Source: Alphaproteobacteria bacterium
GTDB lineage: Bacteria; Pseudomonadota; Alphaproteobacteria; MPNO01
Assembly: GCA_964291675.2 (NCBI GenBank)
Contig: OZ219866.1
Location: 416,001 to 480,000 of the forward strand
DNA length: 64,000 nt
Direction of reading: 5' to 3'
Shown here: piece after piece, positions 1 through 64,000 of the stretch
Position numbering within the stretch: the first letter of the stretch is position 1
How the letters are laid out: each line of letters starts with the position of its first letter
Notes under the pieces: model-generated
Databases searched by the model: none
Told to the model about the DNA's origin: nothing
What the model saw: only the letters and a program-made list of their open reading frames with translations
Translations under genes and position numbers: made by a program

Positions 1-1
1 C

Positions 2-703
2 GAAGAGATCGAAGCCATCCACAACGTCGACATGGCCGTCAACGAGGGCGAGTTCGTGTCGATCCTGGGGCCGAGCGGCTGCGGCAAGTCGACATTGCTG
101 ATGGCGGTCGGCGGGCTGCTGCCGATCAGCGCGGGGACGATCGAGATCGACCGCGATGCGGTGACCGGGCCGAGGCGCGATACCGGCGTGGTGTTCCAGT
201 CGCCGGTGCTGATGCCGTGGCGCACCATCGAGAAGAACGTGCTGTTCCCCATCGAGAGCCTCGGGCTCCGGGTCGCCGACTACCGGGACGGGGCCGACGC
301 GCTCCTGGAGATGACCGGGCTCGACGGCTTCGCCGACAACTTCCCGAGCGAGCTGTCGGGCGGGATGCAGCAGCGTGTGGCGATCTGCCGCGCGCTGATC
401 CACAACCCGAGCCTGTTGCTGATGGACGAGCCGTTCAGCGCGCTGGATGCGATCACCCGCGACGCCATGAACCAGGAGCTGCTGAGGATCTGGCAGGAGT
501 TCCAGAAGACGGTGCTGTTCGTCACCCATTCGATCCGCGAGGCGGTGTTCCTGTCCGACCGCGTGTTCGTGATGTCGCCGCGCCCCGCCGTGATCAGCCA
601 GATCGTCGACATCGACCTGCCGCGCCCGCGCAGGCTGGAGATCGAGGAGACGCCCGAGTTCAACGTCTATGTCGCCGAGCTGCGCAAGGCGATCGAGGGA
701 TAG
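2..703 (+). CDS. NitT/TauT-family ABC transporter ATP-binding protein (probably starts before the window)
   Basis: Walker A GPSGCGKST, signature LSGGMQQR, Walker B LLLMDEPF; frame open back to base 2. Confidence 0.93.
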   Translation, partial: EEIEAIHNVDMAVNEGEFVSILGPSGCGKSTLLMAVGGLLPISAGTIEIDRDAVTGPRRDTGVVFQSPVLMPWRTIEKNVLFPIESLGLRVADYRDGADALLEMTGLDGFADNFPSELSGGMQQRVAICRALIHNPSLLLMDEPFSALDAITRDAMNQELLRIWQEFQKTVLFVTHSIREAVFLSDRVFVMSPRPAVISQIVDIDLPRPRRLEIEETPEFNVYVAELRKAIEG

Positions 704-706
704 GCC

Positions 707-1504
707 ATGGAAAGAGCGGACGAGAACGGCGTCGCGGCCAAGATCACCGCCCAGGCGGTCAACCTCTTCCCCGCCACGGTCATTTCCATCGCCATCCTGA
801 TCGTCTGGCAGGTGGTCGTGGTCGTGCTGAAGATCCCCGAGGCGATCCTGCCGACGCCGACCCGCATCTTCGACGTCATGGTCGAGCGCTACGACCTCCT
901 GCTGACTCACACCTGGCCGACCGCCGTGCAATGCATCTACGGGTTCCTGCTCGCGGTCGCGGTCGGTGTCGGGCTCGGCATCATGCTCGCCTTCTCGCGG
1001 CTCTTCCGCACCGGGGTCTACCCGCTGGTGATCGCCTTCCAGGTGGTGCCCAAGGTGGCGCTCGCGCCGCTGTTCATCGTCTGGTTCGGGCTCGGCATGA
1101 CGTCGCGGGTCCTCCTCGCCTTCGTCATCGCCTTCTTCCCGATGGTGGTCAACACCTTCGCCGGCATCCAGAGCACCGACCCGGTGATGATCCGCATGGC
1201 GCGCTCGTTCAGCGCGAGCCGCTGGACCATCTTCTCCAAGATCGAGTTCCCGACGGCGCTGCCCTACATCTTCTCCGGGCTCAAGATCGGCATCACCTTC
1301 GCGGTGATCGGCATCATCGTCGCCGAGTTCGTCACCGCGCAGGAAGGGCTCGGCTACCTGATCGTGTTCTCGGAAGGCAATGTGGATACGCCGATGCTGA
1401 TGGCGGCGATCTTCGTCCTGAGCGTCGTCGGCGTGATCCTGTATGCGCTGATCGTGCTGCTGGAGAAGCTGGTGATCCGCTGGGACGTGGGCCAGAAGCT
1501 GTAA
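707..1504 (+). CDS. NitT/TauT-family ABC transporter permease
   Basis: Multiple TM segments, PKVALAPLFIVWFG motif, follows the ATPase. Confidence 0.93.
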   Translation: MERADENGVAAKITAQAVNLFPATVISIAILIVWQVVVVVLKIPEAILPTPTRIFDVMVERYDLLLTHTWPTAVQCIYGFLLAVAVGVGLGIMLAFSRLFRTGVYPLVIAFQVVPKVALAPLFIVWFGLGMTSRVLLAFVIAFFPMVVNTFAGIQSTDPVMIRMARSFSASRWTIFSKIEFPTALPYIFSGLKIGITFAVIGIIVAEFVTAQEGLGYLIVFSEGNVDTPMLMAAIFVLSVVGVILYALIVLLEKLVIRWDVGQKL

Positions 1505-1517
1505 GGGAAAAGTCCGC

Positions 1518-2390
1518 TTGAAACCGCCGCGCTTCGACTACCGCGCGCCCGAGAGCCTCGACGAAGCCCTCGACCTGCTGGCCGATTCAGGGCCGGACGC
1601 CAGGATTCTCGCCGGCGGCCAGAGCCTGGTGCCGGTGCTCAACTTCCGCCTCGCCCGGCCGCGCCTGCTGATCGACATCAACCGGGTGCCGGGGATCGCG
1701 GGGATCGAGGATGCGGGCGACCGGCTGATCCTGGGCGCGATGACCCGCCAGCGGGAGATCGAGGTCTCCGCGACCGTCGCGCGGGCGGCGCCGCTGCTGC
1801 ACGAGGCGACCCGCCATGTCGCCCATCTCCCCATCCGCACCCGCGGCACCATCGGCGGCAGCATCGCCAACGCCGACCCGGCGGCGGAAGACCCCGCGGT
1901 CGCCGCCGCGCTGGAGGCGACGATGGTCTGCCGGTCGCGCCGCGGCGAGCGCCGGATCGCCGCCGCCGGGTTCTTCGTCGACGTGCTGACCACGGCGCTG
2001 GAGCCGGACGAGATGCTCATCGCCGTCGAGCTCCCCAAGATCCCCGCCGGCGCGGGCGCGGCCTTCGCCGAGATCAGCCGCCGCGACGGCGATTTCGCGC
2101 TCGCCGGCGTCGCCGCGCAGATCGCGCTCTCGGACGGCCGGGTGAGCGATGCGCGGATTTCCGCCTGCGGCATCGGTCCGGCGCCGGTCCGGTTCCGCGA
2201 GGCCGAGGAGATCCTGCTCGACGGCGCCTGCGAGATGGCGGCGATCGAGGCGGCCGCCAGGGCCGTCGCCGCCGCCTGCGACCCGCACGGCGACGTGCAT
2301 GCGAGCGCGGCCTATCGCCGCCAGCTCGCCGAAGCGATGGCCCGGCGCGCGCTGCAGACCGCGCGGGCCCGGGCGGGAGAGAGCGCATGA
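1518..2390 (+). CDS. Xanthine dehydrogenase/CoxM-family FAD-binding medium subunit
   Basis: MKPPRFDY start, AGGQSL and RGTIGGS FAD motifs. Confidence 0.92.
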   Translation: MKPPRFDYRAPESLDEALDLLADSGPDARILAGGQSLVPVLNFRLARPRLLIDINRVPGIAGIEDAGDRLILGAMTRQREIEVSATVARAAPLLHEATRHVAHLPIRTRGTIGGSIANADPAAEDPAVAAALEATMVCRSRRGERRIAAAGFFVDVLTTALEPDEMLIAVELPKIPAGAGAAFAEISRRDGDFALAGVAAQIALSDGRVSDARISACGIGPAPVRFREAEEILLDGACEMAAIEAAARAVAAACDPHGDVHASAAYRRQLAEAMARRALQTARARAGESA

Positions 2391-2863
2391 GCGACGCACG
2401 ACGCGTGACCGTCACGGTCAACGGCGAGAGCCGGACCGGCGAGGCCGAGCCCCGCCTGCTGCTGAGCGACTTCCTGCGCGAGACGCTGGGGCTGACCGGT
2501 ACCCATGTCGGCTGCGAGCACGGCATCTGCGGCGCCTGCACGGTGCAGGTGAACGGCGAGGCGGCGCGCTCCTGCCTGATGTTCGCGGTCCAGGCGGACG
2601 GCGCCGAGATCGCCACCATCGAGGGGCTGGCGGATGGCGAGACCCTGCACCCCCTGCAGCGGCTGTTCTCCAAGCACCGCGCGCTGCAATGCGGGTTCTG
2701 CACGCCGGGCATGCTGATGACCGCGCTCGACCTGGTCCGCCACCGCCCCGACATGACCGAGGCGGAGATCCGCTCGGGCATGGCGGCCGTGCTCTGCCGC
2801 TGCACCGGCTACGAGGGCATCGTGCATGCGGTGGCCGAATATGCCAGCGGGGTCGAGACATGA
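2387..2863 (+). CDS. CoxS-like (2Fe-2S) small subunit
   Basis: GCEHGICGAC, QCGFCTPG and CRCTGY motifs; ATGA overlap with upstream gene. Confidence 0.95.
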   Translation: MSDARRVTVTVNGESRTGEAEPRLLLSDFLRETLGLTGTHVGCEHGICGACTVQVNGEAARSCLMFAVQADGAEIATIEGLADGETLHPLQRLFSKHRALQCGFCTPGMLMTALDLVRHRPDMTEAEIRSGMAAVLCRCTGYEGIVHAVAEYASGVET

Positions 2864-5217
2864 GCGCGACCTCTCCGGCCGGCTATATCGGGCGCTCGGT
2901 CCCGCGCCGCGAGGACCGGCGGCTGCTGCTGGGCCAGGGCGCCTATGTCGCCGATCTGGTGCTGCCGGGGATGGTGCATGCGGCGTTCGCGCGGAGCCAG
3001 CTCGCGCATGCCCGCATCGCCTCCATCGACCTCGCCCCGGCCGCTGCCGAGCCGGGGGCGGCGTTTGCGATGAGCGGCGCCGAGCTCGCGCGCGAGATGC
3101 CGCCGATCGGCGGCATGCAGGTCACCGCGCCCAAGGGCTGGGCGGAGCGGGTCGAGCACAGCATCGACCTGCCGCCGCAGAACCTGATGGCGAGCGACCG
3201 GGTGCGCTATGTCGGCGAGGCCTTCGCCGTGGTCTGCGCCGACAGCCGCTATGCCGCCGAGGACGCGATCGAGGCGATCGACGTCGAGTTCGAGCCCCTG
3301 CCCGCGGTGGTCGACCCGGAGAGGGCGAAGGAGGGCGAGATCCTCCACCCCGATATCGGCGGCAACGCGGTCGCCGCGCTGCATGTCGAGAAGGGCGACG
3401 TGGCGCGCGCGATGGAATCCGCGCCGCACCGCATCCGGCGCCGCTTCCGCCACCACCGCTATGCCGCCATGCCGCTCGAATGCCGCGGCGTCGCCGCCGA
3501 GTACGACCGGCGGACCGACTCGCTCACCGTCTGGTCGTCGACCCAGGTGGTCCACTGGGTCAGGAAGGAGCTCGCCCATGCGCTCGGCATGGCAGAGGAG
3601 AAGATCCGCGTGCTGGCGCCGGATGTCGGCGGCGGGTTCGGCGGCAAGGGGCATGTCTACCCGGAGGACCTGATCATCCCCTTCCTCGCCCGGCGGATCG
3701 GCAGGCCGGTGCGCTGGGTCGAGGACCGGCACGAGCACATCCTCAACGCGGCGCATTCGCGCGACAACGTCCACGAGGCCGAGATCGGCTTCGACGACGA
3801 GGGCCGCATCCTCGCCTTCCGCGACCGCTTCGTCGTCGATTCGGGCGCCTATTCCCCGGTCGGCGCCGGGGTCGCCTACAACACCACGGCGCATCTGCTG
3901 GGCCCCTACGACATCGAGAATTTCTCCGGCACCACCGAGATGGTGGTCACCAACAAGACGCCCAACGCGCCCTATCGCGGCGCCGGGCGGCCGGAGGCGA
4001 CGCAGGTAACCGAACGGCTGATGGACATCGTCGCCGGCGCGCTCGGGCTGGAGCCCGCCCGGGTGCGGCTGCGCAACATGATCGGCCCGGAACGGATGCC
4101 GTATGCGGTCGGGCTGCCCTACCGCGACGGCGTCGAGATGGTCTACGACAGCGGCGACTACCCGGCCTCGCTCAACCGCGCGATCGACGAGATCGGCGGG
4201 ATCGAGGCGTTCCGCGCCCGCCAGATCGAGGCCCGCGCGGAGGGACGCTGGCTCGGGCTCGGCCTCGGCTGCTACACCGAGGGCACCGGCGTCGGCCCGT
4301 TCGAGGGCGCGACGGTGAAGGTCGACGCCTCGGGCAAGATCGTGGTGGCGACCGGCGCCTGCCCGATCGGCCAGGGGCACGAGACGGTATTCGCCCAGGT
4401 GACGGCGGATGCCTGGAAGGTGCCGATCGAGGACGTGGTGGTGCTGCTCGCCGACACCTCGACGCTGACCATGGGCTACGGCTCGATCGCCAGCCGGTCG
4501 ACGGTCACCTCGTCGATGGCGATCGGCGATGCGAGCGACAAGGTGAAGGCGAAGGTGCTCGGCGTCGCCGCCCATCTGCTGGAGGCGAGCGAGGCCGATC
4601 TCGAGCTCGGGGACGGCAGGGTCGCGGTCAAGGGCGTGTCGGAAATGTCGGTCACGCTCCGCGAGATCGCCGCCGCGGCGGCGCCCGGCTGGCTGTCGCG
4701 CCGCCCGCAAGGCAGCGAGGCCGGGCTGGAAGCGACCTCCTATTACGAGCCGCCCACCGTCACCTGGGCCTATGCGTCGAACGCCGCCATTGTCGAGATC
4801 GAGCCCGATACCGGTCGGGTGCGGATCGAGCGCTATGTCGAGGTGCACGACGCCGGCCGGCTGGTCAATCCCGGGCTCGCCGACGGCCAGGTCAAGGGCG
4901 GGCTGGTGCAGGGGCTCGGCGGCGCGCTGTATGAGTCGATCGAATACGACGAGCAGGGCCAGCTATTGACCGGGAGCTTCGCCGACTACCTGCTGCCGAC
5001 CGCCGCCGAGACGCCGCCGATCGAGGTGGTCCACATGGAGACGCCGACCCCGCTGAATGCGCTCGGCGTCAAGGGGCTCGGCGAAGGCGGCGCGATCGCG
5101 CCCCCGGTGGTGATCGCCAACGCGGTGAGCGACGCGCTGAAACCCTTCGGCGTGGAGTTCAACACCCTGCCGATCCGCTGGCAGGACGTGCGCGCCGCGT
5201 TCGACGCGGCGGGGTAG
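2860..5217 (+). CDS. Xanthine dehydrogenase-family molybdopterin-binding large subunit
   Basis: GGGFGGK, PYRGAGRPEA, GQGHET, KGLGEGG motifs; ATG at 2860 overlaps the upstream stop. Confidence 0.93.
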   Translation: MSATSPAGYIGRSVPRREDRRLLLGQGAYVADLVLPGMVHAAFARSQLAHARIASIDLAPAAAEPGAAFAMSGAELAREMPPIGGMQVTAPKGWAERVEHSIDLPPQNLMASDRVRYVGEAFAVVCADSRYAAEDAIEAIDVEFEPLPAVVDPERAKEGEILHPDIGGNAVAALHVEKGDVARAMESAPHRIRRRFRHHRYAAMPLECRGVAAEYDRRTDSLTVWSSTQVVHWVRKELAHALGMAEEKIRVLAPDVGGGFGGKGHVYPEDLIIPFLARRIGRPVRWVEDRHEHILNAAHSRDNVHEAEIGFDDEGRILAFRDRFVVDSGAYSPVGAGVAYNTTAHLLGPYDIENFSGTTEMVVTNKTPNAPYRGAGRPEATQVTERLMDIVAGALGLEPARVRLRNMIGPERMPYAVGLPYRDGVEMVYDSGDYPASLNRAIDEIGGIEAFRARQIEARAEGRWLGLGLGCYTEGTGVGPFEGATVKVDASGKIVVATGACPIGQGHETVFAQVTADAWKVPIEDVVVLLADTSTLTMGYGSIASRSTVTSSMAIGDASDKVKAKVLGVAAHLLEASEADLELGDGRVAVKGVSEMSVTLREIAAAAAPGWLSRRPQGSEAGLEATSYYEPPTVTWAYASNAAIVEIEPDTGRVRIERYVEVHDAGRLVNPGLADGQVKGGLVQGLGGALYESIEYDEQGQLLTGSFADYLLPTAAETPPIEVVHMETPTPLNALGVKGLGEGGAIAPPVVIANAVSDALKPFGVEFNTLPIRWQDVRAAFDAAG

Positions 5218-5225
5218 GGCCGCAA

Positions 5226-5262
5226 GGAAAAGGGCCGGCACGCAGCCGCACCGGCCCTTTCC
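5226..5262. terminator. Hairpin between convergent genes, probable bidirectional terminator
   Basis: GGAAAAGGGCCGG ... CCGGCCCTTTCC inverted repeat. Confidence 0.7.
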
Positions 5263-5287
5263 GTCCGCTTGCGCGTGGCGCCGGGCG

Positions 5288-6334
5288 CTACATCTCGTAG
5301 ATCAGCTTGCGCGCGCGGGCGACGACCTCGGGCGAGGCGTCGGTGACGGCCTGCGCGACGGCCTTCTGGATGTCGACGCCGGTGGCCGCCATCAGCCGCA
5401 GCTTGCGCCGCTGCAGGTCGGAGGCGAAGCCCTTGTCGGCGTTCATCTTGTCATAGGCCATCTGCAGGGTCTTGACCGCGTCGTCGGAGGCGTCCGGGTG
5501 CAGGGCGAGCCCGCGCCCGAGGATCCCGGCAACCGCGATGAAGTTGACCACCGCCTTGTCCATCTTGTCCTTGACCAGGTCGCCGAGCATGGGCACGTCG
5601 GCGGGCAGGTCCGGATCGCGGAAGATGCCGACCTGCAGCACCGCCTTGGCGAACTGCTTGCCGTCCTTGTCGGGCTTGAACCACTGCGGCACCTTGGAGC
5701 TCCAGGCCAGCCAGTTGAACGACGCGCAGTTGGTCTCGCCCTGCTCGACCGCGAGGATGCTGCGCGACGAGCCCTTGTAGCCGGTCACCATCTTGATCTT
5801 GAAGCCGAGCAGCGACGAGGCGAGCTTGGGCACGATATAGCCGGTCGAGCTCTTGCCGCTGGTCGAGCAGATCATGCCGGCCTTCTTCATGTCCTCCCAG
5901 CTGTTCACGCCGATATCGGTGCGCGACACCATGACCATGTTGGTCTGGTTGCTGGAGCCGACCCAGCGGAACTGGCGCGCGTCGTAGCGCATCTTCTTGG
6001 GCCGCATGAGCTGGTTCACGACCGAGTTGTCGAGCGGCACGATGAGATGGGCGTTGTCCTTCGGCGCCGCGTTGGCGAACCAGTTCATCGCCTTGGAGCC
6101 GCCGGCTCCCGGCATGTGCTGGACGATGACCGTCGGCTTGCCGGGGATGTGCCTGCCCAAATGGTCGGAGAAGGTCTGGCCGTACTTGTCGTAGGTGCCG
6201 CCCGGCCCGTAGGGGATGATGATCCTGATCGTCTTGCCGTCATACATCTGCGCCGAAGCGCTGCCCGCCGCGATGGCGAGCGCGGCCGCCGCGAGGATCG
6301 CCCCGCGCCCGAACCGCATCCCGGTCTTCGTCAT
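5288..6334 (-). CDS. Bug/TctC-family tripartite tricarboxylate transporter substrate-binding protein
   Basis: Signal peptide, IIIPYGPGGTYD, MPGAGG, GYKGS motifs. Confidence 0.88.
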   Translation of the reverse strand: MTKTGMRFGRGAILAAAALAIAAGSASAQMYDGKTIRIIIPYGPGGTYDKYGQTFSDHLGRHIPGKPTVIVQHMPGAGGSKAMNWFANAAPKDNAHLIVPLDNSVVNQLMRPKKMRYDARQFRWVGSSNQTNMVMVSRTDIGVNSWEDMKKAGMICSTSGKSSTGYIVPKLASSLLGFKIKMVTGYKGSSRSILAVEQGETNCASFNWLAWSSKVPQWFKPDKDGKQFAKAVLQVGIFRDPDLPADVPMLGDLVKDKMDKAVVNFIAVAGILGRGLALHPDASDDAVKTLQMAYDKMNADKGFASDLQRRKLRLMAATGVDIQKAVAQAVTDASPEVVARARKLIYEM

Positions 6335-6455
6335 GTCGTGCGTCTCCCGATTGCCGTACCGGACGCCCAACGGCGGGCGCCGCTGCCACAAACTCGCATC
6401 GCGGCGCAGATTCCGCAACCCGCGATTGCCCTCCGGCGGCGCTGCGCAGCGCCGG

Positions 6456-7025
6456 TCAATCGAGCGCGTAGGGCACCTGCCTGGGGCCGAAGCGCTGGAG
6501 CCGGTCGCCGGTCTCCAGGTCGTACCAGGTCTGCGGGTTCGTCCCGACATTGGCGCTGCGCAGGATGATGCCGACGGTGCGCTTGGGGCCGTTGTACTCG
6601 GCGTGGATCTCGCCCGGCGGCACGAAGTCGATATAGCCCGGCGAGACCTCGTGGTCGCCGACCATTTCGAGGTCGTCCGCGCCCCCGGCCCGCCGGTAGC
6701 GGTGCACCGTCTCGCCGCCCTCGAGCACGCCGTAGACGGTCCACACCCTGCCGTGGTCGTGCACCGGCGTCGCCTCGCCCGGCTCCTTGATCAGCGCGTT
6801 GAGGACGAAGCCGTAATCGGGGTCCTCGTAGAACAGCAGGTTCTCGTAATGCCCCTTCGCCGGGTCGTTGCGCGACGGCCAGGAAGCGGCGCGCCGTTTG
6901 AGCTCCGGGTCCGCCAGCAGGTCCCCGAGATAGGGCCGCGCCTTCTCGAAGCGCTCCGCCTCGTCCCCGGTGGCGGCGCAGAGCGCGCGCATGCGCTCGA
7001 TGAAGTCCTGCATCGCCGGCAGCAT
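6456..7025 (-). CDS. Cysteine-dioxygenase-like cupin
   Basis: TPVHDH ... EIH three-His pattern; GGAG RBS before ATG 7025. Confidence 0.75.
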   Translation of the reverse strand: MLPAMQDFIERMRALCAATGDEAERFEKARPYLGDLLADPELKRRAASWPSRNDPAKGHYENLLFYEDPDYGFVLNALIKEPGEATPVHDHGRVWTVYGVLEGGETVHRYRRAGGADDLEMVGDHEVSPGYIDFVPPGEIHAEYNGPKRTVGIILRSANVGTNPQTWYDLETGDRLQRFGPRQVPYALD

Positions 7026-7104
7026 CGCGCTCTCCTCCCCTGGACCGGTGCGATCCTCGCACAACCGATGGATGGCGGAAAGCCCGCGCTCCCACCTTGT
7101 GGCA

Positions 7105-7158
7105 TGGATGGCCGGAACCGGCCCCGGACTGCGATCCGGGGCAAGTCCGGCCATGACG
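7105..7158 (-). repeat. CGTC-type REP palindrome (family B) with inner hairpin
   Basis: Reverse strand CGTCATGGCCGGAC...CCGGCCATCCA; related copies near 10649 and 32556. Confidence 0.75.
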
Positions 7159-7210
7159 CGGGGGGGCAAATGCGGCAGTCTGTCGGCGGTTGGACAGGGC
7201 GGAGGACCGG

Positions 7211-7999
7211 ATGGACATCGTCGTCGACAGAAGCGCGACCTATGACAGCCTGAGGGACCGCGTGGTGATCGTCACCGGGGCGGGCCAGGGGATCGGGCGC
7301 GGCCTCGCGCATCACTTCGCGGCCCAGGGGGCGGTGCCGGTGATCGCCGACATCGACGGCGGCAATGCCGCGCGCGTGCAGGCGGAGATCGAGGACGGCG
7401 GCGGCCGCGCGCTCGGCATGGAGACCGACGTGGCGAGCGAGGCGGCGGCGCGGGCGATGGCCGGGGCGGCGCTCGCCGCGTTCGGGCGGATCGACGTGCT
7501 GATCAACAACGCGGCCGTGTTCTCGCGCATCACCATGGCGCCGTTCTGGGAGCTGCCGGTGGACGAGTGGAAGCGGGCGATGGACGTGAACATCACCGGC
7601 GCCTTCTTCTGCGCCCGCGCCGTGGTGCCGGCGATGCAGGAGGCCGGCTGGGGGCGGATCGTCAACGTCACCTCGGGCACGGTGAAGTCGGGCCCGCCCA
7701 ACTACCTGCACTACGTCACGTCGAAATCCGCCGTCATCGGCATGACCCGGTCGATGGCGCGCGAGCTTGGCGCCTGGAACATCACCGTCAACACGTTCTG
7801 GCCCGGCGTGACCGATACCGGCATCCCGAGGCCCTCGGTGCCGGCCGAGATGTTCGAGAAATTCGTCGAGATGCAGGTCATCAAGCGTTCCACGCGGATC
7901 GAGGACATGGCCAGGCCGATGCTGTTCCTCTGCTCCGACGAGGCCTCCTATATCACCGGGCAGATCCTGGAGGCCGATGGCGGGCTCAATTTCGGGTAG
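7211..7999 (+). CDS. SDR-family oxidoreductase
   Basis: [17 protein letters not shown] catalytic YxxxK; GGAGG RBS. Confidence 0.93.
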
Positions 8000-8021
8000 G
8001 GCCGACGACGCGGAGGACGAG

Positions 8022-9338
8022 ATGGACACGCTGGCCGCCACCGGGCTCGAATACCAGACCGGCTTCGCCAACGCCTTCGAGAGCGAGGCGATCCCGGGCG
8101 CGCTCCCGATCGGGCGCAACTCGCCCCAGAAGGTGCCGTTCGGGCTCTATGCCGAGCAGCTCAGCGGGACCGCGTTCACCGCGCCGCAGGACTGCAACCG
8201 CCGGAGCTGGCTCTACCGCATCCGGCCCTCGGTGAGCCAGGGGCGCCATGCGCGGATCGACAACGGGCTGCTGCGCTCGGCCCCGGTCGGCGAGGCGCCC
8301 TGCCCGCCCGACCAGATGCGCTGGGACCCGCTGCCCGTGCCCGACGGGGACTGCGACTTCGTCGACGGCCTCGCCACCCTCGTCGCGGCCGGCGACCTCG
8401 CGGCGCAGGCCGGGATGGCGGCGCATGTCTACCGCGCCAACCGGCCGATGGAGGACCGGTTCTTCTGCAACGCCGACGGCGAGATGCTGATCGTCCCGCA
8501 GCAGGGCCGGCTGCTGATCGCCACCGAGCTCGGCGCCCTGCTCGCCGCGCCGGGCGAGATCGCCGTAGTCCAGCGCGGCATCCGCTTCCGGGTCGAGCTT
8601 CCCGACGGGCCGAGCCGGGGCTATGTCTGCGAGAACTACGGCGTCGCGTTCCGCCTGCCCGAGCGCGGGCCGATCGGCGCCAACGGGCTCGCCAACCCGC
8701 GCGATTTCCGCGCCCCCGTCGCGCGCTACGAGGACCGCGAGGGCGATTTCGAGATCGTCTCCAAGTTCTTCGGCAATCTGTGGGCCGCGCCGATCGGCCA
8801 TTCGCCGCTCGACGTCGTCGCCTGGCACGGCAACTACGTCCCCTACAAGTACGACCTCGCATCCTTCAACGCGATCGGGACGGTGAGCTTCGACCACCCC
8901 GACCCGTCGATCTACACCGTGCTGACCTCGCCGTCGGACCTGCCGGGGACGGCGAACGTGGATTTCGTGATCTTCCCGCCGCGCTGGCTGGTGGCCGAGG
9001 ACACGTTCCGCCCGCCCTGGTTCCACCGCAACGCGATGAGCGAGTTCATGGGGCTGGTGGCCGGCCGCTACGACGCCAAGGAGGAGGGCTTCGTGCCGGG
9101 CGGGGCGAGCCTGCACAACGCGATGGCGCCGCACGGGCCGGACGCCGACGCCAACGCCAGGGCGATCGCCGCCGAGCTCGCGCCGCAATACCTCGCCGAC
9201 ACCATGGCCTTCATGTTCGAGACCCGCTATGTCTGCCGGCCGACCGCCTTCGCGCTGGAGACCCCCTCGCGCCAGCGCGACTACCAGGACTGCTGGAACG
9301 GCCTCCCCCGAACCTTCGACCCGGGCCCGGGCGGCTGA
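8022..9338 (+). CDS. hmgA: Homogentisate 1,2-dioxygenase
   Basis: [50 protein letters not shown] motifs. Confidence 0.96.
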
Positions 9339-9357
9339 GGGCGCGTATCGAAGGACG
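9338..9357 (+). repeat. Partial REP family A copy
   Basis: AGGGCGCGTATCGAAGGACG identical to the 3' end of the copy at 27957-28065. Confidence 0.7.
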
Positions 9358-9367
9358 GCGGACGGCG

Positions 9368-10597
9368 ATGGCCGACAAGACGATACTCGTCGTGGGAACC
9401 TACGACACCAAGTCCCCGGAGCTCGCCTACATGGCCGACCGCATCCGCGCGCTCGGCGGCGGCGTGCTCGCCATGGACATGAGCGTGCTGGGCGATCCCG
9501 ACATCCCGGTCGACTACTCGAAGCACGACGTGGCCCGGGCCGGCGGCGGCTCGATCCGCCAGGCGGTCGATTCCGGCCACGAGAACGCCGCCATGCAGAT
9601 CATGGCCGGCGGCGCATCGGCGCTCGCCGCCGAGCTCCACGGACGGGGAGAATTCGACGGCATCGTGATCCTCGGCGGCACCATGGGGACCGATGCGGCG
9701 CTCGACATCTGCGGGGCGCTGCCGCTGGGCGTGCCCAAATACGTCGTCTCGACGATCTCCTTCTCGCCGCTGATCCCGCCCGGCCGGCTGTCGGCGGACG
9801 TCCAGATGATCCTGTGGGCGGGCGGCCTCTACGGGCTGAATTCGGTCTGCAAGGCGACGCTCAGCCAGGCGGCCGGCGCCGTGCTCGGCGCCGCGCGGGC
9901 CGCCGAGGCGCCGGCGGAGGACCGCCCGGTCGTCGGCATGACCTCGCTGGGCTCGGCCTCGATGAAGTACATGACCGCGCTGAAGCCCGCTTTGGAGGCG
10001 CGCGGCTACGAGGTCGCCATTTTCCACGCGACCGGCATGGGCGGGATGGCGTTCGAGAGCATCGCCTCGCGAGGCGGGTTCTGCTGCGTGATGGATTTCG
10101 CCCTCGTCGAGCTCGGCAATCTGATGATGGGCTCCGTCGTCAAGGCCGGAGAGGACCGCCTGCTGGGCGCGGGCCGCGCCGGGACCCCCCAGATCGTCGC
10201 GCCTGGATACCTCAACCTGGTCCACATCCCGACCTGGCAGGACCCGCCGCCGCAATTCGCCGACCGGCCGTTCCACACCCACAACCGGCTGGTCAAGTCG
10301 GGGCTGCTCGACGCGGCGGAGCGCAGGGCCATCGCCCGCGAGGTCGGCCGGCGGCTCGGGGAGAGCCGGGGGCCCGCGCATTTCATCCTGCCCAGGCGGG
10401 GCATCGTGCAATGGGACCGGCCGGGATACGAGGCGCACGACCCCGAGGGAATGGCGGCCTTCGCCGACGAGCTCCGCAAATCCGTCGCCGCGCCGGTCCG
10501 CATGACCGAGCTCGACTGCCACATCAACGACCCGGAATTTTGCGCCGCGGCGCTGGAGATCTTCGATCGCTGGGTCGCGGACGGCACGATCGGCTGA
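9368..10597 (+). CDS. Tm-1-like ATP-binding domain protein (UPF0261)
   Basis: VGTYDTK N-terminus, GGTMGT, FHATGMGG, HIND motifs. Confidence 0.88.
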   Translation: MADKTILVVGTYDTKSPELAYMADRIRALGGGVLAMDMSVLGDPDIPVDYSKHDVARAGGGSIRQAVDSGHENAAMQIMAGGASALAAELHGRGEFDGIVILGGTMGTDAALDICGALPLGVPKYVVSTISFSPLIPPGRLSADVQMILWAGGLYGLNSVCKATLSQAAGAVLGAARAAEAPAEDRPVVGMTSLGSASMKYMTALKPALEARGYEVAIFHATGMGGMAFESIASRGGFCCVMDFALVELGNLMMGSVVKAGEDRLLGAGRAGTPQIVAPGYLNLVHIPTWQDPPPQFADRPFHTHNRLVKSGLLDAAERRAIAREVGRRLGESRGPAHFILPRRGIVQWDRPGYEAHDPEGMAAFADELRKSVAAPVRMTELDCHINDPEFCAAALEIFDRWVADGTIG

Positions 10598-10648
10598 GGC
10601 GGGAGCCGAGCCGAAGGACGCTGCTGCTCCCCCCATCGTCACCCCCTC

Positions 10649-10777
10649 CGTCATGGCCGGACTCGATCCGGCCATCCACGCGGCGTCTCCACCCGCACGA
10701 CGGTCGGACGGGAGGGGTGGCGGCGCCCGTGAGTGCCCGAAAGAGCCTCGGACTCGCTCCGGAGGCCGGGGATGACG
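10649..10777. repeat. REP family B inverted pair (second copy degenerate)
   Basis: CGTCATGGCCGGACTCGATCCGGCCATCCAC and a downstream copy ending GGGGATGACG. Confidence 0.7.
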
Positions 10778-10869
10778 GTGTAGGGCGGGGCCCTATCGAC
10801 GGTCGCGCCGAAAAGCCTTTCGCTCTTCCCCCAAATCCCCGATCTTTGCGCGGATGGTGATGCAGGACG

Positions 10870-10980
10870 GGAGGTCAGGCGCCGGTGTTCGAGGAGCCGA
10901 CGCCTCTCACCGCCTCCGTCCGGCTCGGTCTCGTGCTCGGCCTGGCCTATGGCGCGACTGCCTCCCGGCGCTCGTGCCTT
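10870..10980 (+). pseudogene. Degenerate duplicate of the RBS and 5' end of the YeeE/YedE gene
   Basis: VFEEPTPLTASVRLGLVLGLAYG vs VFEEFGFEELTPLAASVLLGLALGLAYG at 12197; shared GCGCCGGTGTTCGA. Confidence 0.85.
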
Positions 10981-11069
10981 CCGCGACGGCTTGTGCCCAT
11001 CGGTGCGACGCATAACGTGTTAACGGGACGGCGTGCTAGCCGCCGGCTCAGAGTGATTGGAGCCGAAGT

Positions 11070-11879
11070 ATGAGCCCAGATGGATGGCTCGGACTGCTGG
11101 CGGCCGCTTTGGGAGGCGGCCTTGTCGTCAAGTTCCTGGATATCCTGTACGCGGAGGTTCGGCGCCGTTCGGAGAGCTCGGAGGAGGCCGAGCGGTTCGT
11201 CGACGAGCATCTGGATCCGCTGCTCAAGGCGGCCGACGAGCTGGTGGGCAAGCTCGTGTCTTTGGCTGGCGAGGACTTCACAAGTCTCCGCAACGTGGAT
11301 CCGAATGCCGACCGTATCGACAACAACGACTTCGTGAGCCTGGTTTTCCTCATGGCAACGTTTTGGGCTAACATCGAAATCATTCGCCGCGAAGGACTCT
11401 CCGTATCGATCGTGAAGGACGTTCGCGGCCAAAGACTGCAAAGCTTCTTGAATTGCATCGAGTCTCGCGGGGTGCGGATCGTCGACCGAATTTCGCAACG
11501 CGCAGTCGGGGAGCTGATGCTCGCCAACCGCCAGGACGGCACCTTGGAGTCCCGGTTTTTCGTCGATTTCGTACGCTCGATGGAGACCGATCCAAACGCC
11601 CGCCGTTGGCTGCGGCCCTTGGCTCACGCGCTGTCGCGCACCCGCCATACATCGGAACGCCAGAGACTCTTGAAGTACGGCATCGTCATTCACGCGATGA
11701 TCGACTCGCTCGATCCCGGGTATCAGGTCACGCGACGGCGCCCTTCGTACCCGAACAAGCTGTCCAACAAGTCGTGGCGGGATCTGAAATACCGAGTTTT
11801 CGGCCAATACCTAAAGTTCGTATCGGAACCCGAAAAATATACAGGGCCGCCCAAGAGAAAGCGGCCCCGAAGAGGGTAA
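11070..11879 (+). CDS. Hypothetical protein with N-terminal TM helix and basic C-terminus
   Basis: 269-aa ORF with GGAG RBS; visibly lower GC and different codon usage than neighbours. Confidence 0.8.
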   Translation: MSPDGWLGLLAAALGGGLVVKFLDILYAEVRRRSESSEEAERFVDEHLDPLLKAADELVGKLVSLAGEDFTSLRNVDPNADRIDNNDFVSLVFLMATFWANIEIIRREGLSVSIVKDVRGQRLQSFLNCIESRGVRIVDRISQRAVGELMLANRQDGTLESRFFVDFVRSMETDPNARRWLRPLAHALSRTRHTSERQRLLKYGIVIHAMIDSLDPGYQVTRRRPSYPNKLSNKSWRDLKYRVFGQYLKFVSEPEKYTGPPKRKRPRRG

Positions 11880-12137
11880 GGCGGCGCGAAGGGACTTTGG
11901 CTCTCTCGCTTGGAGACAACGGAACGTCCGTTGGGCCGCCTCTATTCCGTTGATGTGGGTTCACATCTCAAAGCGGATCTTAGCGCGGAAGCACTCAAGA
12001 GTCCACAGCTATGCGCTCTTCCGCCAAGGGTGCCCCCGTGGAAGATCGTTGCACGGATGGCATTCCCTCCGACAGGAGCGTCTTCGGACGAAAACCCTTT
12101 TCCTTCAGGGATTATTCCTCAATCTTGAAGGTGAAGG
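11844..12137. ncRNA. Candidate structured non-coding RNA, strand unresolved
   Basis: At least seven stems readable by eye, e.g. CAACGGA/TCCGTTG, GATGTG/CACATC, GCGGAAG/CTTCCGC, AAGGGT/ACCCTT, CCTTCA/TGAAGG. Confidence 0.45.
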
Positions 12138-12196
12138 CAGCGCTACCATCGTCACGCGCCGCCCCGTGTCACCAATTCTGGGTGGAGCAAGCGCCG

Positions 12197-13219
12197 GTGT
12201 TCGAAGAGTTCGGTTTCGAGGAGCTGACGCCGCTCGCCGCCTCCGTCCTGCTCGGCCTCGCGCTCGGCCTCGCCTATGGGGTGCTGGCGCAGCGGAGCGC
12301 CTTCTGCCTGCGCCGCAGCCTGGTCGGGCGATGGCGCGACTGCCTGCCGGCGCTGGGCGCCTGGGCGATGGCGCTGGCCTGCGCGATCGCCGGCACCAGG
12401 CTCGCCGTGGCGGTCGGGCTGATCTCCTTCGAGGAGCACCGCTTTCTCGCCGCCGACCTGCCGCTCGCCTCGGTGCTCGTGGGCGGCGCGCTGTTCGGCG
12501 CCGGCATGGTGCTGACCGGCGGCTGCGCCTCGCGGCTCGCGGTTCTGGTGGGCACGGGGAATCTGCGGGCGCTGCTGGTGCTGGTCGTCTTCGCGGTGGT
12601 CGCGCTGGCGGCGATGAAGGGTGCGCTCGCGCCGCTCCGCCTCGCGCTCGGCGCCGCGTCCGTCCCGGACGGCGGGGCCTCGCTCGCCGACCTTCCGGGC
12701 GGCGAGATCTGGCCGCTGGCGCTGGCGCTGGCGCTTGCCGTGCTCGCGTTGCGCACCGCCGCGCCGCTCTCCCATCTGGCGATGGCCGGCGCGATCGGGC
12801 TGCTGGTGCCGCTCGGCTGGGTCGGCACCGGGTTCCTGCTGCTCGACGACTTCGATCCCATCCCGCTGCAGTCGATGGGCTTCACCGGGCCGATGGCCGA
12901 CACATTGTTCTGGACGGTGGCGGCGACCTCGATCCCGGCGGGGTTCGGTACCGGGCTGGCCGCGGGCGTCCTCGCCGGCAGCCTGGCGGCGGCGCTGGCG
13001 GCGGGCGAGTTCCGCTGGCAGAGCCTGGAAGGCCCGCGCCAGACCGGGCGCTACCTCGCCGGCGCGGCGATGATGGGGGTGGGCGGCGTGCTGGCCGGCG
13101 GCTGCACGGTCGGCGCCGGCCTCTCCGGCGTCTCGACGGCGAGCCTCGCGGCCCTGCTTGCGCTGGCCGCCATGGCGGGGGCGGCGCGGACCACTGGGGC
13201 GGTGCTGGAGCGGCGGTAG
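12197..13219 (+). CDS. YeeE/YedE-family sulfur (thiosulfate) transporter
   Basis: FCL motif, GMVLTGGC and GGVLAGGC repeats, hydrophobic; next to sox genes. Confidence 0.9.
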   Translation: MFEEFGFEELTPLAASVLLGLALGLAYGVLAQRSAFCLRRSLVGRWRDCLPALGAWAMALACAIAGTRLAVAVGLISFEEHRFLAADLPLASVLVGGALFGAGMVLTGGCASRLAVLVGTGNLRALLVLVVFAVVALAAMKGALAPLRLALGAASVPDGGASLADLPGGEIWPLALALALAVLALRTAAPLSHLAMAGAIGLLVPLGWVGTGFLLLDDFDPIPLQSMGFTGPMADTLFWTVAATSIPAGFGTGLAAGVLAGSLAAALAAGEFRWQSLEGPRQTGRYLAGAAMMGVGGVLAGGCTVGAGLSGVSTASLAALLALAAMAGAARTTGAVLERR

Positions 13220-13224
13220 GGCGC

Positions 13225-13327
13225 CCTTCGATACGCGGCTTCGCCGCTACTCAGGAAGAAGTGTCTTTCTGGCCGCCACCACTCCGCCGTCATCCTGAGT
13301 AGGCGCGCAGCGCCGTATCGAAGGACG
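13225..13327. repeat. REP family A inverted dimer (REPIN-like)
   Basis: CCTTCGATACGCGGCTTCGCCGCTACTCAGGA ... TCCTGAGTAGGCGCGCAGCGCCGTATCGAAGG between convergent genes. Confidence 0.88.
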
Positions 13328-13337
13328 CCCCCCGCGA

Positions 13338-14624
13338 TCAGCCGAACATGTCGGCGGCAATCGCGTCGTACCAGCCGAGCGATTCCTGGTAGGTCGCCTT
13401 GCGCAGCTCGGCGCTCTCCCCGGTCTTGGAGATGAAGCCGCTGGTCTTGGCGATCTTGGCGTCGGTCGCCTTGTAGGCGGCGCCCACCTTGACCCCGTCA
13501 TCGGTGCCGATGAGCGACCAGCAGGTGTTGGAGAAGCGCGCCGGGAACACCTTCGAGCCGGCCAGCGCGCCGCGCACCGCCATGGCGCAGACCTTGGCCT
13601 GGCTGTTGGCCGAGAAGCCGGATTTCGGCATGTCGCCCTGCAGCGAGGCATCGCCCAGCACGTGGATGTTGGCGTCGGCCCGGCTCTGCATGGTGTGCGG
13701 CACCACGGGCGCCCAGCCCGACTTGTCGGTGACGCCGGCAATCGCCGCGATGCGCCCAGCCTGCTGCGCCGGGATGACGTTGCAGACATCGACCTTGGTG
13801 ACCTCGCCGTCGACCACGACCTCCATCGCACCCGGCCTGACCTCGACCTTGTCGCCGCCGAAATCGGGGCCGACGCGCTCGATCATGCCGGGGTAGTGGC
13901 GCTGCCAGCCGTCCTCGAACAGCCCCTGCTTGGAGAACTTGGCCTTGGGGTCGACGATCAGGATCTTGGCCGACGGGTTGGACTGCTTGAGCGCATGCGC
14001 CACCATCGAGATCCGCTCATAGGGCCCGGGCGGGCAGCGGAACGGGTTGGGCGGCGCGACCATGCAATAGACCCCGCCCTGCCGCATGGCGGCGACCTGC
14101 GCCTTGAGGAGCTGGGTCTGCGAGCCCGCCTTGTAGGCGTGCGGCATGCGGTTCTGCTGCGACACGTCCCAGCCCGGGACCGCGCCCGGCTTGAAGTCGA
14201 TGCCGGGCGACAGCACCAGGCGGTCATAGGCGAGGCTGCCGCCGCCGGCGAGCCCGACGGTCCGCTTGCCGCGGTCGACGGCGACCGCCCAGTCGTGCAC
14301 CACGTTGACGCCGTGATTGGCGGCGAGGGCGCCATAGGTGTGGCCGATCGAGGCGAAGTCGCGGAAGCCGCCGAGATAGAGATTGGAGAAGAAGCAGCTG
14401 TAATAGGCGCGGCTCGGATCGACCAGGGTCACGTCGAGCGCGCCCTTGGAATCCTTGGCGATGTAGCGCGCCGCCGTGGCGCCGCCCGCGCCGCCGCCGA
14501 CGACCACGACGCGCGGCCGCGCCTGGCCCAGCACCGCGGGCGCGGCGAGCGCCGTCGAGGTGGCGGCCGTCGCTGCGAGGAACCGCCGCCGGTTCAGCCC
14601 GCCTCTGTCATTCCGTTCCGTCAT
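13338..14624 (-). CDS. soxF: Flavocytochrome c sulfide dehydrogenase flavoprotein (SoxF/FccB)
   Basis: Tat signal NRRRFL, GGGAGG FAD motif, RCPPGPYER, MPKSGFSANSQAK, NTCWS. Confidence 0.92.
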   Translation of the reverse strand: MTERNDRGGLNRRRFLAATAATSTALAAPAVLGQARPRVVVVGGGAGGATAARYIAKDSKGALDVTLVDPSRAYYSCFFSNLYLGGFRDFASIGHTYGALAANHGVNVVHDWAVAVDRGKRTVGLAGGGSLAYDRLVLSPGIDFKPGAVPGWDVSQQNRMPHAYKAGSQTQLLKAQVAAMRQGGVYCMVAPPNPFRCPPGPYERISMVAHALKQSNPSAKILIVDPKAKFSKQGLFEDGWQRHYPGMIERVGPDFGGDKVEVRPGAMEVVVDGEVTKVDVCNVIPAQQAGRIAAIAGVTDKSGWAPVVPHTMQSRADANIHVLGDASLQGDMPKSGFSANSQAKVCAMAVRGALAGSKVFPARFSNTCWSLIGTDDGVKVGAAYKATDAKIAKTSGFISKTGESAELRKATYQESLGWYDAIAADMFG

Positions 14625-14641
14625 CACGCTTCCCCCTCGTT

Positions 14642-15397
14642 TCACGGGCCGTCCTCGGCCCGGTGGAAATGCGCGGCCAAGGCGGCGATCTCCTCGTCCG
14701 ACAGGCGCCCGGCCACCAGCTGCATGGCGGGATGCACCCGCTTGCCGCGCTTGTAGGCGTGCAAGGCTATCACGAACTCGTCATGCGGCCAGCCCGTTAT
14801 CGAGGGAATGCCCGCCTCGCCCCCGCCCGGGCGGTGGCAGGTGGTGCATTCGCCGGCCAGATAGGCGCCGTATTCGGGGTCGCCCTCGACGGTCAGCAGC
14901 CTGGGGTCGAGACCGTACTCCTCGACCGTCACCGTGGGCTCGGCCGGCGGAAGATCGGTCCGGGCGCCGGAGAACCCGCGCAGCCAGGCCAGCAGCGCCG
15001 CCCGGTCGCCGGCGCGCTTCATGCCCTTGAAGCTCATGCGCGAGCGCGCCACGAGGGCGCGCGGCCGGGCGATGAAGGCGTCCAGCGTGGCCGCGGTCCA
15101 GACCAGCCCGCCGGCGCCGGCCGTCCGCATCGCCTTCGAGTAGCGGTAATCGGCGAGCGAGCCCGCCTCGCGGCCGAACAGGTCGTTGAGATGCGGCCCG
15201 ATCCGGTGTTTCGCGCCGCCGCCCACCTGGTGGCAGCGCTTGCACGCGCCGTAGAGCGCCTTGCCACGCGCCTCGTCGGCGCCCGGGGCGGAGGGGAGGA
15301 GAAGCGCCGCGGCGAGGAGGGCAGCCGTCCAGCCGCGGCCCCGCCCGGGCGACCTAGCCGACGGCGATCCGCCGCTCGAGGCCGTAGACCGAGCCAT
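14642..15397 (-). CDS. soxE: Di-heme cytochrome c (SoxE-like); start codon uncertain
   Basis: Two CxxCH motifs (CKRCH, CTTCH), IGPHLN, lies between soxZ and soxF. Confidence 0.8.
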   Translation of the reverse strand: MARSTASSGGSPSARSPGRGRGWTAALLAAALLLPSAPGADEARGKALYGACKRCHQVGGGAKHRIGPHLNDLFGREAGSLADYRYSKAMRTAGAGGLVWTAATLDAFIARPRALVARSRMSFKGMKRAGDRAALLAWLRGFSGARTDLPPAEPTVTVEEYGLDPRLLTVEGDPEYGAYLAGECTTCHRPGGGEAGIPSITGWPHDEFVIALHAYKRGKRVHPAMQLVAGRLSDEEIAALAAHFHRAEDGP

Positions 15398-15680
15398 CGT
15401 CGTCGACCCATTCGAAGGCGAGCAGGCCCGGCCCGGGCACCGCCATCGCGAACTGGATGTAGGGGTTGGCCGAGACCGCCGGCTCAAGGTCGACCGACAG
15501 CACCTCCTCGCCCTCGAAGCGGACCCGGAAGCGGTTGACGATGCGGCGCGGCACCAGCTTGCCCGCGCGGTCGCGCCGGAGCCCGGTATGCATGGGATGG
15601 ACGATCCGGGTTTTTACCGTGAACGGGACGCCCGCCTTTATCGATCTCGGCAGCTTTATGCGCGGCCTGGGCTTCGCCAT
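15354..15680 (-). CDS. soxZ: Sulfur carrier protein SoxZ
   Basis: HPMHTGLRRD, VSANPY, WVDDDG motifs. Confidence 0.92.
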   Translation of the reverse strand: MAKPRPRIKLPRSIKAGVPFTVKTRIVHPMHTGLRRDRAGKLVPRRIVNRFRVRFEGEEVLSVDLEPAVSANPYIQFAMAVPGPGLLAFEWVDDDGSVYGLERRIAVG

Positions 15681-15690
15681 CGTCCGGTCC

Positions 15691-16104
15691 TCAGCCGCAG
15701 CCGCCGACGGTCACGGCGACGCGCCTCGTCGCCTGGCGGAACGTGCCGTCTGCCATCTCGGCGATTGCGATCACCTTCTGGCTGCGGGCGAGCCGGATGC
15801 GGATCGTCGCTTGCGGCGGCGCCAGGGGGCCGAAGGCGAACACCGCGACCCCGGGATAGGGGTTGGCTTGCGCGAACAGCGCGATGCGCCTCGCCCCGTC
15901 GGCGGCCACCCGCACCGGCACCGCGCCGCCGTTGTCGGCGATCTCCGGCACGTCGAGAACCACCCCGCCGTCGGCCGGCTGCGCGCCGCCGGTGAAGCGG
16001 GCGATGGCGTCCTCGAACCCGTTCGACGCCGCCGCCCCGGCGGCCGGCAGCAGCAGCGCCGCCGCGGCGCCCGATCTCAGCACGTCCCTGCGTGTCGGAG
16101 CCAT
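15691..16104 (-). CDS. soxY: Sulfur carrier protein SoxY
   Basis: Tat signal TRRDVL, PEIADNG, C-terminal VTVGGCG swinging arm. Confidence 0.93.
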   Translation of the reverse strand: MAPTRRDVLRSGAAAALLLPAAGAAASNGFEDAIARFTGGAQPADGGVVLDVPEIADNGGAVPVRVAADGARRIALFAQANPYPGVAVFAFGPLAPPQATIRIRLARSQKVIAIAEMADGTFRQATRRVAVTVGGCG

Positions 16105-16230
16105 GTTGCAGCATATGGGTTGCGGCGGCGGCGCGGGTCAAGCCGGTTTGGCGGGCGATCTTCACCCGGCGTCTCAACCAGGCCGCCGTCCGGTCCCCCG
16201 GGGACGGGAATCCTTGCCGTTTCGGGCTAA

Positions 16231-16246
16231 TGTTTCACGTGAAACT
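16231..16246. other. parS site (one terminal mismatch)
   Basis: TGTTTCACGTGAAACT vs consensus TGTTNCACGTGAAACA. Confidence 0.85.
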
Positions 16247-16267
16247 TAGGTCAACAATGCTGACCAT

Positions 16268-16283
16268 TGTTTCACGTGAAACA
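16268..16283. other. parS site (perfect palindrome)
   Basis: TGTTTCACGTGAAACA. Confidence 0.92.
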
Positions 16284-16292
16284 TTAGGCCGG

Positions 16293-17114
16293 CTAGCGGC
16301 CGCGATATTCCGCCGGGCGCTTCTCGCGGAAGGCGCGGATCCCCTCTTTGTGGTCCTCGGTGCGGATCAGCACCGACTGGCCGATGCGCTCCAGAATGCG
16401 CCCCGAATTGGTGTCGATCGAGTCGCAGGTGTTCATGATCGTCTTGGCGAGCCCCATGGCGAGCGGCGCCTTGCCGGCCAGCTTGCGGGCGAGCGCCATC
16501 GCCGCGTCCCTGAGCCCGGCGGCCGGGACGACGCGGGTCACCAGCCCGATCCTGAGCGCCTGCTCGGCGTCGATGAAGGTGCCGGCCAGCACCAGCTCCT
16601 TGGCCCAGCCCGGCCCGATCAGATTGACCAGCCGCGAGCAACCGCCCGAGCCCGGGATCAGGTTGATGTTGGCCTCGGTGAAGCCGAACCGGGCGTCGTC
16701 CGCGGCGATGCGGAAGTCGCAGGACATGGCGAGCTCCAGCCCGCCGCAGGCGCACACCCCCTGGGCGGCGCAGATCACCGGGATCTCGATGCGCTCCAGC
16801 AGGTCGAAGAAGTCGTGCACCCAGCGGTATTCCACGCGGAAGCGCTCGGTCGGCCAGTCGTTCTCGAACCAGCTCACATCGGCGCCGGCGCAGAACGCGC
16901 GCTCGCCCTCGGCGTCGATCACGATGACCCGGATCGCCGAGTTCGCCTCGATCCGCCTGGTCAGCCACAGGAACTCGGCCCGCATGTCGTCGTTGAAGGC
17001 GTTGAGGCGCTCGGGCCGGGCCAGCGTGACGGTCATGATCCCGTCGCCGTCGATGGCCACCCTGAGCGCCTTGAAGTCGTGCTCCTCGATGATCTCGTTG
17101 CCCTCGTCGATCAC
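16293..17114 (-). CDS. Enoyl-CoA hydratase/isomerase family protein
   Basis: RPERLNA, AFCAGAD, GGLELAMSCD; GTGA overlap with upstream gene. Confidence 0.92.
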   Translation of the reverse strand: MIDEGNEIIEEHDFKALRVAIDGDGIMTVTLARPERLNAFNDDMRAEFLWLTRRIEANSAIRVIVIDAEGERAFCAGADVSWFENDWPTERFRVEYRWVHDFFDLLERIEIPVICAAQGVCACGGLELAMSCDFRIAADDARFGFTEANINLIPGSGGCSRLVNLIGPGWAKELVLAGTFIDAEQALRIGLVTRVVPAAGLRDAAMALARKLAGKAPLAMGLAKTIMNTCDSIDTNSGRILERIGQSVLIRTEDHKEGIRAFREKRPAEYRGR

Positions 17115-19410
17115 TGCCTGCTCCTCGTCGTTGCGTCCCGGCCGCGCAGCAGCGCGCGGACCCGTTCCGGGGCGATCGGCGTGCGGTCGATCGCGCCCTC
17201 GATGCCGATCGCCTCGTCGACCGCGCTTGCGATGGCGGCCGCGACCCCGTTGATACCGCCCTCGCCGCCGCCCTTGATGCCGAGCGGGTTGCGCGGGCTC
17301 GGCGCGTCCTCGGCGATCAGGCACGCGATGGCGGGCACCTCGGCTATCGTCGGCAGCTTGTAGTCGGCGAGCGTGACGGCGAGCGGCTGGCCGGCCGCGT
17401 CATACACGAACGCCTCGTAGAGCGCACCCCCGATCCCCTGGACGCAGCCGCCGACAAGCTGCCCCTCCAGCATGGCCGGGTTGACCGCGCGGCCCACGTC
17501 ATAGGCGATCAGGAATTTTTCGACCGTCACCTCCCCGGTGCCGGGATCGACGCGGACCACGGCGATATGTGCGCCATAGGGAAAGGTGCATTGCGCAGTT
17601 TCATAAAATGCCTCGGCGGCGAGCGCGTCGCGTCCCAGGGCGCGCACGATCCCGCCGAGCGAAATCGACGGGCCGCCTTCGCCCGCTTGCACCACGCCGT
17701 CCCGGATCGCCAGCCGTTCCGGCGGCGTCTGCAACAGCCCGGCGGCGGCGGCGAGCGCCTTCTCGCGCAGCGCCAGCGCGGTCGCGTGCACCGCGCTCCC
17801 GGTCAGCACCGTCGCCCGCGCGGCATGCGCGCCGATGCCGTAGGGGATGCGGTCGGTCTGGCCGTGCACCACCCGGACGGCGCGATAGTCGACGCCGAGC
17901 GCGGCGGCGCAGATCTGCGCCATCGCGGTCTCGAACCCCTGCCCGACCGAGGCGCCGCCGGTGACCGCCTCGACCGCCCCGTCGGCGTCGACGGCGATCC
18001 TGGCGCCGTCCGACGGCCCGCGCCCGCTCTCCTCGAGAAAGGTCGCGATCCCGGCCCCCACCAGCTCGCCCGCCGCCCGGCGCCGCGCGAGACCGGCCCT
18101 GAGCGCGTCCCAGCCCACCGCATCGAGCGCCTTGTGCAGCAGCAGCTCATAGTCGCCGCTGTCGAGCGCCAGCGTCTCGGCATAGGGCTCGTCATAGGCG
18201 ATCGTGCAGGGCAAATCGGCGGCCGGGATCAGGTTGCGCCTGCGGATCTCCACCCGGTCGATGCCGAGCCGGTCGGCCGCGGCGTCCATCAGCCGCTCGC
18301 GCACGAAGCTCGATTCGAACCGCCCCGGCGCGCGGTAGGTCGCGGCCGGCGCCTTGTTGGTCAGCCGGACATGGCAGGAGGCGCGGAACGCCGGCACGCG
18401 GTAGAGCCCGGGCAGCGAGCACATCGTGCGGTTGGGCACGCTCACCCCGTGGGTCCTGAGATAGGCCCCCTGGTCGTGCCAGATCTCGTCCTCCAGCGCG
18501 AGGATGCGGCCCTCGGCATCGACCGCGAGCCGCGCAAGGTGGCGCTGCTCGCGCCCCTGGTTGGCCGCCGTCAGATGCTCCTGGCGGTCCTCGATCCACT
18601 TGACCGGAGAACCCAAGCGCTTGGCCGCCAGCAGCACCAGCACATCCTCCGGGTAGAGCTCGCCGCGGATCCCGAACCCGCCGCCGACATGGCCCTCGTG
18701 GAGGTGGATCTTGTCGGGCGCGAGCCCCAGCATGCGGATCAGGGTCTCCTTGTTGCGGTGCGGCACCTTGGCCGCGCCGTGGAGCGCGAGAAGGTCGCGC
18801 GCTTCGTCGTAGACCCCGATCGCCCCCCTGGTCTCCATCGGCACCCCCGAATGCCGCCCGGTCGCGAGGTCGAGCGAGACCACCGCGTGGCCCTGGCGAA
18901 CCCGGCAGCCGCGTCGCCGTAGGTATGGGTGAGCAGCGCCGCCTCGGTGCCGAGCCCGGGGGCGAACTCGCCTTCCCCGGCATCCGCGGCGACCACCGCC
19001 GGCAGCGGGTCGAGATCGAGCTCGACCAGCTCGGCCGCGTCCTCGGCGAGATAGGCGGTCTCGGCGAACACCGCCGCCACCGGCTCGCCGACATAGCGCA
19101 CCCGGTCCCGCGCGAGGATGTGCTGGCGATAAGGCCTGAGCGACTCGACCCGGCGGTCGGCGCGGAAGTCGATCGGCGGGATGTCGGCGACATCGGCGGC
19201 CGACCACACCGCGCGCACCCCTTCCAGCGCCAGCGCGGCGGCGGCATCGACACCCCCGATCTCGGCATGGGCGTGCGGCGAGCGCACGATCCGCATGTGG
19301 AGCTGGCCCGGGAAGTCGATGTCGGCGGCGTAGCGCCCGCGCCCGGTGACCAGCGGGCGGTCCTCGATCCGCGCGAGCGGCTTGCCGAGCGGGTCTCCGG
19401 CGTCGGTCAC
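17111..19410 (-). pseudogene. Xanthine dehydrogenase-family Mo-binding large subunit, frameshifted near 18890 (or sequencing error)
   Basis: N-terminal half in ORF 18739-19410, remainder (GGGFGIRGE, YRAPGR, GQGFET, KGGGEGG) in ORF 17111-19207; one extra base restores GFARAHAVVSLDL. Confidence 0.85.
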
Positions 19411-19422
19411 GGGGGGGTGGAG

Positions 19423-19533
19423 CGTCCTTCGATACGCGCCCTTCGGGCGCTACTCAGGATGAGGTGGGGGTTTGAGCCGCACGCAACCCCTTCCCTCATC
19501 CTGAGTAGCGGCGAAGCCGCGTATCGAAGGACG
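19423..19533. repeat. REP family A inverted dimer (REPIN-like)
   Basis: CGTCCTTCGATACGCG...CTACTCAGGATGAGG - spacer - CCTCATCCTGAGTAGCG...CGTATCGAAGGACG. Confidence 0.92.
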
Positions 19534-19549
19534 GCATCGGCCGCGTCGG

Positions 19550-19577
19550 CGGTTCCAACCGAAACGGACACGCGCTA
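19550..19577. repeat. 28-bp motif CGGTTCCA-N7-CGGACA-SGCKCTA, copy 1
   Basis: Same length and core at 28069 and 54514; terminal CTA is the stop of the adjacent minus-strand gene. Confidence 0.75.
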
Positions 19578-20762
19578 AACCTGCCCCAGCGGGTCGAGCC
19601 CGAGCAGCGCCTTGCCGGCGTTCTCGAAATTGGACGGCGCCGCCTGCACCTGCTGCGCGACCGTGTTCATGTCGCGGAACCGCCGCTCGAACGGGTTCGC
19701 GGCATGGATCGCCGTGGCGCCGGCCCGGTGATAGGCCATCGCCACCACCTCGCGGGCGCGGGTCGATGCGTAGGCGCAGGCGATGCGGAGCCGCGCCCGG
19801 CGGTCGAGGTCGAGCGCATCACCGCGCCCGAGCGTGTGCCAGGCCTCGTCCGCCATCTCCAGCATGAAGGCCCGCGAGGCGCCGAGATGGCCCTCGGCCA
19901 GCGCCACGTCGGACTGCACCGCGGTGCTCTCGCGCATCGCGCCCGCGGAATAGCTCGCGGTCTTGGCGGCGGCGAGCGCGACGAACGCATCGAGCGCCGC
20001 CCGCGCGATGCCGAGCGCGACGCCGGCGAAGGCGATTCCGTAGAACGCGGTGAGCGCGAGCCGGTAGAGCGGGCCGTCCTCGCGCCGGTCGGGGGCGTGG
20101 TCGCGCAGGAAGCTGCGGCCCCGGGGCACGAGCAGACCGTCCACCGCGTAGTCGTCGCTGCCGGTTCCCCTCAGCCCCATCGTGTCCCACACCGGCTCGA
20201 TGGCGGCGGCGGCGGCGGGGAACAGGAAGGTGCGGATGCGCGGGCGGCCCCCGGCGGTGAGAAGCGGCGCCCCGTCCGGCCCGGTCTCGAAGTAATGGGC
20301 GCCCAGCCAGCTCGCGTTGCGGATGCCGCTGGCATAGGACCAGCGCCCGCTCAGCCGCCAGCCGCCGTCCGCCGGCACCGCGCGCGCGGTCTGGTTGACC
20401 GGCCCCCAGGCGCACACCGCATCGGGCGCGCCGAAGATCTCGCGCGCGACGTCCGGTGCAAGAAATGCAGCGGAAAGCGAGCAACCGAGCGCCTGACCGA
20501 GACACCAGGCGGTGCTCGCATCCGCCGCGGCGACGGTCTCGACCACGGCGACCAGCTCGGCCGGCGACGCCTCGCCGCCGCCCATCGAGCGCGGCAGGCA
20601 GAGCCGGTAGAGCTCCGCCTCGTGCATCGCCGCCATGGCGGCGTCCGTCACCCTGCCGCCGCGCTCGGTGCGCCCGGACTCGGCGGCGATCAGCGGCGCC
20701 ACGCCGCGGGCGCGCGCCACCCAGTCGACCGCGCGCGGCTTCAGCGGTTCGGGGGTCGCCAA
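19575..20762 (-). CDS. Acyl-CoA dehydrogenase-fold flavin-dependent monooxygenase
   Basis: GRWSYASG, WDTMGLRGTGSDD, FERRFRD motifs of HsaA/C2-type hydroxylases; TTG start inferred. Confidence 0.85.
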   Translation of the reverse strand: MATPEPLKPRAVDWVARARGVAPLIAAESGRTERGGRVTDAAMAAMHEAELYRLCLPRSMGGGEASPAELVAVVETVAAADASTAWCLGQALGCSLSAAFLAPDVAREIFGAPDAVCAWGPVNQTARAVPADGGWRLSGRWSYASGIRNASWLGAHYFETGPDGAPLLTAGGRPRIRTFLFPAAAAAIEPVWDTMGLRGTGSDDYAVDGLLVPRGRSFLRDHAPDRREDGPLYRLALTAFYGIAFAGVALGIARAALDAFVALAAAKTASYSAGAMRESTAVQSDVALAEGHLGASRAFMLEMADEAWHTLGRGDALDLDRRARLRIACAYASTRAREVVAMAYHRAGATAIHAANPFERRFRDMNTVAQQVQAAPSNFENAGKALLGLDPLGQV

Positions 20763-20782
20763 CGCGCCAGCCTCGCCCGGTC

Positions 20783-21199
20783 TCAGCCGTCCTCGCAGTC
20801 GAGCCTGAGCGACAGCGAGTTGATGCAGTAGCGCTGCCCGGTCGGCATCGGCCCGTCGGGAAAGACATGGCCGAGATGGGCGTCGCAGCGCGCGCAATGC
20901 ACCTCGGTGCGGACCATGAACAGGCTGCGGTCGGTGGTGGTGCCGACCGCTTCGGCATCGTGCGGCTGGTAGAAGCTGGGCCAGCCGGTGCCGGAGTTGA
21001 ACTTGGTCCTGGAATCGAACAGCTCTCGCCCGCAGCAGACGCAGACATAGGTGCCCGCGTCCTTGCAGCCGTCGTACTCGCCCGAGAACGGCCGTTCGGT
21101 CGCGTGCTGGCGGGTGACGGCGTATTGCTCCGGCGTGAGCTGGGCGCGCCACTCCTCGTCGGTCTTCTCGACCTTGCCGGGCTTGGTGTCGGTTGTCAT
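20783..21199 (-). CDS. msrB: Peptide methionine-(R)-sulfoxide reductase
   Basis: TERPF, CxxC pairs, [24 protein letters not shown]. Confidence 0.96.
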
Positions 21200-21203
21200 C
21201 GGC

Positions 21204-21929
21204 TCAGCCTCCTCCGTACAGGCGTTCCAGCACGTCTCCGAACGCGCGCAGCGCATCCGCCCCGGCGCCTGCATAGCTGGAGCCGTGCATGCAGGCGAGC
21301 GTCTCCGGCCCGAGCCCGGCGAGGCGCTCCAGGACCGGCCGGGTCTCGCGCGTCCAGGGCACCGAATGCGACATCGGCCCCTCGGCCTGGGTCGCGTTGT
21401 AGGCGTCGGTGCGGGCGATTATGTCGCCCTCGAAGAGCGGCTCGACATCGCCGTTATGGCCGAACAGGTCGGAGCAGAACAGCGTCCTGGTGGTCTCGTC
21501 GAACAGCAGGCTCGCATCCCAGCCATGCGGCACGTGCTTGGTCTCGACGACGCGGAAGCGGTGGCTGCCGGTCTCGATCCGCTCGTACTCGCCGAGCACG
21601 CGCGGCGGGCGGATCGCGAAATCGCCGACCGAGGTGCGCGCGCCGACGAAGCTGCACACCGGCTCGGCCCCGGGCGCCAGCGCGAGCCAGTCGTTGAGGG
21701 TCGCGCACTCGTCGGCCTCGAAATGGCTGAACCCGATCCAGCGAATGGTCGCCGGGTCGAGCACGGTGGCGGCGGCCTCGCGGATCTCGTCGAAGAAGCC
21801 GCGCAGATTGGTGTGGTAGAGCAGCGGCTCGGCGTCGCGCACCAGGAAGCTGTTGAACTGGAAGTTCGCCGGCGCATGGAACGCCGACAGCCGGAACACA
21901 TCGGGCGCGATCTCGGTGACCTGGGCCAT
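21204..21929 (-). CDS. MBL-fold protein of FprA-like di-iron type, no flavodoxin domain
   Basis: SHFEADE, HVPH, FCSDLF, ACMHG motifs. Confidence 0.8.
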
Positions 21930-22153
21930 GGCGCGTCAACTCCGTCCGGCGGGCGGGCTCATCCCGGGCTTCACGCTCGGAACCGCGCCGAGTCTAGAGG
22001 AATTCGGCCGGGGCGGGAATGGCGGGGCTTCTCTCCGCTCGTCCTCTCGACCGGACACCGGATTCGATCCGGGGCGAAGACAGGCGAACGGATGGTTGAT
22101 TGCAATGCAAGCACAGCTTAGGCTTGCGGTCTTTCAAGCAGGAGGGCGAACCC

Positions 22154-22396
22154 GTGGCCAGCATCACCATCCGCAAGCTTGACGACGAGGTGAAGACCCG
22201 GCTGCGCGTGCGCGCGGCGGCCAACGGCCGGTCCATGGAGGAGGAAGCGCGGGTGATCCTGCGCGAGGCGGTGGACGACAAACCCGCCTCGAAGGACCTC
22301 GCGAGCATTATCCGCGAATATTTCGGACCGTCGAAGGGCGTCGACCTGGAATTGCCGCCGCGCGATCCGATCCGGGAGCCTCCCCGGTTCGAGTGA
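22154..22396 (+). CDS. FitA-like ribbon-helix-helix antitoxin
   Basis: ASITIRKLDD...LRVRAAANGRSMEEEAR; GGAGGG RBS; precedes PIN toxin. Confidence 0.9.
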   Translation: MASITIRKLDDEVKTRLRVRAAANGRSMEEEARVILREAVDDKPASKDLASIIREYFGPSKGVDLELPPRDPIREPPRFE

Positions 22397-22406
22397 GGCG
22401 GAACCC

Positions 22407-22829
22407 GTGGTCGTCCTCGACACCAATGTCGTGTCCGAGTTGATGCGCAAGTCGCCTTTTGCCGCCGTGGACGCGTGGGCCGCGCGTCACGCGGCAGATG
22501 ATCTTTACTTTACGGCGGTGGGCGAGGCGGAGCTTCGCTACGGAGCCGCCATAATGCCGGCGGGCCGCCGCCGCGATACGCTCGTCTCGGACATAGACTC
22601 CATGCTGCTCGCGGCGTTCGACCGCCGGATTCTGCCCTTCGACAGCGACGCGGCGGCCGCCTATGCGGAGATGGCTGCCGTCCGCCGCCGATCGGGCCGA
22701 CCGGTCTCCCAGCCGGATTGCCAGATCGCGGCCATTGCGCGGTCGCGCGGCATGGCGGTGGCGACGCGGAACGTGCGCGACTTCGCCGAGATGGGTATCG
22801 ACGTGATCGACCCGTGGGAAATCGCCTGA
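22407..22829 (+). CDS. vapC: VapC/FitB PIN-domain toxin
   Basis: VLDTNVVSELM, DCQIAAIA, ATRNVRDF, IDPW. Confidence 0.93.
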   Translation: MVVLDTNVVSELMRKSPFAAVDAWAARHAADDLYFTAVGEAELRYGAAIMPAGRRRDTLVSDIDSMLLAAFDRRILPFDSDAAAAYAEMAAVRRRSGRPVSQPDCQIAAIARSRGMAVATRNVRDFAEMGIDVIDPWEIA

Positions 22830-22976
22830 CTGGCGCCGCTCGCGCGGGAATCGGCGTGGCCGCTTGACCGGGCGGGAGGTGGCGCACGCCGGCTCGAACG
22901 AACCGGAAAACCGGTCCATAGTTGGCGCTTCGACCGCGGCGCGGCCGCGGGGACCGGGAAGGGGGATCGGCGTCGG

Positions 22977-23762
22977 ATGGACTACGAGAACGTGCTGACC
23001 GAAATGGATGGCGAGCTGCTGATCGTCACGCTGCACTGGCCGGAGCGCCATAACGCGCTCGATCGCCAAATGCGGGTCGACCTGCTGGACTGCGTCCGCC
23101 GCGCCGAGACCGACGAAGCGGTCAGGGCCATCGTGATCACCGGACATGGCAACAAATCGTTCAGCGCGGGCGCCAACATTCCCGAGCTCAAGCAGCGGAC
23201 GCTGGTATCGGAGATGGGTCCTGCGGCGACGCTGCGGAAGGACCTGCCGACGGCCATCGAACGCCTGGCCAAGCCGAGCGTCGCCGCGATCAACGGCTAT
23301 TGCTTCGGCGCCGGGCTGGAGCTCGCCATGGGGTGCACGATCCGCATCGCCTCCGAGAACGCCCTGCTCGGCCAGCCGGAGATCGCGCTGGGACAGATCC
23401 CGGGCAGCGGCGGGACGCAGCGCCTGTATCGCTTCGTCGGTCTCGGCTGGGCCATGCAGATGGTGCTGACCGGGCAGCGCATCGACGCCCGGATGGCGGC
23501 GTCCATCGGCCTGGTCACCGAGGTCTTGCCGCAGGCGGACCTGCTGGACCGGGCGAAGGAGCTGGCGCGCGACATGGGCTCCCGCGCCCCGATGGCGTTC
23601 GTCGCCGGGCGCGACGCCGTGCTGCGCTCGACGGAGACCGATCTGCTCACCGGCATCGACTACGAGCGCAAGCTCTATGCCATCTGCATGGGCACCGAGG
23701 ACGTCCGAGAAGGCATGCAGGCCTACGCCGAGAAGCGCGCGCCGGAATACCGGGGACGGTGA
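22977..23762 (+). CDS. Enoyl-CoA hydratase/isomerase family protein
   Basis: SFSAGANI, GAGLELAMGC, PEIALG.IPGSGGTQRL. Confidence 0.92.
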   Translation: MDYENVLTEMDGELLIVTLHWPERHNALDRQMRVDLLDCVRRAETDEAVRAIVITGHGNKSFSAGANIPELKQRTLVSEMGPAATLRKDLPTAIERLAKPSVAAINGYCFGAGLELAMGCTIRIASENALLGQPEIALGQIPGSGGTQRLYRFVGLGWAMQMVLTGQRIDARMAASIGLVTEVLPQADLLDRAKELARDMGSRAPMAFVAGRDAVLRSTETDLLTGIDYERKLYAICMGTEDVREGMQAYAEKRAPEYRGR

Positions 23763-23852
23763 GGCGGCCCCGGCCTTCCCGGTCGCTCTTCCGGTGGCGG
23801 GCGGCGTGGATGGCGGGAACCAGTCCATTGCTGTCGCGGATTGGGTAGCATC

Positions 23853-23890
23853 GGACAAAGCGAACATACTTTACATACTGGACAAAACGG
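23853..23890 (+). promoter_or_regulatory. AT-rich direct repeats upstream of the Xre/RES module, possible operator
   Basis: GGACAAA twice and ACATACT twice within ~35 bp. Confidence 0.4.
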
Positions 23891-23931
23891 CGATTATCGT
23901 CCCTGTTCGTGGAGAGCCAAGGGGCGACGGC

Positions 23932-24495
23932 ATGGTCAGGTCGAGCGGACCGCCGCGGGAAGAGATGGGCATCCTCGTAGAGAATCTTCCGCCCTTGTCG
24001 AGCGGTGCCAGGAACTTCATGCGACACCATCCCCGGGAAGCGTGCCTGGCGGTGGCCGTTGCCCTGGAGACGGCGGCTGCGCAAAGCGCGGCCGCAGACG
24101 GGAAAGCGGGCCTTGAAGTGCCGGAGAAGTTGCGGGGTTTCATCCGCCCCCAGCACCGAGGGGAAGAAATTCTCGGTGCCTCGGCGGCGGCGGCGCGGCT
24201 CGAAGTGTCGAGGACCACTGTCTATGACTGGGTGGAACGAAAGACGCTGATTGCCTGGAGGTCCACCAAGCGCGGGCTGAGCATTCCGGCAGCGCAGATT
24301 CTCGGCCCCGGCCATGTCGTCACGGGTCTCGCGGGTATTGTCGACATCGTTGGAGATGCGGAGCTTGCGTGGGCGTTCCTTACCCGGGAATGGCCGTTCG
24401 AGGACTCGGTGGCAGCACCCCTGGAACTGCTGAAATCCGGCCGGGTCAAGGAAGTTCTGGACGCGGCGCCCGGCTTTGGCTCCACGTTCACGTGA
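23932..24495 (+). CDS. Xre/MbcA/ParS-type antitoxin with HTH
   Basis: HTH-like AAARLEVSRTTVYDW; C-terminal AWAFL...PLELLKSG; GTGA-coupled to a RES gene. Confidence 0.75.
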   Translation: MVRSSGPPREEMGILVENLPPLSSGARNFMRHHPREACLAVAVALETAAAQSAAADGKAGLEVPEKLRGFIRPQHRGEEILGASAAAARLEVSRTTVYDWVERKTLIAWRSTKRGLSIPAAQILGPGHVVTGLAGIVDIVGDAELAWAFLTREWPFEDSVAAPLELLKSGRVKEVLDAAPGFGSTFT

Positions 24496-25085
24496 GCGCG
24501 GCCGGCTACCCTCGGGACCGGATCGAGGCCGTACTCCGGAAGGCAAGCCTTCCAGACTGCTACCGGATCGTGCCGGCCAGCTTCCTGGCATCGCCGCTCG
24601 GAACCGTTCCCGCCGATTCGCGCTTTTGCTCGCGGGACGCCGGCTACGCGGTGCTCTACGCGACGCCCGATTTCGCCACCGCCTTTGTCGAAACGGTGGT
24701 GCGGGACAGGTTCACGCGAAGCCGGCTACGCGACGTGGCGTTGAAGGAGATCACGGGGCGGGGTTGGGCGCAGATTTCGAGCCGTCGTGCCGTCGTTCTG
24801 ACCCTGCTCGACCTTCGGGGAGACGGGTGCACCCGGATCGGCGCGCCAACCGATGCGATTCACGCGCGAAATCACGCGGCGGGACGCGCCTTTGCGACGT
24901 CGATCCACGGAGGACATACCGATGTCGACGGGCTGCTCTAAGTGTCTCGCCTGACCGGCGCGGATGTCTACGCGATATTCGACCGTGCCGTTGGCAAGCT
25001 GGATTGCCCGGCGGCGGGAATGTTGACAGATCACCCGGACCTGCCGGACGTCCTGGCGCGACACGATATCCGTCTGTTGGGCTAA
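24492..25085 (+). pseudogene. RES-domain toxin with internal TAA at 24939-24941
   Basis: SRF, VLYA, AFVETVVRD, DGLL*VSRLTG; frame continues to TAA 25085. Confidence 0.85.
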
Positions 25086-25185
25086 GGCGGGGGCCGGCCG
25101 TGACGGTCGGGAGAATGGTGAGAACGCTTCCAACCAAAACGGGCGCGCACTAGGTTTGCCGGTGGTCAAGCAGGAGGGCGGACCC

Positions 25186-25428
25186 GTGGCCAGCATCACC
25201 ATCCGCAAGCTCGGAGACAAAACAAGGCGCCGGCTGCGCGTGCGTGCGGCGGCGAACGGCCGGTCCATGGAGGAGGAAGCGCGCGCGATCGGGCGCGATG
25301 CGGTCGCCGGCGAACACGAGGCGAAGGATATGGCCACTATCATCCGCGAGTTCTTCGGGCCTCATGGCGGGGTGGAGCTCGAATTGCCGCCGCGCGAACC
25401 CGCACGCGAGCCGCCCGAATTCGATTGA
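25186..25428 (+). CDS. Second FitA-like RHH antitoxin (orphan)
   Basis: 80-aa paralogue of 22154-22396 with the same TCAAGCAGGAGGGCG leader. Confidence 0.87.
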   Translation: MASITIRKLGDKTRRRLRVRAAANGRSMEEEARAIGRDAVAGEHEAKDMATIIREFFGPHGGVELELPPREPAREPPEFD

Positions 25429-25440
25429 GACGGCGGCGCA

Positions 25441-25464
25441 ATCGACCCGTGGGAAGCGGCCTGA
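25441..25464 (+). pseudogene. vapC 3'-end remnant
   Basis: ATCGACCCGTGGGAA..GCCTGA (IDPWEAA*) matches the vapC end IDPWEIA* at 22806-22829. Confidence 0.75.
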
Positions 25465-26345
25465 GCGGGCCCGACCGCGGCCGCATTACCGGCCGCCTCT
25501 GGGTGCTTTCGGCCGGGCTTTGCATGAGCCTCGGCGGGCCGATCATCCGGCTCGCCGAAGACAGCACGGAGTGGCAGTTCCTGTTCTACCGCTCGCTCGG
25601 CGCGGGGCTCGCGCTGCTGCTCTGGTTCGTCGTCGCCCGCCGCCCGGTGCTGGCCGCGATCCGCGGCACCGGCGCGGCCGGGCTGGTGGGCGGGCTCTGC
25701 CTGGCCGTGGGGTTCGCCGGCTATGTGTGGGGCGTGATGAACTCCACGGTGGCGAACGCGCTGTTCCTGCTGAGCGCCTCGCCGCTGTTCGCCGCGCTGC
25801 TCGGCTGGGCGGTGATGCGCGAGCCCGTGTCGCGCTCGATGCGGTTCGCCATGGCGGGCGTGATGGCGGGCGTCGCGATCATGATCGGCGAGGGGCTGGC
25901 CGAGGCCGATCTGTTCGGCGACCTGGCGGCGCTCGCCGCGGCGCTGGGCTTCGCCGGCTTCTCGGTCTGCATCCGGCGCGGCCGGCACACCGACATGAGC
26001 CCGACGATCCTGATCGCCGCCGCCGTCACCGCCGCGGTCAGCGGGACGATGGCGCTCCTGGGCGGCGCCGGGCTCGACGTGCCGGCGGCCGATATCGGGC
26101 TCGCCGCCGCCTATGGCGTGCTGGTTATCGGCGCCGGCATCCTCATGCTGACCATCGGCGCCCGGCACGTGCCGGCGGCCGAGCTCGTCGTGCTCTCGCT
26201 CACCGAGGTGGTGTTCGGGCCGATCTGGGTCGCGCTCGCCTTCGCCGAGGTGCCGAGCGCGCTTACCCTGCTCGGCGGGGCCGTCCTGCTCGGCAGCATC
26301 TCGGCCCAGGCCGTAATCGGGATGCGGCGCCAGCCGATGGATTGA
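25449..26345 (+). CDS. DMT/EamA-family transporter; start uncertain
   Basis: About ten TM helices, two EamA-like halves (SASPLFAALLGW, EVVFGPIWV). Confidence 0.88.
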   Translation: MGSGLSGPDRGRITGRLWVLSAGLCMSLGGPIIRLAEDSTEWQFLFYRSLGAGLALLLWFVVARRPVLAAIRGTGAAGLVGGLCLAVGFAGYVWGVMNSTVANALFLLSASPLFAALLGWAVMREPVSRSMRFAMAGVMAGVAIMIGEGLAEADLFGDLAALAAALGFAGFSVCIRRGRHTDMSPTILIAAAVTAAVSGTMALLGGAGLDVPAADIGLAAAYGVLVIGAGILMLTIGARHVPAAELVVLSLTEVVFGPIWVALAFAEVPSALTLLGGAVLLGSISAQAVIGMRRQPMD

Positions 26346-26403
26346 TCCCGCCCGGCGCGCGGGACCAGAATGGCGGAACCCGCCGGACACGGAGGCCGGA
26401 GCC

Positions 26404-27945
26404 ATGCCGGACAGCGTCGCGAGCGTCGATTTCGACCGGTTCCGCCTCGCCCGGCTGGTCGACCGCCTGGCCGAGGCCGGCGAGGTTGAGACGGTGGCCG
26501 AGACGGTGCCGCTCGCCCGGGTGGCGGCGAAGCTCGACGGCAACCCGAAGGCGGTGCTGTTCGAGCGCGCCGGTCCCGAGGGCGCGCGGCTGGTCGGCAA
26601 CGCGATGGCGAGCCGGCGCCGGCTCGCGCTCGCGCTCGGCACCGGGGAGCGCGACCTGCTGCCGGCGCTGCTCGACCGGCTCGACAACCCGATCCCGCCG
26701 GTCGAGGTCGCTCGGGACGCGGCGCCGGTGCAGGAAGTCGTGCTCGAAGGCGAGGATGCCGACCTCACCGCGCTCCCGGTCCATCTCCAGCACGCGCTCG
26801 ACGGGGCGCCCTATATCTCGGCCGGGCTCGACTTCTCGCGCGATCCCGACACCGGGCTCGTCAATATCGGCATGCGCCGGCTGATGCTGCGCGGAAGGCG
26901 CGAGGCCGGGATCGACCTCAACGCGCCGAGCGACCTGCGGGCGATCTACGGCCGGGCGCACGGGCGGGGCGAGAACCTGCCGGTCGCGATTGTCGTCGGT
27001 GCGCATCCGGCGGATGCCATCGCGAGCCTCAGCCTGATGCCGCCGGGGGACGAGCTCGCGCTGATCGGCGGGGTCCGCGGCGCGGCCCTCCCCGTGGTCA
27101 AATGCGCGACCAGCGATCTCATGGTCCCGGCCGATGCCGAGATGGTGCTCGAAGGCCATCTCGACCCCGCCGGCTGGTCGGAGCCCGAGGGGCCCTACGG
27201 CGAATATGTCGGCTATTACGGCGTGCTCAAGTCGAACCCGGTGTTCCATCTCGACGCGATCGCGCGCCGCGGCGATGCGCTGTTCCAGACGGTGACCATC
27301 GGCGGGCGCTACATGGACCGCACCGACACCGCGCAGATCTGCGCCCTGAAGACCGAGATCTCGCTGTGGAAGGCGCTGGAGACCGCGCTGCGCGAGCCGG
27401 TCGCGGTCTGCGTCACCGCCTCCTGCGGGGGGATGTACAACGCCCGCGTGTCGCTGCGCCAGCGGGTGCCGGGCGAGGCGCGCAACGCCATCGCGGCGGT
27501 GTTCGGCTCCAGCGCCGACGTGAAGCACGTCTTCGTCGCCGACGCCGATATCGACGTGTTCTCCGATTCCGAGCTCGACTGGGCGCTGGCGACCCGCTTC
27601 CAGGCCGACCGGGACATCGTGATCGCGTCGGGCTTCCGGGCGGTGCCGCTCGACCCCTCGCTGCAGGGCGCGCGGGCCGGCGCCAAGGCGGGGTTCGACC
27701 TGACGGTCCCGTTCGGCCGGCTGGGCGCGCAGGAGTTCACCGTGCCCGAGCCGCCCGAGCCGGCGGACGGAGCGGCGCGGGGGATTCCGGCGGCCGAGGC
27801 GCTGGAGGCGGGCCCGAAGCACTTCCGCGAGCTGATGCAGGCGGCGGGCTCGCAAGACGGGCGCGAGATCGTCCGCGAGCTCGAAGCGCTCTACGCCGAG
27901 GGCCGCCTCGGCCGCGACCCGGACGGGCGCTACGTGCTGGGGTAG
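26404..27945 (+). CDS. UbiD-family (de)carboxylase with C-terminal extension
   Basis: [37 protein letters not shown]. Confidence 0.92.
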
Positions 27946-27956
27946 GGCGCGGTCCG

Positions 27957-28065
27957 GTCCTTCGATACGCGGCTTCGCCGCTACTCAGGATGAGGGTGGG
28001 AGGTGGGCGAGCCAAGACCTCCTCCTCATCCTGAGTAGCGCCCGAAGGGCGCGTATCGAAGGACG
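27957..28065. repeat. REP family A inverted dimer (REPIN-like)
   Basis: Arms near-identical to 19423-19533 with a different spacer. Confidence 0.92.
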
Positions 28066-28068
28066 GCA

Positions 28069-28096
28069 CGGTTCCATCGGTAACGGACACGCTCTA
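28069..28096. repeat. 28-bp motif, copy 2
   Basis: CGGTTCCATCGGTAACGGACACGCTCTA. Confidence 0.75.
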
Positions 28097-28138
28097 GGAT
28101 CGCCCGGGACCGGATGCGAAACAGGGGGAGCGCAGGGA

Positions 28139-29248
<1,110 letters not shown>

Positions 29249-29264
29249 CCGCCGTTCGCGGGGC

Positions 29265-30317
29265 ATGGCGGGCGGGGTGAGGCGGGTCCGCGCGGCCGCG
29301 CTTGAATCCTTCACAGCCCAGATCTTCGCCGCCGCCGGCACCCCGGCGGCGGATGCGGCGACCGTCGCCGAGGTGCTGGTCTGGGCCAATCTGCGCGGCA
29401 TCGACAGCCACGGCGTGCTGCGCGTGCCGGGCTATGTCGGGCGCATCGCGAGCGGCGAGTTCAACCCGAAACCCGATATCTCGGTCGTGGCCGAGCTCCC
29501 GGCGGCGACGCTGATCGACGCCGACCGCGCGTTCGGCCCGGTCGGCATGTCGCGCGGCATGGACATCGCCATCGCCAAGGCGCGCGAGGCCGGGGTGGGG
29601 GTGTGCATCGTCCGCCGGGTGACCCACATGGCGGCGATCGGCTGGTTCGCGCTGAGGGCGGTCGAAGCCGGGATGATCGGCCTCGCCTTCGGCTCCTCGC
29701 GGCCCAACATGGCCTATCACGGGGCGCGGGCGCGCGGCGTCGCCACCAGCCCGATCGCCATCGCGGTGCCGGGGGAGGGCGCGCCGGTGCTGCTCGACAT
29801 GTCGACGTCGGAGAGCTCGATGGGAAGGATCATGCTGGCGCGCGACGCGGGCACGCCGCTGGAGCCCGGCTGGGCGCTGACCGAGGACGGGACGCCCACC
29901 ACGGACGCCGACGAGGCGCGCATGCTCACCCCGCTCGGCGGGGCCAAGGGGGCGGGGCTCGCGCTGATGTTCGAGTGCCTCGCCGGCATCCTCGTCGGCC
30001 ACCCGCTGATCGCCACCGCCATCGGGCCGGACGCCGAGACGCGGCACAGCCAGAACGGGTTCGCGCTCGCCATCGACATCGCCGCCTTCGCCGAGCCGGA
30101 ACGCTATCGCAGGGACATCGCCGCGCTGGCGGGCGCGCTCAAGTCGCTCCCCGTCGCCGAGGGGCATGACGAGATCCGCCTGCCGGGCGAGCGCGGCGAA
30201 CGCACCATGGCGGAGCGGCTGGAGAGCGGCGTGCCGCTGCCGGCCGGCACCTGGCGCCGCCTCGCCGAGATCGCCGACGGGTTCGGCATCGCCATGCCGC
30301 CCGTCGTCGAGCGCTGA
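29265..30317 (+). CDS. Ldh_2-family (malate/L-lactate/ureidoglycolate-type) oxidoreductase
   Basis: GIDSHGV, LDMSTS, GGAKGAGL, RLPGE. Confidence 0.9.
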   Translation: MAGGVRRVRAAALESFTAQIFAAAGTPAADAATVAEVLVWANLRGIDSHGVLRVPGYVGRIASGEFNPKPDISVVAELPAATLIDADRAFGPVGMSRGMDIAIAKAREAGVGVCIVRRVTHMAAIGWFALRAVEAGMIGLAFGSSRPNMAYHGARARGVATSPIAIAVPGEGAPVLLDMSTSESSMGRIMLARDAGTPLEPGWALTEDGTPTTDADEARMLTPLGGAKGAGLALMFECLAGILVGHPLIATAIGPDAETRHSQNGFALAIDIAAFAEPERYRRDIAALAGALKSLPVAEGHDEIRLPGERGERTMAERLESGVPLPAGTWRRLAEIADGFGIAMPPVVER

Positions 30318-30320
30318 GCC

Positions 30321-30530
30321 TCACTCGCGGTCGCCGCGCTCGCTGCGATAGGCGAGCCGCATCAGCCCGATCCCGAGCGCGAGGCTCGCGACCACGCCGA
30401 GCACCATGGCGATCAGCCCCCAGACGCCGATCGGCGCATCGCCCGCCACCCGCCACATCCAGACCGCGGCGACGACCGCCCCCGCCAGCAGCGCGCCGAG
30501 CAGGATGGAGAGCAGCAGGGTGCGGTTCAT
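30321..30530 (-). CDS. Small two-TM membrane protein
   Basis: Two hydrophobic helices ending GLMRLAYRSERG. Confidence 0.65.
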   Translation of the reverse strand: MNRTLLLSILLGALLAGAVVAAVWMWRVAGDAPIGVWGLIAMVLGVVASLALGIGLMRLAYRSERGDRE

Positions 30531-30548
30531 CGCGGTCCCGGGCGCCTC

Positions 30549-31616
30549 TCAGGCGATCAGCGCGTTGCCGGCGAAGCGCTCGCGCCAGCGCGGCAGCACG
30601 TCGGGGTTGAACACGTTGTCCGGCACCTCGCCCCTGAGCGCGGCGAGCACCGCCTCGGCCGCCCACTGGATGCCGGGGCCGAGCCCGCCGCCATGGTTGT
30701 GCGAGATCATGTGCGGCGACAGCAGCACCTCGTTCCCCATGTCGAGCAGCCTGGAGTTGCGGTCCATCGGCTCGTCGAGAAACACGTCGAGCGCGGCGCC
30801 GGCGATCTCGCCCGCCGCGATGGCATCGGCCAGCGCCGCCTCGTCCATCGTGCCGCCGCGCGAGGTGTTGACGAACAGCGCCGTCCGCTTCATCGCCCGG
30901 AACTGGGCCGCGCCCATCATGCGGCGCGAGGTCGGATTGAGCGTCGGGTGCAGCGAGACGATGTCGGAATCGGCGAGCAAGGTGTCGAGATCGACCCGTT
31001 CGACCCCGTACTCGGCGAATTTCTCTTCCTCCACGAAGGGGTCGCAGACGATCAGCCGGACATGCCAGGGCTTGAGCAGCTCCACCATGCGCCCGCCGAT
31101 GCGCCCGAAGCCGACAATGCCCACGGTGAGCCCGGCATAGCCGTCCTCGTCGCGGCGGCCGAGATAGGTGCCGATCAGCGAGTCGTGCTTCCAGCCGCCG
31201 GCCTTGACGTGGGCGTCCTTCTCCCGGTTGCGCTTGAGCATGGTGAGGATCATCGCCATCGCGCCCTCGGCGACGCCGCCCCAGTTGGCCTGGGTGGGGG
31301 CGTGGGTCACCAGCACGCCGAGATCGGTGGCCGCATCGACGTCGATGTCGTCGGTGCCGACGGTGCACTTGGCGATGATGCGGAGCCGCTGCGCGCCCTC
31401 GATGATGCGCCGGTTGACCGGTGCGCTGCGGATCGAGGTGCCGGTCATGGCGACCGCTTCCGCGGCGCTGGCCGCCATGTCGTCCTCATAGACGCAGCCC
31501 GGGACATGCCATGCCTCGTCGCCGAATGTGAGCCGGCAGCCCGCCTCTTCCATCCGGCGGTTGCTGCGCCCCTCCAGATCGGCGTTGGCGAAGACGAAGA
31601 CGGTGGGCTCGGACAT
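30549..31616 (-). CDS. D-isomer-specific 2-hydroxyacid dehydrogenase
   Basis: GIVGFGRIG, VNTSRG, ALDVF..EP, SPH. Confidence 0.92.
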   Translation of the reverse strand: MSEPTVFVFANADLEGRSNRRMEEAGCRLTFGDEAWHVPGCVYEDDMAASAAEAVAMTGTSIRSAPVNRRIIEGAQRLRIIAKCTVGTDDIDVDAATDLGVLVTHAPTQANWGGVAEGAMAMILTMLKRNREKDAHVKAGGWKHDSLIGTYLGRRDEDGYAGLTVGIVGFGRIGGRMVELLKPWHVRLIVCDPFVEEEKFAEYGVERVDLDTLLADSDIVSLHPTLNPTSRRMMGAAQFRAMKRTALFVNTSRGGTMDEAALADAIAAGEIAGAALDVFLDEPMDRNSRLLDMGNEVLLSPHMISHNHGGGLGPGIQWAAEAVLAALRGEVPDNVFNPDVLPRWRERFAGNALIA

Positions 31617-31661
31617 GGCGGGCTCCCCGGGGTTGGGTGTGGCGCGATATATAGACCGCGA

Positions 31662-32525
31662 TCAGTCGAACAGGAACCGGAACGCGCCGTTCTCCCGCCG
31701 CAGCCGGCAGGGCTCGAAATGCGCCGGCAGCAGGAGCGTGTCGCGCTCGGCGGCCCGCTCGAAGAGCGCGCGGCGGGTGGCGGCGGCGGTCGGCCGGTGT
31801 TCGCAGGCGCGGCTGTTCCAGCCCGGGTGGCGCGCCTGGATCGGGTGATGGAACACGTCGGCGGCGATCAGCCCCTCCTCGCCCTCGGAGCAGATCCGGA
31901 TATTGACCTGGCCCGGGGTGTGGCCGGGCGCGGGCTCGAAGCGTATGCCGTCCTCGACGACGTGATCCGCGGCCACGAGATCGGCGAGCCCGGCATCGAG
32001 AACCGGCTTCACGCTGTCCTCGTAGACGTTGACGTACTGCCCGTCGCCGCCCGCGTGCTTGGCCTCCAGCGAGTCGAGGTCGGCGGCGGTGAACACGTAG
32101 CGCGCGTTGGGGAAGGTGGGCTCCCAGCGCCCGTCCACGAGGCACGTGTTCCAGCCGACATGGTCGACATGGAGGTGGGTGATCAACACGAGGTCGATGT
32201 CGTCGGGCGCGTAGCCCGCCGCCGCCAGGTTCTCCAGCCAGGGCCACTGGCCGTCCGTCCAGTAATCCCGCCGGCGCCCCGGCTTGTCGTTGCCGACGCA
32301 GGTGTCGATCAGGATGGTGCGTTCGCCCGCGCGGAACACGTAGCTCTGCATGCAGGATTCGAGCAGCCAGCGCGCCTCGTCGAAGAAGCGCGGCATCAGC
32401 CAGCCCCGCTCGCGCTCGAAATCGCCGGGCGTGGAATCCGGGTACATCGCCCCGGGATCGAAGATCGGCGTGTCGTCCTCGAGCACCCGGGCGAGCTCCA
32501 GCCTGCCGATGGTCACCGTCGCCAT
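31662..32525 (-). CDS. MBL-fold metallo-hydrolase
   Basis: THLHVDHVGWN, PGHTPG, PAHF. Confidence 0.92.
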   Translation of the reverse strand: MATVTIGRLELARVLEDDTPIFDPGAMYPDSTPGDFERERGWLMPRFFDEARWLLESCMQSYVFRAGERTILIDTCVGNDKPGRRRDYWTDGQWPWLENLAAAGYAPDDIDLVLITHLHVDHVGWNTCLVDGRWEPTFPNARYVFTAADLDSLEAKHAGGDGQYVNVYEDSVKPVLDAGLADLVAADHVVEDGIRFEPAPGHTPGQVNIRICSEGEEGLIAADVFHHPIQARHPGWNSRACEHRPTAAATRRALFERAAERDTLLLPAHFEPCRLRRENGAFRFLFD

Positions 32526-32555
32526 TGCATCCTCCGACCGAGCCTTCCCCCAAGT

Positions 32556-32667
32556 CGTCTTGGCCGGCCCCCGGATCAAGTCCGGGGGTGATCCGGGCAT
32601 CTCTCTCCGCAAGTCCAGCCTGTCGCCCGGAAGCCGCTTCATCGCCGGAGCAAGTCGGGCCATGACG
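32556..32667. repeat. REP family B degenerate inverted pair
   Basis: CGTCTTGGCCGG...GATCCGGGCATC and CAAGTCGGGCCATGACG. Confidence 0.65.
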
Positions 32668-32718
32668 CGGCGGGGGCGCCGCGCAAATGGATAGAAACTT
32701 GGGGAGTACGACACTAGC

Positions 32719-33579
32719 ATGGGATTTTACGATCGCGCGAACGGCAAGACGATGTCTCACCCTTGCGCCGCGCCGCATGCGGTCACCGCGGCCGAGTTCG
32801 ACTGCGAGGTGATCCGCAACGATGCGGTCAACGCCGAGTACATGCATATCGTGGCGACCGCCGAGCCGCTCGCGACATCGATCCGGGCCGGCCAGTTCTT
32901 CCACATGCTGTGTCCGAAGGGCGGGGCGAACGCCCCGTTCTTCCGCCGCCCGATGAGCGTCTACCGGGCCGACCCGGAGCACGGCACGGTCGCCTTCCTC
33001 TACAAGGTGACCGGCAGCGGGACGCGGGCGCTGGCGACGCTGGCGCCGGGCGACCGGCTCGACTTGTTCGGGCCGCTCGGCGTCGGCTTCGCGCTGGAGC
33101 CCGGGTGGCGGCGCATCGTGGTGGTCGGGCGCGGGGTGGGGCTTGCGACGCTCGCCCCGCTGGCCGAGCTCGCGGCGGCGAGCGGGGTGGGCGTGACGGC
33201 GGTCCTGAGCGCGCGCTCGCCGGCGGTGATGATGTCGGCCGACCGCTTCCAGGCGATCGGCGCCGAGACGATCGAGGTCACCGACGCCGAGGGGACCAGC
33301 GGCCCCGCCCGGCTGGAGCGCACCCTGCGCGGGCTGATCGCGGAAGGCCGGGCGGATGCGTTCTTCACCTGCGGCTCCAACCGGCTGCTGCTGCTGCTCC
33401 AGCGCCTCGGGCGCGAGTTCTCCATCCCCGGCCAGGTCGCGCTGGAGCAGCAGATGGCCTGCGGGCTCGGCATGTGCTTCTGTTGCGTGCGCGAGTTCCG
33501 CGTGGGCGACGGCGTCGCCCACCGCCGGGTGTGCTGGGACGGTCCGGTGTTCGACCTTCAGGAGGCGATCTCTTGGTAG
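32719..33579 (+). CDS. pyrK: Dihydroorotate dehydrogenase electron transfer subunit
   Basis: RRPMS, GPLG.GF, MACGLGMCFCC...VCWDGPVF [2Fe-2S] motif. Confidence 0.92.
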   Translation: MGFYDRANGKTMSHPCAAPHAVTAAEFDCEVIRNDAVNAEYMHIVATAEPLATSIRAGQFFHMLCPKGGANAPFFRRPMSVYRADPEHGTVAFLYKVTGSGTRALATLAPGDRLDLFGPLGVGFALEPGWRRIVVVGRGVGLATLAPLAELAAASGVGVTAVLSARSPAVMMSADRFQAIGAETIEVTDAEGTSGPARLERTLRGLIAEGRADAFFTCGSNRLLLLLQRLGREFSIPGQVALEQQMACGLGMCFCCVREFRVGDGVAHRRVCWDGPVFDLQEAISW

Positions 33580-34520
33580 ACATGCGCGTCGAGATCGGCG
33601 GGGTGGCGATGGCCAACCCGGTAATGCCGGCCTCCGGAACCTTCGCCGACGGGCTCGACAAGGCGGTCGATTTCGAACGCCTGGGGGCCATGGTGATCAA
33701 GACCATCACCCGCGAGCTCCGGGTCGGCAACGCGCTGCCCCGGGTCTGCGAGACGCCGGAGGGGATGCTGAACTCGATCGGCATCCCGTCCAAGGGGATG
33801 GACTATTTCCACGCCGAGACCCTGCCGCTCTATGCGCGCTACTCGACGCCGCTGGTGGTCAGCATCTCGGCGCCGACGGTGGCCGGCTTCGCCAGCCTCG
33901 CCGAAGAGGTGAGCCTGCCGGGCGTCGCCGCGATCGAGATCAACATCTCGTGCCCCAACCTGGAAGCCGACGGCCAGGCCTTCGCCAACTACACCGAGTC
34001 CACCGAGCGCGCCGTCGCGGCGATCCGCCGGCGCACCTCGCTGCCGCTCTGGGCCAAGCTCTCGCCCAACGTCACCGACGTCGCCGAGATCGGCCGCGCG
34101 GCGGAGGCCGCCGGCGCCGACGCGCTGGTGGTCGCCAACACCTTCCTCGCCATGGCGGTCGACATCGAGAGCCAGCGTCCCAGGCTCGGCAGCGTCACCG
34201 GCGGGTTGTCCGGCCCCGCGATCCGGCCCATCGTGGTCCGCATGACCTATCAATGCGCGCGCGCGGTCGACATCCCGGTGATCGGCTGCGGCGGGATCGC
34301 GACGGCGGACGACGCGATCGAGTACATGCTGGCCGGCGCCAGCGCGGTCCAGGTGGGAACCGTCACCTTCCTCCACCCGACGGCGATGATCTCGGTCCTC
34401 GACGGCATCGAGGATTACTGCCTGCGGCGCGGCTATGCGCGCGTGACCGACCTCGTGGGCGCGCTCTCGGTCGAGGAGGCGGACGAGACCGACATGGAAT
34501 GGGTCGACCCGCTGCGATGA
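33573..34520 (+). CDS. pyrD: Dihydroorotate dehydrogenase family 1B catalytic subunit
   Basis: PASGTF, NSIG, NISCPN catalytic Cys, KLSPN, GGLSGPAI; TTG start 7 nt after GGAGG. Confidence 0.93.
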   Translation: MVDMRVEIGGVAMANPVMPASGTFADGLDKAVDFERLGAMVIKTITRELRVGNALPRVCETPEGMLNSIGIPSKGMDYFHAETLPLYARYSTPLVVSISAPTVAGFASLAEEVSLPGVAAIEINISCPNLEADGQAFANYTESTERAVAAIRRRTSLPLWAKLSPNVTDVAEIGRAAEAAGADALVVANTFLAMAVDIESQRPRLGSVTGGLSGPAIRPIVVRMTYQCARAVDIPVIGCGGIATADDAIEYMLAGASAVQVGTVTFLHPTAMISVLDGIEDYCLRRGYARVTDLVGALSVEEADETDMEWVDPLR

Positions 34521-35794
34521 GCGAAACCGCCCTCCAGCCCGCCCGGGAAGAGCTGCGCACGCTCGCCGTCGAGACCTTCGACACGCTGCGCCGGGCCACC
34601 GCCGCCAGGCAGGGCGTGTCGCGCGAGAGCTTCGGCGCGGGCGAGAACGCGGCGCTTGAGATCCTGGTCGACCTCGCCCGCCGGTTCGGGCTCGAGACCG
34701 GCACCGACCGGGCCGCAAACCTGCTGATCTCGCTGCCCGGACAGGCGCGGGCGACGCCCTATATCGCCTGCGGATCGCACATGGATTCGGTGCCGGAGGG
34801 GGGCAATTTCGACGGCGCCGCCGGGGTGGTCGCGGGGCTGCTGGCGCTGGTGCGCGCGCGGATGGAGGACGCAAGGCCGAGACACCCGGTCCGGGTGATC
34901 GCGCTGCGCGGCGAGGAGAGCGCCTGGTACGGCAAGGCCTGCGTCGGGTCGAGCGCGCTGTTCGGCCGGCTGCAGAAGGCCGACCTCGCCTCGGTCCACC
35001 GCGACGGGACGGGCACGCTGGGCGAGGCGATGAAACGCGAAGGCGCCGCGGTCGAGGCGATCGAGGCGGGCACGCCGCTGGTCGACCCGGCCGACATCGC
35101 GGGCTATGTCGAGCTGCACATCGAGCAGGGTCCGATCCTGGTCGCCGACAGCCTGCCGACCGCCGTGGTGACCTCGATCCGCGGCAATCTGCGCCACCGC
35201 CGCATCCGCTGCATCGGCGAGGCGGGACATTCGGGCGCGGTGCCGCGCGGGCTCAGGAACGATCCGGTCATGGCCGCCGCCGCGCTGATCCATGCGCTCG
35301 ACAACCACTGGCGGGACTGGCTGGAGCGGGGGCACGACATCGTGGTGACCACCGGCATCGTCGAGACCGACGCCCGGTCGCATTCGGTCTCGCGCATCGC
35401 CGGCGAGGTCGATTTCAGCTTCGAGGTGCGCAGCGAGGACCGGGCGACGCTGGAGGGGTTCTACGAGCTCATGCGGGGCGAGTGCGACCGGATCGCCGAC
35501 GAGCGCCGGGTGATGTTCAACTTCGACCGCAGGGTCGACGCCCCGCCCGCGGTGATGGACCGGCGCTGGGTCGACAAGCTGCTGGCGCATGCCCGCGCGC
35601 TGTCGCTACCCGAACGCACGATTTTGAGCGGCGCCGGCCACGACGCGGCGCTGTTCGCCGCGGCCGGAATCCCGTCGGCGATGATCTTCATCCGGAACCA
35701 CAACGGCTCGCACAACCCGAACGAGGCGATGGACATCGACGACTTCCTCAAGGGCGCCGACCTGCTCTACCGCGCGCTGATCGACCCGCCGTGA
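34517..35794 (+). CDS. M20 hydantoinase/carbamoylase-family amidohydrolase
   Basis: [40 protein letters not shown]. Confidence 0.92.
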
Positions 35795-36846
35795 CGGGCG
35801 AGCGCATCGAGATCGCGCGGCCGGACGACTGGCACCTCCATCTCCGCGACGGCGCGATGCTGCACACCATCGTCGGCTTCTCGGCGGCGGTGTTCGGCCG
35901 CGCCATCGTGATGCCCAACCTGGTGCCGCCGGTGCGCGTCCCGGAGGAGGCCGAGGCCTATCGCGCGCGTATCCGGGCGGCGCTCCCCGACGGCCATCCG
36001 TTCGAGCCGCTGATGACCGCCTACATGACCGACAGCGCCGATCCGGCGGATATCCGGGCCGGGTTCGAGAGCGGCATCTTCCACGCCGTCAAGCTCTACC
36101 CGGCCGGCGCCACCACCAACTCCGAGATGGGGGTGACGCGCATGGCGGCGATCCGCCCGGTGCTGGCGGAGATGGAGAAGATCGGCATGCCGCTCCTGGT
36201 CCATGGCGAGGTCGCCGATCCCGAGGTCGACGTGTTCGACCGCGAGGCGGTCTATATCGAGCGCGTGCTCGAGCCGATGCGGCGCGGCTTCCCGGGGCTC
36301 AGGGTGGTGCTGGAACACGTGACCACGGTCGATGCCGTCGAATACGTGCGCGCCGCCGAGAGCGGGCTCGCGGCCACGATCACCCCGCATCACCTGATGA
36401 TCAACCGCAACGCCATCTTCCGCGGCGGGCTCCGCCCGCACATGTATTGCCTCCCCGTCGCCAAGCGCGAGCGGCACCGCCTGGCGCTGCGCGCGGCCGC
36501 GGTCTCGGGCGATTCGCGGTTCTTCCTCGGCAGCGATTCCGCCCCCCATCCGCGGCGCGACAAGGAGGCCGATTGCGGCTGCGCGGGAATCTTCAACGCG
36601 CCCAACGCGCTGCAATGCGTGGCGCAGGTCTTCGACGAGGAGGGCGCGCTCGACCGGCTCGAAGGTTTCGTGTCCCGCGCGGGCGCGGAATTTTACGGAA
36701 TGGCGCCGAATTCCGACCGCATCGTCCTCGAAAAGGGGGTAGTTTCCGAGGCGCCCCGGGAGCGGGTGGGGGTCGCGGACCACGCGATCAGGGTGTTCGA
36801 CCCCGGCACGCCGGTCTTTTGGCGGATCGTCTCCGGCCTCCGGTGA
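35791..36846 (+). CDS. pyrC: Dihydroorotase (E. coli type)
   Basis: [34 protein letters not shown]. Confidence 0.96.
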
Positions 36847-36881
36847 GCCAGCCGGGCGCGTGCGACAGAGCGGAGGGACAG

Positions 36882-37577
36882 ATGCTGCCGACGGCGTTCC
36901 CGGACGAGGCGCAGGTCGCCGAGATGACGGCGCGGATGCTGATCGAGGTCGAGGCGGTACGCTTCCGCGCCGAGGACCCCTACCGCTTCACCTCGGGCTG
37001 GGCGAGCCCGGTCTATATCGACTGCCGGCGGCTGATCTCGTTCCCGCGGGTGCGCCAGACGCTGATGGATTTCGCCGCCTCGGCGATCGTCCGCGAGGTC
37101 GGGTTCGAGACCATCGACGCCGTCGCCGGGGGCGAGACCGCCGGCATCCCCTTCGCCGCCTGGATCGCCGACCGGCTGATGCTGCCCATGCAGTATGTCC
37201 GCAAGCAGGCCAAGGGGTTCGGCCGGGACGCCCAGATCGAGGGCGATTTCGAGGCCGGCTCCCGCGTGATCCTGGTCGAGGACCTGACCACCGACGGGCA
37301 GAGCAAGATCCGCTTCTGCCAGGCGCTGCGCGAGGCGGGCGCCATGGTCAATCACACCTTCGTGATCTTCCACTACGACATCTTCCCGCAGACCCACGAG
37401 CTGCTGGAGCGGATGGACATGAAGATGCTCTCGCTCGCCACCTGGTGGGACGTGCTCGCGGTGTGCAAGAAGCACGCCTATTTCGACGCCGCCACGCTGG
37501 ACGAGGTCGAGAGCTTCATGAACGACCCGGTCGCCTGGTCCGCCGCGCATGGCGGCGCCTCGGAGCTCGCGGGCTGA
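36882..37577 (+). CDS. pyrE: Orotate phosphoribosyltransferase
   Basis: [32 protein letters not shown]. Confidence 0.93.
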
Positions 37578-37767
37578 CCCGCCGAACGATGCGGGCCGAA
37601 TAACGCTGCCTTTCCTGTATTCAGCCGGCGACAAGCTCTGTAAATTGCCCCGGATTGAGGATGCCCGCACCGCCCGGGACGGCTCGGCTGCGCCCTGGGG
37701 GGATTCGCGTTTGCGCGGAGGCGCGGAAATCTCTCATTATGCGCCAGTCCCAGGAGGGAGACCGAAG

Positions 37768-38796
37768 ATGACAGGGAAAATCAGGCCGCTCGCGCTCGCG
37801 GCGGCGGTATCGGCGGCGGTGGTGCTCGGCAGCGTCAGCGCCCAGGCGGCGACCAAGATCCGGCTCACGCTCGACTGGATTCCGCAGTCGACGCACGGGC
37901 TGATCTTCATCGCCCAGTACGAGGGCTACTACAAGGCCGAAGGCCTCGACGTGAAGATCGACGAAGGCCGCGGCTCGGCCGACGCGGTCAAGAAGCTGGT
38001 CAGCGGCACCCACGATATCGGCCTCGCCGACATCAACGCCTTGATCCAATACAACGCCAAGAACAAGGGCGCCGAGATCAAGAGCGTCATGATGATGTAC
38101 GAGCAGCCGCCCTTCTCCATCTTCGTCTTGAAGAAGTCGGGCATCACCCATCCCAAGCAGCTCGTCGGCAAGACGCTGGGCGCGCCGGTGTTCGATGCCA
38201 GCTACAAGCTGTTCCCGGCCTTCGCCAAGGCGATCGGCATCGACCCGAACGCGGTGAAGAAGAAGAACATGGACCCGCGCCTGCGCGAGCCGATGCTCAT
38301 CCGGGGCGAGGTCGACGCGATCTCGGGGCACGTGTTCTCCTCGATGCTCAACCTCAAGGCGGCCGGCGTCAAGGAAGAGGACGTCACCTTCTTCATGTAC
38401 GGCGACCACGGCATGGAGTCCTATGCCAACGGCGTTGCCGTGCGCCCCGACTTCATCGCCAAGAACGCGGACGCGGTGCGCGGCTTCGTGCGGGCGACGA
38501 TCAAGGCGACCCGCGACATGGTGCAGAAGCCCCAGCTCGCGCTCGATTCGGCCAAGAAGTTCTCGCCACTGCTCGTCGAGTCGGTCGAGGCCGACCGGCT
38601 GCGGCTCGGCATCAAGTGCTGCGTGCTGACGCCGAACGTGCGCAAGAACGGCTATGGCGGCATCGACATGGCCCGGCTGCAGCGCTCGATCGACCAGGCG
38701 GCGGACGCCTACGGCATCAAGGAGCCGCCGAAGGCCGCCGACATGTGGCTCGACGGCTTCCTGCCGCCGCAGTCCGAACGCTTCATCCACAAATAG
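37768..38796 (+). CDS. NMT1/THI5-like ABC substrate-binding protein
   Basis: Signal peptide, LTLDW, GYYKAEGLDV, GRGS. Confidence 0.9.
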   Translation: MTGKIRPLALAAAVSAAVVLGSVSAQAATKIRLTLDWIPQSTHGLIFIAQYEGYYKAEGLDVKIDEGRGSADAVKKLVSGTHDIGLADINALIQYNAKNKGAEIKSVMMMYEQPPFSIFVLKKSGITHPKQLVGKTLGAPVFDASYKLFPAFAKAIGIDPNAVKKKNMDPRLREPMLIRGEVDAISGHVFSSMLNLKAAGVKEEDVTFFMYGDHGMESYANGVAVRPDFIAKNADAVRGFVRATIKATRDMVQKPQLALDSAKKFSPLLVESVEADRLRLGIKCCVLTPNVRKNGYGGIDMARLQRSIDQAADAYGIKEPPKAADMWLDGFLPPQSERFIHK

Positions 38797-38803
38797 GGTG
38801 CCC

Positions 38804-38826
38804 GGGGCGGGCCGCGTGCCCGCCCC
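38804..38826 (+). other. Intercistronic hairpin after the SBP gene
   Basis: GGGGCGGG-CCGCGTG-CCCGCCCC. Confidence 0.5.
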
Positions 38827-38849
38827 CACCCCTTCCTTCGAGACCGTCG

Positions 38850-39656
38850 ATGGCATTCATCGAGATCGACGAGATCGACCTCACCTACCGCAACAGCGCG
38901 GGCGACGAGGACGATGCCGGCACGCTGGCGCTGCAAGGCGCCAGCCTGACCATGGAACGCGGCGATTTCATCTCGCTGGTCGGGCCGAGCGGCTGCGGCA
39001 AGTCGACCCTGCTCAAGGTGGTCGCCGGGCTGATCCGGGCCAATAAGGGGCGGGTATCGGTCGCCGGCCAGGTGGTCGACCAGCCGCTCAAGATCGTCGG
39101 CATGGCGTTCCAGAACGCGACCCTGCTGCCGTGGCGCTCGACGCGCGAGAACGTGCTGCTGCCGATGGAGATCGTCGAGCCGCATCGGAAGCAGTTCCGC
39201 AGGGAGAAGGCGAAATACGAGGCCATCGCGGACGAGCTGCTGGCCACCGTCGGTCTCGACGGGTTCGGCGACCGGGCGCCCTGGCAGCTCTCGGGCGGGA
39301 TGCAGCAGCGCGCCCAGCTATGCCGCGCCCTGGTGCACGAGCCCGACCTGCTGCTGCTCGACGAGCCGTTCGGCGCGCTGGATGCGTTCACCCGCGAAGA
39401 GCTCTGGGACGTGCTCCAGGCGCTCTACATGAACCGGAAATGCACGGTGATGCTGGTCACCCACGATCTGCGCGAGGCGGTCTACCTGGCCGACAAGGTC
39501 TACGTGATGAGCGCGAGGCCGGGCCGGGTGATCCTCGAGCGCGACATCGAGATCGAACGGCCGCGCAAGCTGGAGCACATGTACCAGCGCGAGACCGTCG
39601 AGCTGGTCCAGGAGCTGCGCCACCACATCAACATCGCGAGAACCGACGATGAGTAG
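38850..39656 (+). CDS. NitT/TauT-family ABC ATP-binding protein
   Basis: GPSGCGKST, LSGGMQQR, LLLDEPF. Confidence 0.94.
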   Translation: MAFIEIDEIDLTYRNSAGDEDDAGTLALQGASLTMERGDFISLVGPSGCGKSTLLKVVAGLIRANKGRVSVAGQVVDQPLKIVGMAFQNATLLPWRSTRENVLLPMEIVEPHRKQFRREKAKYEAIADELLATVGLDGFGDRAPWQLSGGMQQRAQLCRALVHEPDLLLLDEPFGALDAFTREELWDVLQALYMNRKCTVMLVTHDLREAVYLADKVYVMSARPGRVILERDIEIERPRKLEHMYQRETVELVQELRHHINIARTDDE

Positions 39657-40431
39657 GAAAACCCTCGAGATTCTGTCGCCGTGGATCGTCACGCTGATCG
39701 TCATCGTCATCTGGGAGGTCGGCGTGCGCGCGTTCGACGTGCCCGCGGTGGTGCTGCCGACCGCGAGCGCGTCGTTCTACGCGATATGGGAGTGGCGCGA
39801 GGGGCTGTGGCACAACGCGATCCCGACGCTGGTGGCGACGCTGCTGGGGTTCGGCATCGCGGTCGTGTTCGGCATCGTGATGGGGGTCTTCATCGGCATC
39901 TCCAAGCCGGTCTATGCCGCGCTCTACCCGCTGCTGGTCGCCTTCAACAGCATCCCCAAGGTAGCCATCGTGCCGATCCTGATGGTGTGGTTCGGGATCG
40001 GGCTGACCACGGCGACGATCACCGCCTTCATCCTCTGCTTCTTCCCGATCGTGGTGAACGTCGCGGTCGCGCTGGCGACCATCGAGCCGGAGCTGCGCGA
40101 CGTCTTGCGCGCGCTCGGCGCGCATGAGCGCGACATCGTCATCAAGGTCGGGATCCCGCGCTCCCTCCCCTATCTGTTCGCCTCGCTCAAGATCGCGATC
40201 ACGCTGGCCTTCGTCGGCGCGGTGATCGCCGAGACCGTGGCGGGCGGCGACGGGATCGGCCATCTGATGCTGGTCGCCAGCTCGAACTTCAACATGGCGC
40301 TGATGATCGCCGGGCTGATCGTGATCGCCGCCATGGCGATCGGCATGTACGCGATCTTCGCGGTGCTCGACCGGCGCTTCACCGGCTGGGCGACGCGCGG
40401 CGACATCCAGTACGCCACGGCGGGCGGCTAG
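39649..40431 (+). CDS. NitT/TauT-family ABC permease
   Basis: PKVAIVPILMVWFG, TM segments. Confidence 0.93.
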   Translation: MSRKTLEILSPWIVTLIVIVIWEVGVRAFDVPAVVLPTASASFYAIWEWREGLWHNAIPTLVATLLGFGIAVVFGIVMGVFIGISKPVYAALYPLLVAFNSIPKVAIVPILMVWFGIGLTTATITAFILCFFPIVVNVAVALATIEPELRDVLRALGAHERDIVIKVGIPRSLPYLFASLKIAITLAFVGAVIAETVAGGDGIGHLMLVASSNFNMALMIAGLIVIAAMAIGMYAIFAVLDRRFTGWATRGDIQYATAGG

Positions 40432-40569
40432 CCGCCGGCTTGCAACGGATCAAGCGGTGTGATACCAAGCCCTGCCTTCGAGAACCGGGCTCCGAACCGG
40501 GCGTCGCGATAGCCGAAATCGCGCTGTATTTCAAAGAGTTGCCGCCGATACGGTCAGGGTTGGAAAGAC

Positions 40570-41129
40570 GTGTCCGCAACGCCGATTGACGTGTCCGGCC
40601 TGCCCGGGCGCTATGCCAATGCGCTGTTCGAGCTGGCGGACGAACGGGGCGCTCTCGATCCGGTGATGGACGATCTGGCGACGCTGCGATCGATGATCCG
40701 CGAGGCGCCGGAGTTCGCGCTTGTGCTCACCAGCCCGGTGATCGGCCGCGACGAGCAGGCGGCGGCGGTCGACGCGGTGATGGAGCGCGCCGGGATCGGC
40801 GAGCTCGCGCGCCGCTTCGTCAACGTGGTCGCGCGCAACCGCAGGCTGTTCGCGCTGCCCGGGATGATCGAAATCTACCGGGCGCTGCTGGCCGCCCGCC
40901 GCGGCGAGATCGCCGCCGAGGTGATTTCGGCCGCGCCGCTGAGCGAGGCCCAGCGGGCGGCGCTGGAGACGGCGCTGACGCGCTCGGTCGGCGCCAATGT
41001 CTCGATCGATCTCAGGGTCGATCCCGCCATCCTCGGCGGGCTGGTCGTGAAGGTCGGCTCGCGCATGGTCGATTCCTCGCTCAGGACCAAGCTGGACAAG
41101 CTGCAGATATCGATGAAAGGGGCCGCGTG

Positions 41130-41130
<1 letters not shown>
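40570..41130 (+). CDS. atpH: ATP synthase delta subunit
   Basis: [27 protein letters not shown]. Confidence 0.96.
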
Positions 41131-45030
<3,900 letters not shown>

Positions 45031-45045
45031 GCGGGTATCGCGGAA

Positions 45046-45459
45046 ATGGCCGACACCGTCGAATTCGAGCTGGTCTCGCCGGAGAGGCTGCTGCTCTCCG
45101 TCCCGGTGGAGATGGTGGTGGTCCCCGGCGCGGAGGGCGATTTCGGCGTCCTGCCGGGCCACGCGCCGATGATTTCCACCCTGCGGCCGGGCGTGATCGC
45201 GATCTACAGGGACAAGGCGGTCGACCGCCGGGTCTTCGTCGCGGCCGGCGTCGCCGAGGTCCGGCCCGAGCGCTGCACGGTGCTGGCGGAGGATGCGGTT
45301 CCGCTGGAGGAGGCCGACGAGGCGGAGGCCGAGCGCCGCATCGCCCGGGCGCGCGAGGCGCTCGAACGCGCCGCCGACGAGGGCGCCGCCGAGGAGGCCC
45401 GCAGGCGGCTGGCGGCGGCCGAGGCGCTCCGCGCCGCGATCGCGAACGCCCGCATCTGA
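45046..45459 (+). CDS. atpC: ATP synthase epsilon subunit
   Basis: FELVSPE, EGDFGVLPGHAP. Confidence 0.96.
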   Translation: MADTVEFELVSPERLLLSVPVEMVVVPGAEGDFGVLPGHAPMISTLRPGVIAIYRDKAVDRRVFVAAGVAEVRPERCTVLAEDAVPLEEADEAEAERRIARAREALERAADEGAAEEARRRLAAAEALRAAIANARI

Positions 45460-45582
45460 CGAATCGACCGCCCCCTGCCCGCCGCGACCGCCGGATCGCC
45501 GCTTGACATCCCGGGAGTCGGAATGATTTCCTAGCTCATCGATGTCCATGAAAGGCGGGATCACATCAGGGGGAGTGTCGGG

Positions 45583-46398
45583 ATGGCAGGATGGACCCTT
45601 GCCGATATTCCTTGGGATGAATTTGACCGGGATCGGGTCGATCCAGACATTGTTCCGATCGTCAAGGCGGCGAGCCTTGTCGAGTACAACGCCGAGGATT
45701 ATCGGCTCTACCTGAACGGCGTCTTTCACGACGACCCGCGCATGCGGAGGGCGGTCGACGGCTGGGCGGAGGAAGAGGTCCAGCACGGCGTCGCGCTCGC
45801 CCGCTGGGCCAGGATGGCCGATCCTGAGTTCGACTTCGAGGCGAGCTTCGCGCGTTTCCGCGACGGTTTCAGGCTGCCCGTCGGGCTGAGCGATTCGGTG
45901 CGTGGCAGCCGCTGCGGCGAGCTCGTCGCGCGCTGCATGGTCGAGACCGGGACCAACACCTATTACAGCGCGCTCGCCGAAGCGACCGATGAGCCGGTGC
46001 TGAAGGAGATATGCAGGCGGATCGCGGCCGACGAGTTCGCCCATTACTGTCTCTTCCACACCCACATGGAGCGCTATCTGGACCGCGAGGCGCTCGGCTT
46101 CTGGAGCCGCCTGCGGGTCGCGGCGGCGCGCATCGGCGAGACCGAGGACGACGAGCTGGCCTACGCCTATTACGCGGCGAATGGCGGCGACCGTCCCTAT
46201 GACCGGCGGCGCAACAGCGGCGCCTACGGCAGGGGCGCGCTGTCGTACTGCACGCCGGGGACGCTGGAGCGCAGCGTGGACATGGTCCTGCACGCGGTCG
46301 GCATCAGGACGCGGCGCTGGATCTCCCGGCCGGCCGGGCTGTTGTTCTGGGTGCTTCTCAGGCTCAGGATGTCGTTGCTCGCACGCGGCGTGCATTAG
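45583..46398 (+). CDS. Ferritin-like di-iron domain protein
   Basis: EEVQH and DEFAH ExxH pairs. Confidence 0.85.
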   Translation: MAGWTLADIPWDEFDRDRVDPDIVPIVKAASLVEYNAEDYRLYLNGVFHDDPRMRRAVDGWAEEEVQHGVALARWARMADPEFDFEASFARFRDGFRLPVGLSDSVRGSRCGELVARCMVETGTNTYYSALAEATDEPVLKEICRRIAADEFAHYCLFHTHMERYLDREALGFWSRLRVAAARIGETEDDELAYAYYAANGGDRPYDRRRNSGAYGRGALSYCTPGTLERSVDMVLHAVGIRTRRWISRPAGLLFWVLLRLRMSLLARGVH

Positions 46399-46897
46399 GG
46401 TCCGCGCCGGTCTCGCGCGCGATCCGGTCCGCGAACGCGGCGGCGATTTCGGCATAGACCGCGCGCTTGAAGGGAACGATCCGGGCCGCGACGTCGGCTA
46501 GCCGCATCCACCGCCACGCGTCGAATTCGGGCGGATCGACGGCGGCGATGTCGATATCTCCGTCCTCGCCGTGGAAGCTTGCGAGGAACCATTTCTGCGC
46601 CTGGCCGCGATAGCGCCCGCCCCACATCCGCCCTTGCAGCCCGGCGGGCAGGTCGTAGGTCAGCCAGCCCTCCGTCGCGTGAACGATGCTCGCCCGGTCG
46701 GTTCCCGTCTCCTCGGCCAGCTCGCGCAGCGCCGCGGTTTCGGGGGATTCTCCGGGCTCGATGCCGCCCTGGGGAAATTGCCAGGAAGCGGGCCTGGTGT
46801 CCCCCCGGCGGCCGGCGAAGACCAGACCGGCCCGGTTGAAGAGCACGATCCCGACGCAGGGCCGGTAGCCTTCGGGCGGCGGGCGGTTTGCGTTCAT
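46364..46897 (-). CDS. rppH: RNA pyrophosphohydrolase
   Basis: YRPCVG, WQFPQGGI, Nudix box RELAEETG, GQAQKWF. Confidence 0.93.
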   Translation of the reverse strand: MNANRPPPEGYRPCVGIVLFNRAGLVFAGRRGDTRPASWQFPQGGIEPGESPETAALRELAEETGTDRASIVHATEGWLTYDLPAGLQGRMWGGRYRGQAQKWFLASFHGEDGDIDIAAVDPPEFDAWRWMRLADVAARIVPFKRAVYAEIAAAFADRIARETGADPNARRVRATTS

Positions 46898-46944
46898 CCG
46901 CGGGCGGCCGGTCCGCGGCTTGCCGGGAGTCCGCGGGTCGGGGA

Positions 46945-48233
46945 TCAGTTGGTGGCTGTTTTTCCGAACAGGGAGAGGCCGCGCAGAAGGTCGAGGGCGC
47001 GCGTCAACTGGTAGTCCTGCGGCGGCTCCTCCGCCTGGCCCTCGGATGGCTTCGCGTCATCCCGGCCCGCCTCCTCGCCTTCGCCCTCGTTCGGGTTGTT
47101 CAGCGCGCCGCGCAGATCGCCCTCGCGCCGGCGTCCCTCCTCGTCGAGGATCTCGACCCGGGCCTGCTCGACCACGATGTCGGGCTCGATCCCCTTGGCC
47201 TGAATCGAGCGTCCGGAGGGGGTGTAGTAATGCGCCGTCGTGAGCCGGATCGCGCCATGCCCTTCCAGGGGAACGATGGTCTGAACCGAGCCCTTGCCGA
47301 AGGAACGCGTCCCCATGACGATGGCGCGGCGGTGATCCTGCAGCGCGCCGGCGACGATCTCCGAGGCCGACGCCGAACCGCCGTTGATCAGCACCACCAT
47401 GGGCAAGCCGTCGGCGCTGTCCCCGGTCTTGGCGTTGAAGCGCTGCGCGTCGTCGGGACGGCGCGACCGGGTGGATACGATCTCGCCGCGTTCGAGGAAG
47501 AAATCGGCCACCTTGACCGATTGTTCCAGCAACCCGCCCGGGTTGTTGCGGAGATCGAGCACCAGCCCCTTCACCTCGCCGCCGATTTCGGCGCGGAGCT
47601 TTTCCATCGCCCGTTCGATCCCGCCCAGCGTCTGCTCGCTGAAGGAGATGATGCGGACATAGCCGATATCCCCCTCGGCGCGCGACCGCACGGACTGGAT
47701 CTTGATCACCGCGCGGGTGATGGTGACGTCGAAGGGCTCGCGGTTGGCGCGACGCACGGTGAGCATGATGTCGGTGTCGGGCGGACCGCGCATGCGCTCG
47801 ACGGCCTCGGACAGGGTGAGTCCCAGCACCGCTTCGTTGTCGAGATGGGTGATCAGGTCGCCGGATTGCAGGCCCGCGCGATGGGCCGGCGTGTCGTCGA
47901 TCGGCGAGACCACCTTGACGAGCCGTTCTCCATCGTGACCTCGATGCCGAGCCCGCCGATCTCGCCGCGGCTCTGGACCTGCATTTCCCGGAAATTCTTG
48001 GCGTTCAGATAGCTCGAATGCGGGTCGAGCGAGGTCAACATGCCATTGATCGCGGACTCGATCAGCTTCTCGTCGCTCACATCCGTGACGTAATCCGCGC
48101 GCACCCGTTCGAACACGTCGCCGAACAGGTTCAGCAGGCGGTAGGTCTCGGACGTGTTCGACTGCGCTTGGGCATGGACCGGAGCGCTCAGAAGAAAAAT
48201 GGCCGCAACCGTTGCGAATTTCCGCAGCCGCAT
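46945..48233 (-). CDS. ctpA: S41 carboxyl-terminal processing protease, apparent frameshift near 47922 (probably an error)
   Basis: SLDPHS, GGLGIEV in ORF 47853-48233; DLRNNPGG, SASASEI, GKGSVQ in ORF 46945-47913; one base restores MENGLVKVVSPID. Confidence 0.9.
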
Positions 48234-49486
48234 TATCCGCCCACCTTGTCGCTGTTTTCCGTCAGCCAGGGCAGCGGGTCGACAGGCCGGCCGCCGCGGC
48301 GCAATTCGATATAGAGGCGCTCGCCGACGCCGGAACCCGTTCCCATCGTCCCGACGGGTTCTCCGGAAACCAGGTCGTCGCCGACACGAGCGTCTAGCCG
48401 TTCGAGACCCGCTAGCATCGCATGATATCCCTCGCCGTGGTCGATTATCAAGAGTTCGCCGTAGCTCAGGAAGGGTTCGGCGAAGACCACCCGGCCGGCG
48501 CGCGGAGCGACGACCTGGCCGGAAGAACGGGTTCGTATCGTGACCCCCCTTGTGGCCAGGCCGCTCGGGGCGGGGTCGCCGAAACGGCCGATGACGGGGC
48601 CGGCCGCGGGCAGCCGGGAGGCGGATGCGCGTCTGGAGGCGGGGCGGATGCCGGGCGAGGCGGCGGCCGGGTCCGTTTGCGGGCCGGCCGGGACGAGGTC
48701 TTTGGGCCGCAGCCGCGTCGCCCGGCGCATCCGGGCGAGGCGGTCGATCAACGCTTCGATGCTTCGGGTCCCCTGTTCCCCGCCATCGGGTCCGGACCGC
48801 GCCGCCCCGCTCTCCTCGGACGGCCCGTCGCCGCGGCCGGATCGGATTTCGACCAGATCGGCAAGAACCCGTCGTTCTTCGCCGAGCCTGGCGGCGGCGA
48901 GGCCGTGCTGCCGGCGCTGCCCGGCAATCCGGCGGCGGAGAGAGTGGAGCTTCCGCACATCGGCCGCCAGCCCGCGCGCATCGCGGTCCAGCGACGGCGT
49001 GGCCGCGGCAAGCAGCAGGCGGCCGCGCAGCACGGCGATGGCATTGGGGAGGGGGACGACGGGTCGATGCTCGGGGCGGCGGGCGAGGCGCTGCAGGGCG
49101 GCCAGCAGCCGCGCCGCCTCGTTCCGGCGACCGGCCAGGGATGCGGCGGCGGCGCGCTCCTCGCGGTCCAGCAGCGGAAGCGTGTCCTCCAGCCGCGTCA
49201 ACTCGTCCTCGAGGGCGAGCACGGATGAAGCGGTGGAGACGAGATGCCGCTTGAGCGCGCTCAGCGCGCGCCTTGCCGCCTCGGCCTCATGGCTGAGCGC
49301 CGCCGGGTCGGAGTGCGCATGCCCGATCGCCTCCTCCGCCCGGTCGTTCGGATCCAGGGCCGGGGCCGTTTCGTCACGTGCGTGAGAGGCGTCGAGCGCG
49401 GCGACGGCGGAGAGAGCCGCCACCGCCGCCGCGACGACGAACGGAAATGGCAGGTTCAAGACGCGCTTCGTTCCCTGATGTGCCAT
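48233..49486 (-). CDS. envC: Murein hydrolase activator EnvC family (coiled coil + degenerate M23)
   Basis: YGELLIIDHG, LYIELR, PVDPLPW; lies between rlmH and ctpA. Confidence 0.82.
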   Translation of the reverse strand: MAHQGTKRVLNLPFPFVVAAAVAALSAVAALDASHARDETAPALDPNDRAEEAIGHAHSDPAALSHEAEAARRALSALKRHLVSTASSVLALEDELTRLEDTLPLLDREERAAAASLAGRRNEAARLLAALQRLARRPEHRPVVPLPNAIAVLRGRLLLAAATPSLDRDARGLAADVRKLHSLRRRIAGQRRQHGLAAARLGEERRVLADLVEIRSGRGDGPSEESGAARSGPDGGEQGTRSIEALIDRLARMRRATRLRPKDLVPAGPQTDPAAASPGIRPASRRASASRLPAAGPVIGRFGDPAPSGLATRGVTIRTRSSGQVVAPRAGRVVFAEPFLSYGELLIIDHGEGYHAMLAGLERLDARVGDDLVSGEPVGTMGTGSGVGERLYIELRRGGRPVDPLPWLTENSDKVGG

Positions 49487-49523
49487 CCTCTATATAGCGG
49501 CGTGGCAGCCGGGGTTGTAGCCG

Positions 49524-49994
49524 TCAGACCGGTTCCCTCGCCCGGTGATAGGGATGGCCGGCAAGAATTTCCTGGGCGCGGAAGATCTGCTCGGCCAGCA
49601 TGGCGCGGACCAGCAAATGCGGCCAGGTGGCGGCGCCGAAGGCCAGAACCAGATCGGCCGCGCCGACCAGAGACGGCGCGAGGCCTTCGGCGCCGCCGAT
49701 CAGAAAGACGATCTCCTTGCTGCCGCGGTCGCGCAGCTCGCCGAGCCGACGGGCGAAGTCCTCGCTCGACAGGTTTCGTCCCGCGGCGTCGAGCGCGACG
49801 ACAGGGGCACCCGCGGGACAGCACGCGGCGAGCAGCCCGGCCTCGCGCCGGACCGTCTCCGCGGGGGTTCGGCGCCCGCGGGTCTCGACCTCCCGCAACC
49901 GGACGTCCCAGCGGATACGGCTCCGGTAGCGTTCGAAGAGGGTCCGCTCCGGTCCGTCCCTGAACCGGCCGGGCGAAGCGATCGTGAGGCGCAT
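49524..49994 (-). CDS. rlmH: 23S rRNA m3Psi1915 methyltransferase
   Basis: IGGAEG, TWPHLLVR, GHPYHR. Confidence 0.95.
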   Translation of the reverse strand: MRLTIASPGRFRDGPERTLFERYRSRIRWDVRLREVETRGRRTPAETVRREAGLLAACCPAGAPVVALDAAGRNLSSEDFARRLGELRDRGSKEIVFLIGGAEGLAPSLVGAADLVLAFGAATWPHLLVRAMLAEQIFRAQEILAGHPYHRAREPV

Positions 49995-50015
49995 CGAACC
50001 CCGCGCTGCGTCCGG

Positions 50016-50399
50016 TCACCCGCCGGCGCGGGACGGCCGTCCGTCCTGGTCGAGCGCCACGCCCCACATCTTCTCGATGTTGTAGAAGGACCGGATTTCC
50101 GGGCGGAACAGGTGCACGATCACGTCTCCGGCGTCGATCAGCACCCAGTCGCCCTGGCGCAGCCCTTCCGGCTTCAGCCCGACGAGACCGGCGCTCTTGA
50201 GGCGCTGCAGCAGCCGTTCCGCCAGGGCGGCGACCTGGCGGCTCGAAGTACCGGTCGCGACGACCATGTTGTCGGCCATCGTCGACTTGCCCTTGAGGTC
50301 GATATTCACGACATCGACCGCCTTGAGGTCTTCGAGGCAGGTCATGACCACCTCGATCAGGGCCCGGGGGGCCGGTTCGGCCGTTTGGGTCTCTGCTAT
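50016..50399 (-). CDS. rsfS: Ribosome silencing factor; start uncertain
   Basis: LEDLKA, WVLIDAGDVIVHLF, FYNIEKMW. Confidence 0.93.
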   Translation of the reverse strand: MAETQTAEPAPRALIEVVMTCLEDLKAVDVVNIDLKGKSTMADNMVVATGTSSRQVAALAERLLQRLKSAGLVGLKPEGLRQGDWVLIDAGDVIVHLFRPEIRSFYNIEKMWGVALDQDGRPSRAGG

Positions 50400-50621
50400 G
50401 GGGCGCTCCTGTCGCGGCACGGCGGCGCCTCGCTCACGGGGCCGCACGCGGCGCTTCGCGGGACGATATTTCGGGTGGCTTGGCCTGCACCGAACCGTGG
50501 GCGTCCCGGGCCGTGGACCCGACCCTCGGCAACGCCCGCGCTGATTCGCTGGCCGGCATGCCGGAAGAATAGGCGGCGCGGGCGCAAATCGCAATGGAGA
50601 GCGCCGGCCGGGCTCCATCCA

Positions 50622-51938
50622 TCACACCAGCCCCGGCAGCCAGAGGCAGGTCGCGGGCAGGGCGAGGATGATCGCCACGCGGACGAAGTCGCTCAGCAGA
50701 AACGGCACGATGCCGCGGAACGAATCGCCGAGCGGGACGCCGTCGGCGAGCGAGTTGATCACATAGACGTTGAGGCCGATCGGCGGGGTGATCAGCCCCA
50801 CCTCGACCACGATCAGGGCGAGGATGCCGAACCAGATCGCGATCTCCTCCTCGCTGAAGCCGAAATCGAGCCCGGTGACCAGCGGGAAGAACACCGGGAC
50901 CGTGAGCAGGATCATCGCCAGGCTGTCCATCACGCAGCCCAGCACCAGATAGACCAGCAGGATGCCGATCAGGATCGACATCGGCGCGAGCCCCGACGCC
51001 GCGAGCAGGTCGGCGAGCTCGACCGGGATCTGCGACAGCGCGAGAAAGCCGTTATAGATCTCGGCGCTGATCAGGATGATGAAGATCATCGCCGTGGCCT
51101 GGGCGGTCTCCAGCAGGCTGGAGGCGAAGCTCTCCCAGCTCAGCCGGCCGAAGACGATCGCCACCAGCCCGGTCGCCGCGGCCCCGATCGCCGCGCCTTC
51201 GGTGGGGGTGAACACGCCGAGATAGATGCCGCCGATGACGAGGACGAAAATCGCCGCCACCGGCCACACCGCGCCGAGGCTCCTTATCCTCTCGCGCAGC
51301 GGCACCGACGGGGCGACCGGGCCGGCTTCGGGGTTGAGCCGGACATAGACGGCGATGGCGATCGCATAGCCGACGGTCGCGACGATCCCGGGGATCAGGG
51401 CGGCGAGGAACAGCTTGCCCACCGACTGCTCGGTGATGATGGCGTAGATCACCAGGATCACCGAGGGCGGGATCAGGATGCCGAGCGTGCCGCCGGCGGC
51501 GAGCGTGCCGGTCGCCAGCGCGCCGGAATAGCCGTAGCGCTTCATCTCGGGTAGCGCGACGGAGGCCATCGTCGCCCCGGTCGCGATCGACGAGCCGCAG
51601 ATCGCGCCGAACGCCGCGCAGCCGCAGATCGTCGAGATCGCGAGCCCGCCGCGCCGGTGTCCGACCCAGGCGCGCGCGGCCTCGAACAGCGAGCGGCTGA
51701 GCCCGGCCTGGGTGGCGAACTGCCCCATCAGCAGGAACAGCGGCAGCACGGATAGCGTGTAGCTGGAGACCCGCCCGAACGGGCCGGTGTTCAAGAGGTT
51801 GAGAAACGCCGACCAGCCGGCGAGCGACACAAAGCCGAACCCGCCGACGACGAACATCGCCACCCCGACCGGCATGCGGAAGGCGATCAGGATCAGGCAG
51901 ATCGCGAACAGGAGGGCGCCGAACTCGATATTGCTCAT
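50622..51938 (-). CDS. TRAP transporter large permease (DctM)
   Basis: PLFLLMG, GTLGILIPPS, GLITPPIG. Confidence 0.94.
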   Translation of the reverse strand: MSNIEFGALLFAICLILIAFRMPVGVAMFVVGGFGFVSLAGWSAFLNLLNTGPFGRVSSYTLSVLPLFLLMGQFATQAGLSRSLFEAARAWVGHRRGGLAISTICGCAAFGAICGSSIATGATMASVALPEMKRYGYSGALATGTLAAGGTLGILIPPSVILVIYAIITEQSVGKLFLAALIPGIVATVGYAIAIAVYVRLNPEAGPVAPSVPLRERIRSLGAVWPVAAIFVLVIGGIYLGVFTPTEGAAIGAAATGLVAIVFGRLSWESFASSLLETAQATAMIFIILISAEIYNGFLALSQIPVELADLLAASGLAPMSILIGILLVYLVLGCVMDSLAMILLTVPVFFPLVTGLDFGFSEEEIAIWFGILALIVVEVGLITPPIGLNVYVINSLADGVPLGDSFRGIVPFLLSDFVRVAIILALPATCLWLPGLV

Positions 51939-52453
51939 CGGCGAAGCATGCGGATATGGCGCCAGAGCACCCAGACGCAGACCGCGGTCAGCAGCATCGC
52001 GCCGAGCAGCGCCGGGAAATAGCCCCAGTAGATGGGGATGTCGAGAAACAGCGTGGTCTCCTCGTCGGCGAGCTTGTGCAGCCCGCCGACCAGGAGCCGC
52101 CAGGCGATCAGCCCGGCGACGACGGCAAAGGCGAAGCTGTGCACCGTATCGAGCGCCGTCTTGCGCCGCGGCGACAGCCTGGCGGTGAAGAACTCGACGA
52201 CGATGTTCGCGTTCCTGAGATGGCAATAGGGGAAGAAGGCGAACACGGCGACGCCGCAGACCAGCTCGGTGATCTCGTAATCGCCGGGGATCGGCGCGTT
52301 GAACGCGTAGCGGCCGATGACGCTGATCACGGTCATCGCCATGACCCCGATCAGCAGCACCCCGCCGGCCATCGCCACCGCCCGGCCGATGCGCTCGATC
52401 GCGGCGTCTAGCCGGGCCTCCCCGGGACCGGGTTCCGCGCTATTGCCGATCAC
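51935..52453 (-). CDS. TRAP transporter small permease (DctQ)
   Basis: Four TMs, GRY.FNAPIPGDYE. Confidence 0.9.
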   Translation of the reverse strand: MIGNSAEPGPGEARLDAAIERIGRAVAMAGGVLLIGVMAMTVISVIGRYAFNAPIPGDYEITELVCGVAVFAFFPYCHLRNANIVVEFFTARLSPRRKTALDTVHSFAFAVVAGLIAWRLLVGGLHKLADEETTLFLDIPIYWGYFPALLGAMLLTAVCVWVLWRHIRMLRR

Positions 52454-52470
52454 CCGGGACGGCCCCGGGG

Positions 52471-53505
52471 CTACTGGCTGTATTTGGCGACCAGCCGCCT
52501 CGCATCGGCCACCAGCGCCTTGCCGTCATGCCCCTTGGCGGCGACCTTCTCGACCCAGGCGTCGACCACCTTCTGGGTGGCCTTGCGCCAGCGTTGGCGC
52601 TCGGCATCGTCGAGGGCGAGGATCCGGTGGCCCCGCTCGACCGCGAGCGCGCGCCCGGGCTTCTCGTCGTCCTGCCACATCCGGCCGAGCCGCCTGGCGA
52701 GCCCCATGCCGGTGCTGTCGTCGACGATCTTGCGGATGTCGGCTGGCAGCCCGTCATAGCGCTTCTTGTTCATCGTCATCAGGAAGAGCGCGCAGGAGAG
52801 CGCCACCTCGGTGTGGTACCTGGTCACCTCGTGCAGGCGGAACGGGCGCATGATGGTCCAGGGAATCCACGTCCCCTCGACGACGCCGCGCGACAGCGCC
52901 TCGTAGACCTTGGGGATCGGCATGCCGACCGGGACCGTTCCGAGCGCCCGCAGCATCGCCGCGCTCGCCCGCGACGGCGCGCGCATCTTCATCCCCTTGA
53001 GGTCCTCGAGCTTCTGGATCGGCTTCTTCGCGGTGTGGATGTGGCCGCGCGCGGTGGCGTGGAACACCAGGGGGTGCGTGTCCTTGTACTCGTTGCGCAG
53101 CCACTTGCCGTAGAACTCGGTCAGCGCCTGGCTGGTCGCCACCGCATCGCCGGCGACGAAGGGAAGCTCGAACACCTCGGTCAGCGGAAAGCGGCCCGGC
53201 GAGTAGCCGGGCAGCGTCCAGACGATGTCGACCACCCCGTCGCGCGCCTGGCCGTAGAGGTCGGACGGCTTGCCGCCGAGCTGCATCGCCGGGAAGACCT
53301 GGACCTTCACCTTGCCGGCGGATTGCTTCTCGATCTCCTTCGCCCAGGGCCGCATGAACAGGCGGTTGGCGATCGCCTTGGGCGAGTTGAAGTTGTGCAG
53401 GCGCAGCGTGAGCTCCTGCGCCCCGGCCCCGCCCGGAAGCGCGAACAGGGACCCCGCGGCCAGCACGGCAAGCGCCGCGGCTGCGATTGCGCGCATCACA
53501 CCCAT
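52471..53505 (-). CDS. TRAP substrate-binding protein (DctP)
   Basis: FPAMQLGG, DLKGMKMR, YEALSRGVVEG. Confidence 0.93.
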   Translation of the reverse strand: MGVMRAIAAAALAVLAAGSLFALPGGAGAQELTLRLHNFNSPKAIANRLFMRPWAKEIEKQSAGKVKVQVFPAMQLGGKPSDLYGQARDGVVDIVWTLPGYSPGRFPLTEVFELPFVAGDAVATSQALTEFYGKWLRNEYKDTHPLVFHATARGHIHTAKKPIQKLEDLKGMKMRAPSRASAAMLRALGTVPVGMPIPKVYEALSRGVVEGTWIPWTIMRPFRLHEVTRYHTEVALSCALFLMTMNKKRYDGLPADIRKIVDDSTGMGLARRLGRMWQDDEKPGRALAVERGHRILALDDAERQRWRKATQKVVDAWVEKVAAKGHDGKALVADARRLVAKYSQ

Positions 53506-53542
53506 GGTTTTCCTCCCCTCGGTCGGCGGACGGTCGCCGGTC

Positions 53543-54421
53543 TCAGAACGGCCTGCCGCCCTTGATCGTCACCCGCTGCATGGTCCGCCGCACCGGATAG
53601 TAGTCGTTGGCGGCGTAGTGCTGGGTCGACGGGTTGTCCCAGAACACGATGGAATCGGGCTCCCAGCGAAAGCGGAACTGGTGTTCCGGGATGCGCGGCA
53701 GGGTGAACAGAAACTCCAGCAGCGCCTTGCTCTCGTCCTGCCGCATGTCCTTGATGGCGATGGTGAACTGCTCGTTCACGAACACCGCCTTGCGCCCGGT
53801 CACCGGGTGGGTGCGGATCACCGGGTGCGCCGGGTTGGGCAGCTCGATCTCCATCTCGGCGAGCTTCGCGTGCCGTTCCCGGGGGGCCATGCGGTCGAAC
53901 TTGCGGCGGAAGTTCTTGAAGTCGTGGATCGCCTCCAGGCCCGACAGGAAGCTCTGCATGCGGTCGCTCAGACCGTCATGGGCGGCGCACATATCGGCCC
54001 ACATCGTGTCGCCCCCGACCGGCGGGATGGCGACGCAGCGCAGGATCGAGCCCATCGGCGGCTCTTCGCGGAAGGTCTCGTCCGAGTGCCAGATATCGGT
54101 CGAGAAGACCGGGTTGTCCTTGTGGTTGTCGAGCACGATGACCTCGGGCAGGTGCTCGAGATGCGGGACGAAGGGGTGGACGGAGACCTCGCCGAACCTG
54201 CGGCCGAAGGCGAGATGCTGCTCCGGGGTGATGTCCTGGTCGCGGAAGAAGACGACCTTGCGGTCCATCAGCGCGTCATGGATCGCCGCCACCGTGCCGT
54301 CGTCGAGCGGTCGGGCCAGGTCGACACCGCGTATCTCGGCGCCGATGGTGGGCTCCGCCGGGACGATCTCGATCCCGCCCTCCGACGCATCCGGGCGGCT
54401 TCGTTGGGCAAGCTGCGGCAT
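53543..54421 (-). CDS. TauD/TfdA-family Fe(II)/2-oxoglutarate dioxygenase
   Basis: WHSDET, GGDTMW, HPVIRTHP, WDN...QH. Confidence 0.93.
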   Translation of the reverse strand: MPQLAQRSRPDASEGGIEIVPAEPTIGAEIRGVDLARPLDDGTVAAIHDALMDRKVVFFRDQDITPEQHLAFGRRFGEVSVHPFVPHLEHLPEVIVLDNHKDNPVFSTDIWHSDETFREEPPMGSILRCVAIPPVGGDTMWADMCAAHDGLSDRMQSFLSGLEAIHDFKNFRRKFDRMAPRERHAKLAEMEIELPNPAHPVIRTHPVTGRKAVFVNEQFTIAIKDMRQDESKALLEFLFTLPRIPEHQFRFRWEPDSIVFWDNPSTQHYAANDYYPVRRTMQRVTIKGGRPF

Positions 54422-54486
54422 CGCGCACCCCCTGTATCCTGTGGGAAAGCGTATTTCCCGGCGCCGGAGAAGGCAAGCCGGCGGCG

Positions 54487-54541
54487 GGCGTATCGAAGGA
54501 CGCCACGCCGCTTCGGTTCCACTCGAACCGGACAGGCTCTA
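54487..54541. repeat. Partial REP family A followed by 28-bp motif copy 3
   Basis: GGCGTATCGAAGGACG then CGGTTCCACTCGAACCGGACAGGCTCTA; the CTA is the nadD stop. Confidence 0.75.
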
Positions 54542-55171
54542 TGGCGCGCCCGCCACCCGGTTCAGCGTGCGGCCCGCGCGTATCTCGGTCGCCGAGGCGG
54601 GATGCAGCCGGGTATGGAAGAAGCTCCACGCGGGCGGCCTGGCTTCCGCCAGCTTGTGCGCGTCCTTCGACCTGACCTTGAAGCGGGAGAAGGCCTGCGC
54701 CGCCTTGCCGGCCAGCGCGTCGAAGGAATACGGCGCCCGGTCGAACACGGCGATCGGCGCGAGGTTGAAGATCCTGGTCCATTGCCGCCACTGCGAGAGC
54801 TGCACCAAATTGTCGGCGCCCATGATCCAGACGAAATGCATGCGCGGGAAGCAGAAATCGAGCGCCGCCAGGGTGTGCGCGGTGTAGCCCGTGCCGAGCC
54901 GCCGCTCGATATCGGTGACGGCGATCGCCGGGTGGGTCGCAAGCGCCCGGGCGCCGGCCAGCCGCTCTTCGAACGGCGCCATTCCGGCGGTCGGCTTCAG
55001 CGGGTTCTGCGGCGAGACCATCCACCAGATCTCGTCCAGGCGCAGGTTCTTGAGCGCCAGGATCGAGATATGGAGATGGCCGTCATGGGCCGGGTTGAAC
55101 GACCCGCCCAGCAGGCCGACCCTGAGGCCCGGCGCGTCCAGGCCGCGGCGAATCGACGTGTAGACGGTCAG
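54539..55171 (-). CDS. nadD: Nicotinate-nucleotide adenylyltransferase; non-canonical start inferred
   Basis: [14 protein letters not shown] upstream of the listed ORF start, [21 protein letters not shown]. Confidence 0.93.
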
Positions 55172-56451
55172 GGCCGAACCTGCCCCGACCCGCGCACCAC
55201 GTATTTGAAGGTGGTGAGCTGTTCCACCCCGACCGGGCCCCTGGCGTGCAGCCGCCCGGTCGAGATGCCGATCTCCGCCCCCATGCCGAACTCGCCGCCA
55301 TCGGCGAACTGGGTCGAGGCGTTGTGCAGCACGATCGCCGAATCGACGGCGCCGAGAAAGCGCTCGGCGGCGGCATCGTCGGCGGTGACGATCGCGTCGG
55401 TATGCTGCGAGCCGTGCGTGTTGATATGGGCGATCGCGTCCTCCAGCCCGCCGACCTGCTTCACCGCGATGATCGCGTCGAGATACTCGGTGTCCCAGTC
55501 GCTGTCGACGGCCGGTGCCACCCGGTCGTCGAGCGCCCGCGTGTCGGCGCAGCCGCGCAGCTCGCAGCCGGCCCGGGCGAGGTCGTCGAGGATCGGCGGC
55601 AGCACGTCGCGCGCGACCGCGCGGTCGACCAGCAGGGTTTCCGCCGCGCCGCAGATCCCGGGCCGGCGCATCTTCGCGTTGAAGGCGATGCTCCGCGCGG
55701 TCTCGGGATCGGCGCTCCGCTCGACATAGACATGGCAGTTGCCGTCGAGATGGGCGATCACCGGGATCCGGCTCTCCCGCTGCACCCGCTCGATCAGCGA
55801 CTTGCCGCCGCGCGGCACGATGATGTCGATCAGCTCGGCCATGGTCAGCATGGCGCCGACCGCCTCGCGGTCGGTGGTCGGCACCATCTGGATCGCCGCC
55901 GGCGGCAGACCGGCCTCGGCCAGCCCGGCCCGCAGGCAGTCCATGATCGCGCCCGAGGAGTGATAGCTCTCGGAGCCGCCGCGCAGGATGGCGGCGTTGC
56001 CGGATTTGAGGCAGAGCGCGCCGGCATCCGCGGTCACGTTGGGGCGCGATTCGTAGACGATGCCGATCACCCCGAGGGGAACGCGCACCCGCTCGATATG
56101 GAGCCCGTTCGGCCTCTCCCAGGCCGCCATGACATCGCCCACCGGGTCGTCGAGCGCGGCGACCGCCTCGATCCCTGCGGCCATCGCCTCGATGCGCGCC
56201 GGGGTGAGCTCGAGCCGGTCGACGAAGGCATCGGTCAGCCGGGCGGTGTCGACCGCGGCGAGGTCCCTGCCGTTGGCCTCGACGAGCCTGTGTTCGCTCG
56301 ACCTGATGTGCCGCGCCGCGGCGTGCAGCGCGCGGTTCTTCTCGTCGGCCCCGAACCCGCCCAGCGCCCGCGCCGCCGCGCGGGCGTCGCGGGCGAGGCG
56401 CTCCATCGACGCCCGAACGTCGTTCTCGTCGACCGCAACCTGGGTCGCCAC
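55168..56451 (-). CDS. proA: Glutamate-5-semialdehyde dehydrogenase
   Basis: [30 protein letters not shown]. Confidence 0.96.
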
Positions 56452-56464
56452 CCCACCCTCCCTC

Positions 56465-58611
<2,147 letters not shown>

Positions 58612-58869
58612 CTATTGAGCGGGATCGACGGAAACGTAGATCCGCTTGTTCGCGCGGCGGCGAAACGCGACCCGCCCGGCGGCGGTTGCGAAGATCGTGT
58701 GGTCCTTGCCGATCCCGACATTCTCGCCGGGATGGAACTTCGTCCCGCGCTGGCGGATGATGATGTTGCCGGAGATGACCGCCTGGCCGCCGGCCTTCTT
58801 GACGCCGAGCCTGCGGCCGGCGGAATCGCGGCCGTTGCGGGAGCTTCCGCCGGCTTTCTTGTGCGCCAT
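58612..58869 (-). CDS. rpmA: 50S ribosomal protein L27
   Basis: [16 protein letters not shown]. Confidence 0.98.
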
Positions 58870-59213
58870 TACGAATTCTCCCCTGCGCCCTTGCCGGCAC
58901 CGCCGGCCAGAATGTCGGTTATGCGCAGCACCGTCTGATACTGGCGGTGGCCGTGCTTCCGGCGGTAGTTCTTCCGCCGCTTCTTCTTGAAGACGATGAT
59001 CTTGTCCGCCCGGGTCTGGTCGAGCACGGTCGCCGACACGAGGGCGCCGTCGACCAGCGGGCTGCCGACGATCGGACCCTTGCCGTCGTCGAGCATCAGC
59101 ACCTGGTCGAGTTCGACCGCCGCGCCGGGCTCGCCGGGCAGGCGTTCCACCTTGATCACGTCGTCCTTCTGGACGCGGTATTGCTTCCCGCCTGTGCGTA
59201 CGACTGCAAACAT
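58869..59213 (-). CDS. rplU: 50S ribosomal protein L21
   Basis: [21 protein letters not shown]. Confidence 0.98.
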
Positions 59214-59284
59214 CGGTCCGGCCAGTCAGAGAGGGCGCGGCGCCGGCGGAACGGCCGCCGAAGACCCGCGCGAGGCGAGGCGGG

Positions 59285-59312
59285 ACTATAGCCGGGGCGC
59301 CCGCATTGTCAA
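59285..59312 (-). promoter_or_regulatory. Sigma70-type promoter for rplU-rpmA
   Basis: TTGACA-N16-TATAGT on the minus strand. Confidence 0.7.
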
Positions 59313-59333
59313 CGCCGGGGCGGGACATCCGGG

Positions 59334-60065
59334 CTAGGGAACCGGCGGCGACTCGACGCTGTCGAACAACGCGGCGATGCCGTCGCCGAAGGCCTGCCGC
59401 ATGCGGGAGAAATAGGCGTCGTCGGCCGCCACCTCGACGCGGGTCCCGCCATCGAGCGCATCGCGCCGATAGACCAGGAGGTCGATCGGCGGGCCGACCG
59501 AGATATTGCTGCGCATGGTGGAATCGAAGGAGATCAGGGCAGCCTTGGCGGCTTCCGCCAGCGCCATGTCATGGCGCACCACGCGATCCAGGATCGGCTT
59601 TCCGTACTTGGTCTCGCCGATCTGCAGGAACGGGGTATCGGGCGTCGCCTCGATGAAGTTGCCGGCCTCGTAGATCTGGAACAGGCGCGGCGGACGGCCC
59701 GCGATCTGGCCGGCGACCAGGAAGCTGGTGCCGGGATCGGCGCCCGAGGCGCGGACCGTCTCGGCATCGTCGCGCATCACGTCCCTGAGCACGGAACCGA
59801 CGATCCGGGCCGCGTTGAACATGCTCGCGGACTCGAACAGGCTGTCCTGGCCCTGGCGGCTGGCGAGCCGTTCGCCGACCACCGAGATCACGGATTGCGA
59901 CGTCGCCAGGTTGCCCGCCGACAGGAGCGCGATCACCCGTTCGCCAGGTTGAGCGTACACCGTGAGCTTGCGGAACGAAGCGACGTGATCGACGCCCGCC
60001 GCCGTCCTGGTATCGGCGGCCAGCACCAGCCCCTGTTCGAGCAGCATGCCGACGCAGTAGGTCAT
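59334..60065 (-). CDS. Anbu proteasome-type Ntn peptidase
   Basis: [39 protein letters not shown]. Confidence 0.92.
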
Positions 60066-60110
60066 CGAATCGGCGCTCTCCGGCCCGGCCCGAAGGCGCG
60101 CCGTGCCGCT

Positions 60111-60932
60111 TCAGGACGCACCCCGCCGCCTTTCCTCTACCCTCACGGACACGGTCAGACGCTCTTCCGCGTCGCCGCCCTCGCGCACGCCACGGATCGG
60201 GCAGGCGCTCTCGTAGTCGAGACCGATCGCGGTGCCGACATAGCACTCCGTGCCGCAGGTCCGGTTGGCGACGTCGAAGCTGACCCATCCCAGCCCGTCC
60301 ACCCAGGCGGCCGCCCAGGCATGGCCCGCCGTCGCCGGTTCGTCCTGTTCGGGGACGTGGAGATAGCCGCTGACATAGCGCGCCGGGATGCCGAGCGCGC
60401 GGCAGACGGCGATGAACACATGGCTGTGGTCCTGGCAGACGCCGACGCCGTTCCGCAGCGCCTCCGAGGCGGACGACTGGACGCCGGTCGTGCCTTCGCG
60501 ATAGTCGATGCGATCGCGGATCGCGGTCGCGATGCGATGCACCGCGTCCAGCCGGTCGGCGGCGACGGCGTCCGCGAAAGGCGCGGCGAAGCCGGCAATC
60601 GCCTCGTCCGCGGCGGTCAGCGGCGTCGGCCGCAGATAGGTCTCGACCGGAACGGTTCCCTGCTCGTCCGGCAGCACCCCGTTGGTGTCGACGGTCTCGA
60701 CCTCTCCCTCGGCGGCGATCTCGATCCGCTCGCCGGGACGGTCGAGGATCAGCGTGTCGCACTGGTTGCCGAAGGCGTCGACCCAGCGGGTCAGGCTCCC
60801 CGGGGCCTCGATGTTCCACCGGATCGCGCGCTGCGAGGCGTTGGCGTAGGGGGTCAGGCGAAAATACTGGATGCCGAACGAGATCGCGGCGTCGTAGTGA
60901 TAGGCGGTGCGGTGAACGATGGAGAGCCGCAT
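60111..60932 (-). CDS. Transglutaminase-family protein
   Basis: GVCQDHSH, ARYVSGY, HAW, FD catalytic triad. Confidence 0.92.
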   Translation of the reverse strand: MRLSIVHRTAYHYDAAISFGIQYFRLTPYANASQRAIRWNIEAPGSLTRWVDAFGNQCDTLILDRPGERIEIAAEGEVETVDTNGVLPDEQGTVPVETYLRPTPLTAADEAIAGFAAPFADAVAADRLDAVHRIATAIRDRIDYREGTTGVQSSASEALRNGVGVCQDHSHVFIAVCRALGIPARYVSGYLHVPEQDEPATAGHAWAAAWVDGLGWVSFDVANRTCGTECYVGTAIGLDYESACPIRGVREGGDAEERLTVSVRVEERRRGAS

Positions 60933-61897
60933 CAGGCGGGAAGCCCGGAACGTTGCCGCATCATGAAGTCGTGCTCGATCTGCATGCCGAGCTCGCCGTT
61001 GCGTTCGATGAAGCGGGTCAGGAATTGATGCAGCCCCTGCTGGAAGATGCCGTCGATCCGGCCGAACCGGAGCCCGGCATGGATCTCGCCGGCGATCCGC
61101 TGGCATTCCCGGGGCCGGCCCTGGCAGAGCGCGTCAAGCTGCCCGGTGATGCGGTCGAAGCAGGCCATCAGCGACCGCGGCATGTCGCGCCGCAGCAGCA
61201 ACAGCTCGGCCACCCTGTCCGGCTGAATCACGTCGGAATAGACCTTGTGGTAGGCGCGGAAGGCGCTCAGCGAACGGAGCACCGCCCCCCACTGGTAGTA
61301 GTCGACCGACCCGCCGATATGCTCGTCGCTCGGCAGCAGCACGTGGTATTTGGAATCGAGCAGCCTCGCCGTGTTGTCGGCGCGTTCGATCGCCAGGCCG
61401 AGGTCGAGAAAGGCGTAGCTCTCGTCGCGCAGCATGGTCGCGTCGGTGACGCCGCGGAAGGAGTGGGTGCGTTCCTTGATCCAGTCGCAGAAATCGCGCA
61501 CGCCGCCGTTGAACAGCGATGTCGAGTCGTAGTCGCGCAGCTCGAGCCAGGTGGCGTTGATGCTCTCCCACATCTCGACCGTGACCGACGCCCTGAGCGC
61601 GCGCGCATTCTCCCGCGCGGCGCGGACCGAGGAAAAGATGCTGGAGGGGAAACCGTCGTCGAAGGCGAGGAAGAGGACCGCGCTCGCGCCCGAAATCTGG
61701 CCCCCGAAGGTGACGAAATCCTCCGGGTAGCCGGCGACTTCGAGCGTCGACCCCCAGACCGATTCCTGCGCCTGGCCCGGCACGTCGAGGAGCACCATCC
61801 GGTTGGCGACGTCGATCAGCCGGGCCATGTTTTCGGCCCGCTCGATATAGCGCGCCATCCAGTAGAGCTGGTTGGCCGTGCGGCCCAGCATGGTCAT
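60932..61897 (-). CDS. Alpha-E domain protein (DUF403)
   Basis: LYWMARYIERAE, ARENAR, IERAD, PRSL. Confidence 0.92.
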   Translation of the reverse strand: MTMLGRTANQLYWMARYIERAENMARLIDVANRMVLLDVPGQAQESVWGSTLEVAGYPEDFVTFGGQISGASAVLFLAFDDGFPSSIFSSVRAARENARALRASVTVEMWESINATWLELRDYDSTSLFNGGVRDFCDWIKERTHSFRGVTDATMLRDESYAFLDLGLAIERADNTARLLDSKYHVLLPSDEHIGGSVDYYQWGAVLRSLSAFRAYHKVYSDVIQPDRVAELLLLRRDMPRSLMACFDRITGQLDALCQGRPRECQRIAGEIHAGLRFGRIDGIFQQGLHQFLTRFIERNGELGMQIEHDFMMRQRSGLPA

Positions 61898-63303
61898 GCT
61901 TCGAGCACCCATGTGTCCTTGGTGCCGCCGCCCTGGGAGGAGTTCACCACGAGCGAGCCCTCGGTCAGCGCCACCCGGGTCAACCCGCAGGGCACCACCG
62001 AGACCGTCTCGCCGCTCAGCACGTAGGGGCGGAGATCGACATGGCGCGGGGCGATGCCCTCGTCGACGAAGGTCGGGCAGTGCGACAGCGCGAGCGTCGG
62101 CTGGGCGATGAAATTCTCCGGGCAGTCGAGGATCCGGGCGCGATAGGCTTCGCGCTCCCCGGCGGTGCTCATCGGCCCGACCAGCATGCCGTAGCCGCCC
62201 GAGCCGTGGACCTCCTTGACCACCAGCTCCGCCAGGTGTTCCAGCGTGTAGGCGAGATCGTCGGGCTTGCGCAGCACATAGGTCTCGACGTTTTCGAGGA
62301 TCGGCTCCTCGCCGAGATAGAAGCGGACGACCTCGGGCACGTAGGGGTAGATCGACTTGTCGTCGGCGAAGCCCGTGCCGAACGCGTTGGCGAGCGTCAC
62401 CCGCCCGCCGCGGCAGACCGAGAGCAGCCCGGGCACGCCGAGCTGCGAATCCGGGCGGAAGGCGAGCGGGTCGAGAAACTCGTCGTTGATCCGCCGGTAG
62501 ATCACGTCGACCCGCTTGAGCCCCTCGATGGTCCGCATCAGCACCTGACCGTCGCGGACCACCAGATCCTGACCCTCGACCAGCTCGATCCCCATCGCAT
62601 CGGCGAGGAAGGCGTGCTCGAAATAGGCGCTGTTGTAGGACCCGGGGGTGAGCAGGACCACCGTCGGATCGTCCACCCCCGGCGGCGCGGTGGCGCGCAG
62701 GTTGCGCAAGAGCTCCTGCGGGTAGTGCTCTACGGCGGCCACGTCGACCCTGGCGAACAAATCGGGGAAGAGCCGCATCATCGTGTTGCGGTTCTCCAGC
62801 ATGTAGGACACGCCCGACGGCGAGCGCAGATTGTCCTCCAGCACGTAGAACCGGTTCTCTTCGACGCGGACGATATCGATGCCCGCGACATGGACGTAGA
62901 CGCCGCGCGGCACGTCCAGCCCGTACATGTGGGGCTCCAGCAGCGCGTTCGAGAGCAGCACGTCGGCGGGCAGCACCCCGGCGCGGACGATCTCCCGCTG
63001 GTGATAGATGTCGTGGATAAACATGTTGAGCGCGCGAACCCGCTGGATCAGCCCCGCCGACAGGTGCTCCCATTCCCCGGCGGAGAAGATGCGCGGGATG
63101 ATGTCGAACGGGATCAGCCGCTCGGTTCCGCCTTCCCGGCCGTAGACCAGGAAGGTGATGCCGAGGCGCCGGAACAGCATCTCGGCCTCGTCGCGCTTCG
63201 ACTTGAGGCGCTCGACGGGGGTCCCTTCGAGCCAGGCGGCGAGCGCGCGATAGGCATCGCGCACCCCGCCTTCGGGCAGGTTCATCTCGTCGTAGAAGCG
63301 CAT
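61894..63303 (-). CDS. Circularly permuted type 2 ATP-grasp protein
   Basis: EDNLRSPSGVSY, NSAYFEH, GSGGYGM, VVNSSQGGGTKDTW. Confidence 0.93.
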   Translation of the reverse strand: MRFYDEMNLPEGGVRDAYRALAAWLEGTPVERLKSKRDEAEMLFRRLGITFLVYGREGGTERLIPFDIIPRIFSAGEWEHLSAGLIQRVRALNMFIHDIYHQREIVRAGVLPADVLLSNALLEPHMYGLDVPRGVYVHVAGIDIVRVEENRFYVLEDNLRSPSGVSYMLENRNTMMRLFPDLFARVDVAAVEHYPQELLRNLRATAPPGVDDPTVVLLTPGSYNSAYFEHAFLADAMGIELVEGQDLVVRDGQVLMRTIEGLKRVDVIYRRINDEFLDPLAFRPDSQLGVPGLLSVCRGGRVTLANAFGTGFADDKSIYPYVPEVVRFYLGEEPILENVETYVLRKPDDLAYTLEHLAELVVKEVHGSGGYGMLVGPMSTAGEREAYRARILDCPENFIAQPTLALSHCPTFVDEGIAPRHVDLRPYVLSGETVSVVPCGLTRVALTEGSLVVNSSQGGGTKDTWVLEA

Positions 63304-63346
63304 CGCCGCCAAGCCTTCCCTCGCCGTCGACGAATAGAGCGAATCC

Positions 63347-64000
63347 TCACAGAAATGTATAGGGGTCGATGTCGACATGGACGCGTACGCCGCGCCCCGT
63401 CGGGACCTGGCGCAGCCAGCGCTCGATCGCCGGCTGGACGCGCACGCCGAGCGGCGCCTTGACCAGGAACCGCCGCCGGTGCCGTCCGCGGATCAGCGCC
63501 AGCGGCGCCGGCGCGGGGCCGAGGACGGTCACCTCGCGGCCGCGCGGCGCGGCCCGGGCCAGGGCGCGGCAGGCGGCGTCGACGGCGGGCTCGTTGCGCC
63601 CGGAGACCACGATCCCGGCGAGCCGGCCGAAGGGCGGCATCGCGTGGCTCTCGCGCGCCCGCGCCTCGCTGGCGAGGAAGCCGTCGCGGTCGCCGGCGAC
63701 CAGCGCGGCCATCACCGGATGGTCCGGGTCGTAGGTCTGGATCAGGGCGCGGCCGGGCCGCGCGGCGCGCCCGGCGCGGCCCGCCACCTGATGCAGCACC
63801 TGGAAGCTGCGCTCGGCGGCGCGCAGATCGCCGCCGTCGAGCCCGAGATCGGCATCGACCACGCCGACCAGGGTCAGGTCGGGGAAGTTGTGCCCCTTGG
63901 CGACGAGCTGGGTGCCGATGACGATATCGTAGTCGTGCCGCCGGATGCCCCCGATCAGCGCCTCGGCGGCGGATGCGCTGCGCAGCGCATCGCTCGACAT
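63347..64000 (-). CDS. priA: Primosomal protein N', 3' part (continues beyond the window)
   Basis: GTQLVAKGH.FP, DLRAAER, QVAGRAGR, GPAPAP, DIDP. Confidence 0.95.
   Translation of the reverse strand: MSSDALRSASAAEALIGGIRRHDYDIVIGTQLVAKGHNFPDLTLVGVVDADLGLDGGDLRAAERSFQVLHQVAGRAGRAARPGRALIQTYDPDHPVMAALVAGDRDGFLASEARARESHAMPPFGRLAGIVVSGRNEPAVDAACRALARAAPRGREVTVLGPAPAPLALIRGRHRRRFLVKAPLGVRVQPAIERWLRQVPTGRGVRVHVDIDPYTFL

Follow-up and report, generated by a model that had tools for sequence, protein, structure and literature searches.

Type I toxin-antitoxin systems in which the toxin gene and the gene for its antisense RNA converge and overlap at their 3' ends include bsrG/SR4 and txpA/RatA of B. 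subtilis and fst/RNA II of the E. faecalis par locus. Larger, non-peptide toxins also occur among type I systems, namely the nucleases of ~60-115 aa in SymE/SymR and RalR/RalA, and in these pairs the antisense RNA overlaps the 5' end or the coding region. In type III systems such as ToxIN, CptIN and AbiQ/antiQ, the antitoxin lies upstream on the same strand as tandem repeats that are processed by the toxin, an endoribonuclease. For the type I class as a whole we follow the general definition given in the abstract of PMC6563280. The locus described here lies in a 64,000-nt stretch of alphaproteobacterial DNA (the window, in whose positions all coordinates are given) and consists of a protein gene, geneX, facing a small RNA gene on the opposite strand. 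Our results tentatively favor, at somewhat less than an even chance, an antisense-RNA-controlled toxin-like or defence module with type I-like geometry and a far larger protein.

The ORF list places geneX at 11070-11879 on the plus strand, with an ATG start and 269 codons' worth of protein (269 aa). A sequence-only reading of the window had described it as a solitary, foreign and uncharacterised gene, and these points are borne out, as is its horizontal movement. The region is compositionally foreign, with a GC content of 0.54-0.65 over about 11000-12300 against 0.69-0.80 on either side, and geneX lies under both flanks in GC in 37 of the 46 loci having both. A Shine-Dalgarno-like GGAG stands at 11060-11063 on the plus strand, 7 nt upstream of the ATG. 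At this very point, 11064, nucleotide homology with relatives reaches its left limit, and the 5' flanks of geneX are mutually unrelated across 52 loci; because homology begins only there, geneX has no conserved 5' UTR or promoter. The right-hand limit falls at 12005-12006, and on this comparison the unit that is moved and kept as one is ~0.95 kb long (11064-12006). Upstream, at 10876-10990 on the plus strand, direct repeats (D2, D4, D8) and an alignment with L003 and L004 reveal a degenerate duplicate of the 5' end of a YeeE/YedE-type sulphur-transport gene, whose intact copy follows downstream from ~12197 and whose orthologues in L003 and L004 carry PF04143. The remnant retains an ORF (10885-11073) whose TGA stop codon shares letters with the geneX start codon (ATGA).

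On comparative grounds, geneX is a real gene and no chance ORF. Comparison with three close relatives gives dN/dS values of 0.08-0.14; 400 homologues were found at E<=1e-3, and the family comprises at least 523 representative clusters (50% identity) with lengths of ~240-325 aa. In seven loci (L002, L003, L005, L006, L007, L009 and L026) the fraction of differing synonymous sites (pS) is 0.49-0.86, and in the same loci the 73 non-coding nt of the RNA gene described below retain 74-90% identity to the window. Residues R136, R140, Q143, R197, Q198, R224 and K230 are invariant or nearly so. Arg, Asp and Gln are invariant at many positions, which points to a ligand-binding protein or an enzyme. In its size, in this strong purifying selection and in its conserved polar residues, the product is unlike type I toxins.

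The predicted product begins with a hydrophobic helix, continues in an all-helical body and ends in a basic tail, much as the sequence-only reading had drawn it. All the motifs which that reading quoted are present in the translation (DPLLKAADEL at 49-58, FWANIEIIRRE at 98-108, QRAVGELM at 143-150, MIDSLDP at 210-216), and so is the tail KRKRPRRG, at residues 262-269. The AlphaFold2 model, built on a 76-sequence alignment, is all-helical (pLDDT 94.9, pTM 0.88), with a single long helix over residues 3-67. The N-terminal segment had been called a transmembrane helix; it is hydrophobic, with a best 19-residue Kyte-Doolittle mean of 1.84, but its transmembrane character appears borderline, as a mean of 1.6 or more is reached in just 26 of 76 family members (median 1.54). 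A Lys and an Asp are also conserved within the segment. The protein is probably tethered to the membrane through this helix.

No hit to geneX below E 0.08 came from Pfam, PADLOC, PHROGs or NCBIfam, and the family is unnamed. The suggested likeness to P2-like lysogenic conversion proteins found no support: the best match in PHROGs has E 0.18, 50,697 phage records held no tblastn match, and a fold search of BFVD with the model gave none at E<=0.001. Nor was membership of a known defence family supported, with 0 families at E<=10 among the known and candidate defence proteins of PADLOC-DB v2, and Foldseek matched the model to nothing in the PDB at E<=0.001. Two candidates were set aside. The sole PDB profile match, 9lni ('ZZ1', E 7.5e-4), rests on a Lys/Glu-rich helical alignment taken as compositional, and the ClyA pore, the top VIA-align match among 48,161 chains (Z 7.7, 151 residues, rmsd 3.5), falls under the tool's caution line for helical proteins and is followed by generic helical bundles. 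The ESM Atlas returned unnamed clusters only, none of 8000 scored candidates of 532-2000 aa was a fused form at E<=0.001, and 13 longer or odd-length members contained no Pfam domain. A homodimer prediction returned 'no answer' with a score of 0.00, which is evidence neither way. The excerpts returned by a full-text literature search contained nothing on the geneX family, on the accessions of its plasmid copies or on a comparable module.

A structured RNA beside geneX had been proposed for 11880-12140. Such an RNA does adjoin geneX, but not at that interval on the strand of geneX; it belongs to a convergent gene on the minus strand, where a covariance model matches 11834-11978 (cmsearch, 124.6 bits, E 5e-32) and thus overlaps the final ~15 codons of geneX. 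Its transcript, convergent with geneX, would run from ~11970 to ~11834 (~135 nt) and appears to have a sigma-70-type promoter of its own, composed on the minus strand of a -35-like hexamer TGGACT (12000-12005) and, 17 nt after it, a -10-like TAAGAT (11977-11982). The -35-like hexamer is position-conserved as TTGACA/TGGACT in most loci and coincides with the right-hand limit of homology. In the window this promoter scores 8.5 and, with 8/12 matches, stays under the 9/12 threshold of the generic scan; the -35/17 nt/-10 motif scores at least 8 in 38 of 48 loci against 11.3% of 1008 control 70-mers, and at least 9 in 19 of the 48 against 1.4% of these controls. Read data took the form of contigs: run X1 covers the whole stretch, of which it may be the source, and in the single RNA library, X5, whose contigs carry no strand, start or end information, one 152-nt contig lies on 11286-11437 and depth on 11922-11972 is low.

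The terminator scan marks an intrinsic terminator at 11832-11869 on the minus strand, in which an 11-bp stem (11869-11842) leads into the tail TATATTTTTC. It sits within geneX codons ~258-267, and the covariation of its helix (helix 4) includes many U-G pairs. This hairpin coincides with the conserved C-terminal motif of the geneX protein, GPPKR..RP, which is missing from members whose RNA terminator falls outside the ORF; at least part of the constraint on the tail of geneX therefore acts at the nucleotide level.

The core of the RNA is a three-tier hairpin (11878-11942, minus strand) recovered by comparative folding, by covariation and in the fold of the window itself. It is built, in order, of a GC-rich helix P1, an internal loop with AAC, a short GGAC/GUCC helix, an internal loop with CAAAG and an apical hairpin; AAC and CAAAG are conserved and the apical hairpin is variable. 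Divergent members in other phyla share this architecture, and between the covarying helices the internal-loop blocks CCC-AAC-GG and CAAAGUC (minus strand) persist from Alphaproteobacteria through to Sedimentisphaerales, Neomarinimicrobiota and Actinomycetota. A further 5' hairpin, GAUGUG-AACC-CACAUC at 11952-11967 on the minus strand, comes from a single-sequence fold; read by eye across loci, its pairing is kept though its sequence varies, and it was left outside the counted consensus structure.

Two lines of comparison show computationally that the RNA folds, and that it does so on the minus strand. First, in the window the minus strand has a minimum free energy of -58.7 kcal/mol (z -3.97), and the comparative fold of a MAFFT-only alignment of 16 loci has 26 pairs, 11 of them compensatory, with 95.3% of cells paired against 41-54% with slid partners (0-1 of 500 shuffles reach the observed values). 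In the model-based alignment of 48 sequences the paired share of cells is 94.9% and 25 of the 26 pairs show two-sided changes (174 cells), a level reached by 0 of 500 shuffles. Secondly, the strand is indicated by the 100 G-U/U-G cells that stand, out of 1089, against 5 A-C/C-A cells. A cmscan of 10400-12600 against Rfam (both strands, E<=1) found no match at 11834-11978; the only match in that interval was a weak Acido-1 at 10617-10677 (19.9 bits, gathering score 50). The RNA motif thus has no counterpart in Rfam, and its covariation support is as strong as that of many accepted RNA families.

The two genes are, as shown computationally, strictly linked. Covariance model R1 matches the minus strand at the 3' end of geneX in 51 of 58 sources (E<=1e-3), as well as in both plasmid copies tested; in L036, L037 and L052, which it misses, single-sequence folds give the same three-tier hairpin followed by a U-run, and in L046 the picture is less clear. 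Among 61 related genomes geneX occurs in 4 and the RNA in those same 4, one copy each; the window's own genome also holds one copy. In divergent members the RNA lies entirely outside the geneX ORF, so overlap with the coding sequence is not required. An 18-nt conserved word of the RNA, searched for away from geneX, occurs in 2 viral and 15 metagenome loci, but as candidates for stand-alone RNAs these were rejected: L064 alone encodes a geneX protein, and the other 16 are chance matches, because they share no flanking similarity with the element.

The module is, on computational evidence, patchy and horizontally spread, with 56 loci in a scan of 185,579 species genomes and five matching plasmid records. 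Neighbours, called in 48 loci per side (Pfam on 48 upstream, 41 downstream and 3 further ORFs), are heterogeneous and include no conserved partner genes. Transposases, a replication initiator or an integrase domain adjoin geneX in L004, L007, L010, L034, L038, L044 and L048, and a defence or candidate-defence gene stands directly beside it in ~9 of ~50 loci, about four fifths being without one. Decay of the pair takes two forms. In eight loci (L004, L008, L011, L019, L051, L054, L055 and L056) geneX is disrupted, or survives as no more than a C-terminal stub, and the RNA still scores; two intact, highly divergent geneX copies (L049, L053) have no detectable RNA. This asymmetry is partly expected, since the targets differ in size (~800 nt against ~140 nt).

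Given this architecture and distribution, the 'defence or addiction module' of the sequence-only reading appears the most attractive interpretation. We propose that geneX would be read from whatever promoter stands upstream, its own conserved promoter being absent; here that source is probably a captured promoter together with the start of the yeeE remnant. The small RNA, which is complementary to the geneX mRNA at its 3' end and in its 3' UTR, would repress geneX by forming a duplex that is cut by an RNase, by interference from convergent transcription, or by both. Once the RNA fails, the protein would be harmful or growth-arresting, and the pair would act in addiction or abortive infection, arranged like a 3'-overlapping type I system though with a much larger toxin-like partner. 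Pairing of the RNA with the ribosome-binding region of its own geneX was no stronger in any convincing way: cognate pairs average -38.4 kcal/mol and non-cognate pairs -36.8, and the median cognate rank is 17-19 of 41 with a permutation p of 0.004, a value explicable by shared GC content and kinship. The strong conservation of the internal loops suggests that the RNA is recognised by a protein too, possibly by geneX.

It could also be hypothesized that geneX encodes an ordinary accessory protein, non-toxic and membrane-associated or ligand-binding (for example in envelope or stress functions), and that the small RNA does no more than tune its level or shield downstream genes from read-through; the module would then serve neither addiction nor defence. 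We regard this as unlikely, though it is the best of the rival accounts. It would agree with the strong purifying selection and the many conserved polar residues, with the lack of a defence family in PADLOC and with a neighbourhood of mostly housekeeping or metabolic genes. Moreover, all four carriers in the window's genus have a yeeE gene beside geneX or within ~5 kb of it, which fits long residence and not repeated invasion. The very patchy occurrence (4 of 61 relatives; 56 loci in the whole scan) speaks against it, however, and low GC, plasmid copies, frequent decay and the missing partners are the marks of a selfish or conflict gene. Mere tuning would also leave the conservation of the RNA loops across phyla unexplained.

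More doubtful is a combination of type I with type III logic, a conflict module of a new, RNA-governed class in which the RNA would both pair with its partner's mRNA, at the 3' end, and bind the partner itself. The RNA would then be one conserved across at least five phyla, and the partner a 269-aa, Arg-rich, membrane-tethered helical protein of new fold; loss of the RNA, for example through phage-induced shut-off of transcription or loss of a plasmid, would free the protein and lead to arrest or death of the cell. We consider it improbable that the RNA acts less as an antisense regulator than as a ligand of the Arg-rich protein, as a type III-like antitoxin or as a cofactor or guide in a ribonucleoprotein. 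The CCC-AAC-GG and CAAAGUC loops kept across phyla, the co-inheritance of geneX alone, the dispensable overlap and the invariant or near-invariant residues R136 to K230 would all suit such a partnership. Against it, the family and fold searches recognised no RNA-binding or RNase fold or family in geneX (for folds, an inconclusive absence), a repeat search of 10400-12700 with find_repeats detected no tandem array like those of type III antitoxins, and the loops might just as well be conserved for an RNase or chaperone of the host, or for kissing the mRNA.

A very improbable account replaces the RNA gene with a DNA-level element, that is, a single-stranded-DNA recombination site, the attC-like end of a cassette or the end of a transposon, by which geneX would be mobilised. 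The resemblance to an integron cassette is that of a promoterless unit of less than 1 kb with one ORF and, at its 3' end, an imperfect palindrome; the folded strand is the non-coding one, G-T pairs would be tolerated in DNA too, and GTTGGGC at 11929-11935 on the plus strand fits GTTRRRY. The details differ, however. Core sites were read by eye, and in this reading no RYYYAAC partner stands at the R'' position, AAC is unpaired in the internal loop with no GTT partner, and R''/R' pairing with an end inside the G/TT of R' is not seen. Conservation extends ~70 nt past the GTT, through another hairpin and the promoter-like motif, to 12005-12006, so that the boundaries are not those of a cassette and promoter- and terminator-like signals flank the structure, with a U-run after the hairpin in both clades as a terminator would have. 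The element is single-copy in each genome, and its immediate neighbours in 48 loci are unrelated genes that form no cassette array and include no IntI, nor any integrase save one Arm-DNA-bind_3 domain (L034). That the structure is instead a plus-strand 3' UTR or terminator of the geneX mRNA is hardly credible, for although this strand folds well in the window (-56.7 kcal/mol, z -2.66), its comparative fold in the same MAFFT-only 16-locus alignment is half as stable (-14.19 against -27.88 kcal/mol, with 18 pairs and 4 compensatory changes), 100 pair cells become A-C mismatches against 5 the other way, no T-run follows any hairpin, and an A-run precedes the terminator hairpin.

The locus is of interest for several reasons. 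A family of at least 523 clusters, with no name, domain or structural relative, is tied one-to-one to an RNA motif absent from Rfam. The RNA thereby makes a 'hypothetical protein' that is otherwise opaque accessible to experiment, as it predicts how geneX is controlled, and cultured carriers exist, among them Methylobacterium radiotolerans JCM 2831 (plasmid pMRAD07, locus tag MRAD2831_RS63925), Rhizobium sp. B21/90, Mesorhizobium montanum MSK 1335 and Chelativorans intermedius LMG 28482. Should geneX prove toxic or protective, RNA-antitoxin systems would come to include large folded effectors of environmental and symbiotic bacteria that are Gram-negative, and the combined type I and type III logic, if true, would bring an effector of a kind not yet seen. 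If geneX is neither, the locus would still be a clean case of conserved cis-antisense regulation, in which the terminator of the RNA shapes the C-terminus of the overlapped protein.

Compared with the known systems, the locus shares with type III a structured RNA that is strictly linked to one protein gene, mobile, patchy and perhaps recognised by the protein, and it departs from type III in that the RNA is single, convergent and downstream, without repeats and beside a protein with no recognised RNase fold. SymE/SymR and RalR/RalA illustrate that a folded protein toxin, and not just a membrane peptide, can be under an antisense-RNA antitoxin, as is proposed here; no likeness in sequence or fold to those toxins was found. 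It differs from type I systems in four respects: where their toxins are hydrophobic peptides, usually of <60 aa, geneX is a protein of 269 aa, modelled as a folded helical structure and conserved at many polar positions; it is without conserved promoter or 5' UTR; its RNA has a conserved three-tier hairpin with loops invariant across phyla; and in divergent members that RNA does not overlap the ORF. Yet it is type I that the arrangement most recalls, in a compact, self-contained and horizontally mobile module that also occurs on plasmids, in which a gene with a hydrophobic N-terminus lies beside a cis-encoded RNA on the opposite strand, and in which that RNA displays, at the level of sequence, a promoter-like motif predicted to be its own, a terminator, a covarying minus-strand structure and an overlap with the 3' end of its partner.

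Computational comparison shows that geneX, the open reading frame at 11070-11879 on the plus strand, and a convergent gene for a structured small RNA (sRNA) are inherited together, and we have high confidence that this two-part architecture is real. The frame had been proposed from sequence alone and stands as proposed: it starts with ATG, encodes 269 aa, and contains each quoted motif where it had been placed. geneX is a real, constrained gene, with a GGAG 7 nt 5' of the ATG, a dN/dS of 0.08-0.14 against close relatives, and a position within a low-GC stretch (~11000-12300; 0.54-0.65 vs 0.69-0.80 on both sides). A word-indexed search returned 400 homologues at E<=1e-3; in an exhaustive profile search 523 representative clusters passed E<=1e-3, of which 121 also passed E<=1e-30. 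The best 120 of the 400 homologues (own record left out) are 55-84% identical to the window protein, and carry no Pfam domain and no name beyond "hypothetical protein". The family was not recognised in Pfam (best E 0.18), PADLOC gave 0 families, and the best NCBIfam match (E 0.08) scored 12.5 bits vs a cut-off of 225. The likeness to P2 lysogenic conversion proteins, suggested in the sequence-only reading, found no backing in PHROGs (best E 0.18) or in 50,697 phage records, none of which holds geneX. Fused longer forms of the protein were looked for and none was found, and no domain was detected in 13 family members of odd length.

Nucleotide homology to relatives passes the stop codon of geneX, running from 11064 to ~12006, and the block 3' of the reading frame is kept in all close loci. 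When the 3' flanks of 52 loci were read, the stems differed in sequence and complementarity was retained. In comparative folds of the same 16 loci, aligned with MAFFT, the plus strand gave -14.19 kcal/mol and 18 pairs, of which 4 were compensatory, whereas the minus strand gave -27.88 kcal/mol and 26 pairs, of which 11 were compensatory, with many G-U; this comparison decides the strand. In the 16-locus alignment 95.3% of the cells pair, vs 41-54% with the partners slid by 1-3 columns, and the observed values were reached by 0-1 of 500 shuffles. A covariance model was built from the minus-strand version of this alignment. When 48 of the 51 sources that it detected (below) were aligned to it, 94.9% of the cells paired, both sides had changed in 25 of the 26 pairs (174 cells) and none of 500 shuffles equalled this, but this alignment is fitted to the model and leans to the structure, so that independent evidence comes from the alignment made with MAFFT only. 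Among 1089 pair cells, G-U/U-G occur 100 times vs 5 for A-C/C-A, and the folded strand is thus the minus strand.

The inferred sRNA extends from ~11970 to ~11834 on the minus strand. Its fold (-58.7 kcal/mol, z -3.97) comprises a 5' hairpin (11967-11952) and a three-tier core hairpin (11942-11878), followed by a terminator (11869-11842) that a terminator scan resolved as an 11-bp stem and then TATATTTTTC. Rfam holds no match for it. The adjacent structured RNA anticipated by the earlier reading therefore exists, but on the minus strand and overlapping the end of geneX. Divergent members from Desulfobacterales, Sedimentisphaerales, Neomarinimicrobiota and Actinomycetota have the same three-tier hairpin with AAC and CAAAG loops. 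In seven related loci (L002, L003, L005, L006, L007, L009 and L026) the 73 non-coding nucleotides of the sRNA share 74-90% identity with the window, and the synonymous-site difference (pS) of geneX is 0.49-0.86.

A promoter-like motif (TTGACA or TGGACT, a 17-nt spacer and TAnnnT) lies 5' of the RNA in the minus sense, and its spacing from the structure is conserved. Scored for their best promoter, 38 of 48 loci reached at least 8 vs 11.3% of 1008 control 70-mers, and 19 of 48 reached at least 9 vs 1.4%. The window's own hexamers (TGGACT, 12005-12000; TAAGAT, 11982-11977; minus strand) show 8/12 matches, which is under the threshold of a generic scan. At the other end, the terminator stem falls inside geneX codons ~258-267, and this overlap at least partly explains the high conservation of the "GPPKR..RP" stretch. 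In two loci (L010 and L012) the stop codon comes earlier and the hairpin straddles it; in five others, the divergent members named above (L036, L037, L038, L044 and L052), a U-run follows the core hairpin itself and the protein is without the GPPKR..RP tail.

The covariance model matched the minus strand at the 3' end of geneX in 51 of 58 sources (E<=1e-3). Gene and RNA are present in one copy each in the window's genome; of 61 related genomes searched, 4 encode the protein and exactly those 4 have the RNA, and neither was met outside one genus. A scan of one genome per species (185,579 species) yielded 56 geneX loci, a lower bound since it relied on two peptide patterns. These are mostly alphaproteobacterial, and the remainder come from Gamma- and Betaproteobacteria, delta-type lineages, Actinomycetota, Sedimentisphaerales and Neomarinimicrobiota. 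Five plasmid records carry geneX, and the RNA was found in both plasmid copies that were fetched. In sequencing runs X1 and X2, contig depth was 3-4x baseline over 11871-11972 only, and several further contigs align with 11879-11955 alone, at <95% identity; the samples also contain the module from other organisms in diverged form, with the RNA as its most conserved part.

The RNA is also found beside broken genes. In L004 and L011 a premature TGA interrupts geneX at codon 6; the gene is split in L008, L019 and L051, and is a C-terminal stub within long contigs in L054, L055 and L056. All 8 of these loci keep a scoring RNA. Two intact, very divergent genes (L049 and L053) have no detectable RNA. 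An IS1595-family transposase element (L004:3905-6188) and an IS21 IstA/IstB pair (L048:4723-7429) each lie precisely between the frame's end and the RNA gene; these independent insertions part geneX from its RNA and change the C-terminus of the protein. On one chromosome an intact module (L026) and a stub of residues 211-264 (L055) lie ~10 kb apart, and the RNA copy of the stub is high-scoring (E 6.5e-28).

An AlphaFold2 model of the protein, made from a 76-sequence alignment, is confident and all-helical (pLDDT 94.9, pTM 0.88), with one helix at residues 3-67, then a helical body that includes a small hairpin formed by two short strands. No match stood out in Foldseek searches against PDB, in a BFVD fold search, or in an exhaustive VIA-align comparison with 48,161 chains (best Z 7.7, the ClyA pore, followed by generic helical bundles). 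The only PDB sequence match, 9lni (E 7.5e-4), aligns through Lys/Glu-rich helices, and we regard it as compositional. D69, F70, W99, E131, R136, R140, Q143, R197, Q198, D215, R224, K230 and Y257, among others, are near-invariant in a diverse alignment, and such a polar, Arg-rich set would suit a surface for binding or catalysis better than it would a simple membrane peptide. The N-terminal transmembrane helix of the earlier reading is consistent with a hydrophobic segment in the window protein (Kyte-Doolittle 1.84), but since only 26 of 76 family members reach 1.6, membrane anchoring is plausible rather than established.

Of the 46 loci with sequence on both sides of geneX, 37 have a geneX GC content lower than that of either flank. 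Nothing is conserved across loci 5' of its ribosome-binding site, and it often starts only a few bases after a gene that runs in the same direction. Its neighbours are heterogeneous, including DNA polymerase III alpha, PEP carboxykinase, aminotransferases and transporters. In five sphingomonad loci (L039, L040, L042, L043 and L047) it begins 3-18 nt past a ComM-like (Mg_chelatase/ChlI) gene, reflecting either one old vertically inherited insertion or a preferred site, and a convergent HxlR-type regulator follows in L039, L040 and L047. In ~9 loci geneX directly adjoins a defence or candidate-defence gene (L006, L010, L015, L016, L020, L023, L025 and L041 by PADLOC, plus L029 by Pfam), a count that includes several unvalidated "PDC" candidates and leaves out three generic ABC/HTH matches. 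Transposase, replication initiator or integrase domains adjoin geneX in L004, L007, L010, L034, L038, L044 and L048. On a plasmid of Rhizobium sp. B21/90 (L092), geneX comes after genes for a DUF3732 protein and a hypothetical protein of 1275 aa, and faces a Ser/Thr kinase gene; this order, common to three near-identical ~280-kb conjugative Rhizobium plasmids, may mark a defence-type island.

In the window, 5'-end repeats of a YeeE/YedE-type gene (yeeE) flank the module (10876-10990 and 12188-12372; 77-90% identity with indels), the first being a degenerate copy and the intact copy starting at ~12197. The sequence preceding the remnant matches the native yeeE upstream region of congener L004. 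The module precedes yeeE in the window and in L003, follows it in L004, and lies ~5 kb downstream in the related genome G010, adjoining a flavocytochrome c sulphide dehydrogenase gene. This varying order among four congeners indicates local rearrangement, and within the genus the module has thus long resided at a single sulphur-oxidation locus that was rearranged. The TGA of a remnant frame (10885-11073) overlaps the geneX ATG (ATGA, 11070-11073), so geneX is probably read from the captured yeeE promoter, possibly with translational coupling. Further upstream, a dispersed intergenic repeat of roughly 100-140 nt (~10620-10790) looks like a REP or MITE-type element: a DNA search with 10000-10990 matched 79 places in the same genome and 67 places in one congener, almost all of them through this repeat, and the only Rfam signal was a weak Acido-1 match (10617-10677; 19.9 bits vs a gathering score of 50).

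A live rival to the reading of the sRNA as an antisense regulator is that it has a protein-binding role with geneX, type III-like or ribonucleoprotein, given that the invariant loops of the RNA suggest that a protein recognises them and geneX is the only co-inherited candidate. An attC-like DNA site is disfavoured as an account of the 3' structure, which lacks the boundaries, core-site pairing, array context and integrase expected of such a site and has terminator- and promoter-like signals on either side. A 3' UTR element on the plus strand is rejected by the strand asymmetry. On the antisense reading, which we favour, the type I-like geometry predicts that the sRNA would pair with the 3' end and 3' UTR of the geneX mRNA and lower its level. 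The module would be an addiction or abortive-infection unit, which fits a distribution that is patchy, mobile, decaying and sometimes plasmid-borne. The sequence-only reading is confirmed in its observation and partly supported in its interpretation, its P2 link excepted. That the module functions as a variant of RNA-controlled toxin-like modules is a reading we hold tentatively, with slightly more doubt than belief, because the protein is large with enzyme-like conservation, matches no defence family and has mostly non-defence neighbourhoods. It is better described as a previously undescribed pair of a protein and an antisense sRNA, sharing its geometry with type I toxin-antitoxin systems with 3' overlap.

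What the first reader, a model, noticed from the sequence alone, without database searches (positions are those of the whole stretch)
11844..12137. ~290-nt densely structured non-coding region abutting the orphan gene: candidate novel protein-ncRNA system
Seen: stems CAACGGA/TCCGTTG (11917-11933), GATGTG/CACATC (11952-11967), GCGGAAG/CTTCCGC (11985-12024), a multiloop closed by AAGGGT/ACCCTT (12026-12099) enclosing CCGTG/CACGG and TCCGA/TCGGA, and CCTTCA/TGAAGG (12102-12131). GCGGCCC (11861-67) can pair with GGGCCGC at 11844 or at 11933, and CAACGGAA (11917-24) can alternatively pair with TTCCGTTG (11945-52), giving a pseudoknot or two-state switch. On the minus strand the region ends GGGGCCGC-TTTCTCTT, terminator-like and overlapping the gene's 3' end. 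It does not resemble RNase P, tmRNA, SRP or tRNA as I recall them, and there is no reverse transcriptase nearby. Inference: an antitoxin or regulatory RNA that travels with the protein.
Basis: partly seen in the sequence, partly recalled or inferred. Interest (0 to 1): 0.8.

Follow-up and report, generated by a model that had tools for sequence, protein, structure and literature searches.

The report
Antisense RNA partner of orphan gene
The left half of the flagged region is a conserved small RNA gene on the opposite strand that overlaps the end of an uncharacterised protein gene and always travels with it, probably to keep that protein in check; the right half is unrelated leader sequence of the next gene.

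Summary
The 294 nt fold better than shuffles (z -3.15 on +, -4.32 on -). The region is composite, though.

Window 11832-12005 is conserved beside every assessable homologue of the 269-aa orphan protein (56 of 56 loci; exactly the 4 of 41 related genomes that carry the gene). Three stems covary: 99 double-change cells against 29.9 in shuffles. Family-wide, the minus strand carries a sigma-70-type promoter (39 of 51 loci score at least 8 of 12, against 220 of 5100 shuffles). It also carries an intrinsic terminator written into the protein's last codons (36 of 51 loci, against 2 of 51 on the plus strand).

The best reading is a ~140-nt cis-antisense sRNA, convergent with the gene and overlapping its 3' end. 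It works like a type I antitoxin or lambda OOP. The partner protein is unusually large, all-helical and has no Pfam, NCBIfam, PDB or BFVD match.

Window 12085-12181 is the native yeeE leader, also present in genomes without the module. The RNA reaches no Rfam 15 threshold. Expression, strand and toxicity are inferred, not shown. The proposed two-state switch is not conserved.

The parts
11070..11879 (+). Orphan protein gene (269 aa, P0001). All-alpha, with a hydrophobic or amphipathic N-terminal helix, and a conserved C-terminal K-Y-L-G-P-P-K-R-R-P tail that is co-encoded with the antisense terminator.
   Evidence: ORF. No Pfam, PADLOC, PHROG or NCBIfam family. At least 400 homologues and 519 clusters at 50% identity. 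AF2 model pLDDT 82.9, with no PDB or BFVD fold match.
11832..11869 (-). Intrinsic terminator of the antisense RNA: an 11-pair stem (8 G-C) at 11869-11842 followed by a T-rich tail, lying inside the last codons of the CDS.
   Evidence: It is the only terminator-like site in 10600-12400. An equivalent site is present on the minus strand in 36 of 51 loci, against 2 of 51 on the plus strand and 27 of 1020 shuffles. The stem covaries through synonymous or compensating codon changes.
11878..11971 (-). Conserved structured core of the RNA. P1 is 11880-88/11932-40; P1b is 11892-95/11926-29; the variable P2 hairpin is ~11900-11920; the conserved unpaired linker is 11941-51; P3 is 11952-57/11962-67.
   Evidence: CM R1 hit of 85.5 bits. 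Covariation on the MAFFT alignment A3 and on the CM alignment A4. The minus-strand MFE of 11973-11830 reproduces the consensus, z -4.01. The core is 87-88% identical to G010 and G004, against 77-80% for the CDS.
11977..12005 (-). Sigma-70-type promoter of the antisense RNA: -35 TGGACT 12005-12000, 17-nt spacer, -10 TAAGAT 11982-11977, inferred start near 11970. This is the right-hand end of the conserved module.
   Evidence: Family-wide position-specific conservation: -35 T50 T33/G13 G47 A45 C39 A27/T15 of 51; -10 T38 A48 T28 A22 T30 T27; spacer of 17 nt in 41 of 51. BLAST conservation with G010, G004 and G009 ends at 12005-12006. The window's own copy matches only 8 of 12 and fell below the scan tool's threshold.
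12007..12084 (.). Non-conserved junction DNA between the module and the yeeE leader.
   Evidence: No match in G010 or G009 and only weak similarity in G004.
12085..12181 (+). Native leader or upstream region of yeeE/yedE (sulphur transport). The gene probably starts at GTG 12182 and ends at 13219.
   Evidence: It aligns with the yeeE upstream region of G001, G004, G008 and G009 whether or not they carry the module. Pfam Sulf_transp 5.5e-47.
10790..10954 (+). Decayed second copy of the yeeE leader plus its first ~70 coding bases. It forms the left direct repeat that flanks the inserted segment.
   Evidence: The left copy resembles the G009/G001 allele and the right copy the G004/G008 allele.

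Best explanation
Window ~11970 to ~11832 on the minus strand is the gene of a ~140-nt cis-antisense small RNA. It has its own sigma-70-type promoter (12005-11977). The transcript would start with a 5' hairpin (P3). A conserved unpaired linker follows, then a long irregular stem (P1, P1b and the variable P2). It would end at an intrinsic terminator embedded in the last codons of the convergent 269-aa orphan gene. Because the RNA is fully complementary to the mRNA's 3' UTR and its last ~35-45 coding bases, the most likely action is duplex formation with that mRNA and lower protein output, for example through RNase III cleavage. That is how 3'-overlapping type I antitoxins and lambda OOP work. 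Gene and RNA form a ~945-bp module (11064-12006). The module has no conserved promoter for the protein gene and has spread patchily among Proteobacteria and onto plasmids. Shown here: linkage, covariation, and the promoter and terminator signals. Inferred: transcription, strand, antisense repression, and toxicity of the protein.
For: Linkage. R1 hits 56 of 67 sources. All hits are on the gene's strand side, one per locus, directly 3' of the stop codon, with none elsewhere in 304,603 nt. The 11 sources without a hit end inside the gene, end 38-56 nt after the stop, or hold truncated gene fragments. In whole genomes, R1 matches exactly the 4 of 41 that carry the gene.

Structure. On a MAFFT alignment not fitted to structure, 81.7% of cells pair against 70.9% in shuffles (0 of 500 reach it). 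There are 99 double-change cells against 29.9 in shuffles, and 16-31 when partners are slid. On the CM alignment the figures are 88.3% and 178 against 51.6.

Strand. A minus-strand promoter in fixed geometry scores at least 8 of 12 in 39 of 51 loci, against 220 of 5100 shuffles. A minus-strand terminator is present in 36 of 51 loci, against 2 of 51 on the plus strand, and the scan tool finds it in the window. At interior stem positions, plus-strand A.C/C.A cells (equal to G.U on the minus strand) outnumber plus-strand G.U cells 35 to 7 on A4 and 33 to 11 on A3.

Other points. The core is more conserved than the CDS, 87-88% against 77-80%. The 5' flanks show no promoter enrichment, 7.25 against 7.16. 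P2 lengths of 21-58 nt are not multiples of three, which argues against coding. Plasmid copies in cultured strains carry the same element at 74.2 and 70.2 bits.
Against: There are no expression data. Only contig-level runs were on hand, and they give no strand, start or level. The window's own promoter is weak, at 8 of 12, and the scan tool reported no promoter at its threshold. The MFE strand comparison is inconclusive: minus is more stable in 23 of 52, with a mean difference of +0.7 kcal/mol favouring plus. Two helix-end positions carry conserved plus-strand G.U pairs, 39 and 11 of 53. By my criteria 15 of 51 loci lack a terminator. Classical type I toxins are small peptides, and this protein has 269 aa with no evidence of toxicity. 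The strongly conserved unpaired nucleotides are not needed for a purely cis-antisense mechanism and hint at a protein partner.
Confidence: 0.6

Rival explanations
1. The functional molecule is the sense strand. On this reading the element is a structured 3' UTR of the orphan mRNA, acting as a stabiliser, a 3'-UTR-derived sRNA, or an autoregulatory binding site for the encoded protein.
For: Watson-Crick covariation fits both strands equally. Two conserved plus-strand G.U pairs sit at helix ends. The MFE test slightly favours plus. The mRNA has no plus-strand terminator before the element, so it must read through it (2 of 51).
Against: This does not explain the conserved minus-strand -35/-10 pair at fixed spacing, the minus-strand terminator, or the excess of interior A.C cells. 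The two readings can coexist.
Confidence: 0.15
2. The small RNA acts mainly by binding the protein, as a type III-like antitoxin or as the RNA subunit of a ribonucleoprotein. Its antisense position would then be secondary.
For: Unpaired nucleotides are highly conserved across classes: the linker and the internal loops. The core is more conserved than the CDS. RNA and protein show strict 1:1 linkage. The protein has a basic C-terminal tail.
Against: The basic tail is largely explained by the terminator hairpin written into those codons. No RNA-binding domain was detected. Nothing here tests binding.
Confidence: 0.15
3. The element acts as DNA, as a recombination or attachment site that moves the promoterless gene cassette. 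An attC-like site would be one example.
For: The module has sharp ends (11064 and 12006) and sits at different places in close relatives. The ORF starts a few bases inside the left end, as in a cassette.
Against: No integrase, transposase or neighbouring cassettes recur beside it. The insertions are flanked by ~60-200-nt repeats of host sequence, not by short core sites. The promoter and terminator signals are unexplained on this reading.
Confidence: 0.05
4. The region is chance structure or a decayed coding sequence.
For: The right part, 12007-12181, has an unremarkable z-score.
Against: The left part shows covariation, strict linkage and length variation that is not a multiple of three. Read-through ORFs into it (P0030, P0045) are not conserved.
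Confidence: 0.02

Closest known systems
Type I toxin-antitoxin loci with 3'-overlapping antitoxin RNAs (Bacillus subtilis bsrG/SR4, yonT/SR6)
   Same: A convergent, structured 100-180-nt antisense RNA with its own promoter overlaps the 3' end of the partner mRNA and lowers its level. I saw only the search listings and the starts of the abstracts of PMC3834814 and PMC5848175. The locus is mobile and patchily distributed.
   Different: Those toxins are peptides of about 38-58 aa; here the protein has 269 aa and a globular helical fold. There is no sequence similarity. The host phylum differs. Toxicity and repression are untested here.
Phage lambda OOP RNA acting on cII
   Same: A short antisense RNA is transcribed convergently and is complementary to the 3' end of a protein gene whose product is harmful when over-made. 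OOP suppresses CII activities (start of the abstract of PMC5869508; the RNase III dependence is recalled).
   Different: OOP sits in a phage regulatory circuit. It has no conserved multi-stem core, no terminator inside the partner's codons as far as I recall, and the proteins are unrelated.
Rfam RF02356 BjrC1505 (alphaproteobacterial sRNA)
   Same: It is the only Rfam model to align over its full length (1-140) on the minus strand, 11990-11837. It shares the layout of a 5' hairpin, middle stems and a terminator.
   Different: The score is 13.1 bits against a gathering score of 50. Ten true BjrC1505 loci hold no homologue of the protein and no R1 hit. BjrC1505 is described as trans-acting (passages of bioRxiv 10.1101/2022.01.24.477521).
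TnpB/IscB omega-RNA modules of IS200/IS605-type elements
   Same: One protein gene and a conserved structured RNA at its 3' end move together as a compact unit.
   Different: No RuvC, HNH or zinc-ribbon domain was detected. The RNA signals are on the opposite strand. No transposon ends or guide-like flank were seen. The comparison with omega RNA rests on recall.

Membership tests
Type I toxin-antitoxin system | An antitoxin RNA gene encoded in cis, overlapping or base-pairing with the toxin mRNA | tested here: met
   At the sequence level only. A conserved minus-strand promoter and terminator bracket a covarying RNA that overlaps the 3' UTR and the last ~35-45 nt of the CDS. Transcription itself is not shown.
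Type I toxin-antitoxin system | The toxin is a small, usually hydrophobic peptide (typically under ~60 aa) | tested here: not met
   The ORF has 269 aa and homologues have ~250-300 aa. Only the N-terminal ~25 residues are hydrophobic.
Type I toxin-antitoxin system | The protein is toxic when expressed without the RNA, and the RNA lowers its translation or mRNA stability | not testable with these tools
   This needs expression and knock-down experiments. The indirect hints are broken copies that keep an intact RNA (L022, L025) and the IS hit in G009.
Rfam RF02356 BjrC1505 | The score reaches the family's gathering threshold (50 bits) | tested here: not met
   13.1 bits, E 3.7-7.8. R1 finds nothing in 10 true BjrC1505 loci.
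Any Rfam 15 family | A match at the gathering score in the window or in homologous loci | tested here: not met
   0 matches in the 64-kb window and 0 in 20 diverse loci totalling 106,895 nt.
TnpB/IscB-type RNA-guided nuclease with omega RNA | The protein has a RuvC-like nuclease domain (the OrfB_IS605 family) | tested here: not met
   No Pfam family at E up to 0.1. No PDB sequence match with the family profile. Fold searches give only generic helical bundles with Z up to 7.4; this last result is inconclusive as a fold test.
Integron gene cassette with attC | Neighbouring cassettes or an integron integrase, and an attC hairpin with core sites at the cassette ends | tested here: inconclusive
   The neighbours in 20 flanks are housekeeping genes and no integrase appears. 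The core sites were not formally searched.

The most novel reading that the evidence does not exclude
This is a new, widespread class of two-component selfish or defence module. In it, a large (~265 aa) helical protein of unknown fold is held in check by a dedicated, sequence-conserved, multi-stem RNA. That RNA both base-pairs with the mRNA's 3' end and binds the protein, making a hybrid of type I and type III toxin-antitoxin logic. The RNA's terminator is co-encoded with the protein's conserved C-terminal tail.
Probability: 0.2. Interest if true: 0.8.

Novelty: new variant of a known kind. Interest (0 to 1): 0.62.

Why it matters
Neither the RNA (no Rfam 15 match) nor the protein (no Pfam, NCBIfam, PADLOC, PDB or BFVD match) appears in the libraries searched, and a text search for the two annotated protein accessions found no paper. 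Together they form a compact module with unusually clear comparative signals: a promoter, three covarying stems, and a terminator overlapping codons. If the protein is toxic, this would extend antisense-RNA (type I-like) control from small membrane peptides to a full-size protein. It would also give a function to a family of about 500 sequence clusters. The overlap of a terminator hairpin with conserved codons is a tidy example of dual coding. Copies on plasmids of cultured Methylobacterium and Rhizobium strains make it directly testable.

Tried and rejected
Rfam. The gathering scan of the window gave 0 matches and so did the scan of 20 homologous loci. E-value scans gave only sub-threshold rows: RAGATH-5 15 bits, BjrC1505 13.1, suhB/mmgR 11.6, DUF805b 10. 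I followed up BjrC1505 and rejected it.

Protein identity. Nothing meaningful came from Pfam, PADLOC, PHROGs or NCBIfam. The PDB sequence profile gave 0 matches. Foldseek against PDB and BFVD gave no match at E up to 0.001. VIA-align wide gave only generic helical bundles with Z up to 7.4, including ClyA at 7.3, which is below what counts for helical proteins. The ESM Atlas returned only unnamed clusters. Ten longer family members have no Pfam domain.

Expression. The only runs offered are kept as contigs. X1, a metatranscriptome, holds a 152-nt near-identical piece inside the CDS and a relative's contig that matches only 11879-11955. X2 is probably the source DNA. Neither gives strand, ends or level.

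Trans pairing. Pairing of the sRNA with the mRNA's 5' region is no better than with shuffles: mean z -0.5, and 3 of 40 below -2.

MFE strand test. Inconclusive.

Other searches. The viral contigs hold no relative of the protein. A phylum-wide sample gave 0 of 400 other genomes, so the family is rare in species representatives. There is no conserved neighbour gene and no conserved 5' flank or promoter.

The alternative pairings are not kept in members whose P1 is GGTGG/CCACC, AGCAGATC/GATCTGCT or GACAGCC/GGCTGTC. I judged this by eye and did not count it.

I did not use the look-up of encoding contigs, which is described as closed. I did not request supplementary files of papers.

Full report
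Setting. The window is high-GC (~70-75%), but 11050-12150 drops to 56-61%. The orphan ORF at 11070-11879 (+, 269 aa, P0001) lies between a UPF0261/Tm-1-like gene that ends at 10597 and a yeeE/yedE sulphur-transport gene. The latter is in the frame of 12011-13219, with a probable GTG start at 12182. The flagged 11844-12137 spans the last 36 nt of the ORF and most of the ~300-nt gap before yeeE.

Observation. The 294 nt fold better than dinucleotide-preserving shuffles on both strands: z -3.15 on + and z -4.32 on -. The stretch is single-copy in its genome, and no Rfam 15 family reaches its gathering score anywhere in the window.

The region is composite. Three of eleven other same-genus genomes carry the gene. 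Their DNA matches window 11064-12006 at 78-81% identity and then stops. In G009 and G010 this ~945-bp module lies downstream of yeeE. In G000 and G004 it lies upstream, and seven genus members lack it.

Window 12085-12281 aligns with the native yeeE upstream region and 5' coding end of genomes with or without the module. A second, decayed copy of the same sequence lies at 10790-10954. On its own, 12007-12181 folds unremarkably, z -2.3 and -1.9.

A conserved element beside every homologue. The protein has at least 400 homologues at 55-84% identity among the 120 listed. All are unnamed or 'hypothetical' and none has a Pfam domain. They come from Alpha-, Beta- and Gammaproteobacteria. A profile search found 519 clusters at 50% identity.

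I collected 9 genome loci and 56 metagenome loci. The ~95 nt after the stop codon are recognisably conserved even at 45-60% protein identity. A covariance model (R1) built from 39 of them hit 56 of 67 sources. Every hit was on the gene's strand side directly after the stop, one per locus, with nothing else in 304,603 nt on either strand.

The 11 sources without a hit fall into three groups. Six contigs end inside the gene: L069, L072, L074, L079, L081 and L082. Two end 38-56 nt after the stop: L038 and L040. Three hold truncated gene fragments: L029, L071 and L078. In whole genomes, R1 matches exactly the 4 of 41 that carry the gene, once each. Within the genus the core is more conserved than the CDS, 87-88% against 77-80%.

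Structure. On a plain MAFFT alignment that was not fitted to any structure, I tested three helices: P1 of 9 pairs, P1b of 4 and P3 of 5. They give 81.7% paired cells against 70.9% in shuffles (0 of 500 reach it). Double-change cells number 99 against 29.9 in shuffles, and 16-31 when the 3' partners are slid by 1-3 columns. On the model-fitted alignment of 53 distinct sequences the figures are 88.3% and 178 against 51.6. RNAalifold recovers the same helices on its own.

A variable hairpin, P2, sits inside P1b. All 42 distinct P2 segments fold into at least 4 pairs. Their lengths run from 21 to 58 nt and are not multiples of three. Eight minimal members lack P2 altogether. This rules out a decayed CDS for the conserved part.

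In the window, P1 is 11880-88/11932-40, P1b is 11892-95/11926-29, P2 is ~11900-20 and P3 is 11952-57/11962-67.

Which strand. About 32 nt beyond P3, most loci share a box that reads as the -35 consensus on the minus strand. A 17-nt spacer and a TAnnnT-like hexamer follow. I tested a fixed geometry in which the -10 box ends 2-9 nt from the model's edge. In it, 39 of 51 distinct loci score at least 8 of 12, against 220 of 5100 shuffles.

The column counts are -35 T50, T33/G13, G47, A45, C39, A27/T15, and -10 T38, A48, T28, A22, T30, T27. The spacer is 17 nt in 41 of 51. This box is exactly where conservation with G010, G004 and G009 ends.

On the other side of the core, the minus strand carries a GC-rich hairpin followed by a T-tract in 36 of 51 loci. 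The same segments read on the plus strand give 2 of 51, and shuffles give 27 of 1020. In the window, the scan tool finds this as the only terminator-like site in 1.8 kb, at 11869-11842 plus tail.

That hairpin lies in the codons for the nearly invariant G-P-P...R-R-P tail. Its two arms change together, for example CCG to CCT with CGG to AGG. The protein's C-terminus and the RNA's terminator are therefore co-encoded.

At interior stem positions, plus-strand A.C/C.A cells (which are G.U on the minus strand) outnumber plus-strand G.U cells. The counts are 35 to 7 on the fitted alignment and 33 to 11 on the MAFFT alignment.

Some results point the other way. Two helix-end positions carry conserved plus-strand G.U pairs. 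An MFE comparison of the two strands is inconclusive, with minus more stable in 23 of 52. The window's own promoter matches only 8 of 12.

The minus-strand MFE of 11973-11830 reproduces the family consensus with z -4.01: a 5' hairpin, a linker, a long stem and a terminator.

Context and mobility. The 5' flanks share no sequence and show no promoter enrichment. The upstream gene is often co-directional and ends 10-60 nt before the start codon; examples are SDR, DnaE, ComM and DUF748. The downstream gene is often convergent; examples are MBL, aldehyde dehydrogenase, GSDH and KsgA. No transposase or integrase recurs.

The family was found in 0 of 400 other genomes sampled across the phylum and in no viral contig. 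It does occur on plasmids of Methylobacterium radiotolerans JCM 2831 and of Rhizobium sp. There the RNA element, its promoter box and its terminator are also present.

In this genus the inserted segment is flanked by ~60-200-nt direct repeats of host yeeE sequence that derive from different alleles. This points to acquisition by recombination rather than transposition.

Broken copies exist. L022 and L025 have in-frame stops but keep an intact RNA element. In G009 an IS1595-family element sits in the loop of the terminator hairpin.

The protein. The AF2 model is confident (pLDDT 82.9, pTM 0.79) and all-alpha. No solved or viral structure matches beyond generic helical bundles. No family library and no PDB sequence profile recognises it, and the ESM Atlas lists only unnamed clusters. 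Its function is unknown. Any toxicity is inferred only from the architecture of the locus and the presence of broken copies.

Interpretation. The best-supported reading is a cis-antisense sRNA gene convergent with the orphan gene and overlapping its 3' end. It would work like the 3'-overlapping type I antitoxins bsrG/SR4 and yonT/SR6, and like lambda OOP acting on cII. For those systems I saw only search listings and the starts of abstracts.

It is not a classical type I member, because the partner has 269 aa. The strongly conserved unpaired nucleotides keep open the idea that the RNA also binds a protein. I found no trans pairing with the mRNA's 5' region.

No expression evidence could be obtained. 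The only runs available are contig-level and say nothing about strand or ends. BjrC1505, the sole Rfam model to align full-length, scores 13 bits against 50 and is unlinked to the protein.

Verdict. The finding is real for its left half, with new boundaries and a new strand. The right half is ordinary leader DNA of yeeE. The module is an undescribed RNA-protein pair of a known general kind, and it is testable in cultured plasmid-bearing strains.

Noticed in passing
window 12085-12140, and the yeeE upstream regions in L004, L005, L007 and L010: A ~55-nt conserved leader motif lies upstream of yeeE/yedE in genus members with or without the module. It may be a regulatory element of the sulphur transporter. 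It has no Rfam match.
   Followed up: partly
window 10790-10954 against 12085-12281: The inserted segment is flanked by ~170-200-nt direct repeats of the yeeE leader plus its 5' end. The two copies resemble different alleles (left like G009/G001, right like G004/G008), and the left copy has a 12-nt deletion. This suggests acquisition by recombination with DNA from a relative.
   Followed up: partly
L003 (G010) 1270-2660; L005/L013 (G009): In G009 and G010 the same module lies downstream of yeeE and is followed by a degenerate ~60-80-nt second copy of the yeeE 3' end. Both insertion sites therefore touch yeeE.
   Followed up: partly
L019 3738-6037 (G009), equivalent to window ~11850-11859: A ~2.3-kb IS1595-family element (Pfam DDE_Tnp_IS1595 2.5e-37) is inserted in the loop of the terminator hairpin, with a short target duplication. 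It cuts off the ORF's last codons and splits the RNA's terminator.
   Followed up: yes
L022 ~3363 and L025 ~3513: These copies have in-frame stop codons inside the orphan ORF while the RNA element downstream is intact (47.9 and 61.9 bits).
   Followed up: partly
proteins P0030 and P0045: Two homologues have ORFs that read ~30 codons into the RNA element. The extension is not conserved in other members.
   Followed up: no
L099 1-4898 (Rhizobium sp. plasmid): On this conjugative plasmid the module directly follows a 1275-aa hypothetical protein (with only a weak HTH_20 hit) and a DUF3732 protein. This may be a defence-island-like setting.
   Followed up: no
window 11879-11955 in runs X1 and X2: Several contigs from other organisms in the same samples match only the RNA core (12 differences in 77 nt) and diverge on both sides. 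The core is therefore the most conserved part of the module in that community.
   Followed up: no

Follow-up and report, generated by a model that had tools for sequence, protein, structure and literature searches.

The reductive fermentation of orotate by Clostridium oroticum, described in the biochemistry of the 1950s, involves an NADH-dependent orotate reductase, a dihydroorotase and a ureidosuccinase (EC 3.5.1.7). The orotate reductase is a class 1B dihydroorotate dehydrogenase (DHODH or DHOD), a type of enzyme which is NAD(H)-linked and reversible, whereas class 2 enzymes are quinone-linked. The view that ureidosuccinase is poorly assigned to genes, put forward in an earlier note on this DNA, agrees with the literature searches, in which no paper assigning it to a gene was found. 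The reductive uracil/thymine pathway (PreA/PreT or PydA, dihydropyrimidinase, beta-ureidopropionase) shares its logic, i.e., reduction, ring-opening and then removal of the carbamoyl group, with the module proposed below, and homologous enzymes are involved at each step. In the utilisation of ergothioneine, ErtD (hydantoin-5-propionate amidohydrolase) and ErtE (N-carbamyl-L-glutamate amidohydrolase) form a further pair consisting of a cyclic amidohydrolase and an M20 carbamoylase, the acidic substrate of ErtE being one carbon longer than carbamoyl-aspartate.

The five-gene operon and its surroundings

In the window, by which we mean the whole stretch of 64,000 nucleotides analyzed, five genes were identified by reading the sequence and by scanning the translations with Pfam/NCBIfam models, and both approaches place them where they had previously been located. 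They are followed by three ABC transporter genes:

32719-33579, + strand: pyrK-like gene, 286 aa; FAD/NAD-binding, 2Fe-2S electron-transfer subunit of class 1B DHODH
33582-34520, + strand: pyrD, catalytic subunit of class 1B DHODH, 312 aa
34517-35794, + strand: M20 hydantoinase/carbamoylase-family amidase, 425 aa; candidate N-carbamoyl-L-aspartate amidohydrolase
35791-36846, + strand: pyrC, type II (homodimeric) dihydroorotase, 351 aa
36882-37577, + strand: pyrE, orotate phosphoribosyltransferase (OPRT), 231 aa
37768..38796, + strand: NMT1/THI5-like (NitT/TauT family) ABC substrate-binding protein (PF09084, 142 bits)
38616..39656, + strand: ABC transporter ATPase (PF00005, 110 bits); these are ORF limits, the start being probably near 38800-38900
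39649..40431, + strand: ABC transporter permease (PF00528, 90 bits)

Overlapping stop and start codons had been claimed at the first three junctions: the pyrD/M20 (ATGA, 34517-34520) and M20/pyrC (GTGA, 35791-35794) overlaps stand, but the TAG stop of pyrK ends at 33579 and the ATG of pyrD begins at 33582, which leaves a 2-nt spacer instead of an overlap. The gap between pyrC and pyrE amounts to 35 nt. Purifying selection acts on each of the five genes, as shown by comparison with two close relatives (dN/dS 0.07-0.17; 0.13 for the M20 gene), and the genes are presumably co-transcribed. The first terminator-like hairpin 3' of pyrK on the + strand, based on a consensus scan only, is located at 40505..40523, and it is a weak candidate since the scan yielded 4 sites where 2.2 were expected. 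The substrate-binding protein, which shows only weak matches to the SsuA/taurine family, may belong to an uptake system serving the operon; L011 and L022, the two closest loci, are the only ones in which its gene adjoins the module, and the permease is conserved in them as well. The ATPase is matched by taurine/nitrate-type models, all of them below their cut-off.

The PyrK-like protein carries the PF10418 2Fe-2S domain (45 bits) and its best NCBIfam match is NF000799 (DHOD electron-transfer subunit), but with 127.7 bits against a cut-off of 314 it reaches no PyrK equivalog cut-off. PyrD exceeds the cut-off of NF005574 (341.3 vs. 269 bits), matches the Lactococcus lactis DHODB structure 1EP1 with an E value of 8e-67 and retains the MLNSIG, NISCPN, KLSPN, and GGLSG motifs. 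The catalytic Cys and the orotate-binding Asn residues are retained in the alignment with 1EP1, these being the roles which we take the Cys and Asn residues of N-x-S-C-P-N, MLN-x-IG, and KLSPN to have. The sequences of the two subunits point to a class 1B DHODH, which is predicted to be NAD(H)-linked and reversible. PyrC and PyrE both exceed the cut-offs of their families (TIGR00856, 409.5 vs. 292.95 bits; NF001729, an OPRT model, 395.5 vs. 245 bits).

The three reactions of the proposed module are those of the C. oroticum pathway, and their order is the same. C. oroticum is however an anaerobic Firmicute in which only the enzyme activities are known, whereas the carriers of the M20 module are mostly aerobic Proteobacteria; in addition, unlike the C. 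oroticum pathway, the module includes PyrE in its core and is fused to biosynthetic genes in the window's genus. In contrast with the uracil/thymine pathway, the window encodes a true DHOD as reductase, in which the residues binding orotate are present, and a dihydroorotase as ring-opening enzyme. A uracil-type cluster (L086) consists of PreA (574 bits) and dihydropyrimidinase (478 bits) followed by an M20 protein which is only ~29% identical to that of the window. The segment pyrK-pyrD-(pyrF)-pyrE of Firmicute pyr operons (L097 and L098) resembles the window in that pyrK-pyrD is followed by pyrE, but these operons have no M20 gene, and their PyrDs are 38-39% identical to that of the window and form an outgroup in the tree.

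The M20 amidase and its clade

The M20 protein belongs to the TIGR01879 hydantoinase/carbamoylase family (276.3 bits, cut-off 204), but it is above no equivalog cut-off among the curated families scanned, and no curated family names this amidase. It falls short of the models of both ErtE (NF058540, 282.3 vs. 520 bits) and the allantoate amidohydrolase AllC (TIGR03176, 195.3 vs. 597.75 bits). Its best relatives among the solved structures are AllC (1z2l, E 1e-45) and an L-N-carbamoylase (3n5f, E 3e-45), which are ~30-35% identical to it and have the same metal ligands and catalytic Glu; the Asn of the family at position 292 is replaced in the M20 clade by Ser or Ala, and the next residue is Arg. 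Most of the pocket positions differ from those of ErtE, although R226 is common to the M20 protein and the ErtE-type enzymes, which act on the acidic substrate N-carbamoyl-L-glutamate.

Residues H88, D99, E133, E134, H201, H399, Q204, and R305 are invariant in all 32 linked M20 sequences. The metal-binding and catalytic residues are thus intact, and the enzyme looks competent as far as can be judged from its sequence. In RrCbetaAA, the part of PMC10952681 consulted describes Gln196 and Arg291 as the carbamoyl and carboxylate binders, with which Q204 and R305 were equated by motif. The 32 sequences, chosen from the list of loci and at a threshold of >=45% identity rather than on linkage alone, make up one side of a branch with a support of 96. 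The residues typical of this clade (R222, N224, R226, R244, S292, and R293) are partly common to a neighbouring clade showing no linkage to pyr genes, and a strict test for clade-specific columns yielded only two. The clade is rare, as it was found in only 4 of 400 other genomes sampled in the phylum, and all four matches correspond to an M20-pyrE-like pair alone.

Linkage of the M20 and pyr genes across genomes

The search for the M20 family returned 80 loci, and the 24 carrying the closest M20 proteins (45-92% identical) were compared with the other 56. In 23 of these 24 loci the M20 gene is accompanied by one or more pyr genes. Seventeen loci contain pyrK-pyrD (with pyrK located upstream in 16), 20 a pyrE-like gene, and 6 a clear dihydroorotase, namely a type II pyrC in five and a type I enzyme occupying the same slot in L027 (NF006688, 659 bits, cut-off 535). 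An untyped Amidohydro_1 gene in L026 might be a seventh case. The enzymes with which a ureidosuccinase would be expected to work, i.e., an orotate reductase and a dihydroorotase, therefore accompany the amidase in 17/24 and 6/24 loci, in terms of gene linkage and not of function. The linkage spans Alpha-, Beta-, and Gammaproteobacteria and one Acidobacteriota MAG, and occurs in two gene orders. The synteny survey suggested in the earlier note thus ties the amidase to pyrK-pyrD, pyrE, and pyrC in many taxa. Among the relatives, PyrDs of the window type adjoin the M20 gene in 9/9 cases (8 within the locus itself, and G026 as judged from its coordinates), and those of the second type in 0/9.

The genes adjoining the clusters include transporters of the aromatic-acid-type MFS (8 loci), TRAP DctM (5 loci), and TctC (4 loci) types, that of the window being of the ABC type, as well as XRE (10 loci) and LysR (4 loci) regulators. 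The genome of L019 carries a second type II pyrC which is dedicated to the cluster, and in Roseomonas and Celeribacter a second pyrE is present within the cluster. In all the linked PyrE-like proteins, the best match is the OPRT model: among seven from other loci, three are above the NF001729 cut-off (262, 295, and 389 bits) and four just under it (197-240 bits). In 8 of 10 genomes carrying the M20-pyrE pair only, no class 1B PyrD was detected (E<=1e-40), and 4 of these 8 genomes are 100% complete. Orotate reduction can therefore not explain the whole clade, and the reductive breakdown of orotate is at most one of the uses of the amidase.

Possible functions of the operon

A class 2 pyrD was found above the cut-off in 10/10 cluster genomes tested outside the window's order, which means that the module is not the biosynthetic route there. 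The separate class 2 pyrD which the earlier note had proposed to look for is absent from the window's genome, from all 12 genomes of the genus and from g4 and g5. Since, in addition, the operon contains the only OPRT gene of the genome and the only clear pyrC (the sole type II gene and the sole dihydroorotase above an equivalog cut-off), it must also serve biosynthesis. The purely degradative operon envisaged earlier, in which pyrC was reused and pyrE served for salvage, has consequently to be abandoned here. According to the earlier note, a sole pyrD together with an amidohydrolase inactive on carbamoyl-aspartate would have refuted the breakdown hypothesis; the operon pyrD is not the only DHOD-family gene in the genome. 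There are two further DHOD-like genes: one is part of a second pyrK-pyrD pair and shows changes in the residues that bind orotate, and the other is class-1A-like and adjoins the only pyrB. The latter arrangement occurs in 12/12 genomes of the genus, and this gene is plausibly another anabolic DHOD.

The module that we infer, including the substrate of the M20 protein and the direction of the flux, would handle orotate, dihydroorotate, and carbamoyl-aspartate, the M20 protein acting as the N-carbamoyl-L-aspartate amidohydrolase (ureidosuccinase, EC 3.5.1.7); we give this hypothesis an even chance of being correct. The class 1B PyrK/PyrD would interconvert orotate and L-dihydroorotate, the reductive direction being possible, unlike with class 2; the dihydroorotase would open the dihydroorotate ring, giving N-carbamoyl-L-aspartate, and the M20 enzyme would cut the ureido bond of the latter to yield L-aspartate, NH3, and CO2. 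This hydrolysis would render the route irreversible and free both nitrogens, while PyrE would provide a second exit by converting orotate into OMP. The module would be accessory and horizontally spread in most carriers, where it would have a transporter of its own, and in the window's genus it would have been joined to the sole pyrE and the sole clear pyrC, with class 2 pyrD missing, so that the operon is probably dual-use there, serving biosynthesis as well as breakdown or salvage. The hypothesis is favoured by the conserved linkage, by the class 2 pyrD, the additional pyrE and pyrC genes and the transporters and regulators of cluster-bearing genomes, by the intact residues of PyrD and of the M20 protein, and by the R226 common to the ErtE-type enzymes. 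Since a true ErtD/ErtE pair is encoded elsewhere in the genome (721 and 525.4 bits) and the M20 protein is above no equivalog cut-off, the latter is not accounted for by another pathway. Against the module, it can be argued that an efficient carbamoyl-aspartate hydrolase made along with biosynthetic enzymes would drain the de novo pathway, that a clear dihydroorotase is present in so few of the closest loci, and that the chemistry gives no reason for PyrE in a breakdown route. The M20-pyrE pairs in genomes lacking class 1B PyrD, the rarity of the clade and the sharing of its typical residues with a clade not linked to pyr genes also count against it.

Alternatively, this might be a plain biosynthetic operon, in which an anabolic NAD-linked PyrK/PyrD works with PyrC and PyrE towards OMP, and the M20 protein is either a passenger or serves as a safety valve trimming excess carbamoyl-aspartate, without any breakdown of nutrients. 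The lack of class 2 pyrD in the genus and the presence of the sole pyrE and sole clear pyrC in the operon are consistent with this possibility, as are the facts that no pyrK-partnered class 1B copy in the genome other than the operon pyrD retains the canonical motifs, that G024 and G025 have neither a class 2 nor a 1A-like gene, and that no regulator adjoins the operon within the window. It seems unlikely, however, as it leaves unexplained why the M20 clade travels with pyrK-pyrD in the ten class 2-bearing genomes and why transporters and regulators lie beside those clusters; moreover, the M20 gene is under purifying selection and overlaps its neighbours on both sides, and the gene beside pyrB provides another plausible anabolic DHOD.

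The M20 protein might also act on another ureido or N-acyl compound, such as N-carbamoyl-beta-alanine or another N-carbamoyl-L-amino acid, and the PyrE-like protein on another base, the tie with pyrimidines reflecting shared regulation or an unknown pathway. The M20-pyrE-like pairs occurring alone and the PyrE-like proteins scoring under the OPRT cut-off would fit this idea, as would the public label of the family ("beta-ureidopropionase / N-carbamoyl-L-amino-acid hydrolase") and the often broad substrate range of characterised relatives mentioned in the part of PMC10952681 consulted. PyrD, PyrC, and PyrE all bind orotate, dihydroorotate, or carbamoyl-aspartate, however, and of these metabolites the last alone is an N-carbamoyl amino acid; the orotate-binding residues of PyrD, the OPRT model as best match of every linked PyrE-like protein and the different composition of the true uracil-type cluster also make this hypothesis rather improbable. 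That an unrelated amidase gene landed by chance between pyrD and pyrC can practically be dismissed, even if the M20 genes of the remaining 56 loci do not have pyr genes as neighbours (pyrK-pyrD in L085 excepted), since many unrelated genomes show this gene order, the linkage extends to several proteobacterial classes and a second phylum, and the genes overlap.

A more far-reaching version of the dual-use module, which we regard as doubtful, is that a horizontally acquired breakdown module was welded onto the sole pyrE and the sole clear pyrC after the loss of class 2 pyrD. The resulting two-way operon would serve to make OMP or, alternatively, to degrade orotate and carbamoyl-aspartate with release of aspartate and ammonia. 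The de novo flux would be set by the amidase acting as a drain, and the M20/PyrE-like pair would be a two-exit unit for scavenged intermediates. If the M20 protein is the ureidosuccinase, a gene would be available for an enzyme activity known since the 1950s, and if this more far-reaching version is true, scavenged intermediates of the pyrimidine pathway would constitute a class of nutrients which has not so far been recognised.

Genes of the operon and their surroundings

Since the G+C content of the window is approximately 70%, long spurious ORFs are plentiful. The real frames were picked by third-position G+C, and the genes were obtained by reading positions 32500-37800 and scanning the translations.

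Genes of the pyr operon and the adjoining transporter (window positions; bit scores are followed by model cut-offs)
32719-33579, + strand: pyrK-like gene carrying the 2Fe-2S domain PF10418
33582-34520, + strand: class 1B pyrD (NF005574, 341 bits, cut-off 269)
34517-35794, + strand: M20, a hydantoinase/carbamoylase-family amidase (TIGR01879, 276 bits, cut-off 204; below every equivalog cut-off)
35791-36846, + strand: type II pyrC (TIGR00856, 409 bits, cut-off 293)
36882-37577, + strand: pyrE (NF001729, 395 bits, cut-off 245)
37768-40431: NMT1-type ABC transporter downstream of pyrE, with ATP synthase genes beyond

The five genes described in the earlier note and their positions were confirmed, as were the overlapping junctions between pyrD and M20 (ATGA) and between M20 and pyrC (GTGA), but pyrK and pyrD are separated by a 2-nt gap; pyrC and pyrE are 35 nt apart. 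The opposite strand upstream of the operon carries a metallo-beta-lactamase-fold gene and a 2-hydroxyacid dehydrogenase gene. The longest ORF of the former (31662-32720, - strand) would begin within the start codon of pyrK (32719, + strand); since its homologues match it from about residue 60 onward only, translation probably begins around 32560, which would leave some 160 bp for a divergent promoter region. The upstream region 28139-31616 encodes a zinc alcohol dehydrogenase, an Ldh_2-family dehydrogenase and a D-2-hydroxyacid dehydrogenase, and it is only in the closest relatives that the last of these and the metallo-beta-lactamase-fold gene adjoin the operon. Neither a TPP nor a PyrR RNA element was detected ahead of the ABC transporter or pyrK, the whole window giving no Rfam match at the gathering score. 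A scan of positions 32300-40700 returned no promoter sites and four terminators, as compared with 2.2 expected, too small an excess to be informative.

An RNA-library run (X22) includes contigs covering pyrD/M20 (34086-34793, about 90% alike and spanning the junction), M20, pyrC, pyrE and the transporter, which gives a hint, and no more, that relatives express the region: these contigs do not prove the existence of a single transcript, and DNA can occur in an RNA library. Run X22 comes from a sponge metagenome and is labelled as a metatranscriptome; contigs 90-100% alike cover a large part of the operon and of the transporter (window 32000-40500; runs X22, X1, and X2). Several runs labelled as sponge metagenomes contain 0.2-0.3 of the sequence words.

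Linkage of the M20 gene to pyr genes

The M20 protein was aligned with 16 homologues (54-91% identity). With this alignment, 80 loci were retrieved from genomes representative of their species, and the proteins of the window were run against these loci by tblastn. The loci separated cleanly into 24 carrying the closest M20 (L011-L031, L051, L055, and L064; M20 identity 45-92%) and 56 others. The 24 loci belong to Alpha-, Beta-, and Gammaproteobacteria and to one Acidobacteriota MAG. A pyrK-pyrD pair is present in 17 of them, a pyrE-like gene in 20 and a type II pyrC in five, and only L030 is devoid of any pyr gene. The order is M20-pyrE-pyrK-pyrD in L012, while in Pseudomonas sp. ANT_H12B (L027) a type I dihydroorotase gene lies directly 3' of M20 (NF006688, 659 bits, cut-off 535). 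Among the other 56 loci, pyrK-pyrD was identified only in L085 (Paenibacillus), and weak PreA-like matches occur in three others. The synteny survey called for in the earlier note therefore ties M20 to pyr genes (at least one in 23 of the 24 closest-M20 loci, as against pyrK-pyrD in 1 of the 56 others).

In the tree of 91 M20 sequences (FastTree), the 32 linked M20s lie on one side of a branch with a support of 96. This supports the coherence of the linked group, but is not independent proof of it, because identity was one of the criteria used to delimit the group. In a set of 30 relatives of the window's genome, the type of PyrD encoded in the window adjoins M20 in all nine cases (eight within the fetched locus and one, G026, by coordinates), whereas none of the nine loci with the second type of PyrD has an M20 alongside.

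Uptake systems of varying families and regulators adjoin the clusters: an aromatic-acid-type MFS transporter in eight loci, TRAP DctM in five, TctC in four and, in the window and the two loci closest to it, an ABC system. The regulators are of the XRE type in 10 loci and of the LysR type in four.

In Paenibacillus senegalensis JC66 (L085, 755-12134), genes for a dihydroorotase, a phosphopentomutase, an ABC transporter and an M20 protein are followed by pyrK-pyrD-pyrF. This M20 belongs to a different subfamily (28% identical to that of the window), and the class 1B pyrD at this locus is the only one found in the genome; the association of a carbamoylase with pyrKD may have arisen independently here. 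One of the weak PreA-like matches corresponds to a classical PreA-dihydropyrimidinase-M20 uracil cluster in Candidatus Galacturonibacter soehngenii (L086, 5065-9227), built like the cluster of the window but of the uracil type. This organism belongs to the same family as the classical orotate fermenter.

Biosynthesis and the dihydroorotate dehydrogenases

Outside the window's order, all 10 of the cluster-bearing genomes tested harbor a class 2 pyrD above the cut-off elsewhere. A second pyrE is present elsewhere in the genomes of Roseomonas and Celeribacter, and a second type II pyrC in that of L019. In the Amylibacter sp. MAG (L024, 9233-10272), the type II pyrC of the cluster is split in two frames, owing either to pseudogenization or to an error in long-read assembly, and an intact copy lies elsewhere. 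The cluster is therefore not the biosynthetic route in these organisms. Class 2 dihydroorotate dehydrogenases (DHODHs) hand their electrons to quinone and are effectively one-way. This established biochemistry suggests that an additional, NAD-linked enzyme would be most useful where the flux has to go from orotate to dihydroorotate.

The situation differs in the window's own genome. The separate class 2 pyrD that the earlier note proposed to look for was not found in this genome. No copy turned up in the genus as a whole (12 genomes, mostly 99-100% complete; the window's own, 93.7%) or in genera g4 and g5; in the full set of 31 genomes, made up of the window's genome and its relatives, 16 have one. 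The genome has a single pyrE and a single type II pyrC. Two type I "pyrC_multi" matches were not retained as clear dihydroorotases, one exceeding only the broad TIGR00857 cut-off and the other passing an allantoinase model. Since two genes needed for biosynthesis sit in the operon, the latter cannot be purely catabolic here and must also be biosynthetic.

The pyrD of the operon is not the only one, as two more DHOD-family genes were identified in the genome. One belongs to a second pyrK-pyrD pair (G000:C2:2747727-2749528; locus L091 7727-9528, - strand) beside alaS and recA, the clade of which is kept in nearly all the relatives of families f1-f4. This wide retention suggested a housekeeping DHODH, but in this clade NISCPN is replaced by NISCPT, MLNSIG by IIQSIG and GGLSGP by GGLVSP, which removes two orotate-binding Asn residues, and this PyrD coexists with a class 2 pyrD in all five relatives without an M20-linked copy. 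The second pair is therefore probably not the housekeeping DHODH; it is probably a DHOD-like reductase acting on another substrate. The other gene lies on the smaller contig (G000:C1:817430-819436; locus L092), where the only ATCase gene of the genome (TIGR00670, 264.5 bits) is directly followed by that of a 292-aa class-1A-like DHOD, the N-L-S-C-P-N motif of which is intact; a LysR regulator gene comes next. The DHOD-like gene is present in all 12 genomes of the genus versus none of the 19 other relatives, and may be a replacement for the lost class 2 pyrD.

The PyrD of the operon matches the L. lactis DHODB (1EP1; E 8e-67), the catalytic Cys and the Asn residues being kept. In the PyrD tree, it falls among the M20-linked sequences, and the second type forms its own clade (support 99), the backbone between them being unresolved.

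Probable substrate of the M20 enzymes and metabolic context

The best solved relatives of M20 are AllC (1z2l) and L-N-carbamoylase (3n5f). All 32 linked M20s retain the metal ligands, the catalytic Glu, Q204, and R305; Q204 and R305 correspond by motif to the Gln and Arg which, in the accessible text of a structural paper, hold the carbamoyl group and the carboxylate (PMC10952681). R222, N224, R226, R244, and R293 are near-universal in the clade, and position 292 is Ser or Ala versus Asn in the wider family. On the basis of the alignment, these clade-typical residues are predicted to line the pocket. Several of them also occur in the neighboring unlinked M20 clade, and much of the predicted pocket is common to both. 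When alignment columns were required to be fixed in the linked clade and rare elsewhere, only two qualified (G132 and L148). R226 is shared with ErtE-type enzymes, the substrate of which is N-carbamoyl-L-glutamate. An ErtD/ErtE pair (hydantoin-5-propionate amidohydrolase and N-carbamyl-L-glutamate amidohydrolase; 721 and 525 bits, both above the equivalog cut-offs) occurs elsewhere in the genome (G000:C2:2169199-2171771; locus L138) and points to ergothioneine utilization. The dN/dS of M20 with respect to two close relatives is 0.13, a value similar to those of the neighboring genes.

Ten genomes carry only the M20-pyrE-like pair, and in eight of these, four of them 100% complete, class 1B PyrD is absent at E<=1e-40; the pair must therefore make sense alone. 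Among 400 other sampled genomes of the phylum, the M20 clade occurs in four, always as a pyrE-M20 pair. The best match of the linked PyrE-like proteins is always the alphaproteobacterial OPRT (PyrE) model, some of them scoring just below its cut-off. A role simply in orotate breakdown fits these data poorly, the clade being found in contexts other than orotate reduction. All the cluster variants would be accounted for if M20 and PyrE provided two exits from a pool of carbamoyl-aspartate, dihydroorotate and orotate, leading to aspartate and ammonia or to OMP. In a cell with no more than its housekeeping PyrC and class 2 PyrD, carbamoyl-aspartate or dihydroorotate taken up from outside could leave by either exit; adding PyrK and PyrD would allow orotate to reach the aspartate exit as well, and adding a dihydroorotase would increase the capacity. 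In every version, the substrate of M20 would be N-carbamoyl-L-aspartate, the sole N-carbamoyl amino acid among these metabolites.

The degradation operon proposed in the earlier note was therefore upheld as regards the link to the orotate/dihydroorotate/carbamoyl-aspartate pathway, to which M20 very likely belongs, but not as regards a purely degradative role, the operon being also biosynthetic here and the clade not being limited to orotate reduction. Ureidosuccinase (EC 3.5.1.7) is the best single guess as to the activity of M20. The model as a whole seems to us evenly balanced between right and wrong, and carbamoyl-aspartate as the substrate, taken alone, somewhat more probable than that.

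Ureidosuccinase and reductive orotate breakdown were already described as activities in the 1950s. As the earlier note had stated, ureidosuccinase is poorly assigned to genes: searches on ureidosuccinase, orotate degradation, carbamoyl-aspartate amidohydrolase and orotate reductase gave no gene assignment in the searchable literature, where the word "ureidosuccinase" does not occur (subscription journals and supplements lie outside this scope, and earlier work may exist). In the accessible text of an orphan-enzyme survey (PMC1940265), the apparent "3.5.1.7" matches are other EC numbers, and neither this cluster nor EC 3.5.1.7 is included; neither is treated in that of PMC4016543. NCBIfam (June 2026) has a model for ErtE and none for ureidosuccinase, M20 being named just "Zn-dependent hydrolase" or family amidase.

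The cluster supplies a specific candidate protein clade for ureidosuccinase, and cultured strains carrying it. If confirmed, this would close an orphan EC number, put right thousands of "Zn-dependent hydrolase" annotations, identify orotate, dihydroorotate and carbamoyl-aspartate as nutrients which bacteria purposely import, and explain why Proteobacteria with a class 2 DHODH retain a second, NAD-linked enzyme. In the window's lineage, a breakdown module would have taken over an essential step of biosynthesis, or come to share it.
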